From Gemmatimonadota bacterium (GTDB lineage: Bacteria; Gemmatimonadota; Gemmatimonadetes; Longimicrobiales; Gaopeijiaceae): DNA of 64,000 nucleotides. Within the stretch, counting starts at the first letter, position 1, and every line of letters starts with the position of its first letter. Location of the stretch: contig JBDHHQ010000003.1 of the NCBI GenBank assembly GCA_039589315.1, positions 64,001 to 128,000 of the forward strand, in the 5' to 3' direction. Under the pieces are notes generated by a model that was given only the letters and a program-made list of their open reading frames with translations, searched no databases and had not been told where the DNA came from. This document shows positions 1 to 64,000 of this stretch, piece after piece. The position numbers and the translations under genes were made by a program.

Positions 1-1
1 C

Positions 2-208
2 CGCCATGACGTCCAAACCCGTGACGCCGGGCATCTTGACGTCCGTGAGCACGATGTCGGGGCGGGTCGATTCCATCGCGGCGAGGGCCTCCCTGCCTCC
101 CTGCGCCACCACCGCCCGGTACCCTTCGCCCTTGAACAGGATGCGAAGCGAGTCGAGGATGCTCGTTTCGTCATCCACGATGAGTATGCTTACCGGATCC
201 CCGCTCAT
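2..208 (-). CDS. pilR: Response regulator, N-terminal receiver domain (runs off the window edge); probably PilR/NtrC-like
   Basis: Not in the ORF track. Manual translation from ATG at 208 with AGGAGG RBS gives MSGDPVSILIVDDETSILDSLRILFKGEGY...PDIVLTDVKMPGVTGLDVMA. Lies directly downstream of the PilS-like kinase. The symbol comes from context; the AAA+ domain is not visible. Confidence 0.7.
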   Translation of the reverse strand, partial: MSGDPVSILIVDDETSILDSLRILFKGEGYRAVVAQGGREALAAMESTRPDIVLTDVKMPGVTGLDVMA

Positions 209-251
209 CCTCGCGCCTCCTGACGCGTGCTTGGCCACCGTACCCGGCGTG

Positions 252-1919
252 CTACGCTACTTGCGCGCCGCCGTCGGCCGACCTGGGAAGATAGATGATG
301 AACTCGGCTCCCCCCTCCGGGGCCCGCTCGACGAAGACGGCCCCGTGATGCGCCTCGACCGCGCGATGCACCACCGCGAGACCCATCCCACTCCCTCCCT
401 CCCGGGTCGTGAAGAACGGATCGAAGATCCGCGATACCTGCTTCGGATCGATGCCGGGGCCCGAGTCCTGGACACTGAATCGCACGGGTGAGTCCACCGC
501 TCCCTGCAACGCGCCCTCTCCTTCTGGCCGTGCCTGAAGCTGGACCCGCACGACACCCTCGAAGCCCGAGAACTGAACCGCGTTCAAGAGGAGGTTGAAG
601 ACGGCACGGTGCAGGAGATCGCCGTCTCCCGGAATCCATACTTCCTCTTCGAGCCCGGAGCATTCGAGCCGGACCCCTCCGCCGACCTCGGGATGCTGTT
701 CGAGGACGGCGGTGCACTCCCGGACCAACCGAGCGAAGTCGACCTCCTCCCGTTGGCCCATCTTGAGGGAGCTGAACTCGAGAAACTCGGTCAGCAGCCG
801 GCTCAGCCGATCGGACTCGGTCAGCACCAGCCTTCCGAGCACCTCCCGGTCCTCTTCACCGAGGGTCGGCTTGGTGATCTGCTCGACGCTCGAACGGATC
901 GACGCCAGCGGGTTCTTGATCTCGTGGGCGAGAGAGGCGGCCAGCTCGGCGATGACCTCGATGCGGTCGGCCCGCCGATCGAGAGCCTTCAGCTGCTCCT
1001 GGTCCGTGATGTCCTGGAAGATGGCCGTCACCGACGGCCGTTCCTCCGGATCGTGCGAGACCACGGTCGTGCTGATGCCCAGCGTGCTCTCCCTGCCACC
1101 GCGGCGCGCTACGGTCTTGAACCGCGCGAGGGGTCGTCGTTCCTCGGCCGTCCAGACGAGGACCTTGCCCAGGTCGGGCGCGACCTCCGCCACCGCCTCC
1201 AACACGGGTTGGGCGTCCCAGTCCTCCGCCTTGATGCCCAGGAGCTCCTCGCCCGCAGGGTTCAGGTACACGACCCCCCCCGAACCGTCCACGGTCAGGA
1301 TGCCCGTCTGGATGTTCGCCAGGATGTCGTCGGTGGTGATCCGCAGCCGTTGGAGCTGGGACTCGACCGTGCCGAGGGCGATGCCCGCCCGCCGGACCCG
1401 ATCGCCCAGCCATCCGGTGATGATGGCCACGAGGCCGAACAGGCCCATCTGCAGGAAGATCGGTGCCGAGAACGGCTCGCCGTGTCCCACCACCGCATCG
1501 GCAAAGTAGAACACGCTGCACAGAAACCCGACCAGCACTCCGCCGGGAAGCGGCAGGAGCAGAGCGCCCAGGCTGATGACGAGGATGTAGAGGGGAGCGA
1601 ACACACTGTCGCCGCCGCCGGTGTGGTGCACGAGCAGGGTGACGAGCAGCGAGTCGAAGAGGATCTGAAGGTAGAGGAACCCGACCGGTATCCGGCCCGC
1701 CATGGCTCGGGAGTACCACGCCGAGAGGGCGGTCATCCCCATCACGCCGGCAAACGCCCCTAAGAGGAGCAGGGAGATCACCGGCGGGTCGCCGCCCAAC
1801 CATCCGAGGGTCGCGGCCAGGAGCAGCGCCGTGGCCAGGGTGGCGCGCCCGAGGAACAGCCACCGAAGGAGATCCTCCTTGCCGAACGCCAGGCGAGACC
1901 CGGCGGGTTGGATCCTCAG
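252..1919 (-). CDS. pilS: Membrane sensor histidine kinase with PAS domain, PilS-like
   Basis: About 6 TM helices with PilS-type HHTGGGDSVFAPLY, PAS, H-box LAHEIKNPL, N-box NLLLNAVQ, DSGPG, FDPFFTT and GSGMGL. Start uncertain: ORF is open to 1982, with ATG at 1943 or CTG at 1919 behind GGGAGG. Confidence 0.8.
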   Translation of the reverse strand: MRIQPAGSRLAFGKEDLLRWLFLGRATLATALLLAATLGWLGGDPPVISLLLLGAFAGVMGMTALSAWYSRAMAGRIPVGFLYLQILFDSLLVTLLVHHTGGGDSVFAPLYILVISLGALLLPLPGGVLVGFLCSVFYFADAVVGHGEPFSAPIFLQMGLFGLVAIITGWLGDRVRRAGIALGTVESQLQRLRITTDDILANIQTGILTVDGSGGVVYLNPAGEELLGIKAEDWDAQPVLEAVAEVAPDLGKVLVWTAEERRPLARFKTVARRGGRESTLGISTTVVSHDPEERPSVTAIFQDITDQEQLKALDRRADRIEVIAELAASLAHEIKNPLASIRSSVEQITKPTLGEEDREVLGRLVLTESDRLSRLLTEFLEFSSLKMGQREEVDFARLVRECTAVLEQHPEVGGGVRLECSGLEEEVWIPGDGDLLHRAVFNLLLNAVQFSGFEGVVRVQLQARPEGEGALQGAVDSPVRFSVQDSGPGIDPKQVSRIFDPFFTTREGGSGMGLAVVHRAVEAHHGAVFVERAPEGGAEFIIYLPRSADGGAQVA

Positions 1920-1937
1920 ATCGAGCCTCCCAACTAG

Positions 1938-1949
1938 AAACATTTGTTC
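1938..1949. promoter_or_regulatory. Candidate operator AAACATTTGTTC upstream of pilS-pilR
   Basis: AT-rich near-palindrome; similar 12-mers at 8372, 22604 and 41477. Confidence 0.4.
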
Positions 1950-1967
1950 CGTAACAATACAGACGCT

Positions 1968-2005
1968 TCTGGCAGTGTGCAAGGGCCATGTCTGGCAATT
2001 TGCAA
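1968..2005. promoter_or_regulatory. Two tandem TCTGGCA-N3-TGCAA sites, candidate regulator binding sites
   Basis: TCTGGCAGTGTGCAA at 1968-1982 and TCTGGCAATTTGCAA at 1991-2005, 23-bp period. Confidence 0.4.
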
Positions 2006-2045
2006 TCCTGTAGAACGGCGGGTGTGATCCGGCTTCCGAAGGGGG

Positions 2046-2633
2046 TCAGCGCGATGATTCGGGGCCTGGCGGCCGTGGCGGAGAGGGGGCGGGCGGCCGC
2101 AGGACCGAGAGCTCGGCCACCAGATCCCGGATACGGCGGATCTGGCGTTGGATGGTCTCCAGAGATTCCCGCAGCTCGCCCTCGTCGACGTCCATCAGGA
2201 GCAGCTGCGTCTCGGCCAGCGCCGACGTGAGCGGATTGTTGATGTCGTGGCGGGCCCGCGCCACGTGCCGGAGCACCACGCCCAGCTCCAGCACCGGAGC
2301 CACGGAATCGGGGCGGGCGGCGGTGAGGACGTCGTCCAGGGATTGGAGGTACCCCATGGAGATGGGTAGCGCAGAGACGGCACCGTCCTCGGTCCACTCC
2401 AGGTGGATCACGCCCCAGTGCCCGCCCCGCACCCTGAGCTCGCGGCTCATCCCGGCCGCGTCGGCCAACGAGACGCCCGGGCCGACCAGAACCAGGCCGG
2501 CGGGCAGGTCGGATGTCGTGAGCAACTCGGCGACCGACAGGAAGGTCGCGACGCCTTCGGGTAGGCGGGGCCCCACCCGCTCGGCGTGTTGCGCGGGCGC
2601 CACGAGGGCTGTGATGGCGGTGTTGGCGTGCAT
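2046..2633 (-). CDS. HisKA/DHp phosphoacceptor-domain protein lacking the HATPase domain
   Basis: C-terminal ARHDINNPLTSALAETQLLL...LETIQRQIRRIRDLVAEL followed by a Pro-rich tail and stop. Start assumed at MHANT (2633); ORF is open to 2783. Confidence 0.7.
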   Translation of the reverse strand: MHANTAITALVAPAQHAERVGPRLPEGVATFLSVAELLTTSDLPAGLVLVGPGVSLADAAGMSRELRVRGGHWGVIHLEWTEDGAVSALPISMGYLQSLDDVLTAARPDSVAPVLELGVVLRHVARARHDINNPLTSALAETQLLLMDVDEGELRESLETIQRQIRRIRDLVAELSVLRPPAPSPPRPPGPESSR

Positions 2634-2806
2634 CGAGAGCGACTCCGGCGGGCGGGGCTCGGGCCCGCTGTCCCGAATGGAAGCGCGTGACATGCGAAAG
2701 GGGAAGTCTAGAGTCCGCCCCCGGCTCTCGCCAGACGGGTACGTGGGGGTGCGGTGCGAGGACCGGCAGGTCAGATTGGGCATCGCAACCCCAGGAGAGA
2801 CGCCTC

Positions 2807-4513
2807 ATGATCCAGTCGTCCCTGCTCGCCGCCGCTCGGGGCGAGCGACCTGCCGACGTCCTGTTCAAGGGCGGCATGGTGGCCAACGTTCTTACCTCCG
2901 AGCTCGAGCGGGTGGACGTGGCCGTGACCGAAGGCCGGGTGGCCGGGTTGGGTACCGACTACGAAGCGGCCCACGTCGTGGACGTATCGGGGCGATTCCT
3001 CTTCCCGGGCTACCTGGACGCCCACGTCCACATCGAGTCGAGCCTGGCGACGCCCGCAGAATTCGCCAGGGCGGTGGTCCCCCGCGGCACGACCACCGTG
3101 GTCTGTGACCCTCACGAGATCGCCAACGTGCACGGCCTCGCGGGGATCCACTACATGCTGAGGTGCAGCGAGAACCTGCCACTCTCCGTGCTGGTGATGG
3201 CCAGCTCCTGCGTGCCCGCCACTCACATGGGGACCGCCGGTGCCGAGCTCACCGCGGGGGACCTCTCGTCGCTCCTGACCCACGATCGCGTGCTGGGTCT
3301 CGCCGAGGTCATGAACTTCCCCGGCGTCATCGACGGGCACCCGGACGTGCTGGCCAAGATCGACGCGTTCCGTGGTCTTCCCGTCGACGGCCACGCCCCG
3401 AGTGTCCGTGGCGCTCACCTCAACGCCTACGTGGTGGGTGGTCCCATGTCGGACCACGAGTGTACGACGCCGGAAGAAGCGCTGGAGAAGCTCCGCCGTG
3501 GGCTGTGGCTGTTCCTGCGGGAGGCCACCAATGCCCGGAATCTGCGGGACCTCCTTCCGGCGTTGACGGCCGAGAACCGTCGCCGGGTCGCCCTTTGTAC
3601 GGATGACCGTCAGCCGCCTGATCTCCTGGACGAGGGCGGCGTGGATCACATGCTGCGGGTCCTGGTGGAGTCGGGGATCGAACCGGTCGAGGCGCTTCGG
3701 TTGGCCACGTTGAACCCGGCCGAGTACTTCGGCCTCCGGGACCGCGGCGCCATTGCTCCAGGACGACGGGCAGACGTCGTGGTGGTGTCCGACCTCCACT
3801 CCTTCGCGGCGGAGGACGTCTTCGTGGGGGGAACGCTCGTGGCCCGTTCGGGCGAGGCGCTCCCCTGGAGCCTCCCTCCGCCGCCCCCGCCGCCGGCACC
3901 GTCGATGCGGGTGGAGTGGGACCGCGTGGACCTGTCCATCCCCGCTCGCGGAGACCGGGTCAGGGTGATCCGCGTGGTGCCCGATCAGATCGTCACGGAT
4001 ACCGGCGTCACGCGACCGAGGGTGGTCGACGGCATGGTGGCGGCGGACCCTGTCCGGGACCTCCTGAAGATCGCGGTCATCGAGCGACATACGGGAAGCG
4101 GCAGGGTCGGCCTCGGCATCGTCCAGGGGATGGGCCTGGCCGAAGGTGCCCTGGCCAGCACCGTGGCGCACGACCACCACAACATCATCGTCGTGGGCGT
4201 GGACGACCGCTCCATGCTGTCAGCGGCCCGTGCGGTGGCCGCGGAGGGCGGTGGCCTGGCTGTCGCCCGGGGAGACGGCGTGCTCGCCACGCTCCCGCTT
4301 CCTGTCGCCGGGCTGATGTCGGATCGACCCATGGATCGGGTGCGCCAGGGGCTGGAGGCGGTGCTCGAGGCGGCACGGAACCTGGGCTCCGGCCTACACG
4401 ACCCGTTCATGGCCCTCTCGTTCCTGGGACTCGAGGTGATCCCGTCACTCAAGATCACGGACCGGGGCCTCGTCGACGTGGACGCCTTCCAGCTCGTGGA
4501 TTTGTGGGCTTGA
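2807..4513 (+). CDS. ade: Adenine deaminase
   Basis: PGYLDAHVHIESS, DPHEIANV, GLAEVMNFPGV, DGHAP, DHEC, CTDD, STVAHDHHN; RBS AGGAGA. Confidence 0.93.
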   Translation: MIQSSLLAAARGERPADVLFKGGMVANVLTSELERVDVAVTEGRVAGLGTDYEAAHVVDVSGRFLFPGYLDAHVHIESSLATPAEFARAVVPRGTTTVVCDPHEIANVHGLAGIHYMLRCSENLPLSVLVMASSCVPATHMGTAGAELTAGDLSSLLTHDRVLGLAEVMNFPGVIDGHPDVLAKIDAFRGLPVDGHAPSVRGAHLNAYVVGGPMSDHECTTPEEALEKLRRGLWLFLREATNARNLRDLLPALTAENRRRVALCTDDRQPPDLLDEGGVDHMLRVLVESGIEPVEALRLATLNPAEYFGLRDRGAIAPGRRADVVVVSDLHSFAAEDVFVGGTLVARSGEALPWSLPPPPPPPAPSMRVEWDRVDLSIPARGDRVRVIRVVPDQIVTDTGVTRPRVVDGMVAADPVRDLLKIAVIERHTGSGRVGLGIVQGMGLAEGALASTVAHDHHNIIVVGVDDRSMLSAARAVAAEGGGLAVARGDGVLATLPLPVAGLMSDRPMDRVRQGLEAVLEAARNLGSGLHDPFMALSFLGLEVIPSLKITDRGLVDVDAFQLVDLWA

Positions 4514-6573
4514 GCGGCGCCACGCTCCTGGTCCGCCGGGGCCTGGGCGTGGCCGTGCTGGTCCTGTCGCTGCTCCCCGTCTACCGCCTGCTGGACGATC
4601 CCTCCGCCGGGCCGGCCGGCCAGGCCACGGTGCGTCTCGGCGACGCGACGCTCTCGCTGGTGTGGTGGAGTCTCCTGATCGTCGGGGCCGGGGCGCTCGG
4701 CCTCGGACGCCTGATCCCCCGGGCCGACCCCGCCGACCTCCTGCGACGGTTGGACAGCCGGCTGGCCGGGCTCCGCCCCTCCGGCCTCGCCCTGACCGCC
4801 GCGGTGGTCGGCGCCCTCCTCGCCCTCGCGGTGGGCCACTTCGTCTTCCAGGGGTATCCCACGCTTCTGGACGAGATGGCCCAGCTGCTGCACGCACGGT
4901 TCTTCGCGGTGGGGCGGCTGGCCGGCCTCCAGCCGGACCCGGCTGCCTCCTGGATCATCCAGAACACGCTGGTGACCGATGCCGGGTGGGTGTCCCAATA
5001 CCCCCCGTTCCACACGGGACTCCTGTCGTTGGGGCTCGCGTTCGGGGGCCTGGGCCTGACCGGACCGATGGCCACCCTGGTCATGCTGCTCTGCACCGCT
5101 GCCATCGCCCGGCGACTCCTACCAGACCAGTCGTCCATTGTCCGGTGGAGCGCGGTGCTGGCTGCCACCAGCCCCTTCGTCCTCGCGCTCGGGGCGGGAT
5201 ACCTGAGCCACGTGACCGCAGCCGCCCTCACCGCGGCGGGCCTGTGGGCGGGCCTCCGGGCCCGTGACGGGAGCGCCGGATGGGCATTGCTCGCGGGTCT
5301 CCTGGCCGGCGCCTTCGCCGCGACCCGCCCCTGGACGGCCCTCGTGCTGTCCGCGTTCTTCACGGCCGGGATCTGGATACCGCGCTGGAGAGAGGGTACG
5401 GGGGCCCGTTGGCTGACCGTCCGGATGGCCCTGGCTGCCCTCGGTAGCGCGCCCGGGGGGATCCTGCTGGCGGCTTACAACACGCGGGTGTTCGGCGGTC
5501 CCCTCCGGTTCGGCTACGCCGTGGCCCAGGGTCCGAGACACGGACTCGGGTGGCACGACGACCCATGGGGCAACGCCTATGGCCCGCTCGAAGCCCTGGG
5601 GTACACGGCGGCGGACCTCCTGCAGCTCGGCGTCCACCTCTTCGAGACCCCCATTCCCGCCACCGCCGCGGTCGGAGCGTTCCTGCTCCTCACCCCGCGG
5701 CTGGCGAGGGGGGCGACGGTCCTGATCTCCTGGGCGCTCCTCCCGGTGGCGGCCAACGCGTTCTATTGGCACCACGGATACCACCTGGGCCCCCGCATGC
5801 TCTTCGAGGCCGCGCCGGCCTGGATTCTCCTCACGGTCATCTCGGTAGGCGGCCTCATGACGATGCTGCCGGAGGGCTGGCCGGCTCGGTCGGCCCGGTG
5901 GGCGATCGTGCTTTCGGTGGCATGGGCCCTCGCGCTCGGTGTTCCGGGCCGGCTTCAGAACTACCGCTGGAGCCCCGACGCCCTGGCCCGCATGCAGGTG
6001 CCCACGGCGTCCGACACCACCTTGATCTTCGTCCATGGAGGGTGGTCGGGACGCCTGTCCGCTGAGCTGGCGGGCCGCGGGATGCGCCTGGATTCGGTGG
6101 AGACGGCCATCCGGCGCAACGACGCCTGCCGCGTCCAGACGTTTCTGTCGGTCTGGTCCGAGACGGGTACGCGCGAACCGGCAGCCGTCAGAGCGGGGCT
6201 GGACTTCCGCCCGCTTCCGGGCAACGCAGCTGGCCTCGAGATCGTCGAGATCTCTCCCGGTAGCACGGTTCGGGTTGATCGGACAGCGGCGCCATCACCC
6301 GAGTGCCGGCGGCAGGCGGCCGCCGATCGCCTGGGTGTCGTCGAGCTGGCTCCCCTGCTCTGGCAGGGCGATCTCCCCGGCATGGAAGGGGGAGCGCCCC
6401 TCTTCGTCCGGGATCTGGGCCCGGAGCGCAACGCCGAGCTTCTGGCGCGATATGGGGGCCGGAAAGCCATGATCCTGGTCTCCAGCAGCCCGGACCAACC
6501 CCCCGAGCTCGTACCCTACCAGGAGGGCATGGAGCGCATCTGGCCTGCGGTCACGGACGAGGCAGGTCGATGA
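4510..6573 (+). CDS. Polytopic membrane glycosyltransferase, GT-C (ArnT/PMT-like)
   Basis: Many TM segments, LLDEMAQL acidic loop motif, SQYPP, GPRMLFEA, soluble C-terminal domain; TTG start overlaps the ade stop. Confidence 0.65.
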   Translation: MSGATLLVRRGLGVAVLVLSLLPVYRLLDDPSAGPAGQATVRLGDATLSLVWWSLLIVGAGALGLGRLIPRADPADLLRRLDSRLAGLRPSGLALTAAVVGALLALAVGHFVFQGYPTLLDEMAQLLHARFFAVGRLAGLQPDPAASWIIQNTLVTDAGWVSQYPPFHTGLLSLGLAFGGLGLTGPMATLVMLLCTAAIARRLLPDQSSIVRWSAVLAATSPFVLALGAGYLSHVTAAALTAAGLWAGLRARDGSAGWALLAGLLAGAFAATRPWTALVLSAFFTAGIWIPRWREGTGARWLTVRMALAALGSAPGGILLAAYNTRVFGGPLRFGYAVAQGPRHGLGWHDDPWGNAYGPLEALGYTAADLLQLGVHLFETPIPATAAVGAFLLLTPRLARGATVLISWALLPVAANAFYWHHGYHLGPRMLFEAAPAWILLTVISVGGLMTMLPEGWPARSARWAIVLSVAWALALGVPGRLQNYRWSPDALARMQVPTASDTTLIFVHGGWSGRLSAELAGRGMRLDSVETAIRRNDACRVQTFLSVWSETGTREPAAVRAGLDFRPLPGNAAGLEIVEISPGSTVRVDRTAAPSPECRRQAAADRLGVVELAPLLWQGDLPGMEGGAPLFVRDLGPERNAELLARYGGRKAMILVSSSPDQPPELVPYQEGMERIWPAVTDEAGR

Positions 6574-7168
6574 TCCGACCGAGGAGCGCGTACCGCGACC
6601 CCCACAGCCGGCCTACGGGCCTGAGGCTGCTGGAGTCCGCGTAGAGGCTGTCCGGCACCAACTCGAGCTCCCCGGAAAGGCGCACGGCCAGCACCTCGCC
6701 GATCACGAGTGCGGCGGCGGCGTCCCCCAGATCCACCTCCTTGAAGAGCCGGCAGGCGAAGACGGCCGGACAGTCCTCCACGTAAGGGGCGTCCACGGCT
6801 TCGGCCGCCGCCATGGTCAGGCCGGCCTCCCGGAACTCGTCCACGCCCGGCGGGTGACTCGCCGCGGTCGCGTTCATGGCTTCCAGGTGGCCTTCCGTCA
6901 CCACGTTGACGCAAAAGGCGCCCGTCGTCCGGATGTTCACCAGGGAGTCCTTCGGGCCGTCCTCGCGCCGCCCTATCGACACACCCACGAGCATGGGGGT
7001 CGCGGAGAGGGCGGAGAAGTAGCTGAAGGGGGCCAGGTTGGGCACGCGATCTCCCCCCCACGAGCCGATCCAGCCGATCGGCCGCGGCACGATCAGCGAC
7101 GTGAGGAGTTGGTAGCGTTGGCGGTGCGTGAGGGCCCCGGTCTCCAGGATTCGAGGGTTGACGCTCAT
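6551..7168 (-). CDS. Flavin reductase-like FMN-binding protein (DIM6/NTAB family)
   Basis: YQLLTSLIVPRPIGWI, NLAPFSYF, KDSLVNIRTTGAFCVNVV, VGRLWG. Confidence 0.88.
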   Translation of the reverse strand: MSVNPRILETGALTHRQRYQLLTSLIVPRPIGWIGSWGGDRVPNLAPFSYFSALSATPMLVGVSIGRREDGPKDSLVNIRTTGAFCVNVVTEGHLEAMNATAASHPPGVDEFREAGLTMAAAEAVDAPYVEDCPAVFACRLFKEVDLGDAAAALVIGEVLAVRLSGELELVPDSLYADSSSLRPVGRLWGSRYALLGRIIDLPRP

Positions 7169-7406
7169 GGCCCATCTGGATGGGGTTCGGGGTAAGCCGG
7201 CAGATCGGGCGCGGCGGGGCGGTACGATCGTTACGAGGAGGGGAAGCTACGGGGCGAGGCAGCCCCTGAGAAGAGCCGTCCGGCGACCGTCCGTGGTGGG
7301 GCTATCCGGGGGACTGTCCGTTGTTGGCGCTTCCGGGTGGCCAGACGGCGATGTGGTCCGAGGCAGGACGTGCCGCCGATGAGGCCCCGGGTGGCGCGCG
7401 GTGACG

Positions 7407-8243
7407 CTACCGCGTGCTCGGGACGGTGAGAAGCTGCCCTGCGTAGATCCTGCTGCCCCGGATCTCGTTGGCCGACTGGAGCCGCTCCACGGTGGTGCCG
7501 TGCCGCTCCGCGATGCCCCACAGCGAGTCCCCGGAGCGCACCCGGTACTCGAGCGGGCCGGCCGCGGCGGTCCGTGTGGCCTCGGAGGTTCGCCTGGCCT
7601 CGGCGGTTCCCGTGGCCTCGGCGGTTCGCGTGGCCTCGGCGATGCTCGCCGTCGTCATGCGCTTCACGTAGCCCGCGTACTGGTTGGCAAAGAGAGCCAC
7701 GTGGTAGTGAGGCGGACGCCGCTCCCGGGTCGCCTCCAGAACGCCGCTTCCCTCCAGCGACAGGAGAACGTTCTCGATCCACGACCGGCACGCACGGTTG
7801 TTGCTCCGGCGCAGGTCTACCGCCATGCCCGTCGGATGGACCGACCGGGACGACGCGTTGGACGGCTGACGTGAATGTGGCCGCGTGAGGCTCGTGACGA
7901 CGAGCTGCTCGCCGCACGCGTTCCGGTATTGCCCCGCGAGGCGCCGCACGAAGAGCGCGACTTCGGGGCGGGTGTAGGGGAACGAAACGTCGTGAAGGCG
8001 GAAGTCCCGGTCGCTCCTGAGGCGGACGAGGTATCCGGCGTTGGCGAACCGCTCCACCTGAGAGGAGCTCCGGAGGTAGGTGTAGTCGTGGTCCTGTGCC
8101 ACCCGGTTCTGGCGGTCCAGCGAGCTGGACGAGCCCCTGAGGCTCTGTCCCAAAGCACGCTCGGCGGGCACGCTGAGCGCGAGCCCGACCAAGAGGGCGA
8201 TGGCCGCCCGGCGGCCGTGTCGATACCAGTCAGCCCTGACCAT
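7407..8243 (-). CDS. Secreted peptidase M15-like (DUF5715-type) protein with C-terminal LysM domain
   Basis: Signal peptide; LVVTSLTRP, SVHPTGMAVDL (H-x6-D) and PPHYHV (HxH) zinc motifs; LysM YRVRSGDSLWGIAERHGTTVERLQSAN. Confidence 0.8.
   Translation of the reverse strand: MVRADWYRHGRRAAIALLVGLALSVPAERALGQSLRGSSSSLDRQNRVAQDHDYTYLRSSSQVERFANAGYLVRLRSDRDFRLHDVSFPYTRPEVALFVRRLAGQYRNACGEQLVVTSLTRPHSRQPSNASSRSVHPTGMAVDLRRSNNRACRSWIENVLLSLEGSGVLEATRERRPPHYHVALFANQYAGYVKRMTTASIAEATRTAEATGTAEARRTSEATRTAAAGPLEYRVRSGDSLWGIAERHGTTVERLQSANEIRGSRIYAGQLLTVPSTR
7569..7640. repeat. 4 x 18-bp in-frame tandem repeat encoding the (AEATRT)-like linker
   Basis: ggtccgtgtggcctcgga / ggttcgcctggcctcggc / ggttcccgtggcctcggc / ggttcgcgtggcctcggc. 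Confidence 0.9.
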
Positions 8244-8360
8244 GCAACGCGTCCGGATCTCCTGCTCTTTTCTGCTTCTACCAGCCCCCGGCGCCGGCGC
8301 CTACCTGCCATCTGATCAAGGCGGTCTGCTTTGCGCCACTGCCCCACGGGGGGGTCCGGA

Positions 8361-8383
8361 AGACAATGTCTAAACAGATGTGT
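8361..8383. promoter_or_regulatory. Candidate operator upstream of the LysM gene: palindrome AGACAATGTCT abutting AAACAGATGTGT
   Basis: Seen directly; about 128 nt upstream of the start at 8243. Confidence 0.4.
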
Positions 8384-8624
8384 CTCGGAACACAAGGAAA
8401 ACCGTGACCCACACGGTAACGGCCTCCCCGCTGGAGTATCGACCGATCGGGGTCAAGTATTGATGCCCTCCTGCCCGTGTAACTCCAGCCTCCGCCCTCG
8501 AGTTCCGCGACGTGCCGGGGCCTCCTGACGGGCCTCGCGGAGCCCCGGGAGCGCGGACCGGGGCGGACCGGGAGCCTGGCTCGTGGCTGAATGCCGCGGG
8601 GACCGTTCCCCTGCCGGCGGCGCG

Positions 8625-9266
8625 TCAGCGCACCGAGTGGATCCAACCGCCCTTGGCTTCCTCGAACTTGGCAGCCACCGCATCCCAGCTCACGACGTTC
8701 CAGAACGCCGTCAGGTAGTCGGGCCGACGGTTCTGGTAGTTCAGGTAGTAGGCGTGCTCCCACACGTCGACACCGAGGATCGGCGTGTCGCTCCGAGTCA
8801 ACGGCGAATCCTGGTTGGCGGTGGAATAGACCTTCAGCTCGCCGAACGGATCGACCACGAGCCAGCCCCAGCCGGATCCGAAGCGGGCGCCCGCGGCCGC
8901 GTTGAAGGCGTCCTTGAAGCCCTCGAGGGAGCCGAAGGCTCCGTCGATGGAGGCCGCCAGGTCACCGGACGGAGCAGAGGCTCCGCCGGGAGCGATCACC
9001 TCCCAGAAGAGGGAGTGATTGTGATACCCACCGCCGTTGTTGCGCACGGCAGAGCGAATGGCGTCCGGCAAGGCGTGCAGCCCCAGCAGGAGTTGGGACG
9101 CGGAGTACTCGTGGTAGGCCGGATAGCCTTCGAGGGCTCCGTTCAGCTTGTTGGTGTAGCCCGCGTGATGCTTGCCGTGGTGGATCCGCATCGTGCGCTC
9201 GTCGATGTGGGGTTCGAGCGCGTCGTGATCGAATCCCAGCTCGGGGAGTTGGAACGGGTAGGCCAT
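8625..9266 (-). CDS. sodA: Superoxide dismutase, probably Mn-type
   Basis: HHGKHHAGY, NNGGGYHNH, FGSGWGWL, TANQD, DVWEHAYY. Confidence 0.95.
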   Translation of the reverse strand: MAYPFQLPELGFDHDALEPHIDERTMRIHHGKHHAGYTNKLNGALEGYPAYHEYSASQLLLGLHALPDAIRSAVRNNGGGYHNHSLFWEVIAPGGASAPSGDLAASIDGAFGSLEGFKDAFNAAAGARFGSGWGWLVVDPFGELKVYSTANQDSPLTRSDTPILGVDVWEHAYYLNYQNRRPDYLTAFWNVVSWDAVAAKFEEAKGGWIHSVR

Positions 9267-9483
9267 CGAAGTCCTCCTTGGTGCGGGAGCGGGTTGGGTT
9301 CGAATCCGGTTTTCGAGACGGCACCCTCGGGATATCTTCGGGGTGAGGGAGCGAGGGCGGCCGAGCCCCCTCCATGGCCGGAAATGGAATTACGGAGACA
9401 GGACCGCTTTGGCAAATCCACGTGGGGAGCCTGGAAGCCGTACCCACCCCTCGGGAGCCCGGAGCCCATCCGAACCCGGCCGG

Positions 9484-10701
9484 GTGCTTCGCTCCGAGCC
9501 ACCGGCCCGTCGGATTCTCCTGGTCGATTGCGACCAGTTCTACGTCCAGGTCGCCCAACTCGAGGATCCTGACGGGGCAGGCGCCGTGGACCTCCTCATC
9601 GTCGGCGGCTCCGCCACCGGCCGAGGCGTCGTAACCTCTGCGTCCTACGCGACGCGCGCCTATGGCGTTCGGAGTGCCATGCCCACGGCCCAAGCGCTCC
9701 GGCTCTGCCCCCAGGCCACTGTAGTGGGTGTGCCCAGGGAGGCGTGCTCTCGGCGAAGTGGAGAGGTGAAGGCGGTCCTGCGGCTGCTCTCGCCGGTCGT
9801 GCAAGCGGCCTCCATCGACGAGTTCTACCTGGATCTCACGGGGACCGAGCGGCTCTTCCAGGGCGAGCTGTTGGAGGACACGGCCTGGCGCATCCGCGAG
9901 ACGGTGCTGGACGAGACCAGGATCTCCGTCTCGGTCGGTGGGGGCGCGACCCGCCTGGTCGCTAAGCTGGCCACCCGACTCGCCAAGCCCGGCGGCGTGC
10001 AAGTGGTCGGGTTCGGCGAAGAGGACGCGTTCATGCGGCAGTTCTCGCTGGCCGATCTGCCCGGCATCGGGCCCTCCCTCGTGGAAGCGCTCCGGCGCCG
10101 TGGCCTCGTGTCGGTGGAGGACACCCTCCCCGTGGAGGAGGCCTGGTTGCAGCGGTGGTTCGGACCGACGCGCGGGAGCTGGCTCTACCGCAGGGTCCGG
10201 GGCGTCGATGGCTCGCGGGTGGACCCCCACGAGCCCAGGAAGAGCGTGAGCTCCGAGCGTACGTTCGCCCGGGACCTGCCATCGGACGGCACCCTCGAGC
10301 GGGAGCTCATGAAGCTCGCGGTCTCCGTGGGACGGCACCTGCGCAAGGGACACCTCCGGGCCCGCACCGTGACTGTCAAGCTCAGGGACGCGGACTTTCG
10401 TACCAGGACGGCCAGTCAGACGCTCCCCGAGGCGGTGGAGTCGGACGGGGTGATCTTCTCCGTGGCTCGGGACCTGCTGGCCCAGCTGCGGCGCAGGCGG
10501 CGCACCCCGGCTCGGCTGCTCGGCGTGGGGCTGAGCAACCTGACGGACGGGGACGAGCCGGGCCAACTCGGGCTCTTCCGGGACGAAGGGGTCGTGGAGA
10601 CCGCCAGGCAACGGGCCCTGGCACGCACGGTGGACGACCTGAAGGGCAAGTTCGGCGACCGTGCCGTGATTCCGGGGCGCATCGTGAAGGGCGGCTCATG
10701 A
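9484..10701 (+). CDS. dinB: DNA polymerase IV (Y family)
   Basis: ILLVDCDQFYVQV, SASYATRAYGVRSAMP, ASIDEFYLD, KPGG, RKSVSSERTF; start approximate (GTG 9484). Confidence 0.92.
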   Translation: MLRSEPPARRILLVDCDQFYVQVAQLEDPDGAGAVDLLIVGGSATGRGVVTSASYATRAYGVRSAMPTAQALRLCPQATVVGVPREACSRRSGEVKAVLRLLSPVVQAASIDEFYLDLTGTERLFQGELLEDTAWRIRETVLDETRISVSVGGGATRLVAKLATRLAKPGGVQVVGFGEEDAFMRQFSLADLPGIGPSLVEALRRRGLVSVEDTLPVEEAWLQRWFGPTRGSWLYRRVRGVDGSRVDPHEPRKSVSSERTFARDLPSDGTLERELMKLAVSVGRHLRKGHLRARTVTVKLRDADFRTRTASQTLPEAVESDGVIFSVARDLLAQLRRRRRTPARLLGVGLSNLTDGDEPGQLGLFRDEGVVETARQRALARTVDDLKGKFGDRAVIPGRIVKGGS

Positions 10702-11492
10702 CGGCGACCGACGTTTTCGGGCCCAAGGCGGTGGTGGGTATGGTGCACCTGCTCCCGCTACCCGGCTCGGCCGGGTGGGGCGGGTCCATGGACGGGGTCC
10801 TGAGCCGGGCGACGCTCGACGCCCGCACGCTGGTGGACGGAGGTCTCCACGGAGTGGTGGTCGAGAACTACGGCGACGTCCCCTATTTCCCCGGGCCGGT
10901 CCCCGCCGAAACCGTGGCGTCCATGGCAGCGGTCGTCACGGCACTCCGCGGGGAGCTGGACGTTCCGCTGGGGGTCAACGTGCTCCGGAACGACGGCCCT
11001 GCCGCATTGGCCGTAGCGGCGGCCGCCGGAGCGGCGTTCATCCGCGTGAACGTCCATACCGGCAGCATGTTCACGGATCAGGGTCTCATCCAGGGCAGGG
11101 CTCACGAGACGTTGCGGCTACGGGCGACGCTTCGCGCGTCCGTAGCGGTGTTCGCGGACGTATTCGTGAAGCACGCCGACCCACCAGCGGGGACGCGCCT
11201 GGAGGACGCGGCCCGGGACGCATGTCAGAGAGGGCTGGCCGACGCGCTCATCGTGTCGGGAGACTCCACGGGCCGCCCCACGGACCCGGCGGTCGTGACC
11301 CGCGTCAAGGAGGCCGTCCCGGACGTGCCGGTGTGGGTCGGGAGCGGCGCGACCCCCGAGACGGCCCGACTCCATCTGCGGACGGCAGACGGCCTGATCG
11401 TGGGGAGCGCGTTGCAGCGAGATGGCGTCGCGGGCCGGCCGGTGGATGCGGAGCGAGTGCGGCGCTTCATGGACGCCGTGTCAGCTGGCTGA
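10698..11492 (+). CDS. BtpA/SgcQ family TIM-barrel protein
   Basis: VVGMVHLLPLPG, VENYGDVPY, GVNVLRND, FIRVNV, ADVFVKHA, ADGLIVGS; ATGA overlap with dinB. Confidence 0.9.
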   Translation: MTATDVFGPKAVVGMVHLLPLPGSAGWGGSMDGVLSRATLDARTLVDGGLHGVVVENYGDVPYFPGPVPAETVASMAAVVTALRGELDVPLGVNVLRNDGPAALAVAAAAGAAFIRVNVHTGSMFTDQGLIQGRAHETLRLRATLRASVAVFADVFVKHADPPAGTRLEDAARDACQRGLADALIVSGDSTGRPTDPAVVTRVKEAVPDVPVWVGSGATPETARLHLRTADGLIVGSALQRDGVAGRPVDAERVRRFMDAVSAG

Positions 11493-12216
11493 GGAAGGCG
11501 CCGTCCCTCTCTCGAAAGACGATCTCCGTCTCGAAACCGACGTCGTCCGATACCGACGCCAGAGTCTCCGGGTCCACGAACAGCTGCGGGAACGGGGGGC
11601 CCCGTCGCCCTGCGAACTCGAGTTGATAGTGGAGCTCTCCCACGTACCGTCCGTCCGGAAGCACGGCGGCGCCACCGTCCCGGGGGTCCGTGGAGTCGAT
11701 CAGGATCCGTCCTCGGGCCCGCAGGAGGCCCCCGAGGTGGCTCAGGAGGCGGCTCAACCCGCCCAACGTACCCGCGATCATCGAGCCGTTCATCAGCAGG
11801 AGCACGGTGTCGTAGCCATCGTCGTCGCGGAACGTGAAGGCATCGCCTACCCGCGCATCCCTTACGCCGAGGCTCCGCATGGCGGTGACGGCGACGGGCA
11901 GAGGGTCCAGGGCGGTCACCCGGAGCCCGCGACGCTGAAGGGCGAGGGCAACGGCCCCTGCGGTCGCACCCAGATCCAGCACCCGCCCCTGACAACGAGC
12001 GAGAGCCTCCCGCTCCACCGGCCGGAACGCCGACTCGTCGCGGAAGAACAGGCGCACCGCCACCGTCTCGGGCTCGGAGACGTCGGTGTGGACCGCAAAA
12101 GCGGCGGCGTCGTCCCCGTCCAGGAAGGCCTGCATGGCCTCCGCCAGCGGCCGCCATTGCGGTGGGATGGTGCCCATGGGCGAGTCCCACTGGGCGGCAT
12201 CCGAGCTCGAGCGCAT
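11467..12216 (-). CDS. Class I SAM-dependent methyltransferase
   Basis: GRVLDLGATAG, YDTVLLLMNG, GRILIDSTD; start may be 12178. Confidence 0.8.
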   Translation of the reverse strand: MRSSSDAAQWDSPMGTIPPQWRPLAEAMQAFLDGDDAAAFAVHTDVSEPETVAVRLFFRDESAFRPVEREALARCQGRVLDLGATAGAVALALQRRGLRVTALDPLPVAVTAMRSLGVRDARVGDAFTFRDDDGYDTVLLLMNGSMIAGTLGGLSRLLSHLGGLLRARGRILIDSTDPRDGGAAVLPDGRYVGELHYQLEFAGRRGPPFPQLFVDPETLASVSDDVGFETEIVFRERDGAFLSQLTRRP

Positions 12217-12311
12217 GAACGGGGGTCCGGCGACGGGTCGGGGAGACTACCAGGGTCCGGGCGCCGCGAGGCGCCCGGACCACGGCGGCCGGTAGTCTCC
12301 GACGGAACCGA

Positions 12312-14060
12312 TCAGTGGCTCGACTTGCCCTGCCGCTTCAGGCGCTTGTGCACCTCGGCGTTTTCCAGCCACGGCTTCCGCTCGAAGTAGCTCCGGGTCT
12401 CCTCGACGACCTGTGGAGCCAGCAGGATCAGCGCGATCAGGTTCGGGACGATCACCACGGCCAGGAAGATGTCTCCCAGATTCCAGATCACCGTCAGAGG
12501 CAGGACCGCCCCGACGAAGTGCATGATCACGAAGACGATCTTGTAGGGGAGCACCGCTCGGGCCCCGAACAGGTAGTTGGCGCAACGGTCGCCGTAGTAG
12601 CTCCAGGCGATGGCCGTGGAGATGGCGAACAACAGCACGGAGATCACGACGATCAGATGACCCCAGGAGCCGAAGCCCGACAGCCCCCTGCGGAAGCCCT
12701 CCATGGTCAACGGCGCACCGCTCTCTACGGCCTCGCCCCACAGCGAGGTATACTCCTGGCCGTCGTCGCCTGTCGCGCCTCCCGGTCTGACGACGCCGGA
12801 GAACGGCTGGGTCATCTCCGGGTCGACGAACAGCTCATCCACCACCACGTCGTGCCAACCGACCTGCACGGCGCCGGGGCTCGTATCGACATGGCGGCCG
12901 TCCTGGATGCGAATCTCCGCCGGCGCGTTCGTAGTGGTGTTGTTGTTACCGGTGTTCGATACGGATACCCAGGCGAGGTCGCCTCCCGTGAGCGTGACCT
13001 CCGTCGCGATCCGATCGTTCCACACGCCCGTGGTGAGGATGACGAGACCCGTCATCGTGCAGATCACGATCGTGTCGATGAACGGCTCCAGGAGAGCCAC
13101 CACGCCCTCCGACACTGGCTCGTCCGTCTTGGCCGCCGCGTGGGCGATGGGCGCCGACCCCTGTCCCGCTTCGTTGGAGAAGAGGCCGCGCCGCACCCCC
13201 CACATCATGGTCATCAGGAACGCGCCGACGCCGGTGCCGGCCACGCCGGCCGTGGGGTTGAAGGCTTCGCGGAAGATCAGGCCCAATGTGGGGATGACCG
13301 CTCCGGCGTTGATGAGGATGATCACCAGCGCCCCGAAGACGTAGATGGCCGCCATGGCGGGCGCGAGGATCCCGGTCACCTTTCCGATGCGCGTGATCCC
13401 GCCGAGAATCACCGCCGCCACGATCGCGGAGGTCAGCAGTCCGCTGGCCCAAACCGGAATACCGAAAGTGGTCTGCATCGTGTCCGCGACGGTGTTCGCC
13501 TGGATGGCGTTCCCGGTGAGGAACGCCGTCACGCCCAGGATGCCCGCGAAGAACACGGCCATCCACCTCCAGTTGGGTCCGAGTCCCTTCTCGATGTAGT
13601 ACATGGGGCCCCCGGACACCGTCCCTTCCCACTTGTGGGCGTCGCGGTCCACACCCTCCAGCTGGCGGTACTTCTGGGCCAGCGTCACTTCGGTGTACTT
13701 GGTGGCCATGCCCAGGGCCGCGGTCACCCACATCCAGAACAACGCCCCGGGACCACCCCAGTGGATGGCGATGGCAACGCCGGCGATGTTGCCGATCCCC
13801 ACGGTCGCGGACAGCGCGGTCGTGAGTGCCTGGAAGTGGGAGACGTCACCGGGTTCTTCGGGGTCGTCGTAGATGCCCGCCGTGACGGCGAAGCCGTGCC
13901 CCAGCCGACGGAGCTGAATGAACCCGAGGCGGAGCGTCAGGAAGACCCCCGTGCCCAGGAGCAGCAACACCATGAAGGGCACGGTCTCGTCCCCCACACG
14001 GAAGCCGAGCTCCACGATGTAGCGGTTCCCGAGTTCGGACAGTGTCTGGAATAACTCCAT
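12312..14060 (-). CDS. Alanine/glycine:cation symporter (AGCS family) with a large loop insertion
   Basis: FQALTTALSATVGIGNIAGVA, GGPGALFWMW, GGPMYYI, RGLFSNEAGQGSAPIAHAAA, PFIDTIVIC. Confidence 0.93.
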   Translation of the reverse strand: MELFQTLSELGNRYIVELGFRVGDETVPFMVLLLLGTGVFLTLRLGFIQLRRLGHGFAVTAGIYDDPEEPGDVSHFQALTTALSATVGIGNIAGVAIAIHWGGPGALFWMWVTAALGMATKYTEVTLAQKYRQLEGVDRDAHKWEGTVSGGPMYYIEKGLGPNWRWMAVFFAGILGVTAFLTGNAIQANTVADTMQTTFGIPVWASGLLTSAIVAAVILGGITRIGKVTGILAPAMAAIYVFGALVIILINAGAVIPTLGLIFREAFNPTAGVAGTGVGAFLMTMMWGVRRGLFSNEAGQGSAPIAHAAAKTDEPVSEGVVALLEPFIDTIVICTMTGLVILTTGVWNDRIATEVTLTGGDLAWVSVSNTGNNNTTTNAPAEIRIQDGRHVDTSPGAVQVGWHDVVVDELFVDPEMTQPFSGVVRPGGATGDDGQEYTSLWGEAVESGAPLTMEGFRRGLSGFGSWGHLIVVISVLLFAISTAIAWSYYGDRCANYLFGARAVLPYKIVFVIMHFVGAVLPLTVIWNLGDIFLAVVIVPNLIALILLAPQVVEETRSYFERKPWLENAEVHKRLKRQGKSSH

Positions 14061-14289
14061 TCGGCTCCCCCGTTTCGTGCGGTCTCGTCCCAGGGGGGCG
14101 ACGCAGGGGTCGCCCCGAGCTGCACCGCACCTGACCCGTAAGCAGGCGTCTCGTCGCCCGAATCAAACGCACAACAATGCCCCGAAGCGGCAAGTCGGGC
14201 AAGCAGTTCGCGACGTCGGTTGAAACCGCGTTTCCGCGGTGCCCGTACGGTGGCCTGGACCCCCTAGAACCAACCGGGAGAGCTCAGCC

Positions 14290-15564
14290 GTGCGTTCCCT
14301 GGCCATCCTCGCCGCCCCTCTGGTCCTCGTCGCCTTCGTCTCTCCGCTCGGCGCGCAGAGCCAGGAGGAGCGGGACGAGAGTGCCCTCCGTCTCACCGTT
14401 GGAGGCGTAGGCCTCACGGTGGGGAACGCTTCCCGCGCCAACGGCCTGCGCATCAACTTTCGGGACGACTACCTCGAGCGGGTCAACGGGATCAACCTCA
14501 CGCTCTGGACCGCCCGTGAGCAGGTGGGAGGAGAGGTCGACGGACTGGCCCTCGGTGTCCTGGCTCCCCAGGCGGGTCGGATCCATGGGGCGGCCCTGGG
14601 ACTGGGTGCCGTCGTGGGGGAGGAGCGCCTGGCGGGGCTCAGCGTCGGGGGCTTGGCGGTGGTCTCGTCCGGCGACGCGTACGGTGTGAACGTGGGCGGG
14701 TTGGCCAGCGTCACCCAGGGTGACATGACCGGCCTCAACTTCGGTGGCCTGGCCACCGTCTCGCAGGGTCGTCAGTCCGGGGTGAGCTTCGGCGGGCTGG
14801 CCGTGGTCAGCCAGGGAGGGACCCGCGGCGCCACCGCCGCCATCCTGGCCGTGGTTTCCCAGGGCGGCGTCCTGGGCATCTCGGCAGCCGGTCTGGCAAC
14901 GGTGGCAGAAGGCTCGGTCGAAGGGCTACAGGCGGCGGGCCTGGCGGTGGTCGGGCAAGGCGCCCTCAGGGGGGTCTCGGCCGCGGGTCTGGCGCTCGTG
15001 GCAGAAGGACCCGTGGTGGGCATCAACGCGGCAGGTCTGGCGCTCGTGGGTCAGGGCGCCCTGTCCGGCGTCAACGTGGCAGGCCTGGCCGCGGTCAGCG
15101 AAGGGAGGGTCGCGGGTCTCAATGTGGCCGGCCTGGCGTTGGTGGCCGGCCCCCTCCACGGCTTCGGCGGGTCGCTGGGAGCGGTGGTAGCCCAGGGTGG
15201 GATACGGGGCGTGGCCGTGGGCGGAGGCGCCATCGTGAGCTCCCGCGACGTGCGGGGAGCAGCCCTCAGCGTCGGAGCCGTCGAGGCGGCGGACGGCATC
15301 CGGGGAATCGCCACGGGCCTGGCGAAGATCAAATCGCCGGACATCCGGGGCAGCGCGCTGTCCCTCGGCTACCTGGACGCGGGCCGGGTGGACGGGTTCA
15401 CCGTGGCCGGGTACAACCGGGTCCGGGGGCGCCACAGCGGCCTTTCCCTGGGGCTTTACAACTCCGCCCGGGAGCTGAACGGCATTCAGATCGGGCTGCT
15501 GAACCGGGCCGACAACAACCCCACTCCGTTCCGGTATCTGCCGTTCATCAACGTGCACTTCTGA
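14290..15564 (+). CDS. Exported Gly-rich repeat protein (LA_2272-like surface repeat family)
   Basis: Signal peptide; many 19-aa repeats G-x-N/S-x-x-GLA-x-V-x-Q/E-G; C-terminus GIQIGLLN...LPFINVHF. Confidence 0.7.
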   Translation: MRSLAILAAPLVLVAFVSPLGAQSQEERDESALRLTVGGVGLTVGNASRANGLRINFRDDYLERVNGINLTLWTAREQVGGEVDGLALGVLAPQAGRIHGAALGLGAVVGEERLAGLSVGGLAVVSSGDAYGVNVGGLASVTQGDMTGLNFGGLATVSQGRQSGVSFGGLAVVSQGGTRGATAAILAVVSQGGVLGISAAGLATVAEGSVEGLQAAGLAVVGQGALRGVSAAGLALVAEGPVVGINAAGLALVGQGALSGVNVAGLAAVSEGRVAGLNVAGLALVAGPLHGFGGSLGAVVAQGGIRGVAVGGGAIVSSRDVRGAALSVGAVEAADGIRGIATGLAKIKSPDIRGSALSLGYLDAGRVDGFTVAGYNRVRGRHSGLSLGLYNSARELNGIQIGLLNRADNNPTPFRYLPFINVHF

Positions 15565-15650
15565 CCAAGCGAGGCACCCCCTCGGACCCCCGGGCCGCCA
15601 GCGCCCCTTCGAGGACCGCGGCTCAGATTTCGGACCCAGCGGTCCCGGGA

Positions 15651-18080
15651 CTACGTGAGCCCTGGGCTCCCCTTGCCAGCGAGGCCCGAGACCTCCGGTC
15701 GGACACCCTCCTCCCGATGCCGTCGGTCCACCGGTTCGTCTGCGATGGCCACGCGCAGCGCCTTGAGCCCATAGACCCCCTGGAAGTCCTCGAGATCGAG
15801 AGGCTCCACTCCGGGCATGGTGTACCCGGCAGCCTCGAGGTAGTCCAGATACCCGAGGTACTCCTCCGCCTCCTTCTCGTGCGAGTAGGCGATCGCGAGC
15901 TTGCCGGGCTGGGTCAGCCGCTCCTGGCTGTTGCGGATGCGGGCCTTGTCGATGCGCTTCTTCACGATCTCGTAGCGGATGTTGTAGGCTCCGTCCACGT
16001 CGAATTGCTTTTCGTCCGAGCGAAACCGAATCGACAGGGGGGTGTTCTGCACGAGCACCAGGTGCGTGGCATCCAGTGGAATCATCATCTGGGGCCGGAC
16101 ATCGCGGAGCTTCCACTCGATCCGGCACATGAGCATCAGCTGCCACAGCCTCAGGTTGCGGAGGTAGAGGCGATCGAAACCACCGTGCTCCAGTAGCGAA
16201 TCCCCCACGTAGATGCTGTAGTCGACCCCGTCGGTCTTGAACATCTCGAAGTAGTGGGGGAACATGGCCTGAGCGTGGATCTCCTCCTCCTCGAGCGTGA
16301 GTGCCACGGTGTCGTTGATCAAGGCGACCGAATCGTCGAACTCCTTGCGGCGCCGGTAGAGTATGCCAAGCTCTGGGTCGAGGGCTTCCCGGTACTCGTC
16401 CACCCGGCTACGCACCTCCCCGCCGTACCCCGCCACGCGGTCGAAGAGGGACTCCACCCCATCGTGGAGAAACTCGAGGACCGTGGACTCGTCATCGGCG
16501 GTGAGGCCGTCCTGGATCGCCTCGTTGAGGGCGCGGATCCGATACGCGAGCTCGTCCAGGATCGGCAGGCGCCGCGCCCGGGTAGCGGCCCCGATGACGC
16601 CGGCCGCGAGGTCCAACTGGTAGATCAGGTCCGACTGGATGGCGGTATTCCGTTGCTCCGAGGATCCGCGCAGGTCTGTCAGTCCGTACAGCGGATGCAG
16701 ATCCTTGAAGACGATGGGCTCCCGCTGGGGCACCTTGCCTGAGGCCTGCTGCTCCAGGTAGGAGTGGGCCGCATCGCGGAAGCGCCATTCGACGACCGGA
16801 TGGATCGCCGTGTACTGCTCCTTGATGAGGGCCTGGATGCGATCTTCCTGCTCTTCGAGCGTCCGCTTCATGGCCGTGGCGAAGAGATCCACCACCTCGT
16901 AGAGCTTCAGGCTGTCCAGGGCATTGAGCCCCTTCCGGCGGGGGGTCGCCACCTCCAGAAAGCCGAGCATGCGGCCGTCGAGCCTCAGCGGATAGATCAC
17001 CAGACTCCGGAATCCTTGCGCCAGTAGGTGCTGCTCGAAGCTTGTTCTCGCCTCGCTGTCCAGATCGTGCACGATGACGGGATCCGAGGACTCGAACGCC
17101 CGGGCGTAGCACGACTCCTCCTTGCGGGAGCACGCGGGGACGGTGTTCTTGTCCATGAGAATGCTGCGGCCGACGGGATGTGCCCCCACGATGTCGTCGA
17201 CATCCTGGCCCCGCTCGATGGCGATCAGGCCGAACTCCAGCTCGGGGCGCCCCAGGAAGTTGCGGAGGCGGCCCCGCACCCGATCGAGGTGTGCCGGAGA
17301 GGTCAGCGCCTCGGAATGCAGCAGGTCGTTCTTGAGCCGGGACAGGGACTCCTGGTGGGTCACGTCGGTGGCGGCCACCAACGTCAGACCCCGGAACTCG
17401 AATGACGTAGGCGGGAGCTTCTCCATCCAGAGCTCGAGGTTCGACGGGTCCGAGATCATGGACGCGATGTCCTCCTCCGAGAGCTCCGGGAGGGGCCCCG
17501 TGGCCTCCACCCGTACGAAGCGCGGGTCGAGACCGACCTGGAGGTGCCGCTGGAGACCGCTGTCCTCGTCCTCGAGCGTGAGCACCATCGGGTAGTGGAT
17601 GTCGGCCTCCACCCCATACAGCCAGCTCAACGCCACGTTGTAGGCGAGGATGGCCTTGCCTGCCATCAGGAGCTCGACTGGCATGTCGATCCGCTCCTCG
17701 AAGGCCGTCGGGTCGAAGAGACGCCTCTCCGCGGCAGCCGGAGTCATGAACACCGGCGTCATCTTGAAGGGCACCACCGCCCCGGCGAAGACCCGGTCCC
17801 CCAGGGCCAGGGGAAGCACACCCATGAGCATCATCTCGACGAGGAACCGGTGCTCCTCCAGGGCCGACAGGTCCTCCACGTCTCCACGGAGCGCCTCTAC
17901 ACCCTCGACCTTCTCCAGGATCGTGCGCGCCAGGTGCTCTCGGACGGGGGACGTCCCGGCCTCGGCGACCTGCCGCCAGAAGTCCAGTAGCGGCTCGAAG
18001 GAGAGCACGGCGCGGAACGGAAAGGCGCCTTCCAGGATCGCGACGGCCCGTCTCAGGGGCAGCTGACTCTGCTGGCTCAT
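15651..18080 (-). CDS. GAF domain-containing protein with a putative divergent class III nucleotide cyclase domain
   Basis: GAF signature DPVIVHDL...QGFRSLVIYPLRLDGRMLGFLEV; C-terminal motifs YGLTDLRGSS, FKTDGVDY, FDVDGAYN, QPGKLAI. The CDS is confident; the cyclase call is inference. Confidence 0.75.
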   Translation of the reverse strand: MSQQSQLPLRRAVAILEGAFPFRAVLSFEPLLDFWRQVAEAGTSPVREHLARTILEKVEGVEALRGDVEDLSALEEHRFLVEMMLMGVLPLALGDRVFAGAVVPFKMTPVFMTPAAAERRLFDPTAFEERIDMPVELLMAGKAILAYNVALSWLYGVEADIHYPMVLTLEDEDSGLQRHLQVGLDPRFVRVEATGPLPELSEEDIASMISDPSNLELWMEKLPPTSFEFRGLTLVAATDVTHQESLSRLKNDLLHSEALTSPAHLDRVRGRLRNFLGRPELEFGLIAIERGQDVDDIVGAHPVGRSILMDKNTVPACSRKEESCYARAFESSDPVIVHDLDSEARTSFEQHLLAQGFRSLVIYPLRLDGRMLGFLEVATPRRKGLNALDSLKLYEVVDLFATAMKRTLEEQEDRIQALIKEQYTAIHPVVEWRFRDAAHSYLEQQASGKVPQREPIVFKDLHPLYGLTDLRGSSEQRNTAIQSDLIYQLDLAAGVIGAATRARRLPILDELAYRIRALNEAIQDGLTADDESTVLEFLHDGVESLFDRVAGYGGEVRSRVDEYREALDPELGILYRRRKEFDDSVALINDTVALTLEEEEIHAQAMFPHYFEMFKTDGVDYSIYVGDSLLEHGGFDRLYLRNLRLWQLMLMCRIEWKLRDVRPQMMIPLDATHLVLVQNTPLSIRFRSDEKQFDVDGAYNIRYEIVKKRIDKARIRNSQERLTQPGKLAIAYSHEKEAEEYLGYLDYLEAAGYTMPGVEPLDLEDFQGVYGLKALRVAIADEPVDRRHREEGVRPEVSGLAGKGSPGLT

Positions 18081-18200
18081 GGCGATACGCTCGTTCGCAA
18101 GGAGGGACGCGTACTACACCCGAGCCGCGGCGGGAGTGCCCGGTGATCCCGGAGGCGCGACTCGGGGATGCAGGATTAGGCGGGGCGAGGTGCGACAGGC

Positions 18201-18395
18201 GAGGAGCCCAACGACGTCCTGCGCCGCCATACGCGCCCCATCCGCCCTGGTCGGGGGCGTTCTAGCGTGGTGCTGCACCACACTAGCTTGGACGCAGGGG
18301 TAGGAGCGTGAGCACGAATACCGAGGGTACCTGGAAAAGTACGTCGCAGGATACCCGACGAGCCCAAAGACCTCCTGCGCCGCTATGCGCGCTCC
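18201..18395. repeat. Imperfect 39-bp direct repeat (two copies) flanking a hairpin
   Basis: 18201-18239 versus 18357-18395, 33/39 identical; inverted repeat at 18262-18286. Confidence 0.8.
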
Positions 18396-19597
18396 TACTG
18401 CACCGCGTTGATCATGTCGAAGATCGGCAGATACATCGCCACGATCATGCCGCCCACCACGACGCCCAGCACCACGATCATGACCGGCTCCATGGCGGCG
18501 AGCAGGGCCTCCACCGCGGCGTCCACTTCCTCGTCATAGAAGTCGGCGATCTTGGAGAGCATGTCGTCGAGCCCGCCGGTCTGCTCACCCACGTTGATCA
18601 TCTGGACGACCATGGGTGGGAATACGCCCGACGCCTTGAGCGGTCCGGAGATGGTGTCCCCACCCGCGATGGAGGCGCGAGAGCCCATGACCGCGTCGTG
18701 GATGACCTTGTTGCCCGCCGTCCGGGCCGTGATCTCCAGCCCCTCGAGGATGGACACGCCTGAGGAGACCAGGGTCCCCAGCGTCCGGGTGAAGCGCGCC
18801 ACCGCCGCTTTGCGCAGCAGGTCGCCCATGATCGGCACGCGGAGAAGGAGCCGATCGATGGCCAGACGTCCCTCATCGGTGCGGTACAACTGTCTCACGG
18901 CGAAGGCGCCGGCCCCGGCTGCAGCAGCGCACGCCCACCAGTAGGCCTGGAGGAAGGCGCTCGATCCGATCACGACTCGTGTCGGCAGCGGCAGCGGAAT
19001 GCCCGCGGAAGTGAACATCTGCTGAAAAGTCGGAATCACGAAGATGAGCAGGATCACCACGGCGGACACCGCCACCGTGAGGATCACGCCCGGGTAGATC
19101 ATGGCGCCCTTGATCTTCCGGATCAGCGCGTCGTTCTTCTCCAGGAACGTGGCAAGGCGCAGCAGAATGGTGTCCAGGATGCCCCCAGCCTCACCCGCAG
19201 CCACCATGTTGACGTACAGGTCGGTGAACACCTTCGAGTGTTTACGCATGGCGTCAGCCAGCGTGTGGCCGGATTCCACGTCATACAGGACGTCCTGGAT
19301 CACGGATCGCAGGTGGGTGTTCTCCGTCTGCTCGGCCAGAATGTCGAGGCTCTGCACCAGGGGCAGGCCCGCGTTGATCATCGTCGCGAACTGGCGGGTG
19401 AAGATCACGATATCCCGGGTCTTGATCCCGGTCCCGATCCGCAGGGAGATCTGACGTTCCTTCTGCCGCACGGTGACCGGAATCAGCCGCTGGCGATGAA
19501 GGTACTGGAGCACCTCCTCCTTGGTCCCCAGCTCGATCTCGCCGCTCCGGATATCACCCCCGGTGGCGGGCCGCGCGCTATAGGAAAACGTGGGCAT
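18395..19597 (-). CDS. pilC: Type IV pilus inner-membrane platform protein (GspF/PilC family)
   Basis: FTRQFATMINAGLPL, MVAAGEAGGILD, GEQTGGLDDML, AMYLPIF. Confidence 0.95.
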   Translation of the reverse strand: MPTFSYSARPATGGDIRSGEIELGTKEEVLQYLHRQRLIPVTVRQKERQISLRIGTGIKTRDIVIFTRQFATMINAGLPLVQSLDILAEQTENTHLRSVIQDVLYDVESGHTLADAMRKHSKVFTDLYVNMVAAGEAGGILDTILLRLATFLEKNDALIRKIKGAMIYPGVILTVAVSAVVILLIFVIPTFQQMFTSAGIPLPLPTRVVIGSSAFLQAYWWACAAAAGAGAFAVRQLYRTDEGRLAIDRLLLRVPIMGDLLRKAAVARFTRTLGTLVSSGVSILEGLEITARTAGNKVIHDAVMGSRASIAGGDTISGPLKASGVFPPMVVQMINVGEQTGGLDDMLSKIADFYDEEVDAAVEALLAAMEPVMIVVLGVVVGGMIVAMYLPIFDMINAVQ

Positions 19598-19624
19598 GTG
19601 TCGGTCGTCCTGGTCGTCGGTTGA

Positions 19625-20761
19625 TTAGAGCTCGGGCCAATCCTCGCCCACTGCCTTCAACAGCTCGTTCGGATCCCCGGACCGCTTCACGGCATCCGAC
19701 AGCGAGATCTCCCCCTTCAGGTAGAGCATCTGCAGCGAGTCGTTCATGGTCTGCATGCCATGCTTCTTGCCGGCTTGCATGAGCGAGTAGATCTGGTGGA
19801 CCTTCTCCTCCCGGATCACGGCGCGGATCGCCGGGGTGCAGACCATGACCTCCGCCGCGGCCACGCGTCCTCTCCCGCGGGCCCGGGGGATCAGCGACTG
19901 CGTCACGACCCCCTCCAGCACGAACGCGAGCTGAGCCCGGATCTGGCTCTGTTGGTGAGCCGGGAACGCGTCGATGATGCGGTTGACGGACTCGGCGGCC
20001 GAGTTGGTGTGGAGCGTCGCCAGGACCAGATGACCCGTCTCGGCAATCGTCAGGGCCGCGGAGATCGTTTCGAGGTCCCGCATCTCGCCAACGAGGATGA
20101 CGTCCGGGTCCTGCCGCAGGGCGTACTTCAGTCCGGCCGAGAAGCTTTGCGTATCCGCCCCCACCTCACGCTGGTTCACCATGCAGTTCTGGTGCCGGTG
20201 GATGAACTCGATGGGGTCCTCCACCGTGATGACGTGGCCGCGCCGCTCTCGGTTGATCTTGTCCAGGAGCGACGCGAGCGTCGTCGACTTGCCCGAACCC
20301 GTGGGCCCGGTGACCAGGATCAGCCCGCGGGGCTTGTCCGCGAAGCCGGTCACCACCGCCGGAAGACCCAGCTCCCCGATGGACTTGATCTCGTACGGAA
20401 TCTGCCGGATGGCCAAGGCCACGCAGCCGCGCTGCTTGTAGCAGTTGCCACGGAAGCGGGAGAGGTTCTGCACGCCGAAGGAGAAGTCCAGCTCGTTCTC
20501 TGTTTCGAAACGCTTCTTCTGCGCCTCTGTGAGGATCGAGTACGCGAGGTTCAGCGTGTCCTTCGGCGTGAGCACGTGCTTGATGGCGGAATCCACGAGG
20601 TTGCCGTCGACCCGCAGCTTCGGCACTTCTCCGACCGTCACGTGGAGGTCGGAAGCCCCCCGCTGGATCACCTCCTGAAGGAGGGCCCGGAGGCTGAGCT
20701 CCTGCTGCTCCGGCTCCATTCCGCTCGTGCCCCTCGGGGCCGCGCTGGACGTAGTGCTCAT
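19625..20761 (-). CDS. pilT: Type IV pilus retraction ATPase
   Basis: GASDLH, GPTGSGKSTT, TVEDPIE, ALRQDPDVILVGEMRD, TLHTNSA, AIRAVIRE motif, GMQT. Confidence 0.95.
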   Translation of the reverse strand: MSTTSSAAPRGTSGMEPEQQELSLRALLQEVIQRGASDLHVTVGEVPKLRVDGNLVDSAIKHVLTPKDTLNLAYSILTEAQKKRFETENELDFSFGVQNLSRFRGNCYKQRGCVALAIRQIPYEIKSIGELGLPAVVTGFADKPRGLILVTGPTGSGKSTTLASLLDKINRERRGHVITVEDPIEFIHRHQNCMVNQREVGADTQSFSAGLKYALRQDPDVILVGEMRDLETISAALTIAETGHLVLATLHTNSAAESVNRIIDAFPAHQQSQIRAQLAFVLEGVVTQSLIPRARGRGRVAAAEVMVCTPAIRAVIREEKVHQIYSLMQAGKKHGMQTMNDSLQMLYLKGEISLSDAVKRSGDPNELLKAVGEDWPEL

Positions 20762-22476
20762 CAAGTCACCACCGACGTCTCTTTGAGGACCTCTTCCAGG
20801 GTGGTCAATCCCCGCTCCAGCTTCTTCAGGCCGTCCATTCGAAGCGTGAGCATGCCCTCGTCAATGGCCGCTTCGCGAAGCTCGTCGGTGCCGGACTCCT
20901 GCATGACGAGCTTCCGCATCCTCGAGCTCATGGCCATGACCTCGTACAGGCCCTGACGACCCCGGTAGCCGCTGCCCCCGCACTCGTCGCACCCCTCGCC
21001 GCGATAGAGGGTCACGCGATCCCTGAATCCGTCGGGTAGATGCGCGGCCTGTACGTAGTCTTCCGTGTAGCTCGCCTCGACCTTGCAGCGCTCACAGATG
21101 CGGCGTACCAGCCTCTGGGCGGTCACGAGGGAGAGTGCCGCGGCCACGTTGAACGGTTCGAGGCCCATGTCGATGAGTCGGGTGACCGTAGACGGGGCAT
21201 CGTTCGTGTGGAGGGTCGACAGCACGAGGTGACCGGTCAGCGCCGCTTTCACGGCGATGCCGCCCGTCTCCAGGTCCCGGATCTCACCGACCATGATCGT
21301 ATTGGGGTCCTGCCGGAGAAACGCCCGCAGGGCGGCCGCGAAGGTGAGACCGATCTGGGGGCGTACGAGGACCTGATTGATGCCGTGCAGGTTGTACTCG
21401 ACCGGATCCTCGGCCGTCATGATGTTGGTGTCCTCGGTGTTCACCCTGGAGAGGGCCGAGTACAGGGTCGTCGTCTTCCCGGATCCCGTGGGTCCCGTGA
21501 CCAGCACCATGCCGTAGGGTTGGGCGATGGCGTGCATGAAGTCGATCTCGGCCTTCGGCTCCATACCGAACTTCTGGAGGTCGAAGGTCAGGTTCCCCTG
21601 GTCGAGGATACGCAGCACGATCTTCTCGCCGAAGATCACGGGAAGCGTAGAGACACGGAAGTCGACTACGCGCTTCTTCATGCGCAGCTTGATGCGCCCG
21701 TCCTGAGGCACGCGCCGCTCGGCGATGTTCAAGTCGGCCAGGATCTTGATGCGGGAGGTCAGCGCCGCCTTCATCTTCATGGGAGGCTTCATGACCTCTT
21801 CGAGGGCACCGTCGATCCGATAGCGTACCCGGACTTCCTTCTCGAAAGGCTCGATGTGGATGTCGCTGACGCCCTTGTTGACGGCGTCGGTGAGGAGTCC
21901 GTTGATGAACTTCACCACAGGAGCCTGTTCCACCTGCTCCTGCAGCGACGCCATGTTGACGTCTTCTTCCTCGTCCTCGACGAACTCGACGTCCTCCGCG
22001 ATCAGGTCGCTGAGGATCTCCGCCATCCGGTCGTCGGCCTGGTCGTAGTACTTCTCGAGGTGCTTGCGAAGGGTGAACTCGCCGACGACGACCGGCTCTA
22101 CCTCCAACCGGGTGATGAACTTGACGTCGTCGATGGCCCCGAGATCCGACGGGTTGGCCATCGCTACGGTGAGGGTGCGGCCGACGCGCCGCAGGGGCAG
22201 CACCAGATGCTTGAACGCCACCTCGCCGGGGATGAGCCGCGCGATCTTCTCTTCCACGGTGACGCGGTCGAGATCCACGGCCGGCACGCGGTACTGCCGC
22301 GCCAGCATGCGCGTGATCTCTTCCTCCGCGAGGAAGCCGAGCTTCACCAGGGCGAACCCCACGCGCGTGTTGTGATCCCGCGCATCGGTCAGAGCCTCGC
22401 GAAGCTGAAGCTCCGTAATGAGGCCCTCGCTCACCAGGTGATCGCCGAGGCGGTCTTGGGCGACTTGCGTTGGCAT
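20761..22476 (-). CDS. pilB: Type IV pilus assembly ATPase
   Basis: N-terminal RLGDHLVSEGLIT (MshEN-like), SDIHIEP, GPTGSGKTTT, LRQDP, zinc motif CERC...CDEC. Confidence 0.95.
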   Translation of the reverse strand: MPTQVAQDRLGDHLVSEGLITELQLREALTDARDHNTRVGFALVKLGFLAEEEITRMLARQYRVPAVDLDRVTVEEKIARLIPGEVAFKHLVLPLRRVGRTLTVAMANPSDLGAIDDVKFITRLEVEPVVVGEFTLRKHLEKYYDQADDRMAEILSDLIAEDVEFVEDEEEDVNMASLQEQVEQAPVVKFINGLLTDAVNKGVSDIHIEPFEKEVRVRYRIDGALEEVMKPPMKMKAALTSRIKILADLNIAERRVPQDGRIKLRMKKRVVDFRVSTLPVIFGEKIVLRILDQGNLTFDLQKFGMEPKAEIDFMHAIAQPYGMVLVTGPTGSGKTTTLYSALSRVNTEDTNIMTAEDPVEYNLHGINQVLVRPQIGLTFAAALRAFLRQDPNTIMVGEIRDLETGGIAVKAALTGHLVLSTLHTNDAPSTVTRLIDMGLEPFNVAAALSLVTAQRLVRRICERCKVEASYTEDYVQAAHLPDGFRDRVTLYRGEGCDECGGSGYRGRQGLYEVMAMSSRMRKLVMQESGTDELREAAIDEGMLTLRMDGLKKLERGLTTLEEVLKETSVVT

Positions 22477-22544
22477 CGAGTGCGGTCGTTGGACGTTCCG
22501 ATTGGACCCGCCGCGGCGGGAGCCTTCCACTACCGACCCTTCCT

Positions 22545-23309
22545 TTATCGGCAAGAGGTCTGTGGAACCGTAGCGCCGATGCATCGGCGAACGGGCGGTG
22601 AAAAAACATATGTTTGGTTTCCCCTCCCGTGTGTTCCCCTCGATCGGAGAGGCCGTCTCGCCGGGCCCGCCTTCACGTGCGGGCGGAGGCGATCGAGGGT
22701 CGCCTGGCCGATCCCGCGCACCTGCAGGAGATCGTCCACGGAGCGGAAGCCGCCGGACCGCTCCCGCACCCGCAGAATGCGCCGCGCCAGAGCGGGACCG
22801 ACGCCCGAAAGCGACTGCAACGCTGCCGAGTCCGCACGGTTCAAGTCGATGGCCGGGGACGCGTCACCCCGCTGCCCTGCCTGAGGTGCCCGGTCGAGCT
22901 CCAGGGGCACGCCTGTGGACAGGTCCAGCCGTTCCCCGACCTTCGCCAGCGTTGCCGGGCCGATCCCCCGCACGCGCAGCAGATCCTCGAGGCTGCGAAA
23001 CCCCCCGGTAGCCGATCGCGCCTCGACGATGGCCCGGGCGAGGCCGGGCCCCACGCCCGGCAAACGGTCCAGCTCCACCTCGGACGCCCGGTTGGGATCG
23101 AGGCGCTCGCCGGGGCCCAGGGGGCGATTGCGCAATGCCTCCTCGGCCCCCCGGGCGCGGCTCTCCTCCAGGAGACCCGGAAGCGCGTCGGCCGTATCCC
23201 AGGCCATAGGGGCTTCGACGCGCCGAAGCTCCACCCCGTACCGGATGGTCGAGGCCACCAGCAGCACGGCGGCAGCAGTCGAGAACGCTCGAGTTTCGGA
23301 AGCGGTCAC
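22545..23309 (-). CDS. comEA: ComEA-like DNA-binding protein with two helix-hairpin-helix modules
   Basis: N-terminal hydrophobic anchor; LDPNRASEVELDRLPGVGPGLARAIV...FRSLEDLLRVRGIG and IDLNRADSAALQSLSGVGPALARRI...FRSVDDLLQVRGIG; GTG start behind GGAGGG. Confidence 0.85.
   Translation of the reverse strand: MTASETRAFSTAAAVLLVASTIRYGVELRRVEAPMAWDTADALPGLLEESRARGAEEALRNRPLGPGERLDPNRASEVELDRLPGVGPGLARAIVEARSATGGFRSLEDLLRVRGIGPATLAKVGERLDLSTGVPLELDRAPQAGQRGDASPAIDLNRADSAALQSLSGVGPALARRILRVRERSGGFRSVDDLLQVRGIGQATLDRLRPHVKAGPARRPLRSRGTHGRGNQTYVFSPPVRRCIGATVPQTSCR
22574..22615. promoter_or_regulatory. Palindromes CGCCGATGCATCGGCG (22574-22589) and AAACATATGTTT (22604-22615) upstream of pilB
   Basis: Both are perfect palindromes, about 100-140 nt before the pilB ATG, inside the comEA 3' tail. 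Confidence 0.4.
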
Positions 23310-23401
23310 CCTCGTTCCCTCCGGGCGGGGTGGGGCCGGAGCCACACGACGTGACCAAAGCTCGAGCGGCGACGTGGGCGGGGCGATGGCCCAAAGAGAC
23401 G

Positions 23402-26400
23402 TCAGGGAATGAGGCCGGCCTGGAGGTTGAACTGTCCCCAGATCCCGAACTGCACCTGAGAGGAGCCGGCCCGGGTGCCGATGAAGGACTGACGATCGCT
23501 GAAGGTGAGGTTGAGCCCCATCTCGAACTGCTGAACCGCTGTGTCCACGGACACGTTCAGCGTGCGGTTGATCTGGTCGACGAACGCCGTACACGCCCCC
23601 TGGCCGGCGGTGACGCGACAGTCGAACTGGGAGGCGTACTGGAACCTGGCGATGAGCTGGATCGGCCGGTCGAGCCGTTCGCGCAGCCGCCCCGGCGGCC
23701 TGAACGAGGATGACACCGATACGTTGTGTGTCTGCCGCTCGCGTTCGGTGTCGCCGGCCGGATCGCGCCCCTCACCTCGCTGGAAGCTGCCCGAGTAGGA
23801 GGTGCTGACGTTGCCGGCCCACGTGATCGAGAGGTTGACCGGGATGCGGCGGTCCTCCTGGACCCGTAGCTGCTCGGCCGTTCCCCCCTGATCCGACTCC
23901 CGCCGCACCTCCTGGAATCCGGACGCCAGGGTGAGTCGCCTCACGACCGCGGACGCGATGCCGGGCAAGGTGAGGTTGGCGAAGCCGGCTTGCACGTCGG
24001 GCCACGTCCGCTCTTGATTCCCACGGCCGATCCGCTTGTCCAGGCTGTTCACGTTGGAACGGGCGTACTGCACGTCCACCGAGAAGCTCAGGGGCAGTTG
24101 GAGGCCCGAGGCCAGGGTCAACGACTCGCGATCCGTCACGAACGAGGCCGTGTCCCCGTCCAAGAAGCGGAACTGCTCCCGCCCGCCGAGTCCCAGCTGA
24201 TATCCGGCCCCGGGGTCCACGAGCTGGCGGCTGAAGCGGGACGTGATTCCGTCCAGCCAAGTGACCCGGAAGGGCGCCAGCGCCTGGAGCACCCACCGAC
24301 CGGCGCCGGTGAGCGCGGACTCGCCGTCCCGGGGTGCGTCGCCCAGCGCCGAACGAGCGAGGACCCGGGAATCCAGGGTCATGCCGGCGCGCCGATCCCG
24401 CTGGCTGTTCGCGTTCCGCCCGAGGGTAGACACCGTATCCGCGATCACGATCACCGAGTCGCCCTGCATGACGCTGTCCACCGGTGTGATGGTGGTCTGG
24501 ACGAAGGACGGGTTGCGGTCGGACCGGTAGCTGGTGTTCATCCCGAGGTCGAAACGCAACCAGTCCGTGACGCTTGGCCTCCAGCCGAGCTGAGTCCGCA
24601 CGACGCGGTTCGTCTCCCAGCCCACGTCCAGCCCGAGGAAGCGCGAACGTTCCTCGGCGATGACCCCCTGAGCCACGGTGTCGCGAATGGACTCGGCGGG
24701 CGGCAGCAGGTCCCGGGTCTCCGCGATCGCGAGGGAGGCGGTCAGCGACGCGAAGGGCCGGAGCGACAGGTCGGCGGTCGTCTCCAGGCCCTCGCGCGGA
24801 GAGAGCGTGGCGCTCACGATGCTGTCCCTCGGCAGCTCCAGGATCTGCTCGAACCGGAACGCCTCGTTGTCCTGACGGTTGTATGTGGCGCGCAAAGAGA
24901 AGCGGTCCGGCGTCCAGCGAAGCCGGCTGGCCAGGATCTGCTCCTCGAGCTGGCGGGGGAACAGAAAGCGGATGACCGGCTCCAAGAAGGACGGGATGTA
25001 ATCCAACTCCCGGGCGTCCAGGACACGGCCGTATCCGATGGCTCCGTCCAGCCCGGACGAGAGGCTGCTTGACGTCACGGTGGTCGATTGGGCAGAGGCG
25101 TAGCCGAGGCGGGCATCGAGACCGTCCAGCAGGATGGAGCCGATCGTGCTCGCCGTGGGGGTCCGTTTCCGGAACGCCATCTGCACCCGCGTCCGCCTCG
25201 ACCCCGTTTCCCGGAGGTTCGGGATCTCACCCGCCTGGATGTCGCTCTGAGGGAGGAAGAACGGATCCAGCCCCGTGGACGTGTGCTGCACCGTCAAGGG
25301 GATCTCCAGCCCCCACGGCGCAGGGGCGAAGCGTCCGAGCTGGAGGGTCGAGTTGACGCTCACGAGCTGGTCGCTCTGGTAGGAAGGGTCCGCCTTCAGC
25401 TGCCTGAAGAACGCGCCCCGGTCGGAGACCGACAGCCGGGCCGTGAGGACGTCGGCCGCCTGCAGATCCACGTCCACGTAGCCGGCGAGCCCAGGGTCGC
25501 GGACGCCCCCGGAGAGCCGGAACTCGTTGATCCAGAGCTCGCCCTCGATGGGAATGTCGCTCTGATTCAGCACACCGAGGGACATCTCCCGGACGGCATA
25601 CAGGTTCGGCGCCCGCCCACGGTCCCTGAGGACCACCGCGTACGTCGAATCCGCGCTCCACACCTCCCGGGGCGCATCTCCCGTGGCCAGGGGATTCAGG
25701 ATCAGCTCCTCCTCCGCCTGCCGGCGCAGGTCGAACCAGACCTCGAAGTCGATCACGTGCTCGGGCACCCAGTCGACGGGGGTCACAGCTTCCGGGTTCG
25801 CGGCAGGCGTGAGACGAGAGCGGTAGAGGTAGAAGTTCTCGGAGTCGTTGCCGACCTTCACGAAGAAATGGACCGGCAGCGCGGGATCCCAGTCCCCGTC
25901 CCGGGCCACGGCCCAGATTCGGGCCTGCCGGTAGGTGAGGAAGTTCCTGGGCCGTTGGGGGAAGCGGTTGAAGACCTCGACCCGCTCGCCGGGAGCCACC
26001 CCGTCGTACGTCAGGCCCAGAGACTGCTCGTTGAACTCGACGGAAATGGCGCCGAGGGCCGACGTGGGGTTGTCCAACTCCTCGAGCACGCCGGGTGGAG
26101 ACGAGTAGGCACCGCCCTTCGTCAGGCTGCTGGCCGGGCTCACCTCGAGTCTGCCGCCGCTGCCGAGGGTGTCTCCGCCCAGCCCACGCACGATCCCCGT
26201 CTGGGCCCGCTTCACCCAGCGGGAGCCCACCAGCTTCATCCGGGTGAGGAGCACCGCGTTCGACGCGGACGCGACGAACGTGATCCGGATGTGCTTCACC
26301 GAGCGCCAGTCTGCGTCCGTGACCAGGCCGTCCACGTTCGTCCCGTTCTCGCCCCGGAGCGCGAGACGGTACAGCTCGAAGTCGGTGCCGGTCTCGCCCT

Positions 26401-29400
26401 TGCCCCTAGCCAGGAACGGCGAAGTCCCATCGAAGGCCACGACGTAGCGGTAGTACCGCTCGGCGCCGTCCAGATTCCCGTTGCCGTCCAGGTCCTCGGT
26501 GTCCGCCCGCCCGTTGCCGCGCGTGCAGTTGGCCTCGGGAGCACCCACGATGTAGATGGTGCCGGGCGTGGCCAGGCAGTCCTCACCCCAGTTGCCCCGT
26601 GCGTCCGCCTGATCGCTCCACACTTCGCCGACGCTGAGCTGCGCCTCCTCGTCCCGGAGGCCCAGCCCCCAGGCCTGGCCGTTTTCCTTGACGCCGCTGG
26701 TGGCCCCGGCCGAGTCCACGAAGAACGCGTCCTCGCTCGCGCGGCCGACGTCGATGATCATGACGACCGAGTCCTCCTCCGCCACGCTGGCGTAGAACTC
26801 GAGGAACTCCATCCGCGTCAGGTCGAGCCCCGTCGTGCTCAACACCGTGGTGAAGGACGCCCATTTGTCGCGGGTGAGGTCCTCGTCGGCGCCCACGGTG
26901 GCCAGCATCACCTGATCCCGGGTGTTCGTCCCGGCTACGTTGATCTGCTGGTCGATGTCCTGGGGGAAGATCCCCTCGAACACCCGCCCGTCGGGCTGTA
27001 CCCAGGCGTGTTGCCACGTCAGCGTCGTCTTGTCCGTCTCGTCCAGCGCGGGCGGGAGGACCGTGCCCGCCCCGTCACGACGTCCGGGCACGCTGCCCAG
27101 TCTCCAGGACGTGCTGAGCACCGAGAGCGGCACGTCGGCGTTCCCGTCGAAGTCGTCGATGTAGACGTCACCCTGGGTGTTGGGGTTCGGCAGGGACATG
27201 GCCAGCTCGCCGGCCACACGGATCGATGAGGTCCCCGAATAGTGCAGGGCCGGTACCCGGTCCAGGAACCGGTCCAGCCACGAGGCACCGAAGTCCAAGC
27301 GTCCGTTGACGCCCCCCAGCGCCACGGCTTTCGGCTCCACGCCCAACTGAGGCCGCCGGACCAAGGCCTTCTCCCGCTGGAACAGCCCCAGGAGATTGAG
27401 GCTGCCACGCTCACCCATCTCGTAGTCCGCGTTGAAGCCGAAGACCGACGTGGGGGCGATCTGGAAGACCGTCTTCTGCTCCCAGGTGGCCCGGATGTCC
27501 GCGTTCGGCGCCACGGCGAAGAGGTTCTGGGCGTCCAGGAGGGTCACCTGCCCCACGTCGTAGTCGATGATGTAATCGACACGTGGCACCAGGAGCCGTT
27601 CTCCGAGGGAGATCCGCTCGCTGCCGTCCCGGATCCCCAGCGCACCGAGATTGAACGTGGAAACGAGGCCCTCGCTCCGCACGCGAAACGGAATCGTGAG
27701 GCGGAAGAGACCGCCGCCGGCCCGCTCCACCGGGTCCGGCGACTCGTAGATGACGCCGTTCGCGTCGTCACCGAGGATCGCCTTGGTGTCCTCGGCGGAC
27801 AGGTTGAGTGAGGGAACCGGCGGAGGATCCAGGAACGGCTGCAGCGTTCGGAACACCAGGAAGGTGCCGGACACGGGTGGCTGCTCCTGGAAGGAGTCGT
27901 CGACGGGCCGGTAGACCTGCGCCCGATCGAGCCGGTCGAACGGGGACTCCTCGTCGAGGCCGAAGAGCTTGAGGAAGGTGATGTCCTCGCCTGTGGGGGA
28001 CCGCTTGAAGGTGCGGCCCGCCCCGAGCTCGCCCAGGGAGACGGTGACGTCGACCGAGTTCACTTCCACGTCGTTGGAGCCCGAGATGCGATACACGTGG
28101 TGCATCTCCAGGGGCCAGGTCGGGGTGCCGGGTTGATGGCTCGCCCCGGAAGCCTTCAGGAGCTGGAGCCGCGGGCGGATCCCCTGGTTGTGGAGGCGCT
28201 CGGGGTTGTAGTCCCCGATGGAGTCCCCGGTGGCGGTGATGTAGGTCACCGCCAACATCTCGTCTCGCCGCAGGGGACTCCGCAGGGCGACCCAGAGGCC
28301 GCTGGGGTGGACGAAGTAGTCCGCGTCGGGCTGGAGGTAGCGGAACCACCCCGATTCCTGGATGGTGTCTCCGTCCAGCACCGCGAATCCGTCGGCCTGG
28401 ATGTAGCCCTGGACCTGCTGGCTCGTGATGGGGTCGTTCTCGAATCGGTAGACCTGTACCTGCTCGGTGCCGGGCACCAGCTCGGGAGGAGCCCGGGATC
28501 CGTCGAGGGACAGGATGTCGAAGTGCGGGTAGTCCTGGATCTCTGCCGGATCGAAGAGGAAGAAGTACTGGCCCTCCACGTAATCGGCGTCGTCCAGGAC
28601 CAACGTGTCCTCCTGCACGAAGGCCTGCTGCCCACCCGCACCGCTGAGCCGGAACTCCCGGGTGGAAAGGTCCCCCTTCTGCTGCGCCCACACGGCCTGG
28701 AAGTCCACGGGCCCGAGCTGTCCCGTGGTCTGGAAGCCGAAGTTCCCGGCCGGGATGCCCTCGGTGAGAAAGCGAGAGTTCGGGGGCAGCTGGTAACTGA
28801 CGTCACCCACTTCCAGGCGCTGGAGGATCTCGTCCTCGAGGCCCTGATAGTAGACGTTGATGTTGTTCGCAGCGGAGAACTCACGCGTCTGGTCGAAGTC
28901 CACGTTCACGTGGACCCTCTCCGATACGGTCCCGGCCACCTGCAGCCCGAACTGCAGCTCCGGGGTCAAGCGGGGGATGATGGGCGCGTTGCACGTGAAC
29001 TGAAGGCCGGTGTCGCAGGGGCGAAACGAGGTCCAGTCCCCGCCCATCTCGGCCCGGCCCCGGAGGCGCATCTGGAGGTCGGTGTATTGCGCGAAGAGGT
29101 CCTGCAGGGCGGCACCCGTGTCCAGACTGTCCCGTTCTTCCTCGGGCTCTCGAACGGGCTCGGGGGGGAGGAACGCTACCGTGTCCGCCTCCACTTCCCC
29201 TGCCGCTTCGGGATCGCCGGCCACCGGGCGCCCCACTCGAGGACTCAGCTCCACGGCCAGCCCCGACGACGAGGGCCTGGCCAGAGGGGCGAACCAGGGG
29301 CTGTCGGCCCCCGGCACCGCCGGAAGCTCGATTGCGAAGGGAAGCGGCATCCGCCGAAGGCCCAACTGCAGGAGCGGCGGCTCTGCCTCCGCCGCCTCCT

Positions 29401-29674
29401 GCGGTGGGCCTGCCTGGGGCGAAGTCGGCTCGGAAGCGGCAGCGGAGTCCAGGGCCGGTGCCGCGGCTGCCGAGTCGGCCACGGGCGTCGCCAGCGAATC
29501 GGCGCTCTGGCCTCGTGCCCCCGGGGCCGACAACAGAAGGAGCAGCATCCCCACGACCGGGACGATCGGCCGTCGCCCGGCGGGTGGGCCCGCGGCGGCG
29601 CCTGCCGGACCGGACGACGCTCCGGGGTGTAACGGGGGTGTTGAGGGGGGTGCTCTGTACCGCTCTAGAGTCAC
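23402..29674 (-). CDS. sprA: SprA-like very large outer-membrane protein (T9SS translocon family)
   Basis: About 2,050-2,090 aa; signal-like LLLLLSAPGARG; VAGTVSERVHVNVDFD, INVYYQGLEDEILQRLEVGDVS, DYIIDYDVGQV, DTEDLDGNG, GELWINEFRL; alternating beta-strand C-terminus. Start uncertain (ATG at 29548 possible). Confidence 0.82.
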   Translation of the reverse strand: MTLERYRAPPSTPPLHPGASSGPAGAAAGPPAGRRPIVPVVGMLLLLLSAPGARGQSADSLATPVADSAAAAPALDSAAASEPTSPQAGPPQEAAEAEPPLLQLGLRRMPLPFAIELPAVPGADSPWFAPLARPSSSGLAVELSPRVGRPVAGDPEAAGEVEADTVAFLPPEPVREPEEERDSLDTGAALQDLFAQYTDLQMRLRGRAEMGGDWTSFRPCDTGLQFTCNAPIIPRLTPELQFGLQVAGTVSERVHVNVDFDQTREFSAANNINVYYQGLEDEILQRLEVGDVSYQLPPNSRFLTEGIPAGNFGFQTTGQLGPVDFQAVWAQQKGDLSTREFRLSGAGGQQAFVQEDTLVLDDADYVEGQYFFLFDPAEIQDYPHFDILSLDGSRAPPELVPGTEQVQVYRFENDPITSQQVQGYIQADGFAVLDGDTIQESGWFRYLQPDADYFVHPSGLWVALRSPLRRDEMLAVTYITATGDSIGDYNPERLHNQGIRPRLQLLKASGASHQPGTPTWPLEMHHVYRISGSNDVEVNSVDVTVSLGELGAGRTFKRSPTGEDITFLKLFGLDEESPFDRLDRAQVYRPVDDSFQEQPPVSGTFLVFRTLQPFLDPPPVPSLNLSAEDTKAILGDDANGVIYESPDPVERAGGGLFRLTIPFRVRSEGLVSTFNLGALGIRDGSERISLGERLLVPRVDYIIDYDVGQVTLLDAQNLFAVAPNADIRATWEQKTVFQIAPTSVFGFNADYEMGERGSLNLLGLFQREKALVRRPQLGVEPKAVALGGVNGRLDFGASWLDRFLDRVPALHYSGTSSIRVAGELAMSLPNPNTQGDVYIDDFDGNADVPLSVLSTSWRLGSVPGRRDGAGTVLPPALDETDKTTLTWQHAWVQPDGRVFEGIFPQDIDQQINVAGTNTRDQVMLATVGADEDLTRDKWASFTTVLSTTGLDLTRMEFLEFYASVAEEDSVVMIIDVGRASEDAFFVDSAGATSGVKENGQAWGLGLRDEEAQLSVGEVWSDQADARGNWGEDCLATPGTIYIVGAPEANCTRGNGRADTEDLDGNGNLDGAERYYRYVVAFDGTSPFLARGKGETGTDFELYRLALRGENGTNVDGLVTDADWRSVKHIRITFVASASNAVLLTRMKLVGSRWVKRAQTGIVRGLGGDTLGSGGRLEVSPASSLTKGGAYSSPPGVLEELDNPTSALGAISVEFNEQSLGLTYDGVAPGERVEVFNRFPQRPRNFLTYRQARIWAVARDGDWDPALPVHFFVKVGNDSENFYLYRSRLTPAANPEAVTPVDWVPEHVIDFEVWFDLRRQAEEELILNPLATGDAPREVWSADSTYAVVLRDRGRAPNLYAVREMSLGVLNQSDIPIEGELWINEFRLSGGVRDPGLAGYVDVDLQAADVLTARLSVSDRGAFFRQLKADPSYQSDQLVSVNSTLQLGRFAPAPWGLEIPLTVQHTSTGLDPFFLPQSDIQAGEIPNLRETGSRRTRVQMAFRKRTPTASTIGSILLDGLDARLGYASAQSTTVTSSSLSSGLDGAIGYGRVLDARELDYIPSFLEPVIRFLFPRQLEEQILASRLRWTPDRFSLRATYNRQDNEAFRFEQILELPRDSIVSATLSPREGLETTADLSLRPFASLTASLAIAETRDLLPPAESIRDTVAQGVIAEERSRFLGLDVGWETNRVVRTQLGWRPSVTDWLRFDLGMNTSYRSDRNPSFVQTTITPVDSVMQGDSVIVIADTVSTLGRNANSQRDRRAGMTLDSRVLARSALGDAPRDGESALTGAGRWVLQALAPFRVTWLDGITSRFSRQLVDPGAGYQLGLGGREQFRFLDGDTASFVTDRESLTLASGLQLPLSFSVDVQYARSNVNSLDKRIGRGNQERTWPDVQAGFANLTLPGIASAVVRRLTLASGFQEVRRESDQGGTAEQLRVQEDRRIPVNLSITWAGNVSTSYSGSFQRGEGRDPAGDTERERQTHNVSVSSSFRPPGRLRERLDRPIQLIARFQYASQFDCRVTAGQGACTAFVDQINRTLNVSVDTAVQQFEMGLNLTFSDRQSFIGTRAGSSQVQFGIWGQFNLQAGLIP

Positions 29675-29728
29675 GCTAGGATACGCCGAGCCCAGAGCCG
29701 GTCTGTCCGGTCCCAGTATCGAAGGCGG

Positions 29729-31168
29729 ATGGGGATTCTCACCAGATATCTAATTCGCTCCCACGTGGGGCCGTTCCTCTTCGCCCTGTCCGCGCTCACC
29801 GGGTTGTTGTTCGTCAACGCCATTGCACAGAGGCTGGAGGATCTGTTCGGCAAGGGGCTGGGTTGGAACACGATCGCGGAATTCGCGTTGCTGTCCCTCC
29901 CCCACACCGTGGCTCTCACCCTCCCAATGGCCGTGTTGGTGGCCGTTCTGTACACCTTCTCCACCCTCACGGCGGCCAACGAGCTCACGGCCATGTCCGC
30001 GGGCGGGGTCCGGCCGATGCGGCTGATGATCCCCATGTTGGGTGTAGGACTAATTCTGGCGCTCGGCATGCTGTACTTCAATGATCGGGTGCTTCCGGCA
30101 TCCAACCATCGACTCGCCGGCCTCCTCCTGGACATAGGTCAGAAGAGCCCCACGTTCCAGCTGCGGGAGCAGGTGCTGAACGAGATCGACGCCGAGGACG
30201 GCCGCAGCAAGTTCTTCCTCCAGGCCGCCCAGATCGATCCGGTGACGAACCAGCTGGCCGATGTGGTGATCTACGATCGGAGCCGCCCGGAGCGCTTCCG
30301 CACCATCTACGCCGACCGGGGCATCATGGCCTTCAACGCGCACCGGACGGACCTGTTCCTCACGCTCTCCGACGGGGTGGTCCTCCAAGCGGGCGAGGCA
30401 CGGCCGGAGGAGTTCCAGCGCATCCTCTTCGATCGACAGGTCATCCCGCTCCGTGGCGTCGGCGACGAGCTGGAGCGGCAGCGGGAGCGGGAGCAGCGCA
30501 GCGACAGGGAGATGACCATCCCCATGCTGGCCGAGGAAGCCCGGAACCGTGACGAGCAGCTCACGGAGATCGCGGCCGAGTCGTATCGGCGGTCGCGCTG
30601 GGCCGTCGAGCGGGCGCTCGGGCTCACGGATGCCCCGCCCGACTCCATGACGGAGGAAGCCGCGGCGGCCATGCAGATCCCCATCGAGAGGCGATCGGAC
30701 GGGAGCCTCCCGGCCGATCCGGTGATCCGCAACGTCTCCCTGAATCTTCGCACGCAGGCGAGCCGTCAGCAGGTCATGCGCCAGTCCGCGAACCGCTTCC
30801 GGGTCGAGATCCACAAGAAGTTCAGCCTCTCTTTCACCTGTCTGGTATTCGTGCTCATCGGCGCACCCCTGGCGATCCGGTTTCCCCGGGGCGGGGTTGG
30901 CATGGTGATCGCCTTCGCGCTCATGATCTTCGGCGTGTACTGGGTCGGGCTCATCGGAGGCGAGCGCATGGCCGACCGGGGTACGGTGACCCCCTTCGCG
31001 GCCATGTGGCTGCCGAACCTGATCTTCCTGATGCTGGGCGCGCTCGGCGCCCGGCAGATGGGGCAGGAGGCCGGCAACAACCGGGGCGGGAGCTGGGAGG
31101 AGGTCTCTTGGACCGTCCGCCAGGCGCTCGTCCGTCTGGTTCCCCGAGCGGCCAGGCGAACGACGTGA
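29729..31168 (+). CDS. lptF: LPS export ABC transporter permease LptF
   Basis: ILTRYLIR, LTLPMAVLVAVL, NELTAMSAGGV, EIHKKFSLSF, AMWLPN. Confidence 0.88.
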   Translation: MGILTRYLIRSHVGPFLFALSALTGLLFVNAIAQRLEDLFGKGLGWNTIAEFALLSLPHTVALTLPMAVLVAVLYTFSTLTAANELTAMSAGGVRPMRLMIPMLGVGLILALGMLYFNDRVLPASNHRLAGLLLDIGQKSPTFQLREQVLNEIDAEDGRSKFFLQAAQIDPVTNQLADVVIYDRSRPERFRTIYADRGIMAFNAHRTDLFLTLSDGVVLQAGEARPEEFQRILFDRQVIPLRGVGDELERQREREQRSDREMTIPMLAEEARNRDEQLTEIAAESYRRSRWAVERALGLTDAPPDSMTEEAAAAMQIPIERRSDGSLPADPVIRNVSLNLRTQASRQQVMRQSANRFRVEIHKKFSLSFTCLVFVLIGAPLAIRFPRGGVGMVIAFALMIFGVYWVGLIGGERMADRGTVTPFAAMWLPNLIFLMLGALGARQMGQEAGNNRGGSWEEVSWTVRQALVRLVPRAARRTT

Positions 31169-32238
31169 TTCGCATCCTCGACCGCCTCGTCGCCAGGACG
31201 TTCCTCCGGATCTTCATCATCTTCATCCTGGGGGCGCCTGGTCTCTTCATCCTGGGGGACGTCACCGAGAAGCTGCACCGGTATCTGGACCGGGGGCTGA
31301 GCCTGGCCGACGTGGCCATGGGCTACCTGTACCAGATGCCGCTCTTCATCCTCTGGTCCTTCCCGATCGCGGCCCTGATCGCTGCGGTGTTCACCGTCCA
31401 GGGCATGACCGTCCACCGGGAGGTCGTGGCCGCCAAGGCCGGGGGCATCTCGTTCCACCGCCTCATCTTCCCGCTCGCGGTGCTGGGAGTCGGTTTGACC
31501 GGTGCGGCCCTCTACCTCACGGACATCGTTCCGGAGTCGAACAAACGGGCCGGACAGATCTTCCGCAACGAGGATCCCCGCCGGGAGTGGCGGTCCAACT
31601 TCGTATACCGGGCCTTTGACGGACGGACGCTGTCGGCGCGGCGCCTCACGGTCTCCAACGGACGGCTGGCCGGGTTGGCCATGGAGTCGGCGGGCTCGGA
31701 CCTGGAGCCCAGCCGCCATACGACGGCCGAAGAGGCCGTGTGGGACAGCACCAGCGGCTCTTGGACCCTGCTCAACGGGTACTACCGGCAATTCACGCCG
31801 GAGGGCCAGGAGATGGCGTTCCGCTTCGACGCCCTCCAACCGCGCTCGTTCACCGAGCGGCCCGACGAGCTGGTGGAGACACCGCCCCATGAAGACGAGA
31901 TGACGTACGCGGAGATGGGCCGGCTGGTGTCGATCATCGAGCGGACCGGGGGCGACGCCCGCCGGCTGCGCGTCCTCAGGGAGCAGAAGCTCGCGATCCC
32001 CGTGGCCACGCTGGTCATCATCTTGTTCGGGGCACCGCTCGCCACCAGCGCCAAGCGCGGCGGCAGCGCGTACGGGATCGGCCTGGCCCTGGCCTCGGTG
32101 ATCCTCTACATGTCGCTGTTCAAGGTGGCTCTCGCCGCCGGATCGGCCGGCGCCATGCCCCCGCAGCTGGCGGCATGGACGCCCAACGCCGTCTTCCTGG
32201 TCACGGGACTGCTTCTGCTGGCCCGCGTTCGCACCTGA
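31165..32238 (+). CDS. lptG: LPS export ABC transporter permease LptG
   Basis: RILDRLVAR, EVVAAKAGGIS, KLAIPVA, LAAWTPN; GTGA overlap with lptF. Confidence 0.88.
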   Translation: MIRILDRLVARTFLRIFIIFILGAPGLFILGDVTEKLHRYLDRGLSLADVAMGYLYQMPLFILWSFPIAALIAAVFTVQGMTVHREVVAAKAGGISFHRLIFPLAVLGVGLTGAALYLTDIVPESNKRAGQIFRNEDPRREWRSNFVYRAFDGRTLSARRLTVSNGRLAGLAMESAGSDLEPSRHTTAEEAVWDSTSGSWTLLNGYYRQFTPEGQEMAFRFDALQPRSFTERPDELVETPPHEDEMTYAEMGRLVSIIERTGGDARRLRVLREQKLAIPVATLVIILFGAPLATSAKRGGSAYGIGLALASVILYMSLFKVALAAGSAGAMPPQLAAWTPNAVFLVTGLLLLARVRT

Positions 32239-32285
32239 GGGTCCCCGGCGGATCGGACCCGAGTGGGGCGCGTCCATCCGGCCCG

Positions 32286-33179
32286 CTACGGGCGCCACCC
32301 TTCGAGCCCAGCACAGAAGCTCGGCGCCAGCTCACCGGTACCCACTTCCTGCACCGGACCACGGAGCGTGACCTCGAACCGCTCGGTCACCTCCACGTCG
32401 AACCGGCCGCCGTCCATGAACACGGCCAACTGGCCAGGAGGCAGAAGGCCGTTCCGCACGGCCGCGGCCGCCACCGCGCACGAGCTCGTGCCCGACGCCG
32501 AAGTGGGACCGACGCCCCGCTCCCAGATCCGGATACGCACCGCGGTCTCCCCCGCAGGCCAGGCGAGCTGGACGTTGGTGCCGTTCCGGAACGCCGGGTG
32601 GGTGGCCAACGCCGGCCCGAGCTCGTGCAGCACCTGGTCGGACAGGTCGTCGGTGAACACGACGCAGTGGGGATTGCCCACCGAAACCGGGATGATGGCC
32701 ACCGGCCCGGCAGGGAGGCGTATGCGGCCATCATCGTCCAGCGCCTCGCGATCCAGGTCGACCGCTGCGGGGTCGAACGAGACCTGTCCCATCTCGACCG
32801 AGACGTCGTGCTCGCCGTCCTCCGTGCGACCGTGTACCCGCATGCCCACCACCCCGCCACCCACCTCCACCCGGAAGGGCTCGTCGCCTACCATGCCGGT
32901 CGACGCCAGAAACGTCGCGTAGACGCGCAGTCCGTTGCCGCTCCGCTCGAACTCGGATCCGTCCGGGTTGAACATGCGGAGCCGCCTGACCGCGCCCACG
33001 GGAGGAAGCTCCAGGACGATGCCGTCGCTGCCCACACCCTCCCACCGGTGGCAGACGGCTTGCACGGCGGCCGGGTGTAGCGTCCACGCGGTACCGCTGG
33101 TGAAGACCAGGTAGTCGTTACCGAGGCCGTGGGCCTTGAAGTACCGGCGGCCAGCCCCAGGGAGCGCTGAACCCGTCAT
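32286..33179 (-). CDS. dapF: Diaminopimelate epimerase-like protein (both catalytic Cys replaced by Ser)
   Basis: FKAHGLGNDY, FNPDGSEFERSGNG, VGNPHCV, TNVQ, WERGVGPTSASGTSSCA. Confidence 0.8.
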   Translation of the reverse strand: MTGSALPGAGRRYFKAHGLGNDYLVFTSGTAWTLHPAAVQAVCHRWEGVGSDGIVLELPPVGAVRRLRMFNPDGSEFERSGNGLRVYATFLASTGMVGDEPFRVEVGGGVVGMRVHGRTEDGEHDVSVEMGQVSFDPAAVDLDREALDDDGRIRLPAGPVAIIPVSVGNPHCVVFTDDLSDQVLHELGPALATHPAFRNGTNVQLAWPAGETAVRIRIWERGVGPTSASGTSSCAVAAAAVRNGLLPPGQLAVFMDGGRFDVEVTERFEVTLRGPVQEVGTGELAPSFCAGLEGWRP

Positions 33180-33230
33180 GGCCCTACCCCCCGTGCTCCG
33201 GTGGCACGCCGCCCAGGCACGGCGCGCCGC

Positions 33231-34802
33231 TCAGAACAGTGCCTTGTTGCCGGGATACCAGCGGACGCCGGTACGAAGGGACAGAGAGGTCGCGACCCCG
33301 GCGGAGTACTCCACATCCACGGTGTTTCCCGTGGACCGCAAGATGTCCTCGGCGTCCTTCCGGGACCACGAGACCGTGTCTCCGCCGGTGGCGACGGCAC
33401 GGAAGACGAGGCCGGCGAAGATGCCCGTTGTCGGTCCCAGATCGTACGTCAGATCAGCGAACAGGTGCCCGCCCGGGGCGAACCAGGTGCGGTCCGTCCA
33501 CTCCACCTGGGGGGGATTCTCCGCGATGGGGTCGGCCAGCTGGTTGTTGCTGCCCCGATCCAGCTCGAGGCGCTGCCACGTGAACGTCGGGCCGAAGCCC
33601 AACTGGGCGTTCCACGTGTCCCCGTTGAGCACGTCGAAGGCGAACCAGAGATCTGCGCCCACGCTCTGGAAGTTCCGGTCGAAGGTCTGGGTCAGCAACG
33701 TCGGGGTCTGGTAGGTGCCGGTCGAGGACGCGGCTCCGCCGAACAGCGAGACACCGAAGAACCCGAACCTCCCGGTGTTCCACCGGACGCTCCCTTCGAT
33801 GCCGGGCCCTGTGCCGACCTCCTCCGTATAGAACGTGGCCCGAGGGTCCCGGCCGTTGGGTCGGATCAACACGGTCCCGTCGTAGAGCGTGGACGTGCCC
33901 CGTGCGCTCAGGGCGAGCGAGAGTGTCCAACGCGGACCGATGGGCGCGTGGTCGTCCAGCCCCAGCGCCGGGCCTCGCCCATCCTCGGTGTAGATCCGCA
34001 GGACTCCGTACCGTCCCATGTCGCCGTAGAGTACGCCCGCTTCGATGGGCGGCACCAGCTCGAATCGGTCGACCCGCTGCGGGTCCATGGCGATCAGGCT
34101 GCTGATGGCGTCCTGCATGAGGAGGTCGTCCACGACCACCTGCACCATGTGGCAGCTCGGCCCGTTCGCGAAGCGGCGGCGGAAGCGGTTGCTTTCGATG
34201 CAGATCGAGTCGGGGCGCTGCCGCACCGTCAGGCCCGGGACGCGGGCGGCTGCCACGAGGTCGCCCATCGTGGCTACCCGGGTGCGCACGGCATCCACCT
34301 CCTCCGGGCTCATGCCGTCGAAGCGGCTTCCCCTGGCGACCCTGGCGTCGACCTCCCGCGACCGGGCCGTCACGGAAAGGCCCGCGACCTCGATGGGACG
34401 GGTCGCGATCCGAAACTCCACCATGACCCGCTCGCCGGCGGTGACGACGAGGGAGTCCGACTGCAGTCCGTAGCCGATGTGCCGGACCTGGATCTCGTAG
34501 GATCCCGGCCGCAACCGGTCCAGGCGAAACTGTCCGAGGTCGTCGGTCACCTGGGTCCCGGGCACGCCCGCCGCGCCCACCGTCGCACCCTCCACCGATT
34601 CGTTCGTCTCGGCGTCCAGCACGCGTCCGATCACGGTGGCCTCGAGGCTCTGGGCCCGGATGTCGACCGCGCCCTGGGGCGCCAATGCCACGGCCAGGGC
34701 CAGGGCCCCCAGGGGCAGGGGCCGGCGGAGGCACCGAAGCGTTGCCCGGGGCTGCCGCGAGGGCGAGGCGCTCCCGCTCAATGGCGGGCCGATGGCGGGC
34801 AT
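33231..34802 (-). CDS. Outer-membrane protein: carboxypeptidase-regulatory-like domain, TonB plug-like domain and small beta-barrel
   Basis: GRVLDAETNESVEGATV...TDDLGQFRL...PGSYEIQVRHIGY; plug-like VDRFELV...AGVLYG...GVLRIYT; about 220-aa C-terminal amphipathic strands ending LRTGVRWYP. Confidence 0.7.
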   Translation of the reverse strand: MPAIGPPLSGSASPSRQPRATLRCLRRPLPLGALALAVALAPQGAVDIRAQSLEATVIGRVLDAETNESVEGATVGAAGVPGTQVTDDLGQFRLDRLRPGSYEIQVRHIGYGLQSDSLVVTAGERVMVEFRIATRPIEVAGLSVTARSREVDARVARGSRFDGMSPEEVDAVRTRVATMGDLVAAARVPGLTVRQRPDSICIESNRFRRRFANGPSCHMVQVVVDDLLMQDAISSLIAMDPQRVDRFELVPPIEAGVLYGDMGRYGVLRIYTEDGRGPALGLDDHAPIGPRWTLSLALSARGTSTLYDGTVLIRPNGRDPRATFYTEEVGTGPGIEGSVRWNTGRFGFFGVSLFGGAASSTGTYQTPTLLTQTFDRNFQSVGADLWFAFDVLNGDTWNAQLGFGPTFTWQRLELDRGSNNQLADPIAENPPQVEWTDRTWFAPGGHLFADLTYDLGPTTGIFAGLVFRAVATGGDTVSWSRKDAEDILRSTGNTVDVEYSAGVATSLSLRTGVRWYPGNKALF

Positions 34803-35007
34803 GATACCTTTCTGTTCAGGTGATTCGTCCGGGGTGATTTGCGGCATATTGCGGCCCTGTCAAAGAAACCGCTAAAAAGCCACGTCCTCGGCGCAGCTCT
34901 TGCGGCGAGCTTTTTCTTTTTGACCACCTGCTCCGTCGGTGGCCGGAAGGGCGAATCGTCGCCGCACCGCCCCGGGTCGTCCCCCGGTCGAAAGGAACGC
35001 GGGCCCC

Positions 35008-38708
<3,701 letters not shown>

Positions 38709-38712
<4 letters not shown>

Positions 38713-40583
38713 GCGCACGGGAGCTGCGGGAGCTCATCGAGGACGGCCGCGTCCATGTGATGGACGGCGCCATGGGTACGATGCTCTACGCCCGGGGCGT
38801 CTTCGTGAACGTGTGCTATGACGAGCTCAACGTCACCGAGCCCCGCCTGGTGCAGGACGTCCACGAGGCGTACGTGAGCGCCGGGTCCGAGATCATCGAG
38901 ACCAACACGTTCGGGGCCAACCCCGTCAAGCTGTCGAGCTGGGGGCTCGACGAGCGGACCGAGGAGATCAATCGGGCCGCAGCGCAGCTGGCCCGGGCCG
39001 CGGCCCGTGGGAAGGCCACCGTGCTCGGTGCCGTCGGGCCGCTGGGGATCCGCATCGAGCCGTGGGGCCCCACGTCACGCGCCGAGGCCCAGGCCCTCTT
39101 CCGACGCCAGCTCCAGGGGCTCCTCGAGGGTGGGGCGCACGGCTTCGTGCTCGAGACGTTCAGCGACCTCAGCGAGCTCGAGCAGGCGTACCGGGCCGCC
39201 CGCGATCTGTGTGATTTGCCCGTGTTCGCCCAGATCACGGTGGGCGAAGACGGAGCCACCGCGTACGGAACCGCGCCGGAGGTGGCGGCCTGGACGATGG
39301 CCGACTGGGGCACCGACGTGGTGGGCCTCAACTGCTCGGTGGGACCCGCCGTCATCCTGGACGCCGTGGAGCGCATGGCAGAGGTCACGGACCGGCCCCT
39401 CTCGGCACTGCCCAACGCCGGACTGCCCCGAGCGGTGGGCGACCGGATGATCTACATGGCGAGTCCCGAGTACATGGCCCAGTACGCGCGCCGGTTGCTC
39501 GAGGCAGGCGTGCGCTTCGTTGGGGGCTGCTGCGGGACTACGCCGGATCACATCAGCCGTATACGGGACACCGTCGCGTCGGTGCAGCCCAGGCCGGTCA
39601 CGGTGGGGATAGGCGCGGCACGGGTGCCCCCTGCCCCGCCGGGCCTCGAGGAGTCGCCCCTGGCCTCGCGGTCCGCGTGGGGGCGCAAGCTCTCCACCGG
39701 CTCCTTCGTAACGAGCGTCGAGGTCATGCCAGGGCGCGGCTGGGACGCAGGCCGGCTCGTCGAGGCGGCGCGGGCCCTGCATCGGGCCGGTGTCGACGCG
39801 GTCGCGATTCCGGACAGCCCGCTCGCGCAGGGCCGGATGGCTGCGGTACCTGCCGCCCTGGTGGTGGAGCGAGACGTGGGCATCGAGACCCTGGTCCACT
39901 ATACCTGCCGAAACCGCAACATGATCGGCATGGTGAGCGACCTTCTCGGAGCGGCCGCGGCGGGACTCCGCAACGTCCTGCTCGTCACCGGAGACCTTCC
40001 CACCGAAGGTCCGTACGCCCAGGCCACGCCCGTCTTCGACATCGACTCCATCGGCCTCACGAACGTCGTGCACCATCTGAACCGGGGCGTGGACCCCGGT
40101 GGCAGCTCCATCGGCGAAGCCACCCGCTTCGTGATCGGCGTGGCCTTGAATCAGGGTGCCCGGGACATGGAGCGAGAGCTGGAGCGCTTTGCCTACAAGG
40201 TCGAAGCCGGTGCCCACTTCGCGGTCACTCAGCCCGTCTTCGCCGTGGAGGATCTGGCCCCCTTCCTCGAGCGGAGCAAGGCCTGGGCGATTCCGGTCGT
40301 CGCTGGCGTCTGGCCGTTCACCTCCCTCCGGAACGCCGAGTTCCTGGCCAACGAGGTTCCCGGGGTGCGGGTGCCGGACTCCGTGGTCCGGCGCATGCGA
40401 GACGCTGACGCCCGGGGTCAGGAGGCCGCGCAGCGAGAGGGCATGGCCATCGCCAACGAGGTCATCGAGGCCGTCCGGCCGCTGGTGGCGGGGGTCCACG
40501 TGGGCACGCCGGGACCCGTCACGGAAGCCATAGAGCTGCTGGCTTCGACGGACGTGATCCCCCTTTCGGGAACGGGCCGCTGA
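38709..40583 (+). CDS. Bifunctional homocysteine S-methyltransferase / methylenetetrahydrofolate reductase (YitJ-like)
   Basis: [22 protein letters not shown], then MTHFR domain [33 protein letters not shown] overlap with metH. Confidence 0.92.
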
Positions 40584-40657
40584 CCGGAAGCTCCGGACGG
40601 TCGCAACGGAGGGCGCGCTAAGCCCCGCGGGTGAGTCGTCGATACCCATTGAAGAGG

Positions 40658-40681
40658 GGTCGAACGCTCGACCGTTCGACC
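40658..40681. other. Perfect 9-bp inverted repeat GGTCGAACG-N6-CGTTCGACC
   Basis: Intergenic between the yitJ-like gene and the hypothetical gene; no U-tract. Confidence 0.6.
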
Positions 40682-40715
40682 GGAGCATCGACAGCACCCT
40701 GGTAGGCAGGCTGCA

Positions 40716-41402
40716 ATGGGCACGGTACTGGCAAAGCGCTCGCTCTGGACGGCGATCGCCGAGAATTCATTCCCGTTCTTCGAAGCTGACGGATTCCGCA
40801 ACGAAGTCGTGGATCGGTTGGAGGCCTACGCGGAGCGTGTGGGTGGTCAGGTCGAGGAGCTCCCGCCCGTGGAGGACTCCGGCGAGATCTTCCGTGTCCA
40901 CCTCGACGACTTGCCCTTCCCCGACGGACCCGGTCGGGGGTGCGTCGAGGTGACGGCCTACCGGGCCTTCGGCCAACTCCACCTCTCGCTGGTGGTGGAG
41001 CACGATCGGCTCTTCCGCTCGCTCGACGGTCGGTCCGGCAGCCGTCTCTTCCTGCACGACTACAAGTTCGTTCGTGCCTACGGGCCGGAGAACCCACCGA
41101 GCCCGGACGAGATCGATGACGCGCTGACGGGCGTGGAGCGGGCCCGTACGGTCGTTCAGCGGCGGAACCAGGCAGCCGGCTCCAGCCGCAGCCCCTTCGC
41201 CCGCATCCGGATCGCCTTGCGCGCCTCCGCCGAGGCCGCCCTCCCGCCCTGGGGCATGGGCCTGGGTGGAGACGAGGAAGCGGCACCCGTGACCCAGGGG
41301 CGGGCAACCGTCATCAAGGCGCTGCAAGAGGAGCGTCCCCGCCCGGTGAAGATCCGGATCCGGCGACGGAAGGACGACGCGGAGGGGCCGGCGGACGACT
41401 GA
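40716..41402 (+). CDS. Hypothetical protein
   Basis: 228-aa ORF with natural composition filling the gap between genes; no motif recognised. Confidence 0.7.
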   Translation: MGTVLAKRSLWTAIAENSFPFFEADGFRNEVVDRLEAYAERVGGQVEELPPVEDSGEIFRVHLDDLPFPDGPGRGCVEVTAYRAFGQLHLSLVVEHDRLFRSLDGRSGSRLFLHDYKFVRAYGPENPPSPDEIDDALTGVERARTVVQRRNQAAGSSRSPFARIRIALRASAEAALPPWGMGLGGDEEAAPVTQGRATVIKALQEERPRPVKIRIRRRKDDAEGPADD

Positions 41403-41476
41403 GCCCGACCCTCCTCTCGCTTCGACGCGGAGAGGGGCCCGACACCCCAGGGGCTGGTGCCGAGGGACCCCGGAGT

Positions 41477-41488
41477 AAACATTTGTGT
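41477..41488. promoter_or_regulatory. Candidate operator AAACATTTGTGT upstream of rlpA
   Basis: 41 nt before the ATG; matches the recurring motif. Confidence 0.4.
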
Positions 41489-41529
41489 ACGGCTCTCGGA
41501 CGGACACCGCACCCCAGGAGGATTCGGGC

Positions 41530-42168
41530 ATGTCCGAACCACAACCCCCGCAACGAAACCCCTTGGCGATCGCCGTGCTGGTGACGGCGGGCGCGATGGC
41601 GAGTGGCGGCTGTTCACTCGCCTCCGAGGGAACCGCCCCCTTCGAGCGGCCGCGGCCGGAGGCGCGTGGGGAGACACCGGGCAGCGACTCCGGAGGGCAC
41701 GCGACAGGGGAGCCCGACCCCACGGTCGGTGCCACGACTTCACCGGCGGCGGAAGGCGCCCTGCCCCGGCCGGAGCTGAAGAGTCGCTACGGCAACCCCG
41801 AGTCGTATGTCGTCTTCGGGCAGCGGTACGAAGTGCTGGACTCGAGCCGGGGGTACGTACGGGAAGGCATCGCGTCGTGGTACGGCGAGCCGTTTCACGG
41901 CCGACGCACCTCGAACGGCGAGGTCTACGACATGCACGCCCTCACCGCCGCCCACAAGTCCCTGCCGCTCCCGACCTACGTTCTGGTCACCAACCTCGAG
42001 AACGGCCGCCAGGTGGTCCTCCGCGTAAACGATCGTGGGCCCTTCCACGGCGGCAGGATCATCGACGTGTCATTCTCGGCGGCGCAGAAGCTCGGGATGA
42101 TCGGGCCCGGGACGGCGCGCGTGGAGGTTCGCGCCCTGGACCCACCGGCGACTGACCGGGGCCGGTAG
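41530..42168 (+). CDS. rlpA: RlpA-family lytic transglycosylase lipoprotein (DPBB domain, no SPOR domain)
   Basis: Lipobox-like ASGGC; GIASWYG..FHGRRTSNGEVYDM..LTAAHKSLPLP, RVNDRGPF, RIIDVS; AGGAGG RBS. Confidence 0.92.
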   Translation: MSEPQPPQRNPLAIAVLVTAGAMASGGCSLASEGTAPFERPRPEARGETPGSDSGGHATGEPDPTVGATTSPAAEGALPRPELKSRYGNPESYVVFGQRYEVLDSSRGYVREGIASWYGEPFHGRRTSNGEVYDMHALTAAHKSLPLPTYVLVTNLENGRQVVLRVNDRGPFHGGRIIDVSFSAAQKLGMIGPGTARVEVRALDPPATDRGR

Positions 42169-42237
42169 CGCAGTGTCGCCGCCGTCCCACCGCGCGCCGA
42201 CCGGGCCACCGGACTCGCCCTCCTAGGCGGAGCGACC

Positions 42238-43176
42238 GTGCGCATCGGCATCGACCTCGGCGGCACGAAGACCGAGATCATCGGGCTCTCGGCTCACGGC
42301 GAGGAGCTCGGACGCCGCAGAACCGCCACCCCCCGAAGCTACGACGGCTCCCTTGATGCCATGGTCGATCTCGTGACGTGGATCGAGGCGGAGACCGGTC
42401 AGCGGGGAAGCGTGGGCGTGGGAATCCCGGGCGCCCTCTCACCGTCGACCGGCAACGTGAAGAACGCCAATTCCACCTGGCTCATCGGCCACCCCCTGGC
42501 CGAGGATCTCGCGGCGGCATTGGCGCGTCCGGTGAGAGTGATGAACGACGCCAACTGCTTCGCTCTTTCGGAGGCGACCGACGGAGCCGGCGCCGGCGCC
42601 GACGTGGTCTTCGGCGTGATCCTGGGTACAGGGGTCGGGGGTGCGATCGTCGTGGACGGACGGTGCCTGGAAGGACCCAACCGTATCGCGGGAGAGTGGG
42701 GCCACAATCCGCTCCCGTGGCCCCGCCCCGCCGAGCTCCCGGGACCCGCGTGCTACTGCGGCAAGCAGGGATGCATCGAGACGTTCGTCTCCGGGCCGGG
42801 GCTCGAGCGAGACCACCGCACCGTGACGCGGGAGGATCTGGCCAGCCCGGAGATCACGGAGAGGGCAAGCGCCGGCGACGCTGGCGCGACCGAGGCCCTG
42901 CGAAGGTACGAGGACCGTCTCGCTCGGGCTCTCGCCTCTGTCATCAACATCGTGGACCCGGACGTCGTGGTCCTCGGCGGCGGCATGAGCAACCTGCCGA
43001 GTCTGCCCGAATCGGTCGCGGCGGTCGTGCCGCGCTACGTCTTCTCCGACGAGGTGCGAACCCGGATCGTTCGCAACCGGCACGGCGATTCCAGTGGAGT
43101 CCGGGGAGCCGCCTGGCTCTGGTCCGAGGGGTCGGACCCGGAGAGAGCGGCCGGTCGCCGGACGGGCAAGCCTTGA
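42238..43176 (+). CDS. ROK family sugar kinase (fructokinase Mak-like)
   Basis: IGIDLGGTK, NDANCFALSEA, ILGTGVG, GEWGH, CYCGKQGCIE, HGDSSGVRGAA. Confidence 0.92.
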   Translation: MRIGIDLGGTKTEIIGLSAHGEELGRRRTATPRSYDGSLDAMVDLVTWIEAETGQRGSVGVGIPGALSPSTGNVKNANSTWLIGHPLAEDLAAALARPVRVMNDANCFALSEATDGAGAGADVVFGVILGTGVGGAIVVDGRCLEGPNRIAGEWGHNPLPWPRPAELPGPACYCGKQGCIETFVSGPGLERDHRTVTREDLASPEITERASAGDAGATEALRRYEDRLARALASVINIVDPDVVVLGGGMSNLPSLPESVAAVVPRYVFSDEVRTRIVRNRHGDSSGVRGAAWLWSEGSDPERAAGRRTGKP

Positions 43177-43190
43177 CGGGGTAGGCACCC

Positions 43191-45872
43191 CTAGCCGCGG
43201 AGCGCCTCCCGGAGAGCCGCGGCCAGTGTCGACTTCTCGAACGGCTTCTCCACCAGAGCGACCTGGTCGTCCAGCCGCCCTTCACCCGCCAGGACGTCCC
43301 TCGAATAACCGGAGCTGTACAACACCCGCAGTTCGGGCCTGCGCCTGCGGGCCTCGTCGGCGAGCTGGGCCCCGGTGGTCCCGCCCGGTAGCACGAGGTC
43401 GGTGAAGAGCAGGTCCACCTCCGGCTCCCCCTCCAGGATCGCCAGAGCCGCCTCGGCTTCCTCGGCCTCGAAGGTGTCGTAGCCGAGCCGTTTGATCAGT
43501 CGGACAACGAGACGCCGCACGTCCGGGTCGTCTTCCACCACCAGGATCACCGCGTCGCCATCCGACGCCTCGGCGACGGGAGCGACCGGGAGAGAGACGG
43601 TGGACCGACTGCCCCCCGCCCGGGGCATGTAGAGACGGACGGTGGTCCCCAGCCCCGGCTCGCTCTCGATGGAAATGTGCCCCCCCGACTGGCTGACGAA
43701 TCCGTACACCATGCTCAACCCGAGACCGCTTCCCTTGCCCACCTCCTTGGTGGTGAAGAAGGGCTCGAAGGCGTGCTCGAGGATCTCCGAAGGCATCCCG
43801 GCCCCGTCGTCCTTCACCTCCAGCAGGACGTACTCGCCCGCTGGAGCGCCGCCCGACAGAGTCTGTCCGTCGTCCAGTACGGCGTTCGACGCGCGGATTT
43901 CCAACCGTCCGCCCCGCGGCATGGCGTCCCGGGCGTTCAGCACCAGGTTCAGGATCGCGTTCTCCATCTGGGGGCGGTCCGCGCGCAGCGTCCAGAGGTC
44001 CGCGGCGACGCTGGACCGCACGTCGATGGCCTCCCGCAGACTGGCGGTGAGCAGATCCTGCATCTCGGTGAGCAGCGCGCCCAGGTCCACGACGGTGGGC
44101 CGGAGCGTCTGACGCCTGGAAAAAGCCAGGAGGCGCTGGGTCAGGGTGGCGCCGCGCCGCGTGGCATCCATGGCCGCCTCCAACGCGCTCAACGCCTTGT
44201 GTCCCTCTCCGAGGTCGGCCCTCACGAGCTCCAACCCGCCCATGATGACCGTCATGAGGTTGTTGTAGTCGTGCGCCACGCCGCCGGTCAGCTGGCCGAC
44301 CACCTCCATCTTCTGGGACTGCCGCAGCTGGTCCTCGGTATGCCGGCGTCGCGTGATGTCCTCGATGACGAAGACGAAGTAGGCCGGCTCCCCCCCTTCG
44401 TCGCGCAGGAGCGCGACGGTCAAGTTGCCCCAGACGGTGCCGCCGTCCTGTCGCAAGTATCGTTTCTCCATGCTGAACGACTCCAGCTCCCCCGCCAGGA
44501 CCCGCCTGAGACGCTCAGCGGTCTCGCCCCTGTCTTCCGGGTGCGTGAAGGATTCGTAAGGGACGTTCAGCAGATCGGCCCGATCGTAGCCGAGTATCTC
44601 CGCGCCGCGCTTGTTGACCCTGAGGAGGCGGCCGTCCACATCGACGTGCGCGATCCCTACCGCCGCCTGCTCGAAGGTGCTCCTGAACCGCACCTCGCTC
44701 TCCCGCATGGCCTCCTCGGCCACGACTCTGTCCGTCAGGTCGGTCGCCACGCCGGTGACGCCGGTGACGTCACCGGCCTCGTCGACGATCGGGGTATAGG
44801 CCGTCTCCCAGACCAACTCCCCCACACGGACCGTCGCCTTCACGACCTCGCCGTCCAAGGCACGGCGAATCTCGTCCCGGATCCCGGGGTACAGATCGAA
44901 GGCCGATTGTCCCACCACCTGACCCGGCTCCAACCCCAGCGCCTCCAGTCCCTGGCCCTCCGAGAGGGTGAACCGGCCGTCCCGGTCCAAGGCGAAGAAG
45001 ACGATGGGTGCGTTGGACACGATGGTGGCGATCCAGGTCTCCGCCCGCCGCAGCTCGTCCTCGGTGAGACGACGCGCGGCCTCCACGGTCGAGAGCACCT
45101 GGGCCTGCCGTCCGTACGTTCCCAGCAGCAGGTCGAGCGCACCCCGGTCCCGGTCCGGGGCATACCCGGGCATGGTGGGCGCGACCCTGACCAGGTACCA
45201 CGCAGCCAGGGGCCAGACGATGACCCCTGCCACCGACTTCTGCACCAAGGTGATCCCGACGGGGTCCAGGAGTCCGCCCCAGCCGAACGCGACGACGCGG
45301 AACGTCAACGTGTCCGTCCACAGGGCCGCCAGCAAAGCCAGGCCCGGGGTGACCCAGGTCGGGGTTCTCGGCAGGAAGTTGGTCACGGTCTGGTAGACCA
45401 CCACGATCGCCGTCAGGCTCAGCGCGAACGCCGCGAGAGAGCCGATCGTGATGGACGGGGACCGGGCCAGGGAGCGGTGGTCCGCCGCGAGACCGGCGAT
45501 GGTGCCGCCGCCGGGCAGGGAGAGGTGGCCGGCCTGGAGAAGCTGAAGGCCCAGCGCCAGCACGCTCACGCCCAGGACGCCGAAGAGGGTGATGCGGGCA
45601 GCGGCCGTGCCCTGGACCACGTAGATGGCGAGCATGCCCAGGAGCGCAGCGGGGACGAGGACCACCGACACGATGATCACGTCGACGCCCGGCAGCGCCT
45701 CGACGAAGACGCCTACGGGGCCGAGCGTGTGCAGGATGGTCACGATGGCCGCCAGGCAGAGCATCAAGGGCGCCAGGCCATATCTGGGACTGAGCCGGTG
45801 CAGCCACAGAACCACGCCGCACAGCACGATCAGATCGACGACGACCAGAAGAATGTTGTTCAAGGCGCTCAT
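43191..45872 (-). CDS. Hybrid sensor histidine kinase: membrane sensor, 2 PAS, HisKA, HATPase, REC
   Basis: About 7 TM helices; QSQKMEVVGQLTGGVAHDYNN, NLVLNARDAM, FEPFFTTK, GSGLGL, ILVVEDD, LLFTDLVLP. Confidence 0.93.
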   Translation of the reverse strand: MSALNNILLVVVDLIVLCGVVLWLHRLSPRYGLAPLMLCLAAIVTILHTLGPVGVFVEALPGVDVIIVSVVLVPAALLGMLAIYVVQGTAAARITLFGVLGVSVLALGLQLLQAGHLSLPGGGTIAGLAADHRSLARSPSITIGSLAAFALSLTAIVVVYQTVTNFLPRTPTWVTPGLALLAALWTDTLTFRVVAFGWGGLLDPVGITLVQKSVAGVIVWPLAAWYLVRVAPTMPGYAPDRDRGALDLLLGTYGRQAQVLSTVEAARRLTEDELRRAETWIATIVSNAPIVFFALDRDGRFTLSEGQGLEALGLEPGQVVGQSAFDLYPGIRDEIRRALDGEVVKATVRVGELVWETAYTPIVDEAGDVTGVTGVATDLTDRVVAEEAMRESEVRFRSTFEQAAVGIAHVDVDGRLLRVNKRGAEILGYDRADLLNVPYESFTHPEDRGETAERLRRVLAGELESFSMEKRYLRQDGGTVWGNLTVALLRDEGGEPAYFVFVIEDITRRRHTEDQLRQSQKMEVVGQLTGGVAHDYNNLMTVIMGGLELVRADLGEGHKALSALEAAMDATRRGATLTQRLLAFSRRQTLRPTVVDLGALLTEMQDLLTASLREAIDVRSSVAADLWTLRADRPQMENAILNLVLNARDAMPRGGRLEIRASNAVLDDGQTLSGGAPAGEYVLLEVKDDGAGMPSEILEHAFEPFFTTKEVGKGSGLGLSMVYGFVSQSGGHISIESEPGLGTTVRLYMPRAGGSRSTVSLPVAPVAEASDGDAVILVVEDDPDVRRLVVRLIKRLGYDTFEAEEAEAALAILEGEPEVDLLFTDLVLPGGTTGAQLADEARRRRPELRVLYSSGYSRDVLAGEGRLDDQVALVEKPFEKSTLAAALREALRG

Positions 45873-46001
45873 AGGGAGCCGGCGATCCCGTTGTGGGAGG
45901 GTGACCCAGCGAACGATGGATCGGGCTGGAGGATTTGGAAAGTCCCCGACGCCCGGTGCCGCGCGCCCGCCACGCCGGAAGCTCGGCGGAGGACGCCCGC
46001 G

Positions 46002-46349
46002 CTACCCGTCTTCGCGCTCGACACCCAGGAAGACGTTGACCAGCGAGATCACGAGTGAGCCGAGGAATGCCGACTTGAAGTCCGTCACGGAGAGGGCGCG
46101 CGTGAACGCGTCCGTGAGCATGAGCATCGCTGCGTTGACCACCAGCGAGAAGAGGCCGAGGGTCAGCAGGATGAACGGCAGGGTCAAGATCTTGATCACG
46201 GGCTTCACCAGCGCGTTCACCGCGCTGAGGACCAACGCCACGACCACGACTTCACCGAAGACCGGCGAGAGTTGAATGCCGTTGATCAGCGTCGCGGCCA
46301 GCCAGAGGGCCACGGCGTTGGCGAAGATCCGAAATAGCAGGCTTCTCAT
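46002..46349 (-). CDS. YvlD/DUF360 4-TM membrane protein (phage holin superfamily IV-like)
   Basis: VNALVKPVIKILTLPFILLTLGLFSLVVNA, SAFLGSLVIS. Confidence 0.88.
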   Translation of the reverse strand: MRSLLFRIFANAVALWLAATLINGIQLSPVFGEVVVVALVLSAVNALVKPVIKILTLPFILLTLGLFSLVVNAAMLMLTDAFTRALSVTDFKSAFLGSLVISLVNVFLGVEREDG

Positions 46350-46401
46350 GAGTCCCTTTGCGTGGCAGGGCGAGCCCCCTGGGCGGAGGCTCACGCGCGC
46401 T

Positions 46402-47298
46402 TCACGGTAAGGCATCCTCGTCCAAGCGCTCCACCGCCGCAAGGATGTCCCCCAGCTTCTGATGAACTCGGCGGAAGCCGAGGTTGCTCACATAGACCTT
46501 GTCCGCGCCGACCCGGCAGAGGGCTCTCAGCGTGCGGGCGCAGATCTCGGTGGGCGTGGCCCCCTCCGCGAACTCCCGGGTCAGCGCGGCCACCGGCACG
46601 GGAAAGAAGGAGCTCAAGCGCTCCAACGTCCGGGGGTTGGCGCTCCGGTAGAAGAAGACTCCGAATGCCGCCGGCATGTCCGGCGCCCGGCTGTGCAACT
46701 CGTTCACGAAGGCTTCGAGGGCCGGCAGGCTGTGGTGCGAAACGACCTGGGTCAGGATGAACTCGGCCTCGAAGTCGCCTCGCGTGACGAAGCCCACCTG
46801 CTCCGCGGGATCGCGGTGAGGATTGGCCCAGCCGCCCAGCACGAGCTCCGGGACCGCCTCGCGGATTCGCTGCCGCAGCTCGTTGGCGTGGGGCAGGCAG
46901 CGTGCCGGTCCAACGGAGGGATCGCCTCCCAACACCGTGAGAGCCGGGAACCCCAGGGACGCCGCTCGACGGGCGAACATGAGGCAGTAGTCGAGGGGGT
47001 GCTTGCAGGTGAGGAAGGGCACCACCTGCTCGAACCCCACCTCGCGGCCCAGATTGTAGCTCAGGTGTGTCAGGCTCTCCTCTTCCTGCGCGCCGACTGC
47101 GTTGTCGGTGAGGAAGACCGGTGTGCCGTTCCGGGTCAGATGCCGGAGGGAGTGCCGCATGTCGATCCAGACGTCCATGCCCTCCTCGAGGGAGAGCCGG
47201 CTCTTGGGCGGACGCAGCTCCACCGAGGTCATGGGCCCGGGTTCCCGGAGACGCGTGAGCACCGGAGACGTGCGCCGCACCTCACCGCCACCGCTCAA
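46402..47298 (-). CDS. Divergent stand-alone MTHFR-like FAD TIM-barrel protein
   Basis: SVELRPPK, LTDN, PFLTCKH, VLGGD, ANP, AEFILTQ; TTG start overlaps the pepP stop. Confidence 0.7.
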   Translation of the reverse strand: MSGGGEVRRTSPVLTRLREPGPMTSVELRPPKSRLSLEEGMDVWIDMRHSLRHLTRNGTPVFLTDNAVGAQEEESLTHLSYNLGREVGFEQVVPFLTCKHPLDYCLMFARRAASLGFPALTVLGGDPSVGPARCLPHANELRQRIREAVPELVLGGWANPHRDPAEQVGFVTRGDFEAEFILTQVVSHHSLPALEAFVNELHSRAPDMPAAFGVFFYRSANPRTLERLSSFFPVPVAALTREFAEGATPTEICARTLRALCRVGADKVYVSNLGFRRVHQKLGDILAAVERLDEDALP

Positions 47299-48641
47299 GG
47301 TCGTTGCTCGGGAGGACCGACCAGCGCGGCCACGGCCTCGGCCTCGGTCGGTAGCTCACTGGTGAGACGCTCGGGACCGTCCTCGCCGATGAGCACGTCG
47401 TCCTCGATGCGGACGCCCAGGTCGGCGTACGGTCCCGCCCGGTCGCCCACGTGAGGGGGGAAGTAGAGGCCTGGCTCCACCGTGAGCACCATACCCGGCT
47501 CCAACAGCCTGCTCGAGCCGTCGTTCGCGTAGTCGCCGACGTCATGCACTTCCAGCCCCAGCCAGTGACCGGTCTGGTGTGGATAGAAGGCTCGATAGTC
47601 CTCCGATGCCACGATCTGGTCCACCGACTCGGCGAGCACCCGCAGGTCTCTCAAGCCCTCGGCTATCACGCCGACCGCCGCGTCGTGGACGCCGGCCACG
47701 GGCGCCCCGGGCCGCGCCGCCTCGATGGCCGCACGGCGCGCTCGGTCGACGACGTCGTACACGTCGCGCTGCCGCGACGAGAAGGAGCCGGACACGGGAA
47801 ACGTGCGGGTGATGTCGGCCGAATAGTGGTCCACCTCCGCGCCGGCGTCCACAAGGAGCAAGTCACCGGCGGACAGCCGCGCGCGATTGGCCACGTAGTG
47901 CAGCACGCACGCGTTCCCGCCAGAGGCGACGATGCTGGCGAACGCGGGGCCTTCGCCGCCTCCCGCCCGAAAGCGCCCGTCCAGAAGCGCCTCCAGCTCC
48001 CACTCCCCCACACCCGGTGCCGTAGCCTCGGCCAACCGACGGAAGCCCTCGACGGTAAGGGACGCAGCCCGGCGGATGCAGTCCAGCTCCTTCGGGTCCT
48101 TGTGGACGCGTAGCTCGCTCAGGATCTCGCCGGGGTCCACCACCGACCGCGGTCCCTGGCCCTTGCGGGCGCCACGACGCCGAGACCAACGCAGCGCTTC
48201 GACGACGAGCCGCTCCACGCGCTCCTGGCCCCCCAGGCGGTAATTCACCCTGCGAGCACCGTGGAGCAGCCCGGGCAGTCGCTCTTCCAGCTCGGCCAGG
48301 GGAAAGGCGGCGTCCGCGCCGAACGCGTCACGAGCGGCCTCCGGCCCCAGACGAGTACCCGACCACTGCTCGGCCTCGGCATCCCGCTCCCGGACGAAGA
48401 GCACGAATCGCTCCTCGTCGGCGTGGTCCCTCAGGACCGCGACGACGCCCGGCTCCTCCATCCCCGTGACGTAGAGCAGCTCACTGTCCGGCCGGTACCG
48501 GTACTCGGAGTCCCCGGAACGGAACTTCACGGGGGAAGCCGGCAACACCATGGCGCCGCCGTCCAGACGCTCGAAGACCCGGTTCCTTCGGCCGGAGAAC
48601 GTCTCGGCGTCGAAGCCGGCCCGGAAATGCTCCAGTCCCAT
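47295..48641 (-). CDS. pepP: Xaa-Pro aminopeptidase (M24B)
   Basis: YRYRPDSELLYVTG, LHY, LVDAGAE, ADITRTFP, HQTGHWLGLEVHD, TVEPGLY, GVRIEDD. Confidence 0.93.
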   Translation of the reverse strand: MGLEHFRAGFDAETFSGRRNRVFERLDGGAMVLPASPVKFRSGDSEYRYRPDSELLYVTGMEEPGVVAVLRDHADEERFVLFVRERDAEAEQWSGTRLGPEAARDAFGADAAFPLAELEERLPGLLHGARRVNYRLGGQERVERLVVEALRWSRRRGARKGQGPRSVVDPGEILSELRVHKDPKELDCIRRAASLTVEGFRRLAEATAPGVGEWELEALLDGRFRAGGGEGPAFASIVASGGNACVLHYVANRARLSAGDLLLVDAGAEVDHYSADITRTFPVSGSFSSRQRDVYDVVDRARRAAIEAARPGAPVAGVHDAAVGVIAEGLRDLRVLAESVDQIVASEDYRAFYPHQTGHWLGLEVHDVGDYANDGSSRLLEPGMVLTVEPGLYFPPHVGDRAGPYADLGVRIEDDVLIGEDGPERLTSELPTEAEAVAALVGPPEQRP

Positions 48642-48661
48642 GCCCAATCCAGACCCGTCGT

Positions 48662-50776
48662 TCAGCGGGAGGCGGTCACCGCCTCCGCCTCATCGATGAG
48701 GAAGTGGACCAACCAGCTCCGGATCCTCTCCAGGCGATCGACCAGGAGCCACGGCTCGCCGGTACGCGAGAGGCCATGCGAGGACCGCGGGTATCGCACC
48801 AGCTCGGCGGGGATGCCCCGCTTCCTCAGCGACAGGTACCACTGCTCCGCGTCCTGCATGGGCGTCCTGTAGTCTTCCTCGCTGTGGATGACCAGCGTGG
48901 GCGCGGTGACGTTCTCCACGTAGGAGATGGGCGAGAGTCTGCGGTACAGGGCCCGCTGCTCCCAGGGCGCACCACCGAACTCGAACTCGGTGAGACCCGG
49001 CACGTCACTGGTCCCCCACCAGCTTTCCCAGTTCGAGATGGACCGGGAGGTCACAGCGGCGCTGAAGCGGTCGGTCGTGGCCGTGAGCCAGTTGGTCATG
49101 AATCCCCCGTAGCTCCCGCCGGCCACGCCCAGGCGGCCCGGATCCACCTCGGGATAGCGGGCGAGGGCCGCGTCGAGCCCTGTGAGAAAGTCCTCCCGAT
49201 CCAGGATTCCCCATTGACCCCTCGTGGCATGCTCGAAGGCGTTGCCGTAGCCCGACGAACCGCGGGGGTTCGTGTAGAGGACGAAGAAACCCGCCGCAGA
49301 GAGCACGTGAAAGGTCGGAAAGAACCTGTTGCCGTAGGCCGAGTGCGGTCCGCCGTGGATCTTGAGCACCAGAGGATAACGTCCGCCGGCCTCGAAGCCG
49401 ACCGGCTTGATGATCCACCCCTCGATCTGGGCGCCATCCTGCACGGTCCAGGTGATCCGCTCGGCATCCATCAGCGCGAGCTCATTGGCCAAGGCGTCGT
49501 TGAAGGCCGTCGCCTGAACCTCCTCCGTCCCGTCACCCCGGGCCACGAACAGCTCGACAGGAGAGGTGACGTCGGTCGCCGCGTACGCGAGGACGGCCCC
49601 GTCCCGGCTGAAGGACAGATCACGGAGCTGTCGGTCGCCGTCCGTGATCTGTTGCACCCCCCCACCCGAGGCGGCCATCCGGAACGCATGGGCGTTGCCG
49701 CCGATCCTCGCGCCCCAGGTGAACGCGAGTCCGTCGGCGCTCCACTGTACGGGACCCGGCTCGAGGGGCCAATCCTCGGTGACGTTCGTGGGTACGCCGC
49801 GGGTCGTCCCGTCGGGGCCCAGCTCTGCCACCCAGACGTCGGTCTCGGCGCCCCGCTGCGACGTGGTCAGCCAGGCCAGCCGCGTCCCGTCCGGAGAGAC
49901 CGCGGGCGATCGCTGTGAGCCCGGGGCGTCGGCGACTCGGCGGGCTGATCCACCCGCCGCCGAAACGACCCAGAGGTCGACGTCGGGCTCGGCACGGTAT
50001 CCGTCGTCCTCCAGCTCGTCGCCCGCGAAGTAGACATGCAGGCTGTTGCCCGCCCAGGTGACGTCCTCGACGTCGAACGGTCCTCGGGTCAGCTGCCGTG
50101 ACTCGCCGCCCTCCGAGGAAACCACGAACAGCTGGCGCTTCCCTCGCGCGGACCGGTCAGGCAGAAGGCCAGCGGTCCCATCCCGCTTGTACCGCAGAGA
50201 CGTGATGACCCGTCCGTCGAAGCGACCCGCGTCCAGCGTCCGGGTCACGGCGTCCCCCGCGATCCACCCCTCCCGCTCGGACTCGGCGTCACCCGATCCC
50301 TCCGGCACTCGGGTGAACGCGATCCTGGACCCGTCTGGCGACCATACGGGGGAGCCGTCCACACCCGCGATGTGGAAGGCCTCTCCGACGGCTGCCGCAT
50401 CCATCCGCAGGAACCAGACGTCGTTGGGGTCGTCGCCGCGCTGCGACTTGAAGGACAACATGGCACCGTCCGGCGACCACACCGGATCGGAGGACTCCTC
50501 CGTGGGCGAGGTGAGGCGGAAGGGTCCGCCCGACGGTCGCCCGGCGTCCAGGCCCTGGAGCCAGATCTCCCTGTGGCGGCGGTTCTCCTCCTCGAGGACG
50601 GTGGTCAGGGTGAACGCCACCATGTCTCCGGAGGGAGCCACGGCCACCTGGTCCACCCGGGACAGCCGGTAATAGTCGGCCGGCGCGAAGCCCCGTGCCT
50701 GACCGGCGACGGGGGTCACGAGCACAATGGCGAGGAGGGAGGCAGCGCACGCCCCCCTCACACTGCGGTAGTCCAT
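48662..50776 (-). CDS. Secreted S9 family serine peptidase with beta-propeller domain
   Basis: Signal peptide; WSPDG repeats; IHGGP, NPRGSSGYG, GGSYGG, EEDYRT, SHG. Confidence 0.93.
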   Translation of the reverse strand: MDYRSVRGACAASLLAIVLVTPVAGQARGFAPADYYRLSRVDQVAVAPSGDMVAFTLTTVLEEENRRHREIWLQGLDAGRPSGGPFRLTSPTEESSDPVWSPDGAMLSFKSQRGDDPNDVWFLRMDAAAVGEAFHIAGVDGSPVWSPDGSRIAFTRVPEGSGDAESEREGWIAGDAVTRTLDAGRFDGRVITSLRYKRDGTAGLLPDRSARGKRQLFVVSSEGGESRQLTRGPFDVEDVTWAGNSLHVYFAGDELEDDGYRAEPDVDLWVVSAAGGSARRVADAPGSQRSPAVSPDGTRLAWLTTSQRGAETDVWVAELGPDGTTRGVPTNVTEDWPLEPGPVQWSADGLAFTWGARIGGNAHAFRMAASGGGVQQITDGDRQLRDLSFSRDGAVLAYAATDVTSPVELFVARGDGTEEVQATAFNDALANELALMDAERITWTVQDGAQIEGWIIKPVGFEAGGRYPLVLKIHGGPHSAYGNRFFPTFHVLSAAGFFVLYTNPRGSSGYGNAFEHATRGQWGILDREDFLTGLDAALARYPEVDPGRLGVAGGSYGGFMTNWLTATTDRFSAAVTSRSISNWESWWGTSDVPGLTEFEFGGAPWEQRALYRRLSPISYVENVTAPTLVIHSEEDYRTPMQDAEQWYLSLRKRGIPAELVRYPRSSHGLSRTGEPWLLVDRLERIRSWLVHFLIDEAEAVTASR

Positions 50777-51107
50777 CGGGTCTCCGGATTGCAGGTCGAC
50801 GGCGGGCGGCGGGCCCGCACGTTCGCTGCCGACCGGATGGCCCTCGTTGCCGTGCCTGGACGGCCGGAAGCGGGTGGAACTTATCCGTTTTCAGGGGTCG
50901 GCCTCAAGGCGCCGGCGCCGGCGGGGCACGACGGTCGTGGCGAGTCTGGGCGAGCGGAGCCCGTGCCGGGTTCCGCTCTCGGCTCGGCACGCGTTATCGT
51001 GTGCGGGCCCGCGGGGGTCTTGTGCGGGTCCGCCGGACCGGATGTGAGCCCGCGGCGCAGCGGCCGGCGGTCCTGCTCGAGTAGCCGCGGAAGAGCGAGG
51101 AGAGACT

Positions 51108-53228
51108 TTGCGGAGCGCCGTGATCATCGGGGCCGGGCTCGTCCTGTCGGCAACCGCCCCCCTGCTCCCGAGCGCGGGGCCCGTTCGTGCTCAGGAACCC
51201 GCGCCGGACAGCCTTCCTCCGGTCACCGTCGACACCTTGGTCGTTCAGGTGCTTCGCACCCCGGTGGAGCTGGGCAACGTGCCCTTCTCCGTGTCCACCG
51301 CCGGAGTCGAAACCCTGCGGAGGGGCAAGGCCGGAGTCTCACTCGAGGAAGCCCTGCAGGCAGTCCCCGGCGTCCAGCTCCAGAACCGCTACAACTACTC
51401 GACGGGAGAGCGGGTCGCGGTGCGGGGCCTGGGCGCCCGCGCCCAGTTCGGCGTCCGTGGTCTCAAGGTGCTGATCGACGGGATTCCAGCTACGCTACCG
51501 GACGGCCAGTCCACCCTCGATCACCTGGACCTGGGCTCGTTGGGCCGGGCGGAGATCCTGCGGGGACCCGCATCGGCCCTGTACGGCAACGCCTCCGGGG
51601 GGGTGCTGTCGTTCTCCACTGCGCCACCCCCGACCACCCCGTTTCGCCCCGACGTGCTGATCGTCGGCGGAAGCGACGGACTGTTTCGGCTGCAGGGTAC
51701 CGCGGCCGGGACGGCCGGTGCCACGCGGTACCTGGCCAACGTGGCGTGGCTCGGCTACGACGGATTCCGTACCAACCCCCTGGAGCCGGAGGGCCAACCC
51801 TACAGCCGCGCGGAACGCCTGAACGTCAATGGCCAGCTCTCGTGGAACGTCTGGGGCGGCAGGCTCGGCCTGACGGTCAACGCCCTTCGCCTGGATGCCG
51901 AGAACCCAGGGTCGCTGTCGGATTCGCTGCTCGCGGTGGGAGATCGCGAGGCGTTCCGTTTCAACGTCATTCAGCAGACCCGGAAGGAGGTGAGCCAGGG
52001 CCAGGCCGGCGTGAGCTGGGAGGGTCCGGTGGGCTCGCTTCGGGGCCAGATCACCGCGTACGGCATCACGCGAACGCTGGACAACCCAATCCCGCCGGTG
52101 GTGATCGACCTCGGTCGTCTGGCGGGAGGAGTGAGAGCCACCCTGGGGAGCGGCTCGGTGCGGTCGGAGGAGCGGGCCGGTTGGCTCGTCGGCGCCGACC
52201 TCGAGCTCCAGCGCGACGACAGGCTCAACTACGACAACGACGGCGGCGAGCGAGGCGAGGTCGTATTGGACCAGCTCGAGCGCGTGCGGGGGGTGGGTGT
52301 CTTCGCCCAGGGAGGCCTGGGAGTGGGATCGCGACTCCGTGTGGTCGGCGCCCTCCGTTACGACCGGTCGAGCTTCGAGGCCGACGACCGCCTTCCCGCA
52401 CGCTTTCCCGGACAGGGCCTCGAGGACGCATCCGGTGACCGCACCATGGACGCCCTGAGCCCTTCGGTCGGCATCAGCCTGGACGCCGGATCGGGACAGA
52501 CCGCCTTCGTCAGCGCCTCGTCGCTCTTCGGAACGCCGACGACCACCGAGCTCGCGAACCAGCCGGATGGCTCCCGCGGCTTCAACCAGGAGCTCGACCC
52601 ACAGACGGGCTTCACGCTGGAAGCCGGTGCGCGGGGGCGCTTGGGTGGGTCGGCCGGATACGAGATCGCCTTCTTCCGCACGCAGCTCGAGGGCGAGCTC
52701 ATTCCGTTCGAGTCGCCGGACCAGCCGGGCCGGACCTTCTTCCAGAACGCGGGATCGTCTCGGTACCGAGGCGTGGAGGCCTCTCTGTTCGGCTCCGCGG
52801 GTAGGGGAGTGAGCGGGAGGGTCACCTATACGTTCACGGACGCCGAGTTCGAGGACTACGTGGTCGACGGCGAAGATCTGCGCGGCAACAAGATCCCGGG
52901 TCAGGCTCCGCACCGAGTGGAGGCCCTGCTACGCATCGATCAGGGGAGGGGCTATGGCGAGCTCCGGTATCTCTTCATGGACGCAATCCCGGTGAATGAC
53001 CGGAACACGGCGTCTTCCGACGGCTACGGTCTCGTGGACCTTCGGGGGGGATTCGCCGACCTGGCCCTTGGCCGGCTGGTGCTGTCGCCCTTCGTGGGGG
53101 TGAACAACCTGTTCGACGAGACCTACGTGGCGTCCGTGGTGGTCAACGCGTTCGGCGGCCGGTTCTTCGAGCCGGGCCCCACCCGGACCCTCTACGTGGG
53201 CCTGTCGGCCGGCTGGCCGGGAGGCTGA
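51108..53228 (+). CDS. TonB-dependent receptor, YncD/PqqU-like
   Basis: TonB-box-like DTLVV; QNRYNY...RGLGARAQFGVRG...DGIPATLPDGQ; EILRGPASALYGNASGGV; NNLFD...FEPGPTR. Confidence 0.88.
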   Translation: MRSAVIIGAGLVLSATAPLLPSAGPVRAQEPAPDSLPPVTVDTLVVQVLRTPVELGNVPFSVSTAGVETLRRGKAGVSLEEALQAVPGVQLQNRYNYSTGERVAVRGLGARAQFGVRGLKVLIDGIPATLPDGQSTLDHLDLGSLGRAEILRGPASALYGNASGGVLSFSTAPPPTTPFRPDVLIVGGSDGLFRLQGTAAGTAGATRYLANVAWLGYDGFRTNPLEPEGQPYSRAERLNVNGQLSWNVWGGRLGLTVNALRLDAENPGSLSDSLLAVGDREAFRFNVIQQTRKEVSQGQAGVSWEGPVGSLRGQITAYGITRTLDNPIPPVVIDLGRLAGGVRATLGSGSVRSEERAGWLVGADLELQRDDRLNYDNDGGERGEVVLDQLERVRGVGVFAQGGLGVGSRLRVVGALRYDRSSFEADDRLPARFPGQGLEDASGDRTMDALSPSVGISLDAGSGQTAFVSASSLFGTPTTTELANQPDGSRGFNQELDPQTGFTLEAGARGRLGGSAGYEIAFFRTQLEGELIPFESPDQPGRTFFQNAGSSRYRGVEASLFGSAGRGVSGRVTYTFTDAEFEDYVVDGEDLRGNKIPGQAPHRVEALLRIDQGRGYGELRYLFMDAIPVNDRNTASSDGYGLVDLRGGFADLALGRLVLSPFVGVNNLFDETYVASVVVNAFGGRFFEPGPTRTLYVGLSAGWPGG

Positions 53229-53258
53229 GCGGTAGCGTCGGCACGGCGCCTGCCCGCA

Positions 53259-54374
53259 TCAGCCCGCCATCGCCCGGAAGAACTCACCGTGCCCATCGAC
53301 GATACGCCGCTGGGCGTCCGGGTCGGGCTCCAGCGACCAGTTCCCCCGCTCGAACGTGCCCCCGAGGAGGATCCCGTCGCTGCGCGGGATCATGTAGAGT
53401 CCCCCCGCCAGCGTGACGTAATCCACGTCGTCCTGCGGCACCAGCACATGGAGCTGGCCCTTCACCGGCACGAGCTCCTCGTCGCCGAAGAGGGCTCGGG
53501 CACCGAGCCCCGTGCAGTTCATGATGACGTGCTCGGGCAAGCTCATGACGTCGTCCATGCCGCGCAGCTCCCTCACCACGACGTCGCCACCGGCACGACG
53601 CACCTCGTGGAGCATCTCGCGAAGGTAGATGTGGGGCTCGATGACCATGGTCAGAAAGCGGAGCGCGTGACGATCGCCGAAGGGGTGCTCGCCGGGCGAC
53701 AAGCTCTCCAGCCCCGGATACAGCTCGGCGATCTCCTCGATCCAGGAGGGTCGGCTCACGGGTCGATCGCCGAAGACGTAGCTGTCCAGCCAACGAATCC
53801 CGAACCGGGCCCGGGGGACGTCCTGGAAGTGGCGGTGCGCCAGCCGCGATGCGTCCCGGAACGCACGGCCGAAGTCACCGGTCATGTTCGACGCCTCCGC
53901 TACCGACGTCGGTGCCCACAGTCCGCCGGCTACGTTGGACGTGGTGCGCGGCGGAAGATCGCGGGCGTAGATCGTCACCTGCCAGCCGCGGCGCTGCAGC
54001 AGACGGGCCGTCGCCAACCCCACCGCACCGCAGCCGAGCACGGCGGCACTCCGGTCTTCCGCATGCATGGCTTCGACCACTGCCTGTTCGGCGGTGCCCC
54101 AGGAGAGGGTGATGCCGGCGCCACCGTGGCCGTAGTCGTGGACCACCAGCTTGTCGTCCATCCGCTCGGCCTCGACCCGGAAGCCGCTCGGCCGGTAGGG
54201 GCGGAGCCCCACCACGGTCCTGATCACCCGGTCCCGCGAAGCTCGTACCGGCACGTGCGACCGGCGCGGCGCTGCGGTGGCCGGCCCCGGTCCACTCCCC
54301 CGCCCGGAGCAACCCGAGGCCAGGGCGGCCAGCGCGGCCGCTCCGGACGATCGTAGCCATCGCCTGCGGTCCAT
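53259..54374 (-). CDS. FAD-dependent D-amino acid oxidase-like Tat lipoprotein, circularly permuted
   Basis: MDRRRWLR...LASGC signal; VGLRPYR and VHDYGHGGAGITLSWG precede AVLGCGAVGL, TTSNVAGG, NCTGLGA, PVKGQ. Confidence 0.85.
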   Translation of the reverse strand: MDRRRWLRSSGAAALAALASGCSGRGSGPGPATAAPRRSHVPVRASRDRVIRTVVGLRPYRPSGFRVEAERMDDKLVVHDYGHGGAGITLSWGTAEQAVVEAMHAEDRSAAVLGCGAVGLATARLLQRRGWQVTIYARDLPPRTTSNVAGGLWAPTSVAEASNMTGDFGRAFRDASRLAHRHFQDVPRARFGIRWLDSYVFGDRPVSRPSWIEEIAELYPGLESLSPGEHPFGDRHALRFLTMVIEPHIYLREMLHEVRRAGGDVVVRELRGMDDVMSLPEHVIMNCTGLGARALFGDEELVPVKGQLHVLVPQDDVDYVTLAGGLYMIPRSDGILLGGTFERGNWSLEPDPDAQRRIVDGHGEFFRAMAG

Positions 54375-54692
54375 TCCGCCTCCCGGTTGAGCCGAAGTGC
54401 CCTCTGCGGCACGGTAGCGAACTCGCGGGTCCGCCGCAGCCCCGGTCCCTTCTCGGTCCTGGGGAAGCCGTGGCCCGGGTGGGCCCCGAGCCAGCAGGGA
54501 CGCGCCCGGCGCACGGGCCCCCTGGACCGTCAGCGGCTCGTCGCCAGCACCCGCCACGTACCGCGCATGGAACCGTCGCGGAATTCTGCGGATTGTGTAT
54601 TATCGAGTCGTCGATGCGGGTACGCAGCGCCTCCGCCCCTCTTGGCGCCCTGGCCCGCCGCAGAGTCCTCACTGGCTCCCGAGGAGGTCCCC

Positions 54693-55541
54693 ATGGGTTC
54701 CTACAGCCACCCCGAAGTCCTCGTTTCCACCGATTGGGTCGCCGAGCATGCGAACGACCCGAACGTGGCCGTCGTCGAGGTGAACGTCGACACCGAGCTC
54801 TACGATCAAGGTCACATCCCGGGCGCGATCGGCTGGAGCTGGAAGACTCAGCTCAGCGACAACGTGCGGCGGGACATCCTCTCCAAGGCCGATCTGGAGG
54901 CCCTGCTCTCCAGCTCCGGGGTCGGCACCGACTCCACCGTCATCCTCTATGGCGACAGCAACAACTGGTTTGCCGCCTGGGCTTTCTGGCAGCTCAAGGT
55001 CTACGGTCACCCGGACGTGAGGCTCATGGACGGCGGGCGGAGGAAGTGGGCTGCAGAGGGCCGCGCCATGACGACGGACGCTCCGGCGATCTCGCCCACG
55101 AGCTACATCGCCGCCGAGGCGGACAACTCACTCCGCGCCTTTCTGCCCGAGGTCCGGACAAGCGTCCAGAGCGGCGCCATCGAGCTCGTGGACGTCCGCA
55201 GCCCGGCCGAGTTCAGCGGCGAGATTCTGGCGCCTCCAGGCCTCCCGGAGACCTGTCAGCGAGGGGGGCACATCCCCGGTGCGTCGAACATCCCCTGGGG
55301 CAAGGCGGTGAACGACGACGACGGGACGTTCCGCACGGTCGACGAGCTCATCGACATCTACCGGACCGCTGGAATCACGGGAGAGAAGCCCATCGTCGCC
55401 TACTGCCGGATCGGTGAGCGGAGCAGCCATTCCTGGTTCGTGCTGAGGTACCTGATCGGCTACGACGACGTGAAGAACTACGACGGCTCCTGGACGGAGT
55501 GGGGAAACCTGGTCGGAGCCCCCGTGGAGCGGGGGAACTGA
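54693..55541 (+). CDS. Two-domain rhodanese / thiosulfate sulfurtransferase (CysA/SseA-like)
   Basis: LVSTDW, GHIPGA, DVRSPAEFSG, YCRIGERSS, NYDGSWTEWG; GAGGAGG RBS. Confidence 0.93.
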   Translation: MGSYSHPEVLVSTDWVAEHANDPNVAVVEVNVDTELYDQGHIPGAIGWSWKTQLSDNVRRDILSKADLEALLSSSGVGTDSTVILYGDSNNWFAAWAFWQLKVYGHPDVRLMDGGRRKWAAEGRAMTTDAPAISPTSYIAAEADNSLRAFLPEVRTSVQSGAIELVDVRSPAEFSGEILAPPGLPETCQRGGHIPGASNIPWGKAVNDDDGTFRTVDELIDIYRTAGITGEKPIVAYCRIGERSSHSWFVLRYLIGYDDVKNYDGSWTEWGNLVGAPVERGN

Positions 55542-55627
55542 GGCGGCACCTCCACGGGCCCGTGACGTTCCGGCGCTGGACCGCCGAGGCGCCGCACTAG
55601 AAACGCGCCTCCGCACAGGGGTATCAT

Positions 55628-55662
55628 GAGGGCCCCGGCCGACCCAGGCGGCCGGGGCCCTC
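55628..55662. other. Perfect 14-bp stem hairpin between the rhodanese gene and glnS
   Basis: GAGGGCCCCGGCCG-N7-CGGCCGGGGCCCTC; no U-tract. Confidence 0.6.
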
Positions 55663-55791
55663 GTCGTCTCGGATCCGACCCACGTCGTCGGTGCCGGGCG
55701 ACGTGCCGACCACGTCGCGAACGGCAGCCGCGCGCCCGTGTTTCAGCCTCGCCCAAGAGGGCCATGCGGGAACCCGGCGGGTACATCCGAG

Positions 55792-58290
55792 ATGAGCGCA
55801 GACCTTCGAGGGAGAGCCCCCGTGGCCGAATCCAACGATACCGGGGACCGGGGGGCGGCCGAGAACGCCCTGTCCGGGTCCCCCACACCGCGCCGCGCAG
55901 ACGACCCCGAAGCCCGAGCGCTCCGGGGGGGCGCGGAATCCGCGGCTGGGAGCGAGGGCGATGGGGCGCCTTCGCCCAGGCTACGCACCGACTTCGTGCG
56001 TGCCCAGGTCGAGGAGGACAACCGCACGGGCCTGTATGGTGGGAGGGTGCATACGCGGTTCCCGCCGGAGCCCAACGGATTCCTCCACATCGGTCACTCC
56101 AAGTCGATCTGCCTGAACTTCGGGATCGCGGAAGAGTACGGGGGCGCCTGCAATCTCCGCTTCGACGACACGAACCCGGAGACCGAGGACATGGCCTACG
56201 TCCGGGCCGCGGAGAAGGACATCCGCTGGCTGGGGTTCGAGTGGGACGGCCTCTTCTTCGCCAGCGACTACTTCGAGCAGCTCTACGACTTCGCCGAGAC
56301 GCTGATCCGCAAAGGCAAGGCCTACGTCGACAGCCTGACGGAGGAGGAAATCCGGGAACACCGCGGGACGGTGACGGAGCCGGGCCGTCCGAGTCCGTAC
56401 CGGGATCGCTCGGTGGAGGAGAACCTGGACCTGTTCCGGCGCATGCGGGCCGGTGAGTACGAGGACGGAGCCCACGTGCTCCGGGCCAAGATCGACATGG
56501 CCTCGCCCAACATGATCATGCGCGACCCGGTGCTGTACCGGATCCGTCACGCGAGTCACTACCGGACCGCCGACGAGTGGTGCATCTACCCGCTCTACGA
56601 CTTCACCCACTGCCTCTCCGACGCCCTGGAAGACATCACCCACTCGGTGTGCACGCTCGAGTTCGAGAACAACCGGGAGCTGTACGACTGGGTGCTGGAC
56701 GAAGTGGGGTACACGGACCCCCGCCCCCATCAGTACGAGTTCAACCGGCTGAACCTGGACTACACCGTCACGAGCAAGCGCAAGCTCATTCCGCTGGTCG
56801 AGGAAGGGCGCGTCAGCGGTTGGGACGATCCGCGGATGTCCACCCTGGCCGCGTTTCGGCGGCGCGGGGTCACGCCTGAGGCCATCCGGGCGTTTTGCGA
56901 CATGATCGGCGTCGTCAAGAGCGACAGCCGTGAGGATCTGGCCAAGCTGGAGTACGCCATCCGCGACGATCTCAACCGGAAGGCCCCCCGCGTCATGGGC
57001 GTGCTCGAGCCGCTGCGCGTGGTCGTCACGACCTTCCCCGATGAAGAGACCGACTGGCTGGATGCGCCGTACTATCCCCGCGACGTACCGCTCGAGGGGT
57101 CCAGGAAGGTGCCGTTCACCCGGGAGATCCTCATCGAACGGTCGGACTTCCAGGAGGATCCTCCCAAGGGATGGCGCCGTCTGGCACCGGGGTGGGAGGT
57201 GCGCCTTCGATACGGGTACGTCATCGAGTGCGAAGAAGTCGTGAAGGACGACAGTGGCCGCGTCGTGGAGCTCCGCTGCTCGCACGACCCGGGGAGTCGG
57301 GGCGGCAGCGCGCCTGACGGGCGCAAGATCAAGGGAACGATCCACTGGGTGTCCGCCGACCACGCCCTCCCCGCCGAAGTGAGGCTCTACGACCGGCTGT
57401 TCACCGAGCCGGATCCCCAGGCGGGCCCCGAGGGCACCGACCTCAGCGACTTCGTGAACCCCGAGTCCCTGGTGGTGGCGGCAGGCGCCCGGCTGGAGCC
57501 GAGCATTGCCGAAGACGATCCGGATACCCGGTACCAGTTCGAGCGTTTGGGCTACTTCTGGCGAGACCCAGTGGACTCGACGGCCGACGCTCTCGTGTTC
57601 AATCGGATCGTTACGCTGCGCGATACGTGGGCCAAGCGGGCCACCCAGGTACCGGAGCCCACCGCCCCGACGAAGCGGACGGAGGGCGGTACCGCACCAC
57701 GGACCGAGGCGGGCGCTTCCCGACGGCCGTCGCCTCCGACCCTGGGGCCAGAGGGACAGGCCCGCTTCGACAGATTCAGGGGCGAGCTCGGCGTCTCCCA
57801 CGACGATGCCCGCGGCCTGGCGGCCAACCCCGTCCTTTCGCGCTATCTCGACGAGGCGGTGGACGCCGGGGCCCCGGCCCCCGCCGCGGCGAGGTGGCTG
57901 GTGAACGAGCTTCTACGGGAAGCCAAGGACACGCCCCTCGAATCGTTGCCGGTGAGCGGGGTGAACGTGGCCGAGCTGCTCTCGCTCGTGGCCGATGGCA
58001 CCCTGTCCGTGGGTATCGCCCGAGAGGTGTTCGCCGACATGGTCGGAGGCGGCGGACGCCCGTTCGATATCGTGGAGCGGCGAGGCCTGCGCCAGATTTC
58101 CGACGACGACGCCCTGTCTCCCCTCATCGCCACGGTCGTGGACGAGCACCCCGACGAGGTCCGACGCTACCGGGAAGGCAAGTCGGCCCTGCTGGGGTTT
58201 TTCGTGGGCAAGGTCATGCGAGGCTCCGGTGGCAAGGCCAACCCCGAGCGCGTGCGGGCTCTGCTCGCGCGGGCGCTGGAGGAGGTCTAG
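55792..58290 (+). CDS. glnS: Glutamine--tRNA ligase with C-terminal YqeY domain
   Basis: TRFPPEPNGFLHIGH, LRFDDTNP, HSVCTLEF, TSKRKL, QFERLGYF; YqeY YREGKSALLGFFVGKVMRGSGGKANP. Confidence 0.95.
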   Translation: MSADLRGRAPVAESNDTGDRGAAENALSGSPTPRRADDPEARALRGGAESAAGSEGDGAPSPRLRTDFVRAQVEEDNRTGLYGGRVHTRFPPEPNGFLHIGHSKSICLNFGIAEEYGGACNLRFDDTNPETEDMAYVRAAEKDIRWLGFEWDGLFFASDYFEQLYDFAETLIRKGKAYVDSLTEEEIREHRGTVTEPGRPSPYRDRSVEENLDLFRRMRAGEYEDGAHVLRAKIDMASPNMIMRDPVLYRIRHASHYRTADEWCIYPLYDFTHCLSDALEDITHSVCTLEFENNRELYDWVLDEVGYTDPRPHQYEFNRLNLDYTVTSKRKLIPLVEEGRVSGWDDPRMSTLAAFRRRGVTPEAIRAFCDMIGVVKSDSREDLAKLEYAIRDDLNRKAPRVMGVLEPLRVVVTTFPDEETDWLDAPYYPRDVPLEGSRKVPFTREILIERSDFQEDPPKGWRRLAPGWEVRLRYGYVIECEEVVKDDSGRVVELRCSHDPGSRGGSAPDGRKIKGTIHWVSADHALPAEVRLYDRLFTEPDPQAGPEGTDLSDFVNPESLVVAAGARLEPSIAEDDPDTRYQFERLGYFWRDPVDSTADALVFNRIVTLRDTWAKRATQVPEPTAPTKRTEGGTAPRTEAGASRRPSPPTLGPEGQARFDRFRGELGVSHDDARGLAANPVLSRYLDEAVDAGAPAPAAARWLVNELLREAKDTPLESLPVSGVNVAELLSLVADGTLSVGIAREVFADMVGGGGRPFDIVERRGLRQISDDDALSPLIATVVDEHPDEVRRYREGKSALLGFFVGKVMRGSGGKANPERVRALLARALEEV

Positions 58291-58451
58291 ACGCACCTGC
58301 GCGCATCTCCTCTCTGCGCGCCGGGCCGGGCCGTCCGTCCACCTCAGCCGGTCCGGGCGTGGCGGCGAACGCCCGAGGGCGCGGGCACGGCCCTCGTCGC
58401 CAGGGGTATATTCGGGAGTCAGCAGCGATTCCCAGGGAGGGCACGGGAACG

Positions 58452-59417
58452 ATGGCCAACCCCGCCTATCTCGCCCTTGGCAGTGCGGAGCTCCGACGCC
58501 GAGCCGATGAGGCCCTAGCCGCTCTGGCCGACTGTCGCCTTTGCCCCCGCGACTGCGGCGTCGACCGGCTGCGCGGCAAGTGGGCCGCCTGCAAGACCGG
58601 CCGCTACGCGGTCGTGAGCAGCGCGTTCCCCCACCTCGGCGAGGAGGACTGCCTGCGCGGTTGGAACGGATCCGGCACGATCTTCTTCGCCCACTGCAAT
58701 CTGCGCTGCGTCTTCTGCCAGAACTACGACATCTCCCAGGGCGTTCGGCCCGGCCGACCCGAGGGAGGCACGCCGCCCGAGGCCATCGCGGCCGCCATGT
58801 TGTCGCTGCAAGCCCAGGGCTGCCACAACATCAACTTCGTCACTCCGGAGCACGTGGTACCCCAGGTGCTGGAGGCCCTCGTGTCCGCCGTGGACGGAGG
58901 GCTCCGGCTCCCCATCGTCTACAACACCAGTGCCTACGACGCCCTGGAGAGCCTGGACTGGCTGGACGGGGTCGTGGATGTCTACATGCCCGACTTCAAG
59001 CTGTGGAGCGCCTCGGCCAGCCGCACCTACCTGAAGGCCGAAGACTACCCCGAGGCCGCCCGAGCTGCCATTCGTGCGATGCACCGGCAGGTGGGTCCCC
59101 TGGTCATCGACGCCGATGGACTCGCGTCTCGAGGGCTGCTGATCCGCCACCTGGTCATGCCGGGCCTTTTGGCCGAGACGCGGGCCATCCTGGAGTGGAT
59201 CGCCGGGCAGCTGGGCCCCGGCACGTACGTGAATCTGATGGATCAGTACTACCCTGCAGGGAAGGTGTCGAAGCACGCCTACCCGGAGATCGACCGACGT
59301 CTCGAGAGCACGGAGCTCGACCAGGCACGAGCGATGGCCCAGGAGTTGGGCCTGGGGAGGCTGGACGAGCGGCGTCCCCATCCGTCGCTGCGAGCCCGAC
59401 GCTGGATCGCTATGTGA
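58452..59417 (+). CDS. PflX-like radical SAM protein
   Basis: CRLCPRDCGVDR, HLGEE, GSGTIFF..CNLRCVFCQN, GCHNINFVTP, YMPDFK, IRHLVMPG. Confidence 0.9.
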   Translation: MANPAYLALGSAELRRRADEALAALADCRLCPRDCGVDRLRGKWAACKTGRYAVVSSAFPHLGEEDCLRGWNGSGTIFFAHCNLRCVFCQNYDISQGVRPGRPEGGTPPEAIAAAMLSLQAQGCHNINFVTPEHVVPQVLEALVSAVDGGLRLPIVYNTSAYDALESLDWLDGVVDVYMPDFKLWSASASRTYLKAEDYPEAARAAIRAMHRQVGPLVIDADGLASRGLLIRHLVMPGLLAETRAILEWIAGQLGPGTYVNLMDQYYPAGKVSKHAYPEIDRRLESTELDQARAMAQELGLGRLDERRPHPSLRARRWIAM

Positions 59418-59460
59418 GTCGACCGGCGAAATCTACCATGTCCTGCCAACCGCCCCACCC

Positions 59461-60576
59461 ATGACATCGAGAGCCACGACCTTCGAGGGCGCCCACCCGA
59501 CGCGGTACTGGCATCGTCTCGACGACGGGCGCACCGAGTGCGACCTCTGCCCTCGAACATGCCGGCTCCGGGAGGGACAGCGCGGACTGTGCTTCGTACG
59601 TGCCTGCCAAGACGGACGGATCGTCCTCACCACGTACGGTCGATCCAGCGGGTTCTGCGTCGATCCCATCGAGAAGAAGCCGCTGAGCCACTTCTTGCCG
59701 GGGACGCCTGTGCTGTCCTTCGGCACGGCAGGCTGCAACCTCCAGTGCGCATTCTGCCAGAACTGGTCCATCTCCAAGTCGCGGGACGTGGACACGCTGG
59801 CCGACCGTGCGCTACCCGAGACGGTGGCCAGAGCCGCGGCCGAGCTCGGCTGCCGGAGCGTCGCCTACACCTACAACGACCCGATCATCTTCCACGAGTA
59901 CGCCATCGACGTGGCGAGGGCCTGCCGGGAGCGGGGCGTCCAGTCGGTGGCGGTGACCGCAGGATACGTGAATCCGAAGCCCAGAGCCGAGTTCTACCGA
60001 TACATGGACGGGGTCAACGTCGACCTGAAGGCCTTTTCCGAAGACTTCTATCGCAGGATCTGCAAGGGCCGCCTCGCTCCGGTCCTCGAAACGCTCCGGT
60101 ACCTCAAGCACGAGACGGCGGTCTGGCTGGAGATCACCAACCTCGTGATCCCGGGCGAGAACGACGAGGACGACGAATTCGACGCCATGAGCCGGTGGGT
60201 CGTGGCGGAGCTCGGCCCTGACGTGCCCCTGCACTTCACCGCGTTCCACCCCGACTTTCGCATGCTCGACCACCCCCGCACCCCACCGGCCACCCTCATG
60301 CGGGCACGGCAGATCGCCCTGGCGAACGGCGTCCGCCATGCCTACACGGGCAACGTCCGCGACCCGGACGGCCAGAGCACGTTCTGCCACGTCTGCGGTC
60401 AGGTCCTCATCGGCCGAGACGGCTACCGGATTTCCGAGTGGAATCTGTACGGTGAGGGGGCGTGTCGCGGCTGCGGCACGGCGTGTGCGGGCGTCTTCGA
60501 AGGCGCTCCGGGAGAGTGGGGAGCGAGGCGGCTGCCGGTGTGGCTAGCGAGCTTCCGAAGGGAATCGTCGGCGTAG
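59461..60576 (+). CDS. amrS: AmmeMemoRadiSAM system radical SAM enzyme
   Basis: CDLCPRTC, GLCFVR, DPIEKKPL.HF.PG, GCNLQCAFCQNW, AYTYNDP, NVDLK, LHFTAFHPD, YTGNV. Confidence 0.9.
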   Translation: MTSRATTFEGAHPTRYWHRLDDGRTECDLCPRTCRLREGQRGLCFVRACQDGRIVLTTYGRSSGFCVDPIEKKPLSHFLPGTPVLSFGTAGCNLQCAFCQNWSISKSRDVDTLADRALPETVARAAAELGCRSVAYTYNDPIIFHEYAIDVARACRERGVQSVAVTAGYVNPKPRAEFYRYMDGVNVDLKAFSEDFYRRICKGRLAPVLETLRYLKHETAVWLEITNLVIPGENDEDDEFDAMSRWVVAELGPDVPLHFTAFHPDFRMLDHPRTPPATLMRARQIALANGVRHAYTGNVRDPDGQSTFCHVCGQVLIGRDGYRISEWNLYGEGACRGCGTACAGVFEGAPGEWGARRLPVWLASFRRESSA

Positions 60577-60607
60577 GGCTCGCCGGAGGATCGTCCGCAG
60601 CGGCGAT

Positions 60608-61228
60608 TCATGTCCTGCTCTTTTGTCGAGACGCACGCGCCCCCCCGAACACCCGCGTCACCACCGCCCGCATCCGCGCCGTGTGCGAGCCCTCCCAGTA
60701 GATCCGTTCGCACTCGGGGCATTGAACGAAGGAGGCTTCCCGTTCGAGAACCCTCGCGGGCACCCTTCGCTCCACGGCCTCCGGGTCGGCCCGCACGAGA
60801 ACGCCATTGCACACGCGGCACCGGGTGAAGAGGCGAACGGGCGCCTCCAGGCCGAACGCGGCCGCCACCTCGACGAGTTGATCGAGCGGCTTGTCGGCCT
60901 CGACAACCAGGCACCCCTCGACCCGCCATTCCTCCGGGAGCTTCCGGTCCCGGGTCAGGATGTACCGCCCCTCCACCAGCGCCCGCCTCACGAGCTCGGC
61001 GTCTGGGATCCGGTCGTCGTAGGCCGTGTCGAACCCCAGCGTCCGCAGCCAGCGAGCCAGACGGCCGAGCATGGCGTCGGCGAAGAAACGAGGTCGGTCC
61101 GCGGTGATGGGCGGACCCAGACGTTGCTCCAGACCCACCCGGGCGCCGCACGTGCATTGGATCGTACGGCCGAACTGGAACAGGGTGACGTCGTACTGGC
61201 GGCCGCAGCCGGAACACCGAATGGCCAT
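60608..61228 (-). CDS. Mut7-C (PIN-like) RNase domain protein with N-terminal zinc ribbon
   Basis: FFADAMLGRLARWLRTLGFD, ILTRD, TRCRVCN, CPECERIYWEGSH; N-terminal CSGC...CTCG. Confidence 0.88.
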   Translation of the reverse strand: MAIRCSGCGRQYDVTLFQFGRTIQCTCGARVGLEQRLGPPITADRPRFFADAMLGRLARWLRTLGFDTAYDDRIPDAELVRRALVEGRYILTRDRKLPEEWRVEGCLVVEADKPLDQLVEVAAAFGLEAPVRLFTRCRVCNGVLVRADPEAVERRVPARVLEREASFVQCPECERIYWEGSHTARMRAVVTRVFGGARASRQKSRT

Positions 61229-61626
61229 GACGGTGGGTCTCAGGAGGAGCCGTGGCGCAGGGAAGGCGTGTGGGCCCCGGGGCCCATGGCCCTGCCCGCC
61301 ACGTAGCAATAGCCTCGGCCGGCCCGCCGGTCCAACGCTCCTGGTGACCCACGCGGCCGGCCGGCCCGGCGCCGACTCCGCGACCGTCGTGCCCGACCGT
61401 CGCGAGCGCGAGCTCGATCGGCACGCCGAGCCCGGCGGCGTCTCGAGGGGGCTGGACGTCCCACGCGCTCCGCCTTGCCGGCGCCCGAGCGTCACCCTAG
61501 GCTGCCGTCCGGGAACCGGAGCCGAGAGCTCCAGGTCCACGGAAGGCCCGGATAGCTGGTCCCGAGCCGGCCCCGCGTGCATCGGGCCGCGGGCGCATGA
61601 TTCCACGAAAAGCCGAATTCGCGCAT

Positions 61627-62262
61627 ATGAGGATCGCAGTGCTTGGCGCCGGAAACGTCGGTGGCACACTCGGCCGGGCGTGGCTGGGCGCCGGTCACGA
61701 GGTCGTCTTCGGCGTGCGCGACGCCGGCAGCGTGAAGGAGAAGGCCCTCGCGGCAGAGACGGGAGCGGTGGTCGTGGGCTTGGCCGAGGCGGTGGAGGGA
61801 GCGGACGTCGTGGTCCTCGCGATTCCCTTCCGGGCGGTGGGCGGTGTGCTCGAGAAGACCGGTCCGCTGCACGGGAAGGTCGTGGTCGACACCACGAACC
61901 ACCTCGACTGGACCTACGGCCTTCGTGTGGCCACGGAGCGGTCCGCGGCCGAGGAGATCCAGGACATGATCCCCACGGCCAGGATCGTGAAGGCGTTCAA
62001 CACGATCGGCCACGAGCACATGGCCGACCCCCTGTTCGGTGACGTACCGGCGGACATGTTCGTGTGCGGGAACGACGAGGCGGCCCGATCGCGGGTCATG
62101 GGATTGGCCCAGGACATCGGCTTCGAGCCCGTGGACGCCGGAGGACTGAGCCATGCTCGGGCCCTGGAGCACCTTGCTGTGCTCTGGATCTTCCTCTCCA
62201 CGTCCGGTGCCCAAGGCCGCGACATCGCCTTCAAGCTGTTGCGGACGAAGGCATCGCCGTGA
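61627..62262 (+). CDS. NADPH-dependent F420 reductase-like dinucleotide-binding oxidoreductase
   Basis: IAVLGAGNVG, ADVVVLAIP, VVDTTN, VKAFNT, GFEPVDAGGL. Confidence 0.87.
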   Translation: MRIAVLGAGNVGGTLGRAWLGAGHEVVFGVRDAGSVKEKALAAETGAVVVGLAEAVEGADVVVLAIPFRAVGGVLEKTGPLHGKVVVDTTNHLDWTYGLRVATERSAAEEIQDMIPTARIVKAFNTIGHEHMADPLFGDVPADMFVCGNDEAARSRVMGLAQDIGFEPVDAGGLSHARALEHLAVLWIFLSTSGAQGRDIAFKLLRTKASP

Positions 62263-62311
62263 CTCATCCCGCGACCCGCGCACGCGGGTGACGAGGCACT
62301 GACCAACGAGC

Positions 62312-63505
62312 ATGCTGCTGCCCACGCCCTTCCACTCTCGGACTTCCGCCCTTTGTAGGAGCGCCAGGTGGCGCAACTGGTCGGGCTACGCGTCGGTCGT
62401 CGCGTACGAAGCGACGCACGAGTACGAGTACTACGCGGTGCGCAACGGGTCGGCGCTCTTCGACGTGTCGCCGCTCCGCAAGTACGAGATCGGCGGACCG
62501 GACGCCGCCCTACTGGTGAGCCGGATAATCACGCGGGACCCGACCCGGTGTCGAGTGGGGCAGGTGCTCTACACCACCTGGTGCGATGAAGCCGGGAAGA
62601 TGATCGACGACGGCACCGTCCAGCGATTGGAGCCGGACCTGTTCCGGATCACCTCCGCCGACCCGAATCTCCGGTGGTTCCAGGACTGCGGTCTCGGGAT
62701 GGACGCCACCACTCGGGACGTCACCGTGGATCTGGCGGCCCTGGCGCTGCAAGGCCCGACCTCCCGGGAGATCCTGAAGAGCCTGGTCACGGGAGTGGAC
62801 CTCGACGCCCTCCGCTTCTTCCACCTGGCAGACGGGACCGTCGGGCAGATCCCCGTTACCGTGTCCCGGACCGGCTACACCGGCGATCTGGGCTACGAGC
62901 TATGGGTCGCGCCGACCCACGCCGAGGCGCTTTGGGACGCCCTGATGGAGGCGGGGCGCGGTTACGGGATCGCCCCGGCCGGGCTGGACGCGCTGGACAT
63001 CGCCCGCATCGAAGCGGCGCTGATCCTCAAGGAGGTCGACTACGTCTCCACCACGACAGCGTTGATCGAATCGAGGAAGTCCTCACCCTTCGAAGCCGGC
63101 CTGGGGTGGACAGTGCAGCCCGGCGGGAGAGCGGGCTTCGTCGGCGCACGGGCGCTACGGGCCGAGGCGGAGAGCCCCTCGAGGTGGGCCCTGGCCGGTA
63201 TCGAGGTGGATTGGCCGGCCATCGAGAAGTTGTTCAATGCGGTCAACTTGCCTCCGCTCGTAGCCGGTGCGGCGTCTCGCGCCGCCGTACCGCTGTACGG
63301 CCGGGGACGGCAGATCGGCTACGCCACCAGCTCGACGTTTTCGCCCATCCTCAAACGGTACGTCGCGCTGGCAACGATCGAGCGCGACTTCGCCACACCG
63401 GGCTCGCGCATCGACTTCGAGCTCACGGTGGAGTTCGCACGCCACAAGGTGCCGGCCCGCGTCGTCGACACTCCCTTCTTCGATCCCGAGCGGAAGCGAG
63501 CGTAG
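62312..63505 (+). CDS. GcvT-like aminomethyltransferase family (folate-binding) protein
   Basis: TPFH, LFDVSPL, IDDGTV, ALQGP, SRTGYTGDLGYELW, ARIEA, PFFDP. Confidence 0.88.
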   Translation: MLLPTPFHSRTSALCRSARWRNWSGYASVVAYEATHEYEYYAVRNGSALFDVSPLRKYEIGGPDAALLVSRIITRDPTRCRVGQVLYTTWCDEAGKMIDDGTVQRLEPDLFRITSADPNLRWFQDCGLGMDATTRDVTVDLAALALQGPTSREILKSLVTGVDLDALRFFHLADGTVGQIPVTVSRTGYTGDLGYELWVAPTHAEALWDALMEAGRGYGIAPAGLDALDIARIEAALILKEVDYVSTTTALIESRKSSPFEAGLGWTVQPGGRAGFVGARALRAEAESPSRWALAGIEVDWPAIEKLFNAVNLPPLVAGAASRAAVPLYGRGRQIGYATSSTFSPILKRYVALATIERDFATPGSRIDFELTVEFARHKVPARVVDTPFFDPERKRA

Positions 63506-63507
63506 CC

Positions 63508-64000
63508 GTGGCCCACAGGTATGACGCCATCGTGATCGGGGCCGGACACAACGGGCTGGTGCACGCGGCGTATCTGGCCCGGGCAGGACTCGACGTGCTG
63601 GTGCTGGAGCGCCGCCACCTCGTGGGGGGCGCCACCGTCACCGAGGAGCTGTTTCCCGGCTTCAAGTACAGCGTGTACTCCTACGTGGTCAGCCTGATGC
63701 GGCCGGACATCATTCGGGAGCTCGACCTCCCTCGGCACGGGCTCACCATCCTTCCCCTGGAGAGCACGCTGACGCCGCTGCCGGACGGCGACTGCCTGTA
63801 CCGCGACGCCGACCGCTACCGCACGTGGCGCGATATCGCTCGCTTCTCGGTGCGCGACGCGGAGGCGTACGAGGAGTACGGCCGGACCCTCTTCTTCATG
63901 GCTCGGGCCGTCAAGTACCTGCTGGGGATCGCGCCCCCTGATCCGACCCGGGTCCGCCCGAAAGACCTGTCGGGGATGCTGGGCCTCGCGAGGCACATGC
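63508..64000 (+). CDS. Phytoene dehydrogenase-like FAD oxidoreductase (partial, runs off the window)
   Basis: Not in the ORF track. Manual translation from GTG 63508: MAHRYDAIVIGAGHNGLVHAAYLARAGLDVLVLERRHLVGGATVTEELFPGFKYS. Confidence 0.85.
   Translation, partial: MAHRYDAIVIGAGHNGLVHAAYLARAGLDVLVLERRHLVGGATVTEELFPGFKYSVYSYVVSLMRPDIIRELDLPRHGLTILPLESTLTPLPDGDCLYRDADRYRTWRDIARFSVRDAEAYEEYGRTLFFMARAVKYLLGIAPPDPTRVRPKDLSGMLGLARHM

Follow-up and report, generated by a model that had tools for sequence, protein, structure and literature searches.

The cyanobacterial adenylyl cyclases CyaB1 and CyaB2 carry tandem GAF domains together with canonical class III catalytic motifs. In the Pycsar and Pucsar systems a class III-fold cyclase, PycC or PucC, acts with PycTM, a 3TM effector of the pJV1-spdB3 family, and published work describes PycTM-type proteins as partners of cUMP, cCMP and cGMP cyclases. 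The stretch of DNA analysed here, 64,000 nucleotides in all and referred to as the window, contains a gene whose product we predict from its modelled structure to be soluble, regulated by its GAF domain, and part of a very divergent, so far unrecognised family with the class III nucleotide-cyclase fold. A sequence-only reading of the gene had noticed a GAF domain followed by four cyclase-like motifs and had proposed an adenylyl-cyclase-like enzyme, active or not, reminiscent of the link between pili and cAMP in Pseudomonas. The layout of the gene and its neighbours is given in the table below.

Features of the gene and its upstream neighbours, with positions in the window and residue numbers of the encoded protein.
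Feature	Position	Strand	Description
Whole gene	15651..18080	(-)	809 aa: N-terminal domain, GAF domain, helical linker, predicted cryptic class III cyclase-fold domain
N-terminal alpha/beta domain, ~residues 20-240	17361..18023	(-)	Well modelled; weakly conserved
GAF domain, ~241-415	16836..17360	(-)	PF13185/PF01590 match; without conserved Cys
Helical linker, 416-456	16713..16835	(-)	Conserved T-A-I-H-P-x-V-E-W-R-F stretch
Predicted cyclase beta1 and start of alpha1, 457-486	16623..16712	(-)	Asp469 (codon 16674-16676), Ser473, Ser474, Arg477
Helical insertion between alpha1 and alpha2, ~487-576	16353..16622	(-)	Fixed length; ~104 residues more than canonical cyclases
Remainder of predicted cyclase fold, 577-781	15738..16352	(-)	Asp617 (16230-16232), Gly618, F-D-V-D-G 693-697, K-K-R-I-D-K 707-712, Arg709 (15954-15956), Q-P-G 724-726, Arg776
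pilC, pilT, pilB (upstream)	18395..22584	(-)	Last of them ends 314 bp upstream of the gene; neighbours in this locus, outside the system

An AlphaFold2 model of the 809-aa protein had a mean pLDDT of 94.0. A convincing membrane segment is absent from the protein (the hydropathy maximum over 19 residues is 1.65), and the GC content of the gene, 64-67%, is similar to that of its surroundings. Conservation is concentrated in the cyclase part, where 50 of 206 columns in residues 577-781 are at least 90% conserved; the corresponding count for the N-terminal domain is 4 of 240, and for that domain Pfam gave no match and Atlas yielded nothing usable. The GAF domain that had been read from the sequence was supported by a PF13185 match (E 5.5e-7, residues 317-389) and by structure, which places it at 239-415 (3k2n in VIA: Z 13.9, rmsd 2.9, 163 residues). 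A bilin-binding GAF photoreceptor was considered and rejected because the domain has no conserved Cys, Cys317 being present in 56 of 146 sequences and Cys324 not being conserved.

From the model, a class III nucleotide-cyclase fold carrying roughly 104 additional helical residues is predicted with high confidence for residues 457-781. When the C-terminal half was searched with Foldseek, the five matches at E <= 0.001 all fell on chains containing the cyclase domain of Cya2, the best at 8.3e-5; AC9, CyaB and Rv1900c came next. In a VIA comparison against 48,161 chains, class III cyclases occupied 20 of the top 21 rows, the remaining row being a hypothetical protein; scores were Z 12.1 for Cya2 (2w01; rmsd 3.4, 186 residues), 11.4 for CyaB, and 11.8, 10.1 and 9.8 for the Pycsar-type cyclases 8jsz (the PycC uridylate cyclase), 8jsf and 7r65. 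The full-length model gave the same fold result, in agreement with the assignment that had been made from the motifs. GGDEF diguanylate cyclases carry a GG[DE]EF hairpin motif. That motif is absent here, the hairpin reading T-D-G-V-[ED]-Y. Neither GGDEF nor Cas10-type palms occur among the top C-terminal fold rows listed, an absence that speaks only for those rows.

By sequence, searches of Pfam, NCBIfam and PADLOC with the protein gave no cyclase signal, PDB sequence searches with the protein and two profiles returned GAF matches only, and when whole and sliced alignments were compared by hhalign with 15 cyclases of this genome the probability stayed below 2%, with shallow profiles. A Pfam search of 81 domains gave only weak SPOC and CTD11 matches, which we read as helical noise; PF00211 was among the families listed for 0 of the 81 and was not matched by this protein. 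With the C-terminal part, Atlas returned only the family's own clusters. It had been anticipated that the domain might defeat standard profiles, and it does so for those tried.

The four motifs lie in the proposed order at residues 465-474 (16659-16688), 611-626 (16203-16250), 692-700 (15981-16007) and 723-732 (15885-15914). Of the genome's 7027 open frames of at least 300 aa, 4 contain an ordered three-motif pattern: this gene and the top three PF00211 cyclases. Among shuffled controls it occurs in 0 of 20000; because the pattern was composed after the protein had been seen it is not an independent test, and the fold searches serve as one. Asp469, Asp617 and Arg709 are all present in 468 of 470 non-redundant homologue domains (individually D469 468/469, D617 469/470, R709 469/470), and Ser473 (467/469), Arg477 (466/469), Lys712 and Arg776 complete the near-invariant set. 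Asp469 ends strand 457-471, in the place of the first metal-binding Asp, and Asp617 lies in the beta2-beta3 turn. The second metal Asp had been thought to be shifted, and the plain motif register does lead to Val619; covariation instead favours the canonical position. Two covariation methods agree on the best beta1-beta3 register (sum 1087: 467-620, 466-621, 465-622). It puts Asp617 at the usual site with the turn one residue shorter, which is moderate evidence from a modest signal (z 2.5-3.1; rival register 1089 mean 0.74 vs 0.90 in one method and 0.06 vs 0.72 in the other).

Arg709, the candidate for the transition-state Arg of alpha4, sits in helix 699-712, where R-I-D can be aligned with R-M-E, an equivalence made by eye that needs a 4-residue insertion. 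By motif register three canonical residues appear to be lost: the transition-state Asn four residues before the Arg (Ile705 in 454/470), the Arg of beta4 (Leu674 or Thr/Ala672) and the Lys near the C terminus (Gln767). Ma1120 is described as an active cyclase without the Asn (PMC4215837). Among homologues the motif Asp residues are conserved, and Lys615 is Lys in only 339 of 470. The idea that a Lys and an Asp specify ATP fared poorly on two further counts: covariation suggests that Lys615 faces off the base pocket, and Asp694 (442/470) covaries with Arg687 in a structural, salt-bridge-like manner. The covariation pairs 593-613 (z ~10) and 614-620 (z 6.3) turn residues 613 and 615 towards the helices flanking the sheet, and the base-pocket position is therefore probably 614 (Tyr 263, His 71, Gln 67, Phe 45) or 612 (Glu). 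Our failure to find the base-reading pair of Lys and Asp depends on the covariation register.

The model bears out the mostly helical insertion that had been predicted between the first two motifs. In 443 of 469 homologues Asp469 and Asp617 are 148 residues apart; the corresponding distance in PycC enzymes is given as 44 (D102/D146, D62/D106) in PMC11224242. A fold search with the insertion found generic helical bundles only, and D484, E531, Y563, Y575 and R578 are invariant in or near it.

The conserved partner of the family is an HD-PycTM membrane protein, whose gene shares an operon with one for a phosphoesterase-Omp85 protein and, in some cases, one for polyphosphate kinase. A PycTM gene is present in 43 of 80 GTDB loci and 8 of 80 metagenome loci. 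The GTDB set is mostly Flavobacteriaceae, and its PycTM loci extend to Rhodothermales and Saprospiraceae. In a sample of 201 Bacteroidota genomes PycTM occurs in 30/30 carriers of the gene vs 52/171 non-carriers, and lies at most 2 kb away in 13 of the 30 carriers and at most 15 kb away in 19; in the family of this genome the figures are 12/15 carriers vs 13/86 others. These tallies overstate independence because the genomes counted are related, and PycTM does not require this gene, since 52 sampled genomes have it without the gene. One co-oriented operon (L239) comprises HD-PycTM, ppk1, an SdiA-like gene, phosphoesterase-Omp85 and this gene, and three other loci (L235, L241, L229) have further co-oriented operons. 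The PycTM-family neighbour matches PF18967 (E 2e-37) and PADLOC PycTM (E 4e-17), and the HD motif is intact in 38 neighbours. The cluster also contains SixA and a phosphoesterase besides ppk1; ppk1 itself is next to the gene in only 1/80, 1/80 and 1/20 regions, and the phosphate link runs mainly via PycTM (10/25 PycTM loci in the genome's own family). The gene keeps a fixed position amid housekeeping genes, with Der GTPase in 29, MsrA in 17, MsrB in 16 and SelO in 15 of the 80 loci. In the present genome the PycTM cluster is on a separate contig (C25), outside the window, and within its family the gene adjoins PycTM in 0 of 16 regions. That the relatives lie beside a membrane pore protein and polyphosphate genes, and not pili, points to an undescribed signalling system.

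The explanation we prefer, with a probability of roughly 45%, is that the protein is a GAF-regulated cyclase, probably not one that makes cAMP, which signals to PycTM in phosphate housekeeping; the activity is a predicted one. A small-molecule signal on the GAF domain would be passed on through the linker helices, and the protein would form a head-to-tail dimer, as in other class III enzymes. Asp469 and Asp617 would hold two metal ions, Ser473-Ser474 and basic residues would hold the triphosphate, and Arg709 would stabilise the transition state. The product would be a 3',5'-cyclic nucleotide, with cGMP or a pyrimidine one likelier than cAMP, and would gate the PycTM membrane protein in a housekeeping module tied to polyphosphate and to the handling of phosphate at the envelope; an HD domain fused to PycTM, where present, would destroy the signal. 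In this lineage the gene would have left the PycTM cluster, coming to lie behind pilC by chance, with its PycTM partner on contig C25.

Two of the alternatives turn on the neighbourhood. An adenylyl cyclase serving type IV pili, like CyaB of Pseudomonas, would account for the position of the gene on the same strand, 314 bp after pilC, an arrangement that is retained in the same genus (L112) and at one further locus (L155), and the fold matches include CyaB (Z 11.4). The arrangement is not conserved further, however: pilC adjoins the gene in none of the 80 GTDB loci and none of the 20 chosen Bacteroidota regions, in a single metagenome locus out of 80, that of a relative with 75% identity, and in a single region out of the 16 taken from this genome's family, that one being of the same genus. 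With adjacency confined to such close relatives, we rejected the pilus-cAMP link of the sequence-only reading. Moreover, 2 of 5 carriers tested had no PilC/GspF match with the profile used, the protein has no convincing membrane segment, the ATP-reading Lys is doubtful, and the genome already holds 17 ordinary PF00211 matches, so that we regard this reading as very improbable and largely refuted as the function of the family. The cyclase could instead serve anti-phage defence of the Pycsar type, with PycTM killing the infected cell, as the adjacency of a cyclase fold to a PycTM-family gene with strong profile matches and the Z score of 11.8 to PycC 8jsz would suggest. Against this, no PADLOC family, PycC profiles included, matches the protein at E <= 0.1; the gene is mostly single copy, 33-57% conserved across phyla and fixed at a housekeeping site; the protein carries a GAF sensor; and in this genome and its family the gene is not beside PycTM (0/16 regions). 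We consider a defence role quite improbable.

The other two alternatives concern chemistry. A pseudo-cyclase could have kept the fold to bind NTP, pyrophosphate or polyphosphate and control the proteins of its operon by contact, with no messenger. The apparent replacement of the Asn, the beta4 Arg, the C-terminal Lys and the base-reading Lys agrees with this, the very basic conserved patch (R477, K707, K708, R709, K712, R721, R776) fits polyanion binding, and ppk1, SixA and a phosphoesterase are in the cluster. Near-invariance of two acids and an Arg over several phyla (468/470) would nevertheless be unusual for a dead enzyme, and active cyclases without the Asn exist, which leaves a pseudo-cyclase rather unlikely. 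The domain might also be an active two-metal palm enzyme with another chemistry, making a linear or 2',3' product, transferring a nucleotide to an acceptor held by the insertion, or using polyphosphate. Such a role would suit an insertion of fixed length with some invariant residues (D484, E531, Y563, Y575, R578), a base pocket and alpha4 unlike those of every cyclase compared, and the polyphosphate neighbours; yet the closest structures are without exception mononucleotide cyclases, the similarity spanning some 185 residues with elements past the palm included, and the best-linked neighbour comes from a family known as a cNMP effector. This is an unlikely reading.

Taken more widely, cyclic-nucleotide signalling to PycTM could be the work of a widespread class of cyclases invisible to profiles, making a non-adenine cyclic nucleotide as an everyday messenger that opens the PycTM pore in a polyphosphate-linked envelope module; we advance this tentatively and hold it to be somewhat doubtful. 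The family comprises 1589 clusters at 50% identity. If the wider reading were true, Pycsar parts would have a housekeeping role and might originate from it, and this protein type would be the sole class III cyclase in some Flavobacteriaceae (in G103 no PF00211 match was found). A catalytic fold, with two specific residues to mutate, would be assigned to thousands of proteins now named "GAF domain-containing" or "hypothetical"; in about 1/3 of the genomes sampled (30/82), Bacteroidota "Pycsar effector" genes without an adjacent PycC would have a candidate source for their signal; and a non-immune bacterial role for cyclic pyrimidines or cGMP would become directly testable. A long insertion and drifted motifs would be one way for cyclases to escape profile-based censuses.

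None of the papers listed by literature searches concerned this family. PF27174 "YeeD" (Pfam 38) has precomputed matches on many family members and on 32% of the nearest Atlas cluster, and may already cover part of this domain, whether or not the cyclase fold has been noted. A screen of 2923 candidates of 1417-4045 aa turned up no longer fusion, which is weak evidence; the best 120 of 1492 shorter proteins were family members only, many marked partial, with no bridge to canonical cyclases; no viral relatives were confirmed among 600 pattern matches, and no RNA holder was listed.

Compared with class III cyclases (PF00211: Cya2 2w01, CyaC 1wc1, CyaB 3r5g, Rv1900c 1ybt, mammalian AC C1/C2), the protein shares the predicted fold (rmsd 3.0-3.4 across some 165-190 residues), the beta1 Asp followed by a phosphate-binding loop, the F-D-V-x-G strand, an R-I-D resembling R-M-E and a sensor domain in front. 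It differs in having 6-14% identity to them, no PF00211 match, the helical insertion of about 104 residues between the two Asp residues, no Gly of the G-D turn, and apparent replacements of the Asn, beta4 Arg and late Lys. The membrane anchor and conserved pil tie of a CyaB-type pilus-linked cyclase are both lacking. Like CyaB1 and CyaB2 it has a GAF sensor upstream of the class III domain, whereas here there is one recognisable GAF, an N-terminal domain with no family match and a non-canonical site. With Pycsar and Pucsar it shares a class III-fold protein lying, in many relatives, beside a PycTM-family gene. It differs from them in lacking a PADLOC match and in being a GAF-fused protein of 800 aa (the main text of the Pucsar preprint does not mention GAF), with a partner that usually bears an HD domain and a fixed housekeeping context of phosphoesterase-Omp85, an SdiA-regulated-family protein, ppk1 and SixA.

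The GAF-cyclase gene studied here begins 314 bp past pilC, the last gene of a pilB-pilT-pilC run, confirming the position behind pilBTC assigned to it by a sequence-only reading. The four ordered cyclase motifs described by that reading are also present, and their coordinates, offset from its own by a few bases at most, correspond to residues 465-474, 611-626, 692-700 and 723-732. As it had anticipated, standard profiles miss the cyclase domain: GAF is the sole Pfam match of the 809-aa protein, and NCBIfam, PADLOC and PDB sequence searches gave no match for the C-terminal half. When 7027 long open frames from the whole genome were scanned with an ordered three-motif pattern, it matched the one studied here and those of the three best ordinary cyclases, and it matched none of 20000 shuffles; this pattern was devised after the protein was seen and serves as a sanity check only. 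Profile-profile alignment of the cyclase domain against 15 cyclases of the same genome found nothing (probability <2%), and homology to class III cyclases is based on fold and motif placement, without support from sequence statistics. The genome has 17 PF00211 matches, several with a degenerate Q-[FY]-[YF]-G-D-G hairpin; the one scanned, on another contig (C25), is fused to TPR repeats.

AlphaFold2 models were prepared of the full protein (146 sequences, mean pLDDT 94.0) and of residues 450-785 (mean pLDDT 92.0, from an 81-sequence alignment that excludes locus L002 for its in-frame stop). The full-length model places GAF at residues 239-415 and the cyclase domain at 457-778. Foldseek with the domain model gave five matches at E <= 0.001 (best 8.3e-5), all chains bearing a Cya2 cyclase domain, followed by AC9, CyaB, Rv1900c, AC5, PycC and CyaC; palms of A-family DNA polymerases rank further down. 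In an independent VIA structure comparison with 48,161 chains, class III cyclases made up 20 of the top 21 rows, including 2w01 (Z 12.1, rmsd 3.4, 186 residues), 3et6 (Z 11.9), the uridylate cyclase 8jsz (11.8) and CyaB (11.4); the top rows differ by less than 1 Z and hence count as tied. These comparisons, a check that the sequence-only reading had proposed, support a cryptic class III cyclase fold in the modelled C-terminal half. Strand and helix order agrees with class III topology, barring helices 473-566, which in the model extend alpha1 and contribute a bundle. The helical insertion expected between motifs 1 and 2 is present in the model, and the spacing of the candidate metal residues Asp469 and Asp617 is 148 residues in 443 of 469 homologues, versus 44 in PycC according to PMC11224242.

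The set used to assess conservation had 470 domains after thinning at 90% identity. Conserved in at least 95% are D469, S473, S474, R477, D617, G618, Y624, G697, K707, R709, D711, K712, R721 and R776; D469, D617 and R709 co-occur in 468 of the 470, so the predicted conservation of the two Asp residues holds. The beta1-beta3 register was set by covariation, using mean-field DCA and per-site logistic regression (about 250-340 effective sequences). Both methods prefer the pairing 467-620, 466-621, 465-622 (mean z 0.90 and 0.72) over the rival register (0.74 and 0.06); among covarying pairs, 614-620 reached z 6.3 and 4.4 in the two methods and 593-613 about 10. Read on a canonical palm, these pairings are moderate evidence that D617 occupies the second metal site, with a turn one residue shorter, and that residues 613 and 615 face helix alpha2. 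The second metal Asp would then not have the shifted position that had been suggested, and Lys615, from which ATP specificity had been read, would point to the helix side, so that the gapless look-alike (E-K-Y-K-T-D-G-V-E-Y versus E-K-I-K-T-I-G-D-S-Y) is misleading. The canonical base-reading Lys probably corresponds to residue 614, which is Tyr, His, Gln or Phe, or to residue 612, which is Glu in 443 of 470 domains. R709-I-D looks like the canonical R-M-E, which would put the Asn position at Ile705; the beta4 Arg (Leu674 or Thr/Ala672) and the late Lys (Gln767) seem to be replaced. According to PMC4215837, Ma1120 is active although Ala replaces its transition-state Asn, and guanylyl cyclases have Glu in place of the base-reading Lys; according to PMC11224242, aromatic residues around the base-reading positions of PycC enzymes select pyrimidines. 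Given these precedents, catalytic activity of the predicted cyclase is plausible, and ATP would not be the natural guess as substrate.

The family is large, with members of about 770-830 aa in 1589 clusters (50% identity) at E <= 0.001 and 722 at 1e-30. Source annotation labels them 'GAF domain-containing' or 'hypothetical', and many have a precomputed PF27174 'YeeD' match. Among the best 80 of 578 loci, those named are mostly Bacteroidota, with Rhodothermales, Gemmatimonadota, Poribacteria and others, and the closest relatives are Longimicrobiales (Gemmatimonadota; 52-57%). The gene is single copy in the window's own genome and occurs in 15 of 101 genomes of its taxonomic family (excluding two weak matches covering GAF only); in a sample of 201 genomes from Bacteroidota, 30 carry it. 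Broken homologues in related genomes, at L002 and in G003, G045 and G058, reflect either decay or assembly error; their records may overlap and are not treated as independent.

The recurrent neighbour is a gene of the PycTM membrane effector family (PF18967), mostly fused to an HD domain with its H...HD...D motif intact. It was found at 43 of 80 GTDB loci, mainly convergent in Flavobacteriaceae and also at two Rhodothermales loci and one Saprospiraceae locus, and at 8 of 80 metagenome loci; a metallophosphoesterase-Omp85 gene was found at 20 of 80 loci. Because the GTDB loci are skewed to one family, we drew an even phylum sample of Bacteroidota, in which PycTM is present in 30/30 carriers versus 52/171 non-carriers, within 2 kb of the domain in 13 carriers and within 15 kb in 19 (29/29, 12 and 18 excluding the centre genome, picked knowing that PycTM was adjacent). 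The window's own family has PycTM in 12/15 carriers versus 13/86 others; such tallies overstate the strength of the association, as related genomes are not independent, and PycTM is widespread also without the GAF-cyclase gene. Twenty of the 30 carrier regions were fetched, ten with PycTM within 15 kb and ten without. Locus L239 has, on a single strand, HD-PycTM, ppk1, an SdiA-regulated-family gene, phosphoesterase-Omp85 and the GAF-cyclase gene; L235 and L241 are shorter forms of this operon, and L229 has the order GAF-cyclase gene, HD-PycTM, ppk1. Across 16 regions of the window's own family PycTM is never beside the GAF-cyclase gene, and the Omp85 gene adjoins it in 2. Contig C25 of the window's genome carries SdiA-regulated, Omp85, SixA-like phosphatase, ppk1 and stand-alone PycTM genes in one run, separate from the GAF-cyclase gene; the Omp85 protein has in its N-terminal part a kinase-like D-W-D-R-H motif. 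Direct adjacency of ppk1 to the GAF-cyclase gene is rare.

Features of the window and of fetched loci, with coordinates
Feature	Location	Strand	Remarks
GAF-cyclase gene	window 15651-18080	-	809-aa ORF
N-terminal domain	window 17361-18023	-	220 residues; confidently modelled within full-length protein; without family
LA_2272-like protein	window 14239-15564	+	secreted-looking; Gly-rich repeats; convergent with studied gene
SprA-like protein	window 23402-29674	-	2090 aa; PF14349, type IX secretion translocon family; upstream of ComEA-like gene and pilBTC
Ordinary cyclase-TPR gene	L128:7-1908 (C25)		ends 2 bp before SdiA-to-PycTM run
SdiA/Omp85/SixA-like/ppk1/PycTM run	L128:1911-9034 (C25)		co-oriented
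Stand-alone PycTM ORF	L128:8135-9034 (C25)		long low-complexity Lys-rich N-terminal extension, versus HD domain in Bacteroidota
Broken homologue	L002:7294-8286		like those of G003, G045 and G058, in-frame TAG or split across frames
Tandem GAF-cyclase genes	L010:3299-8409		gene twice; end of ppk1 upstream

We favour, at a probability of about 0.45, a housekeeping module tied to phosphate, in which the GAF domain would control the cyclase domain, the product would be a cyclic nucleotide other than cAMP that acts on the PycTM protein, and the HD domain would switch the signal off. Fold, conservation and genomic context enter this reading as computed results, to which we add by inference the dimer, catalysis, the product, a ligand for GAF and an effect on PycTM. 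A non-catalytic sensor of nucleotide or polyphosphate, favoured by the seemingly replaced Asn, Arg and Lys but opposed by the near-invariant candidate metal residues, is doubtful. Rather unlikely is a different two-metal chemistry, as the closest structural matches are mononucleotide cyclases.

Anti-phage defence, suggested by the Pycsar effector family, is improbable beside operons that include ppk1 and phosphoesterase-Omp85. Least probable is an adenylyl cyclase linked to the pilus, the counterpart of CyaB in Pseudomonas that the sequence-only reading had proposed: pilC adjoins the gene in the window's genome and one same-genus genome (1/16 regions) and at one metagenome locus, 75% identical (1/80, many contigs being short), and at 0/80 GTDB loci (a PilB-like ATPase lies about 4 kb off in one) and in 0/20 Bacteroidota regions.

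We found no paper on the GAF-cyclase family, which survey supplements or the PF27174 entry may mention; GAF is absent from the main text of a cNMP cyclase survey (bioRxiv 10.64898/2026.08.12.744502), whose Table S1 may mention the family. The GAF-cyclase shares the fold of class III cyclases and probably their metal site, but does not qualify by profile, Asn or Lys; we therefore regard it as representing a new, divergent family with the class III fold, neither an adenylyl cyclase nor Pycsar.
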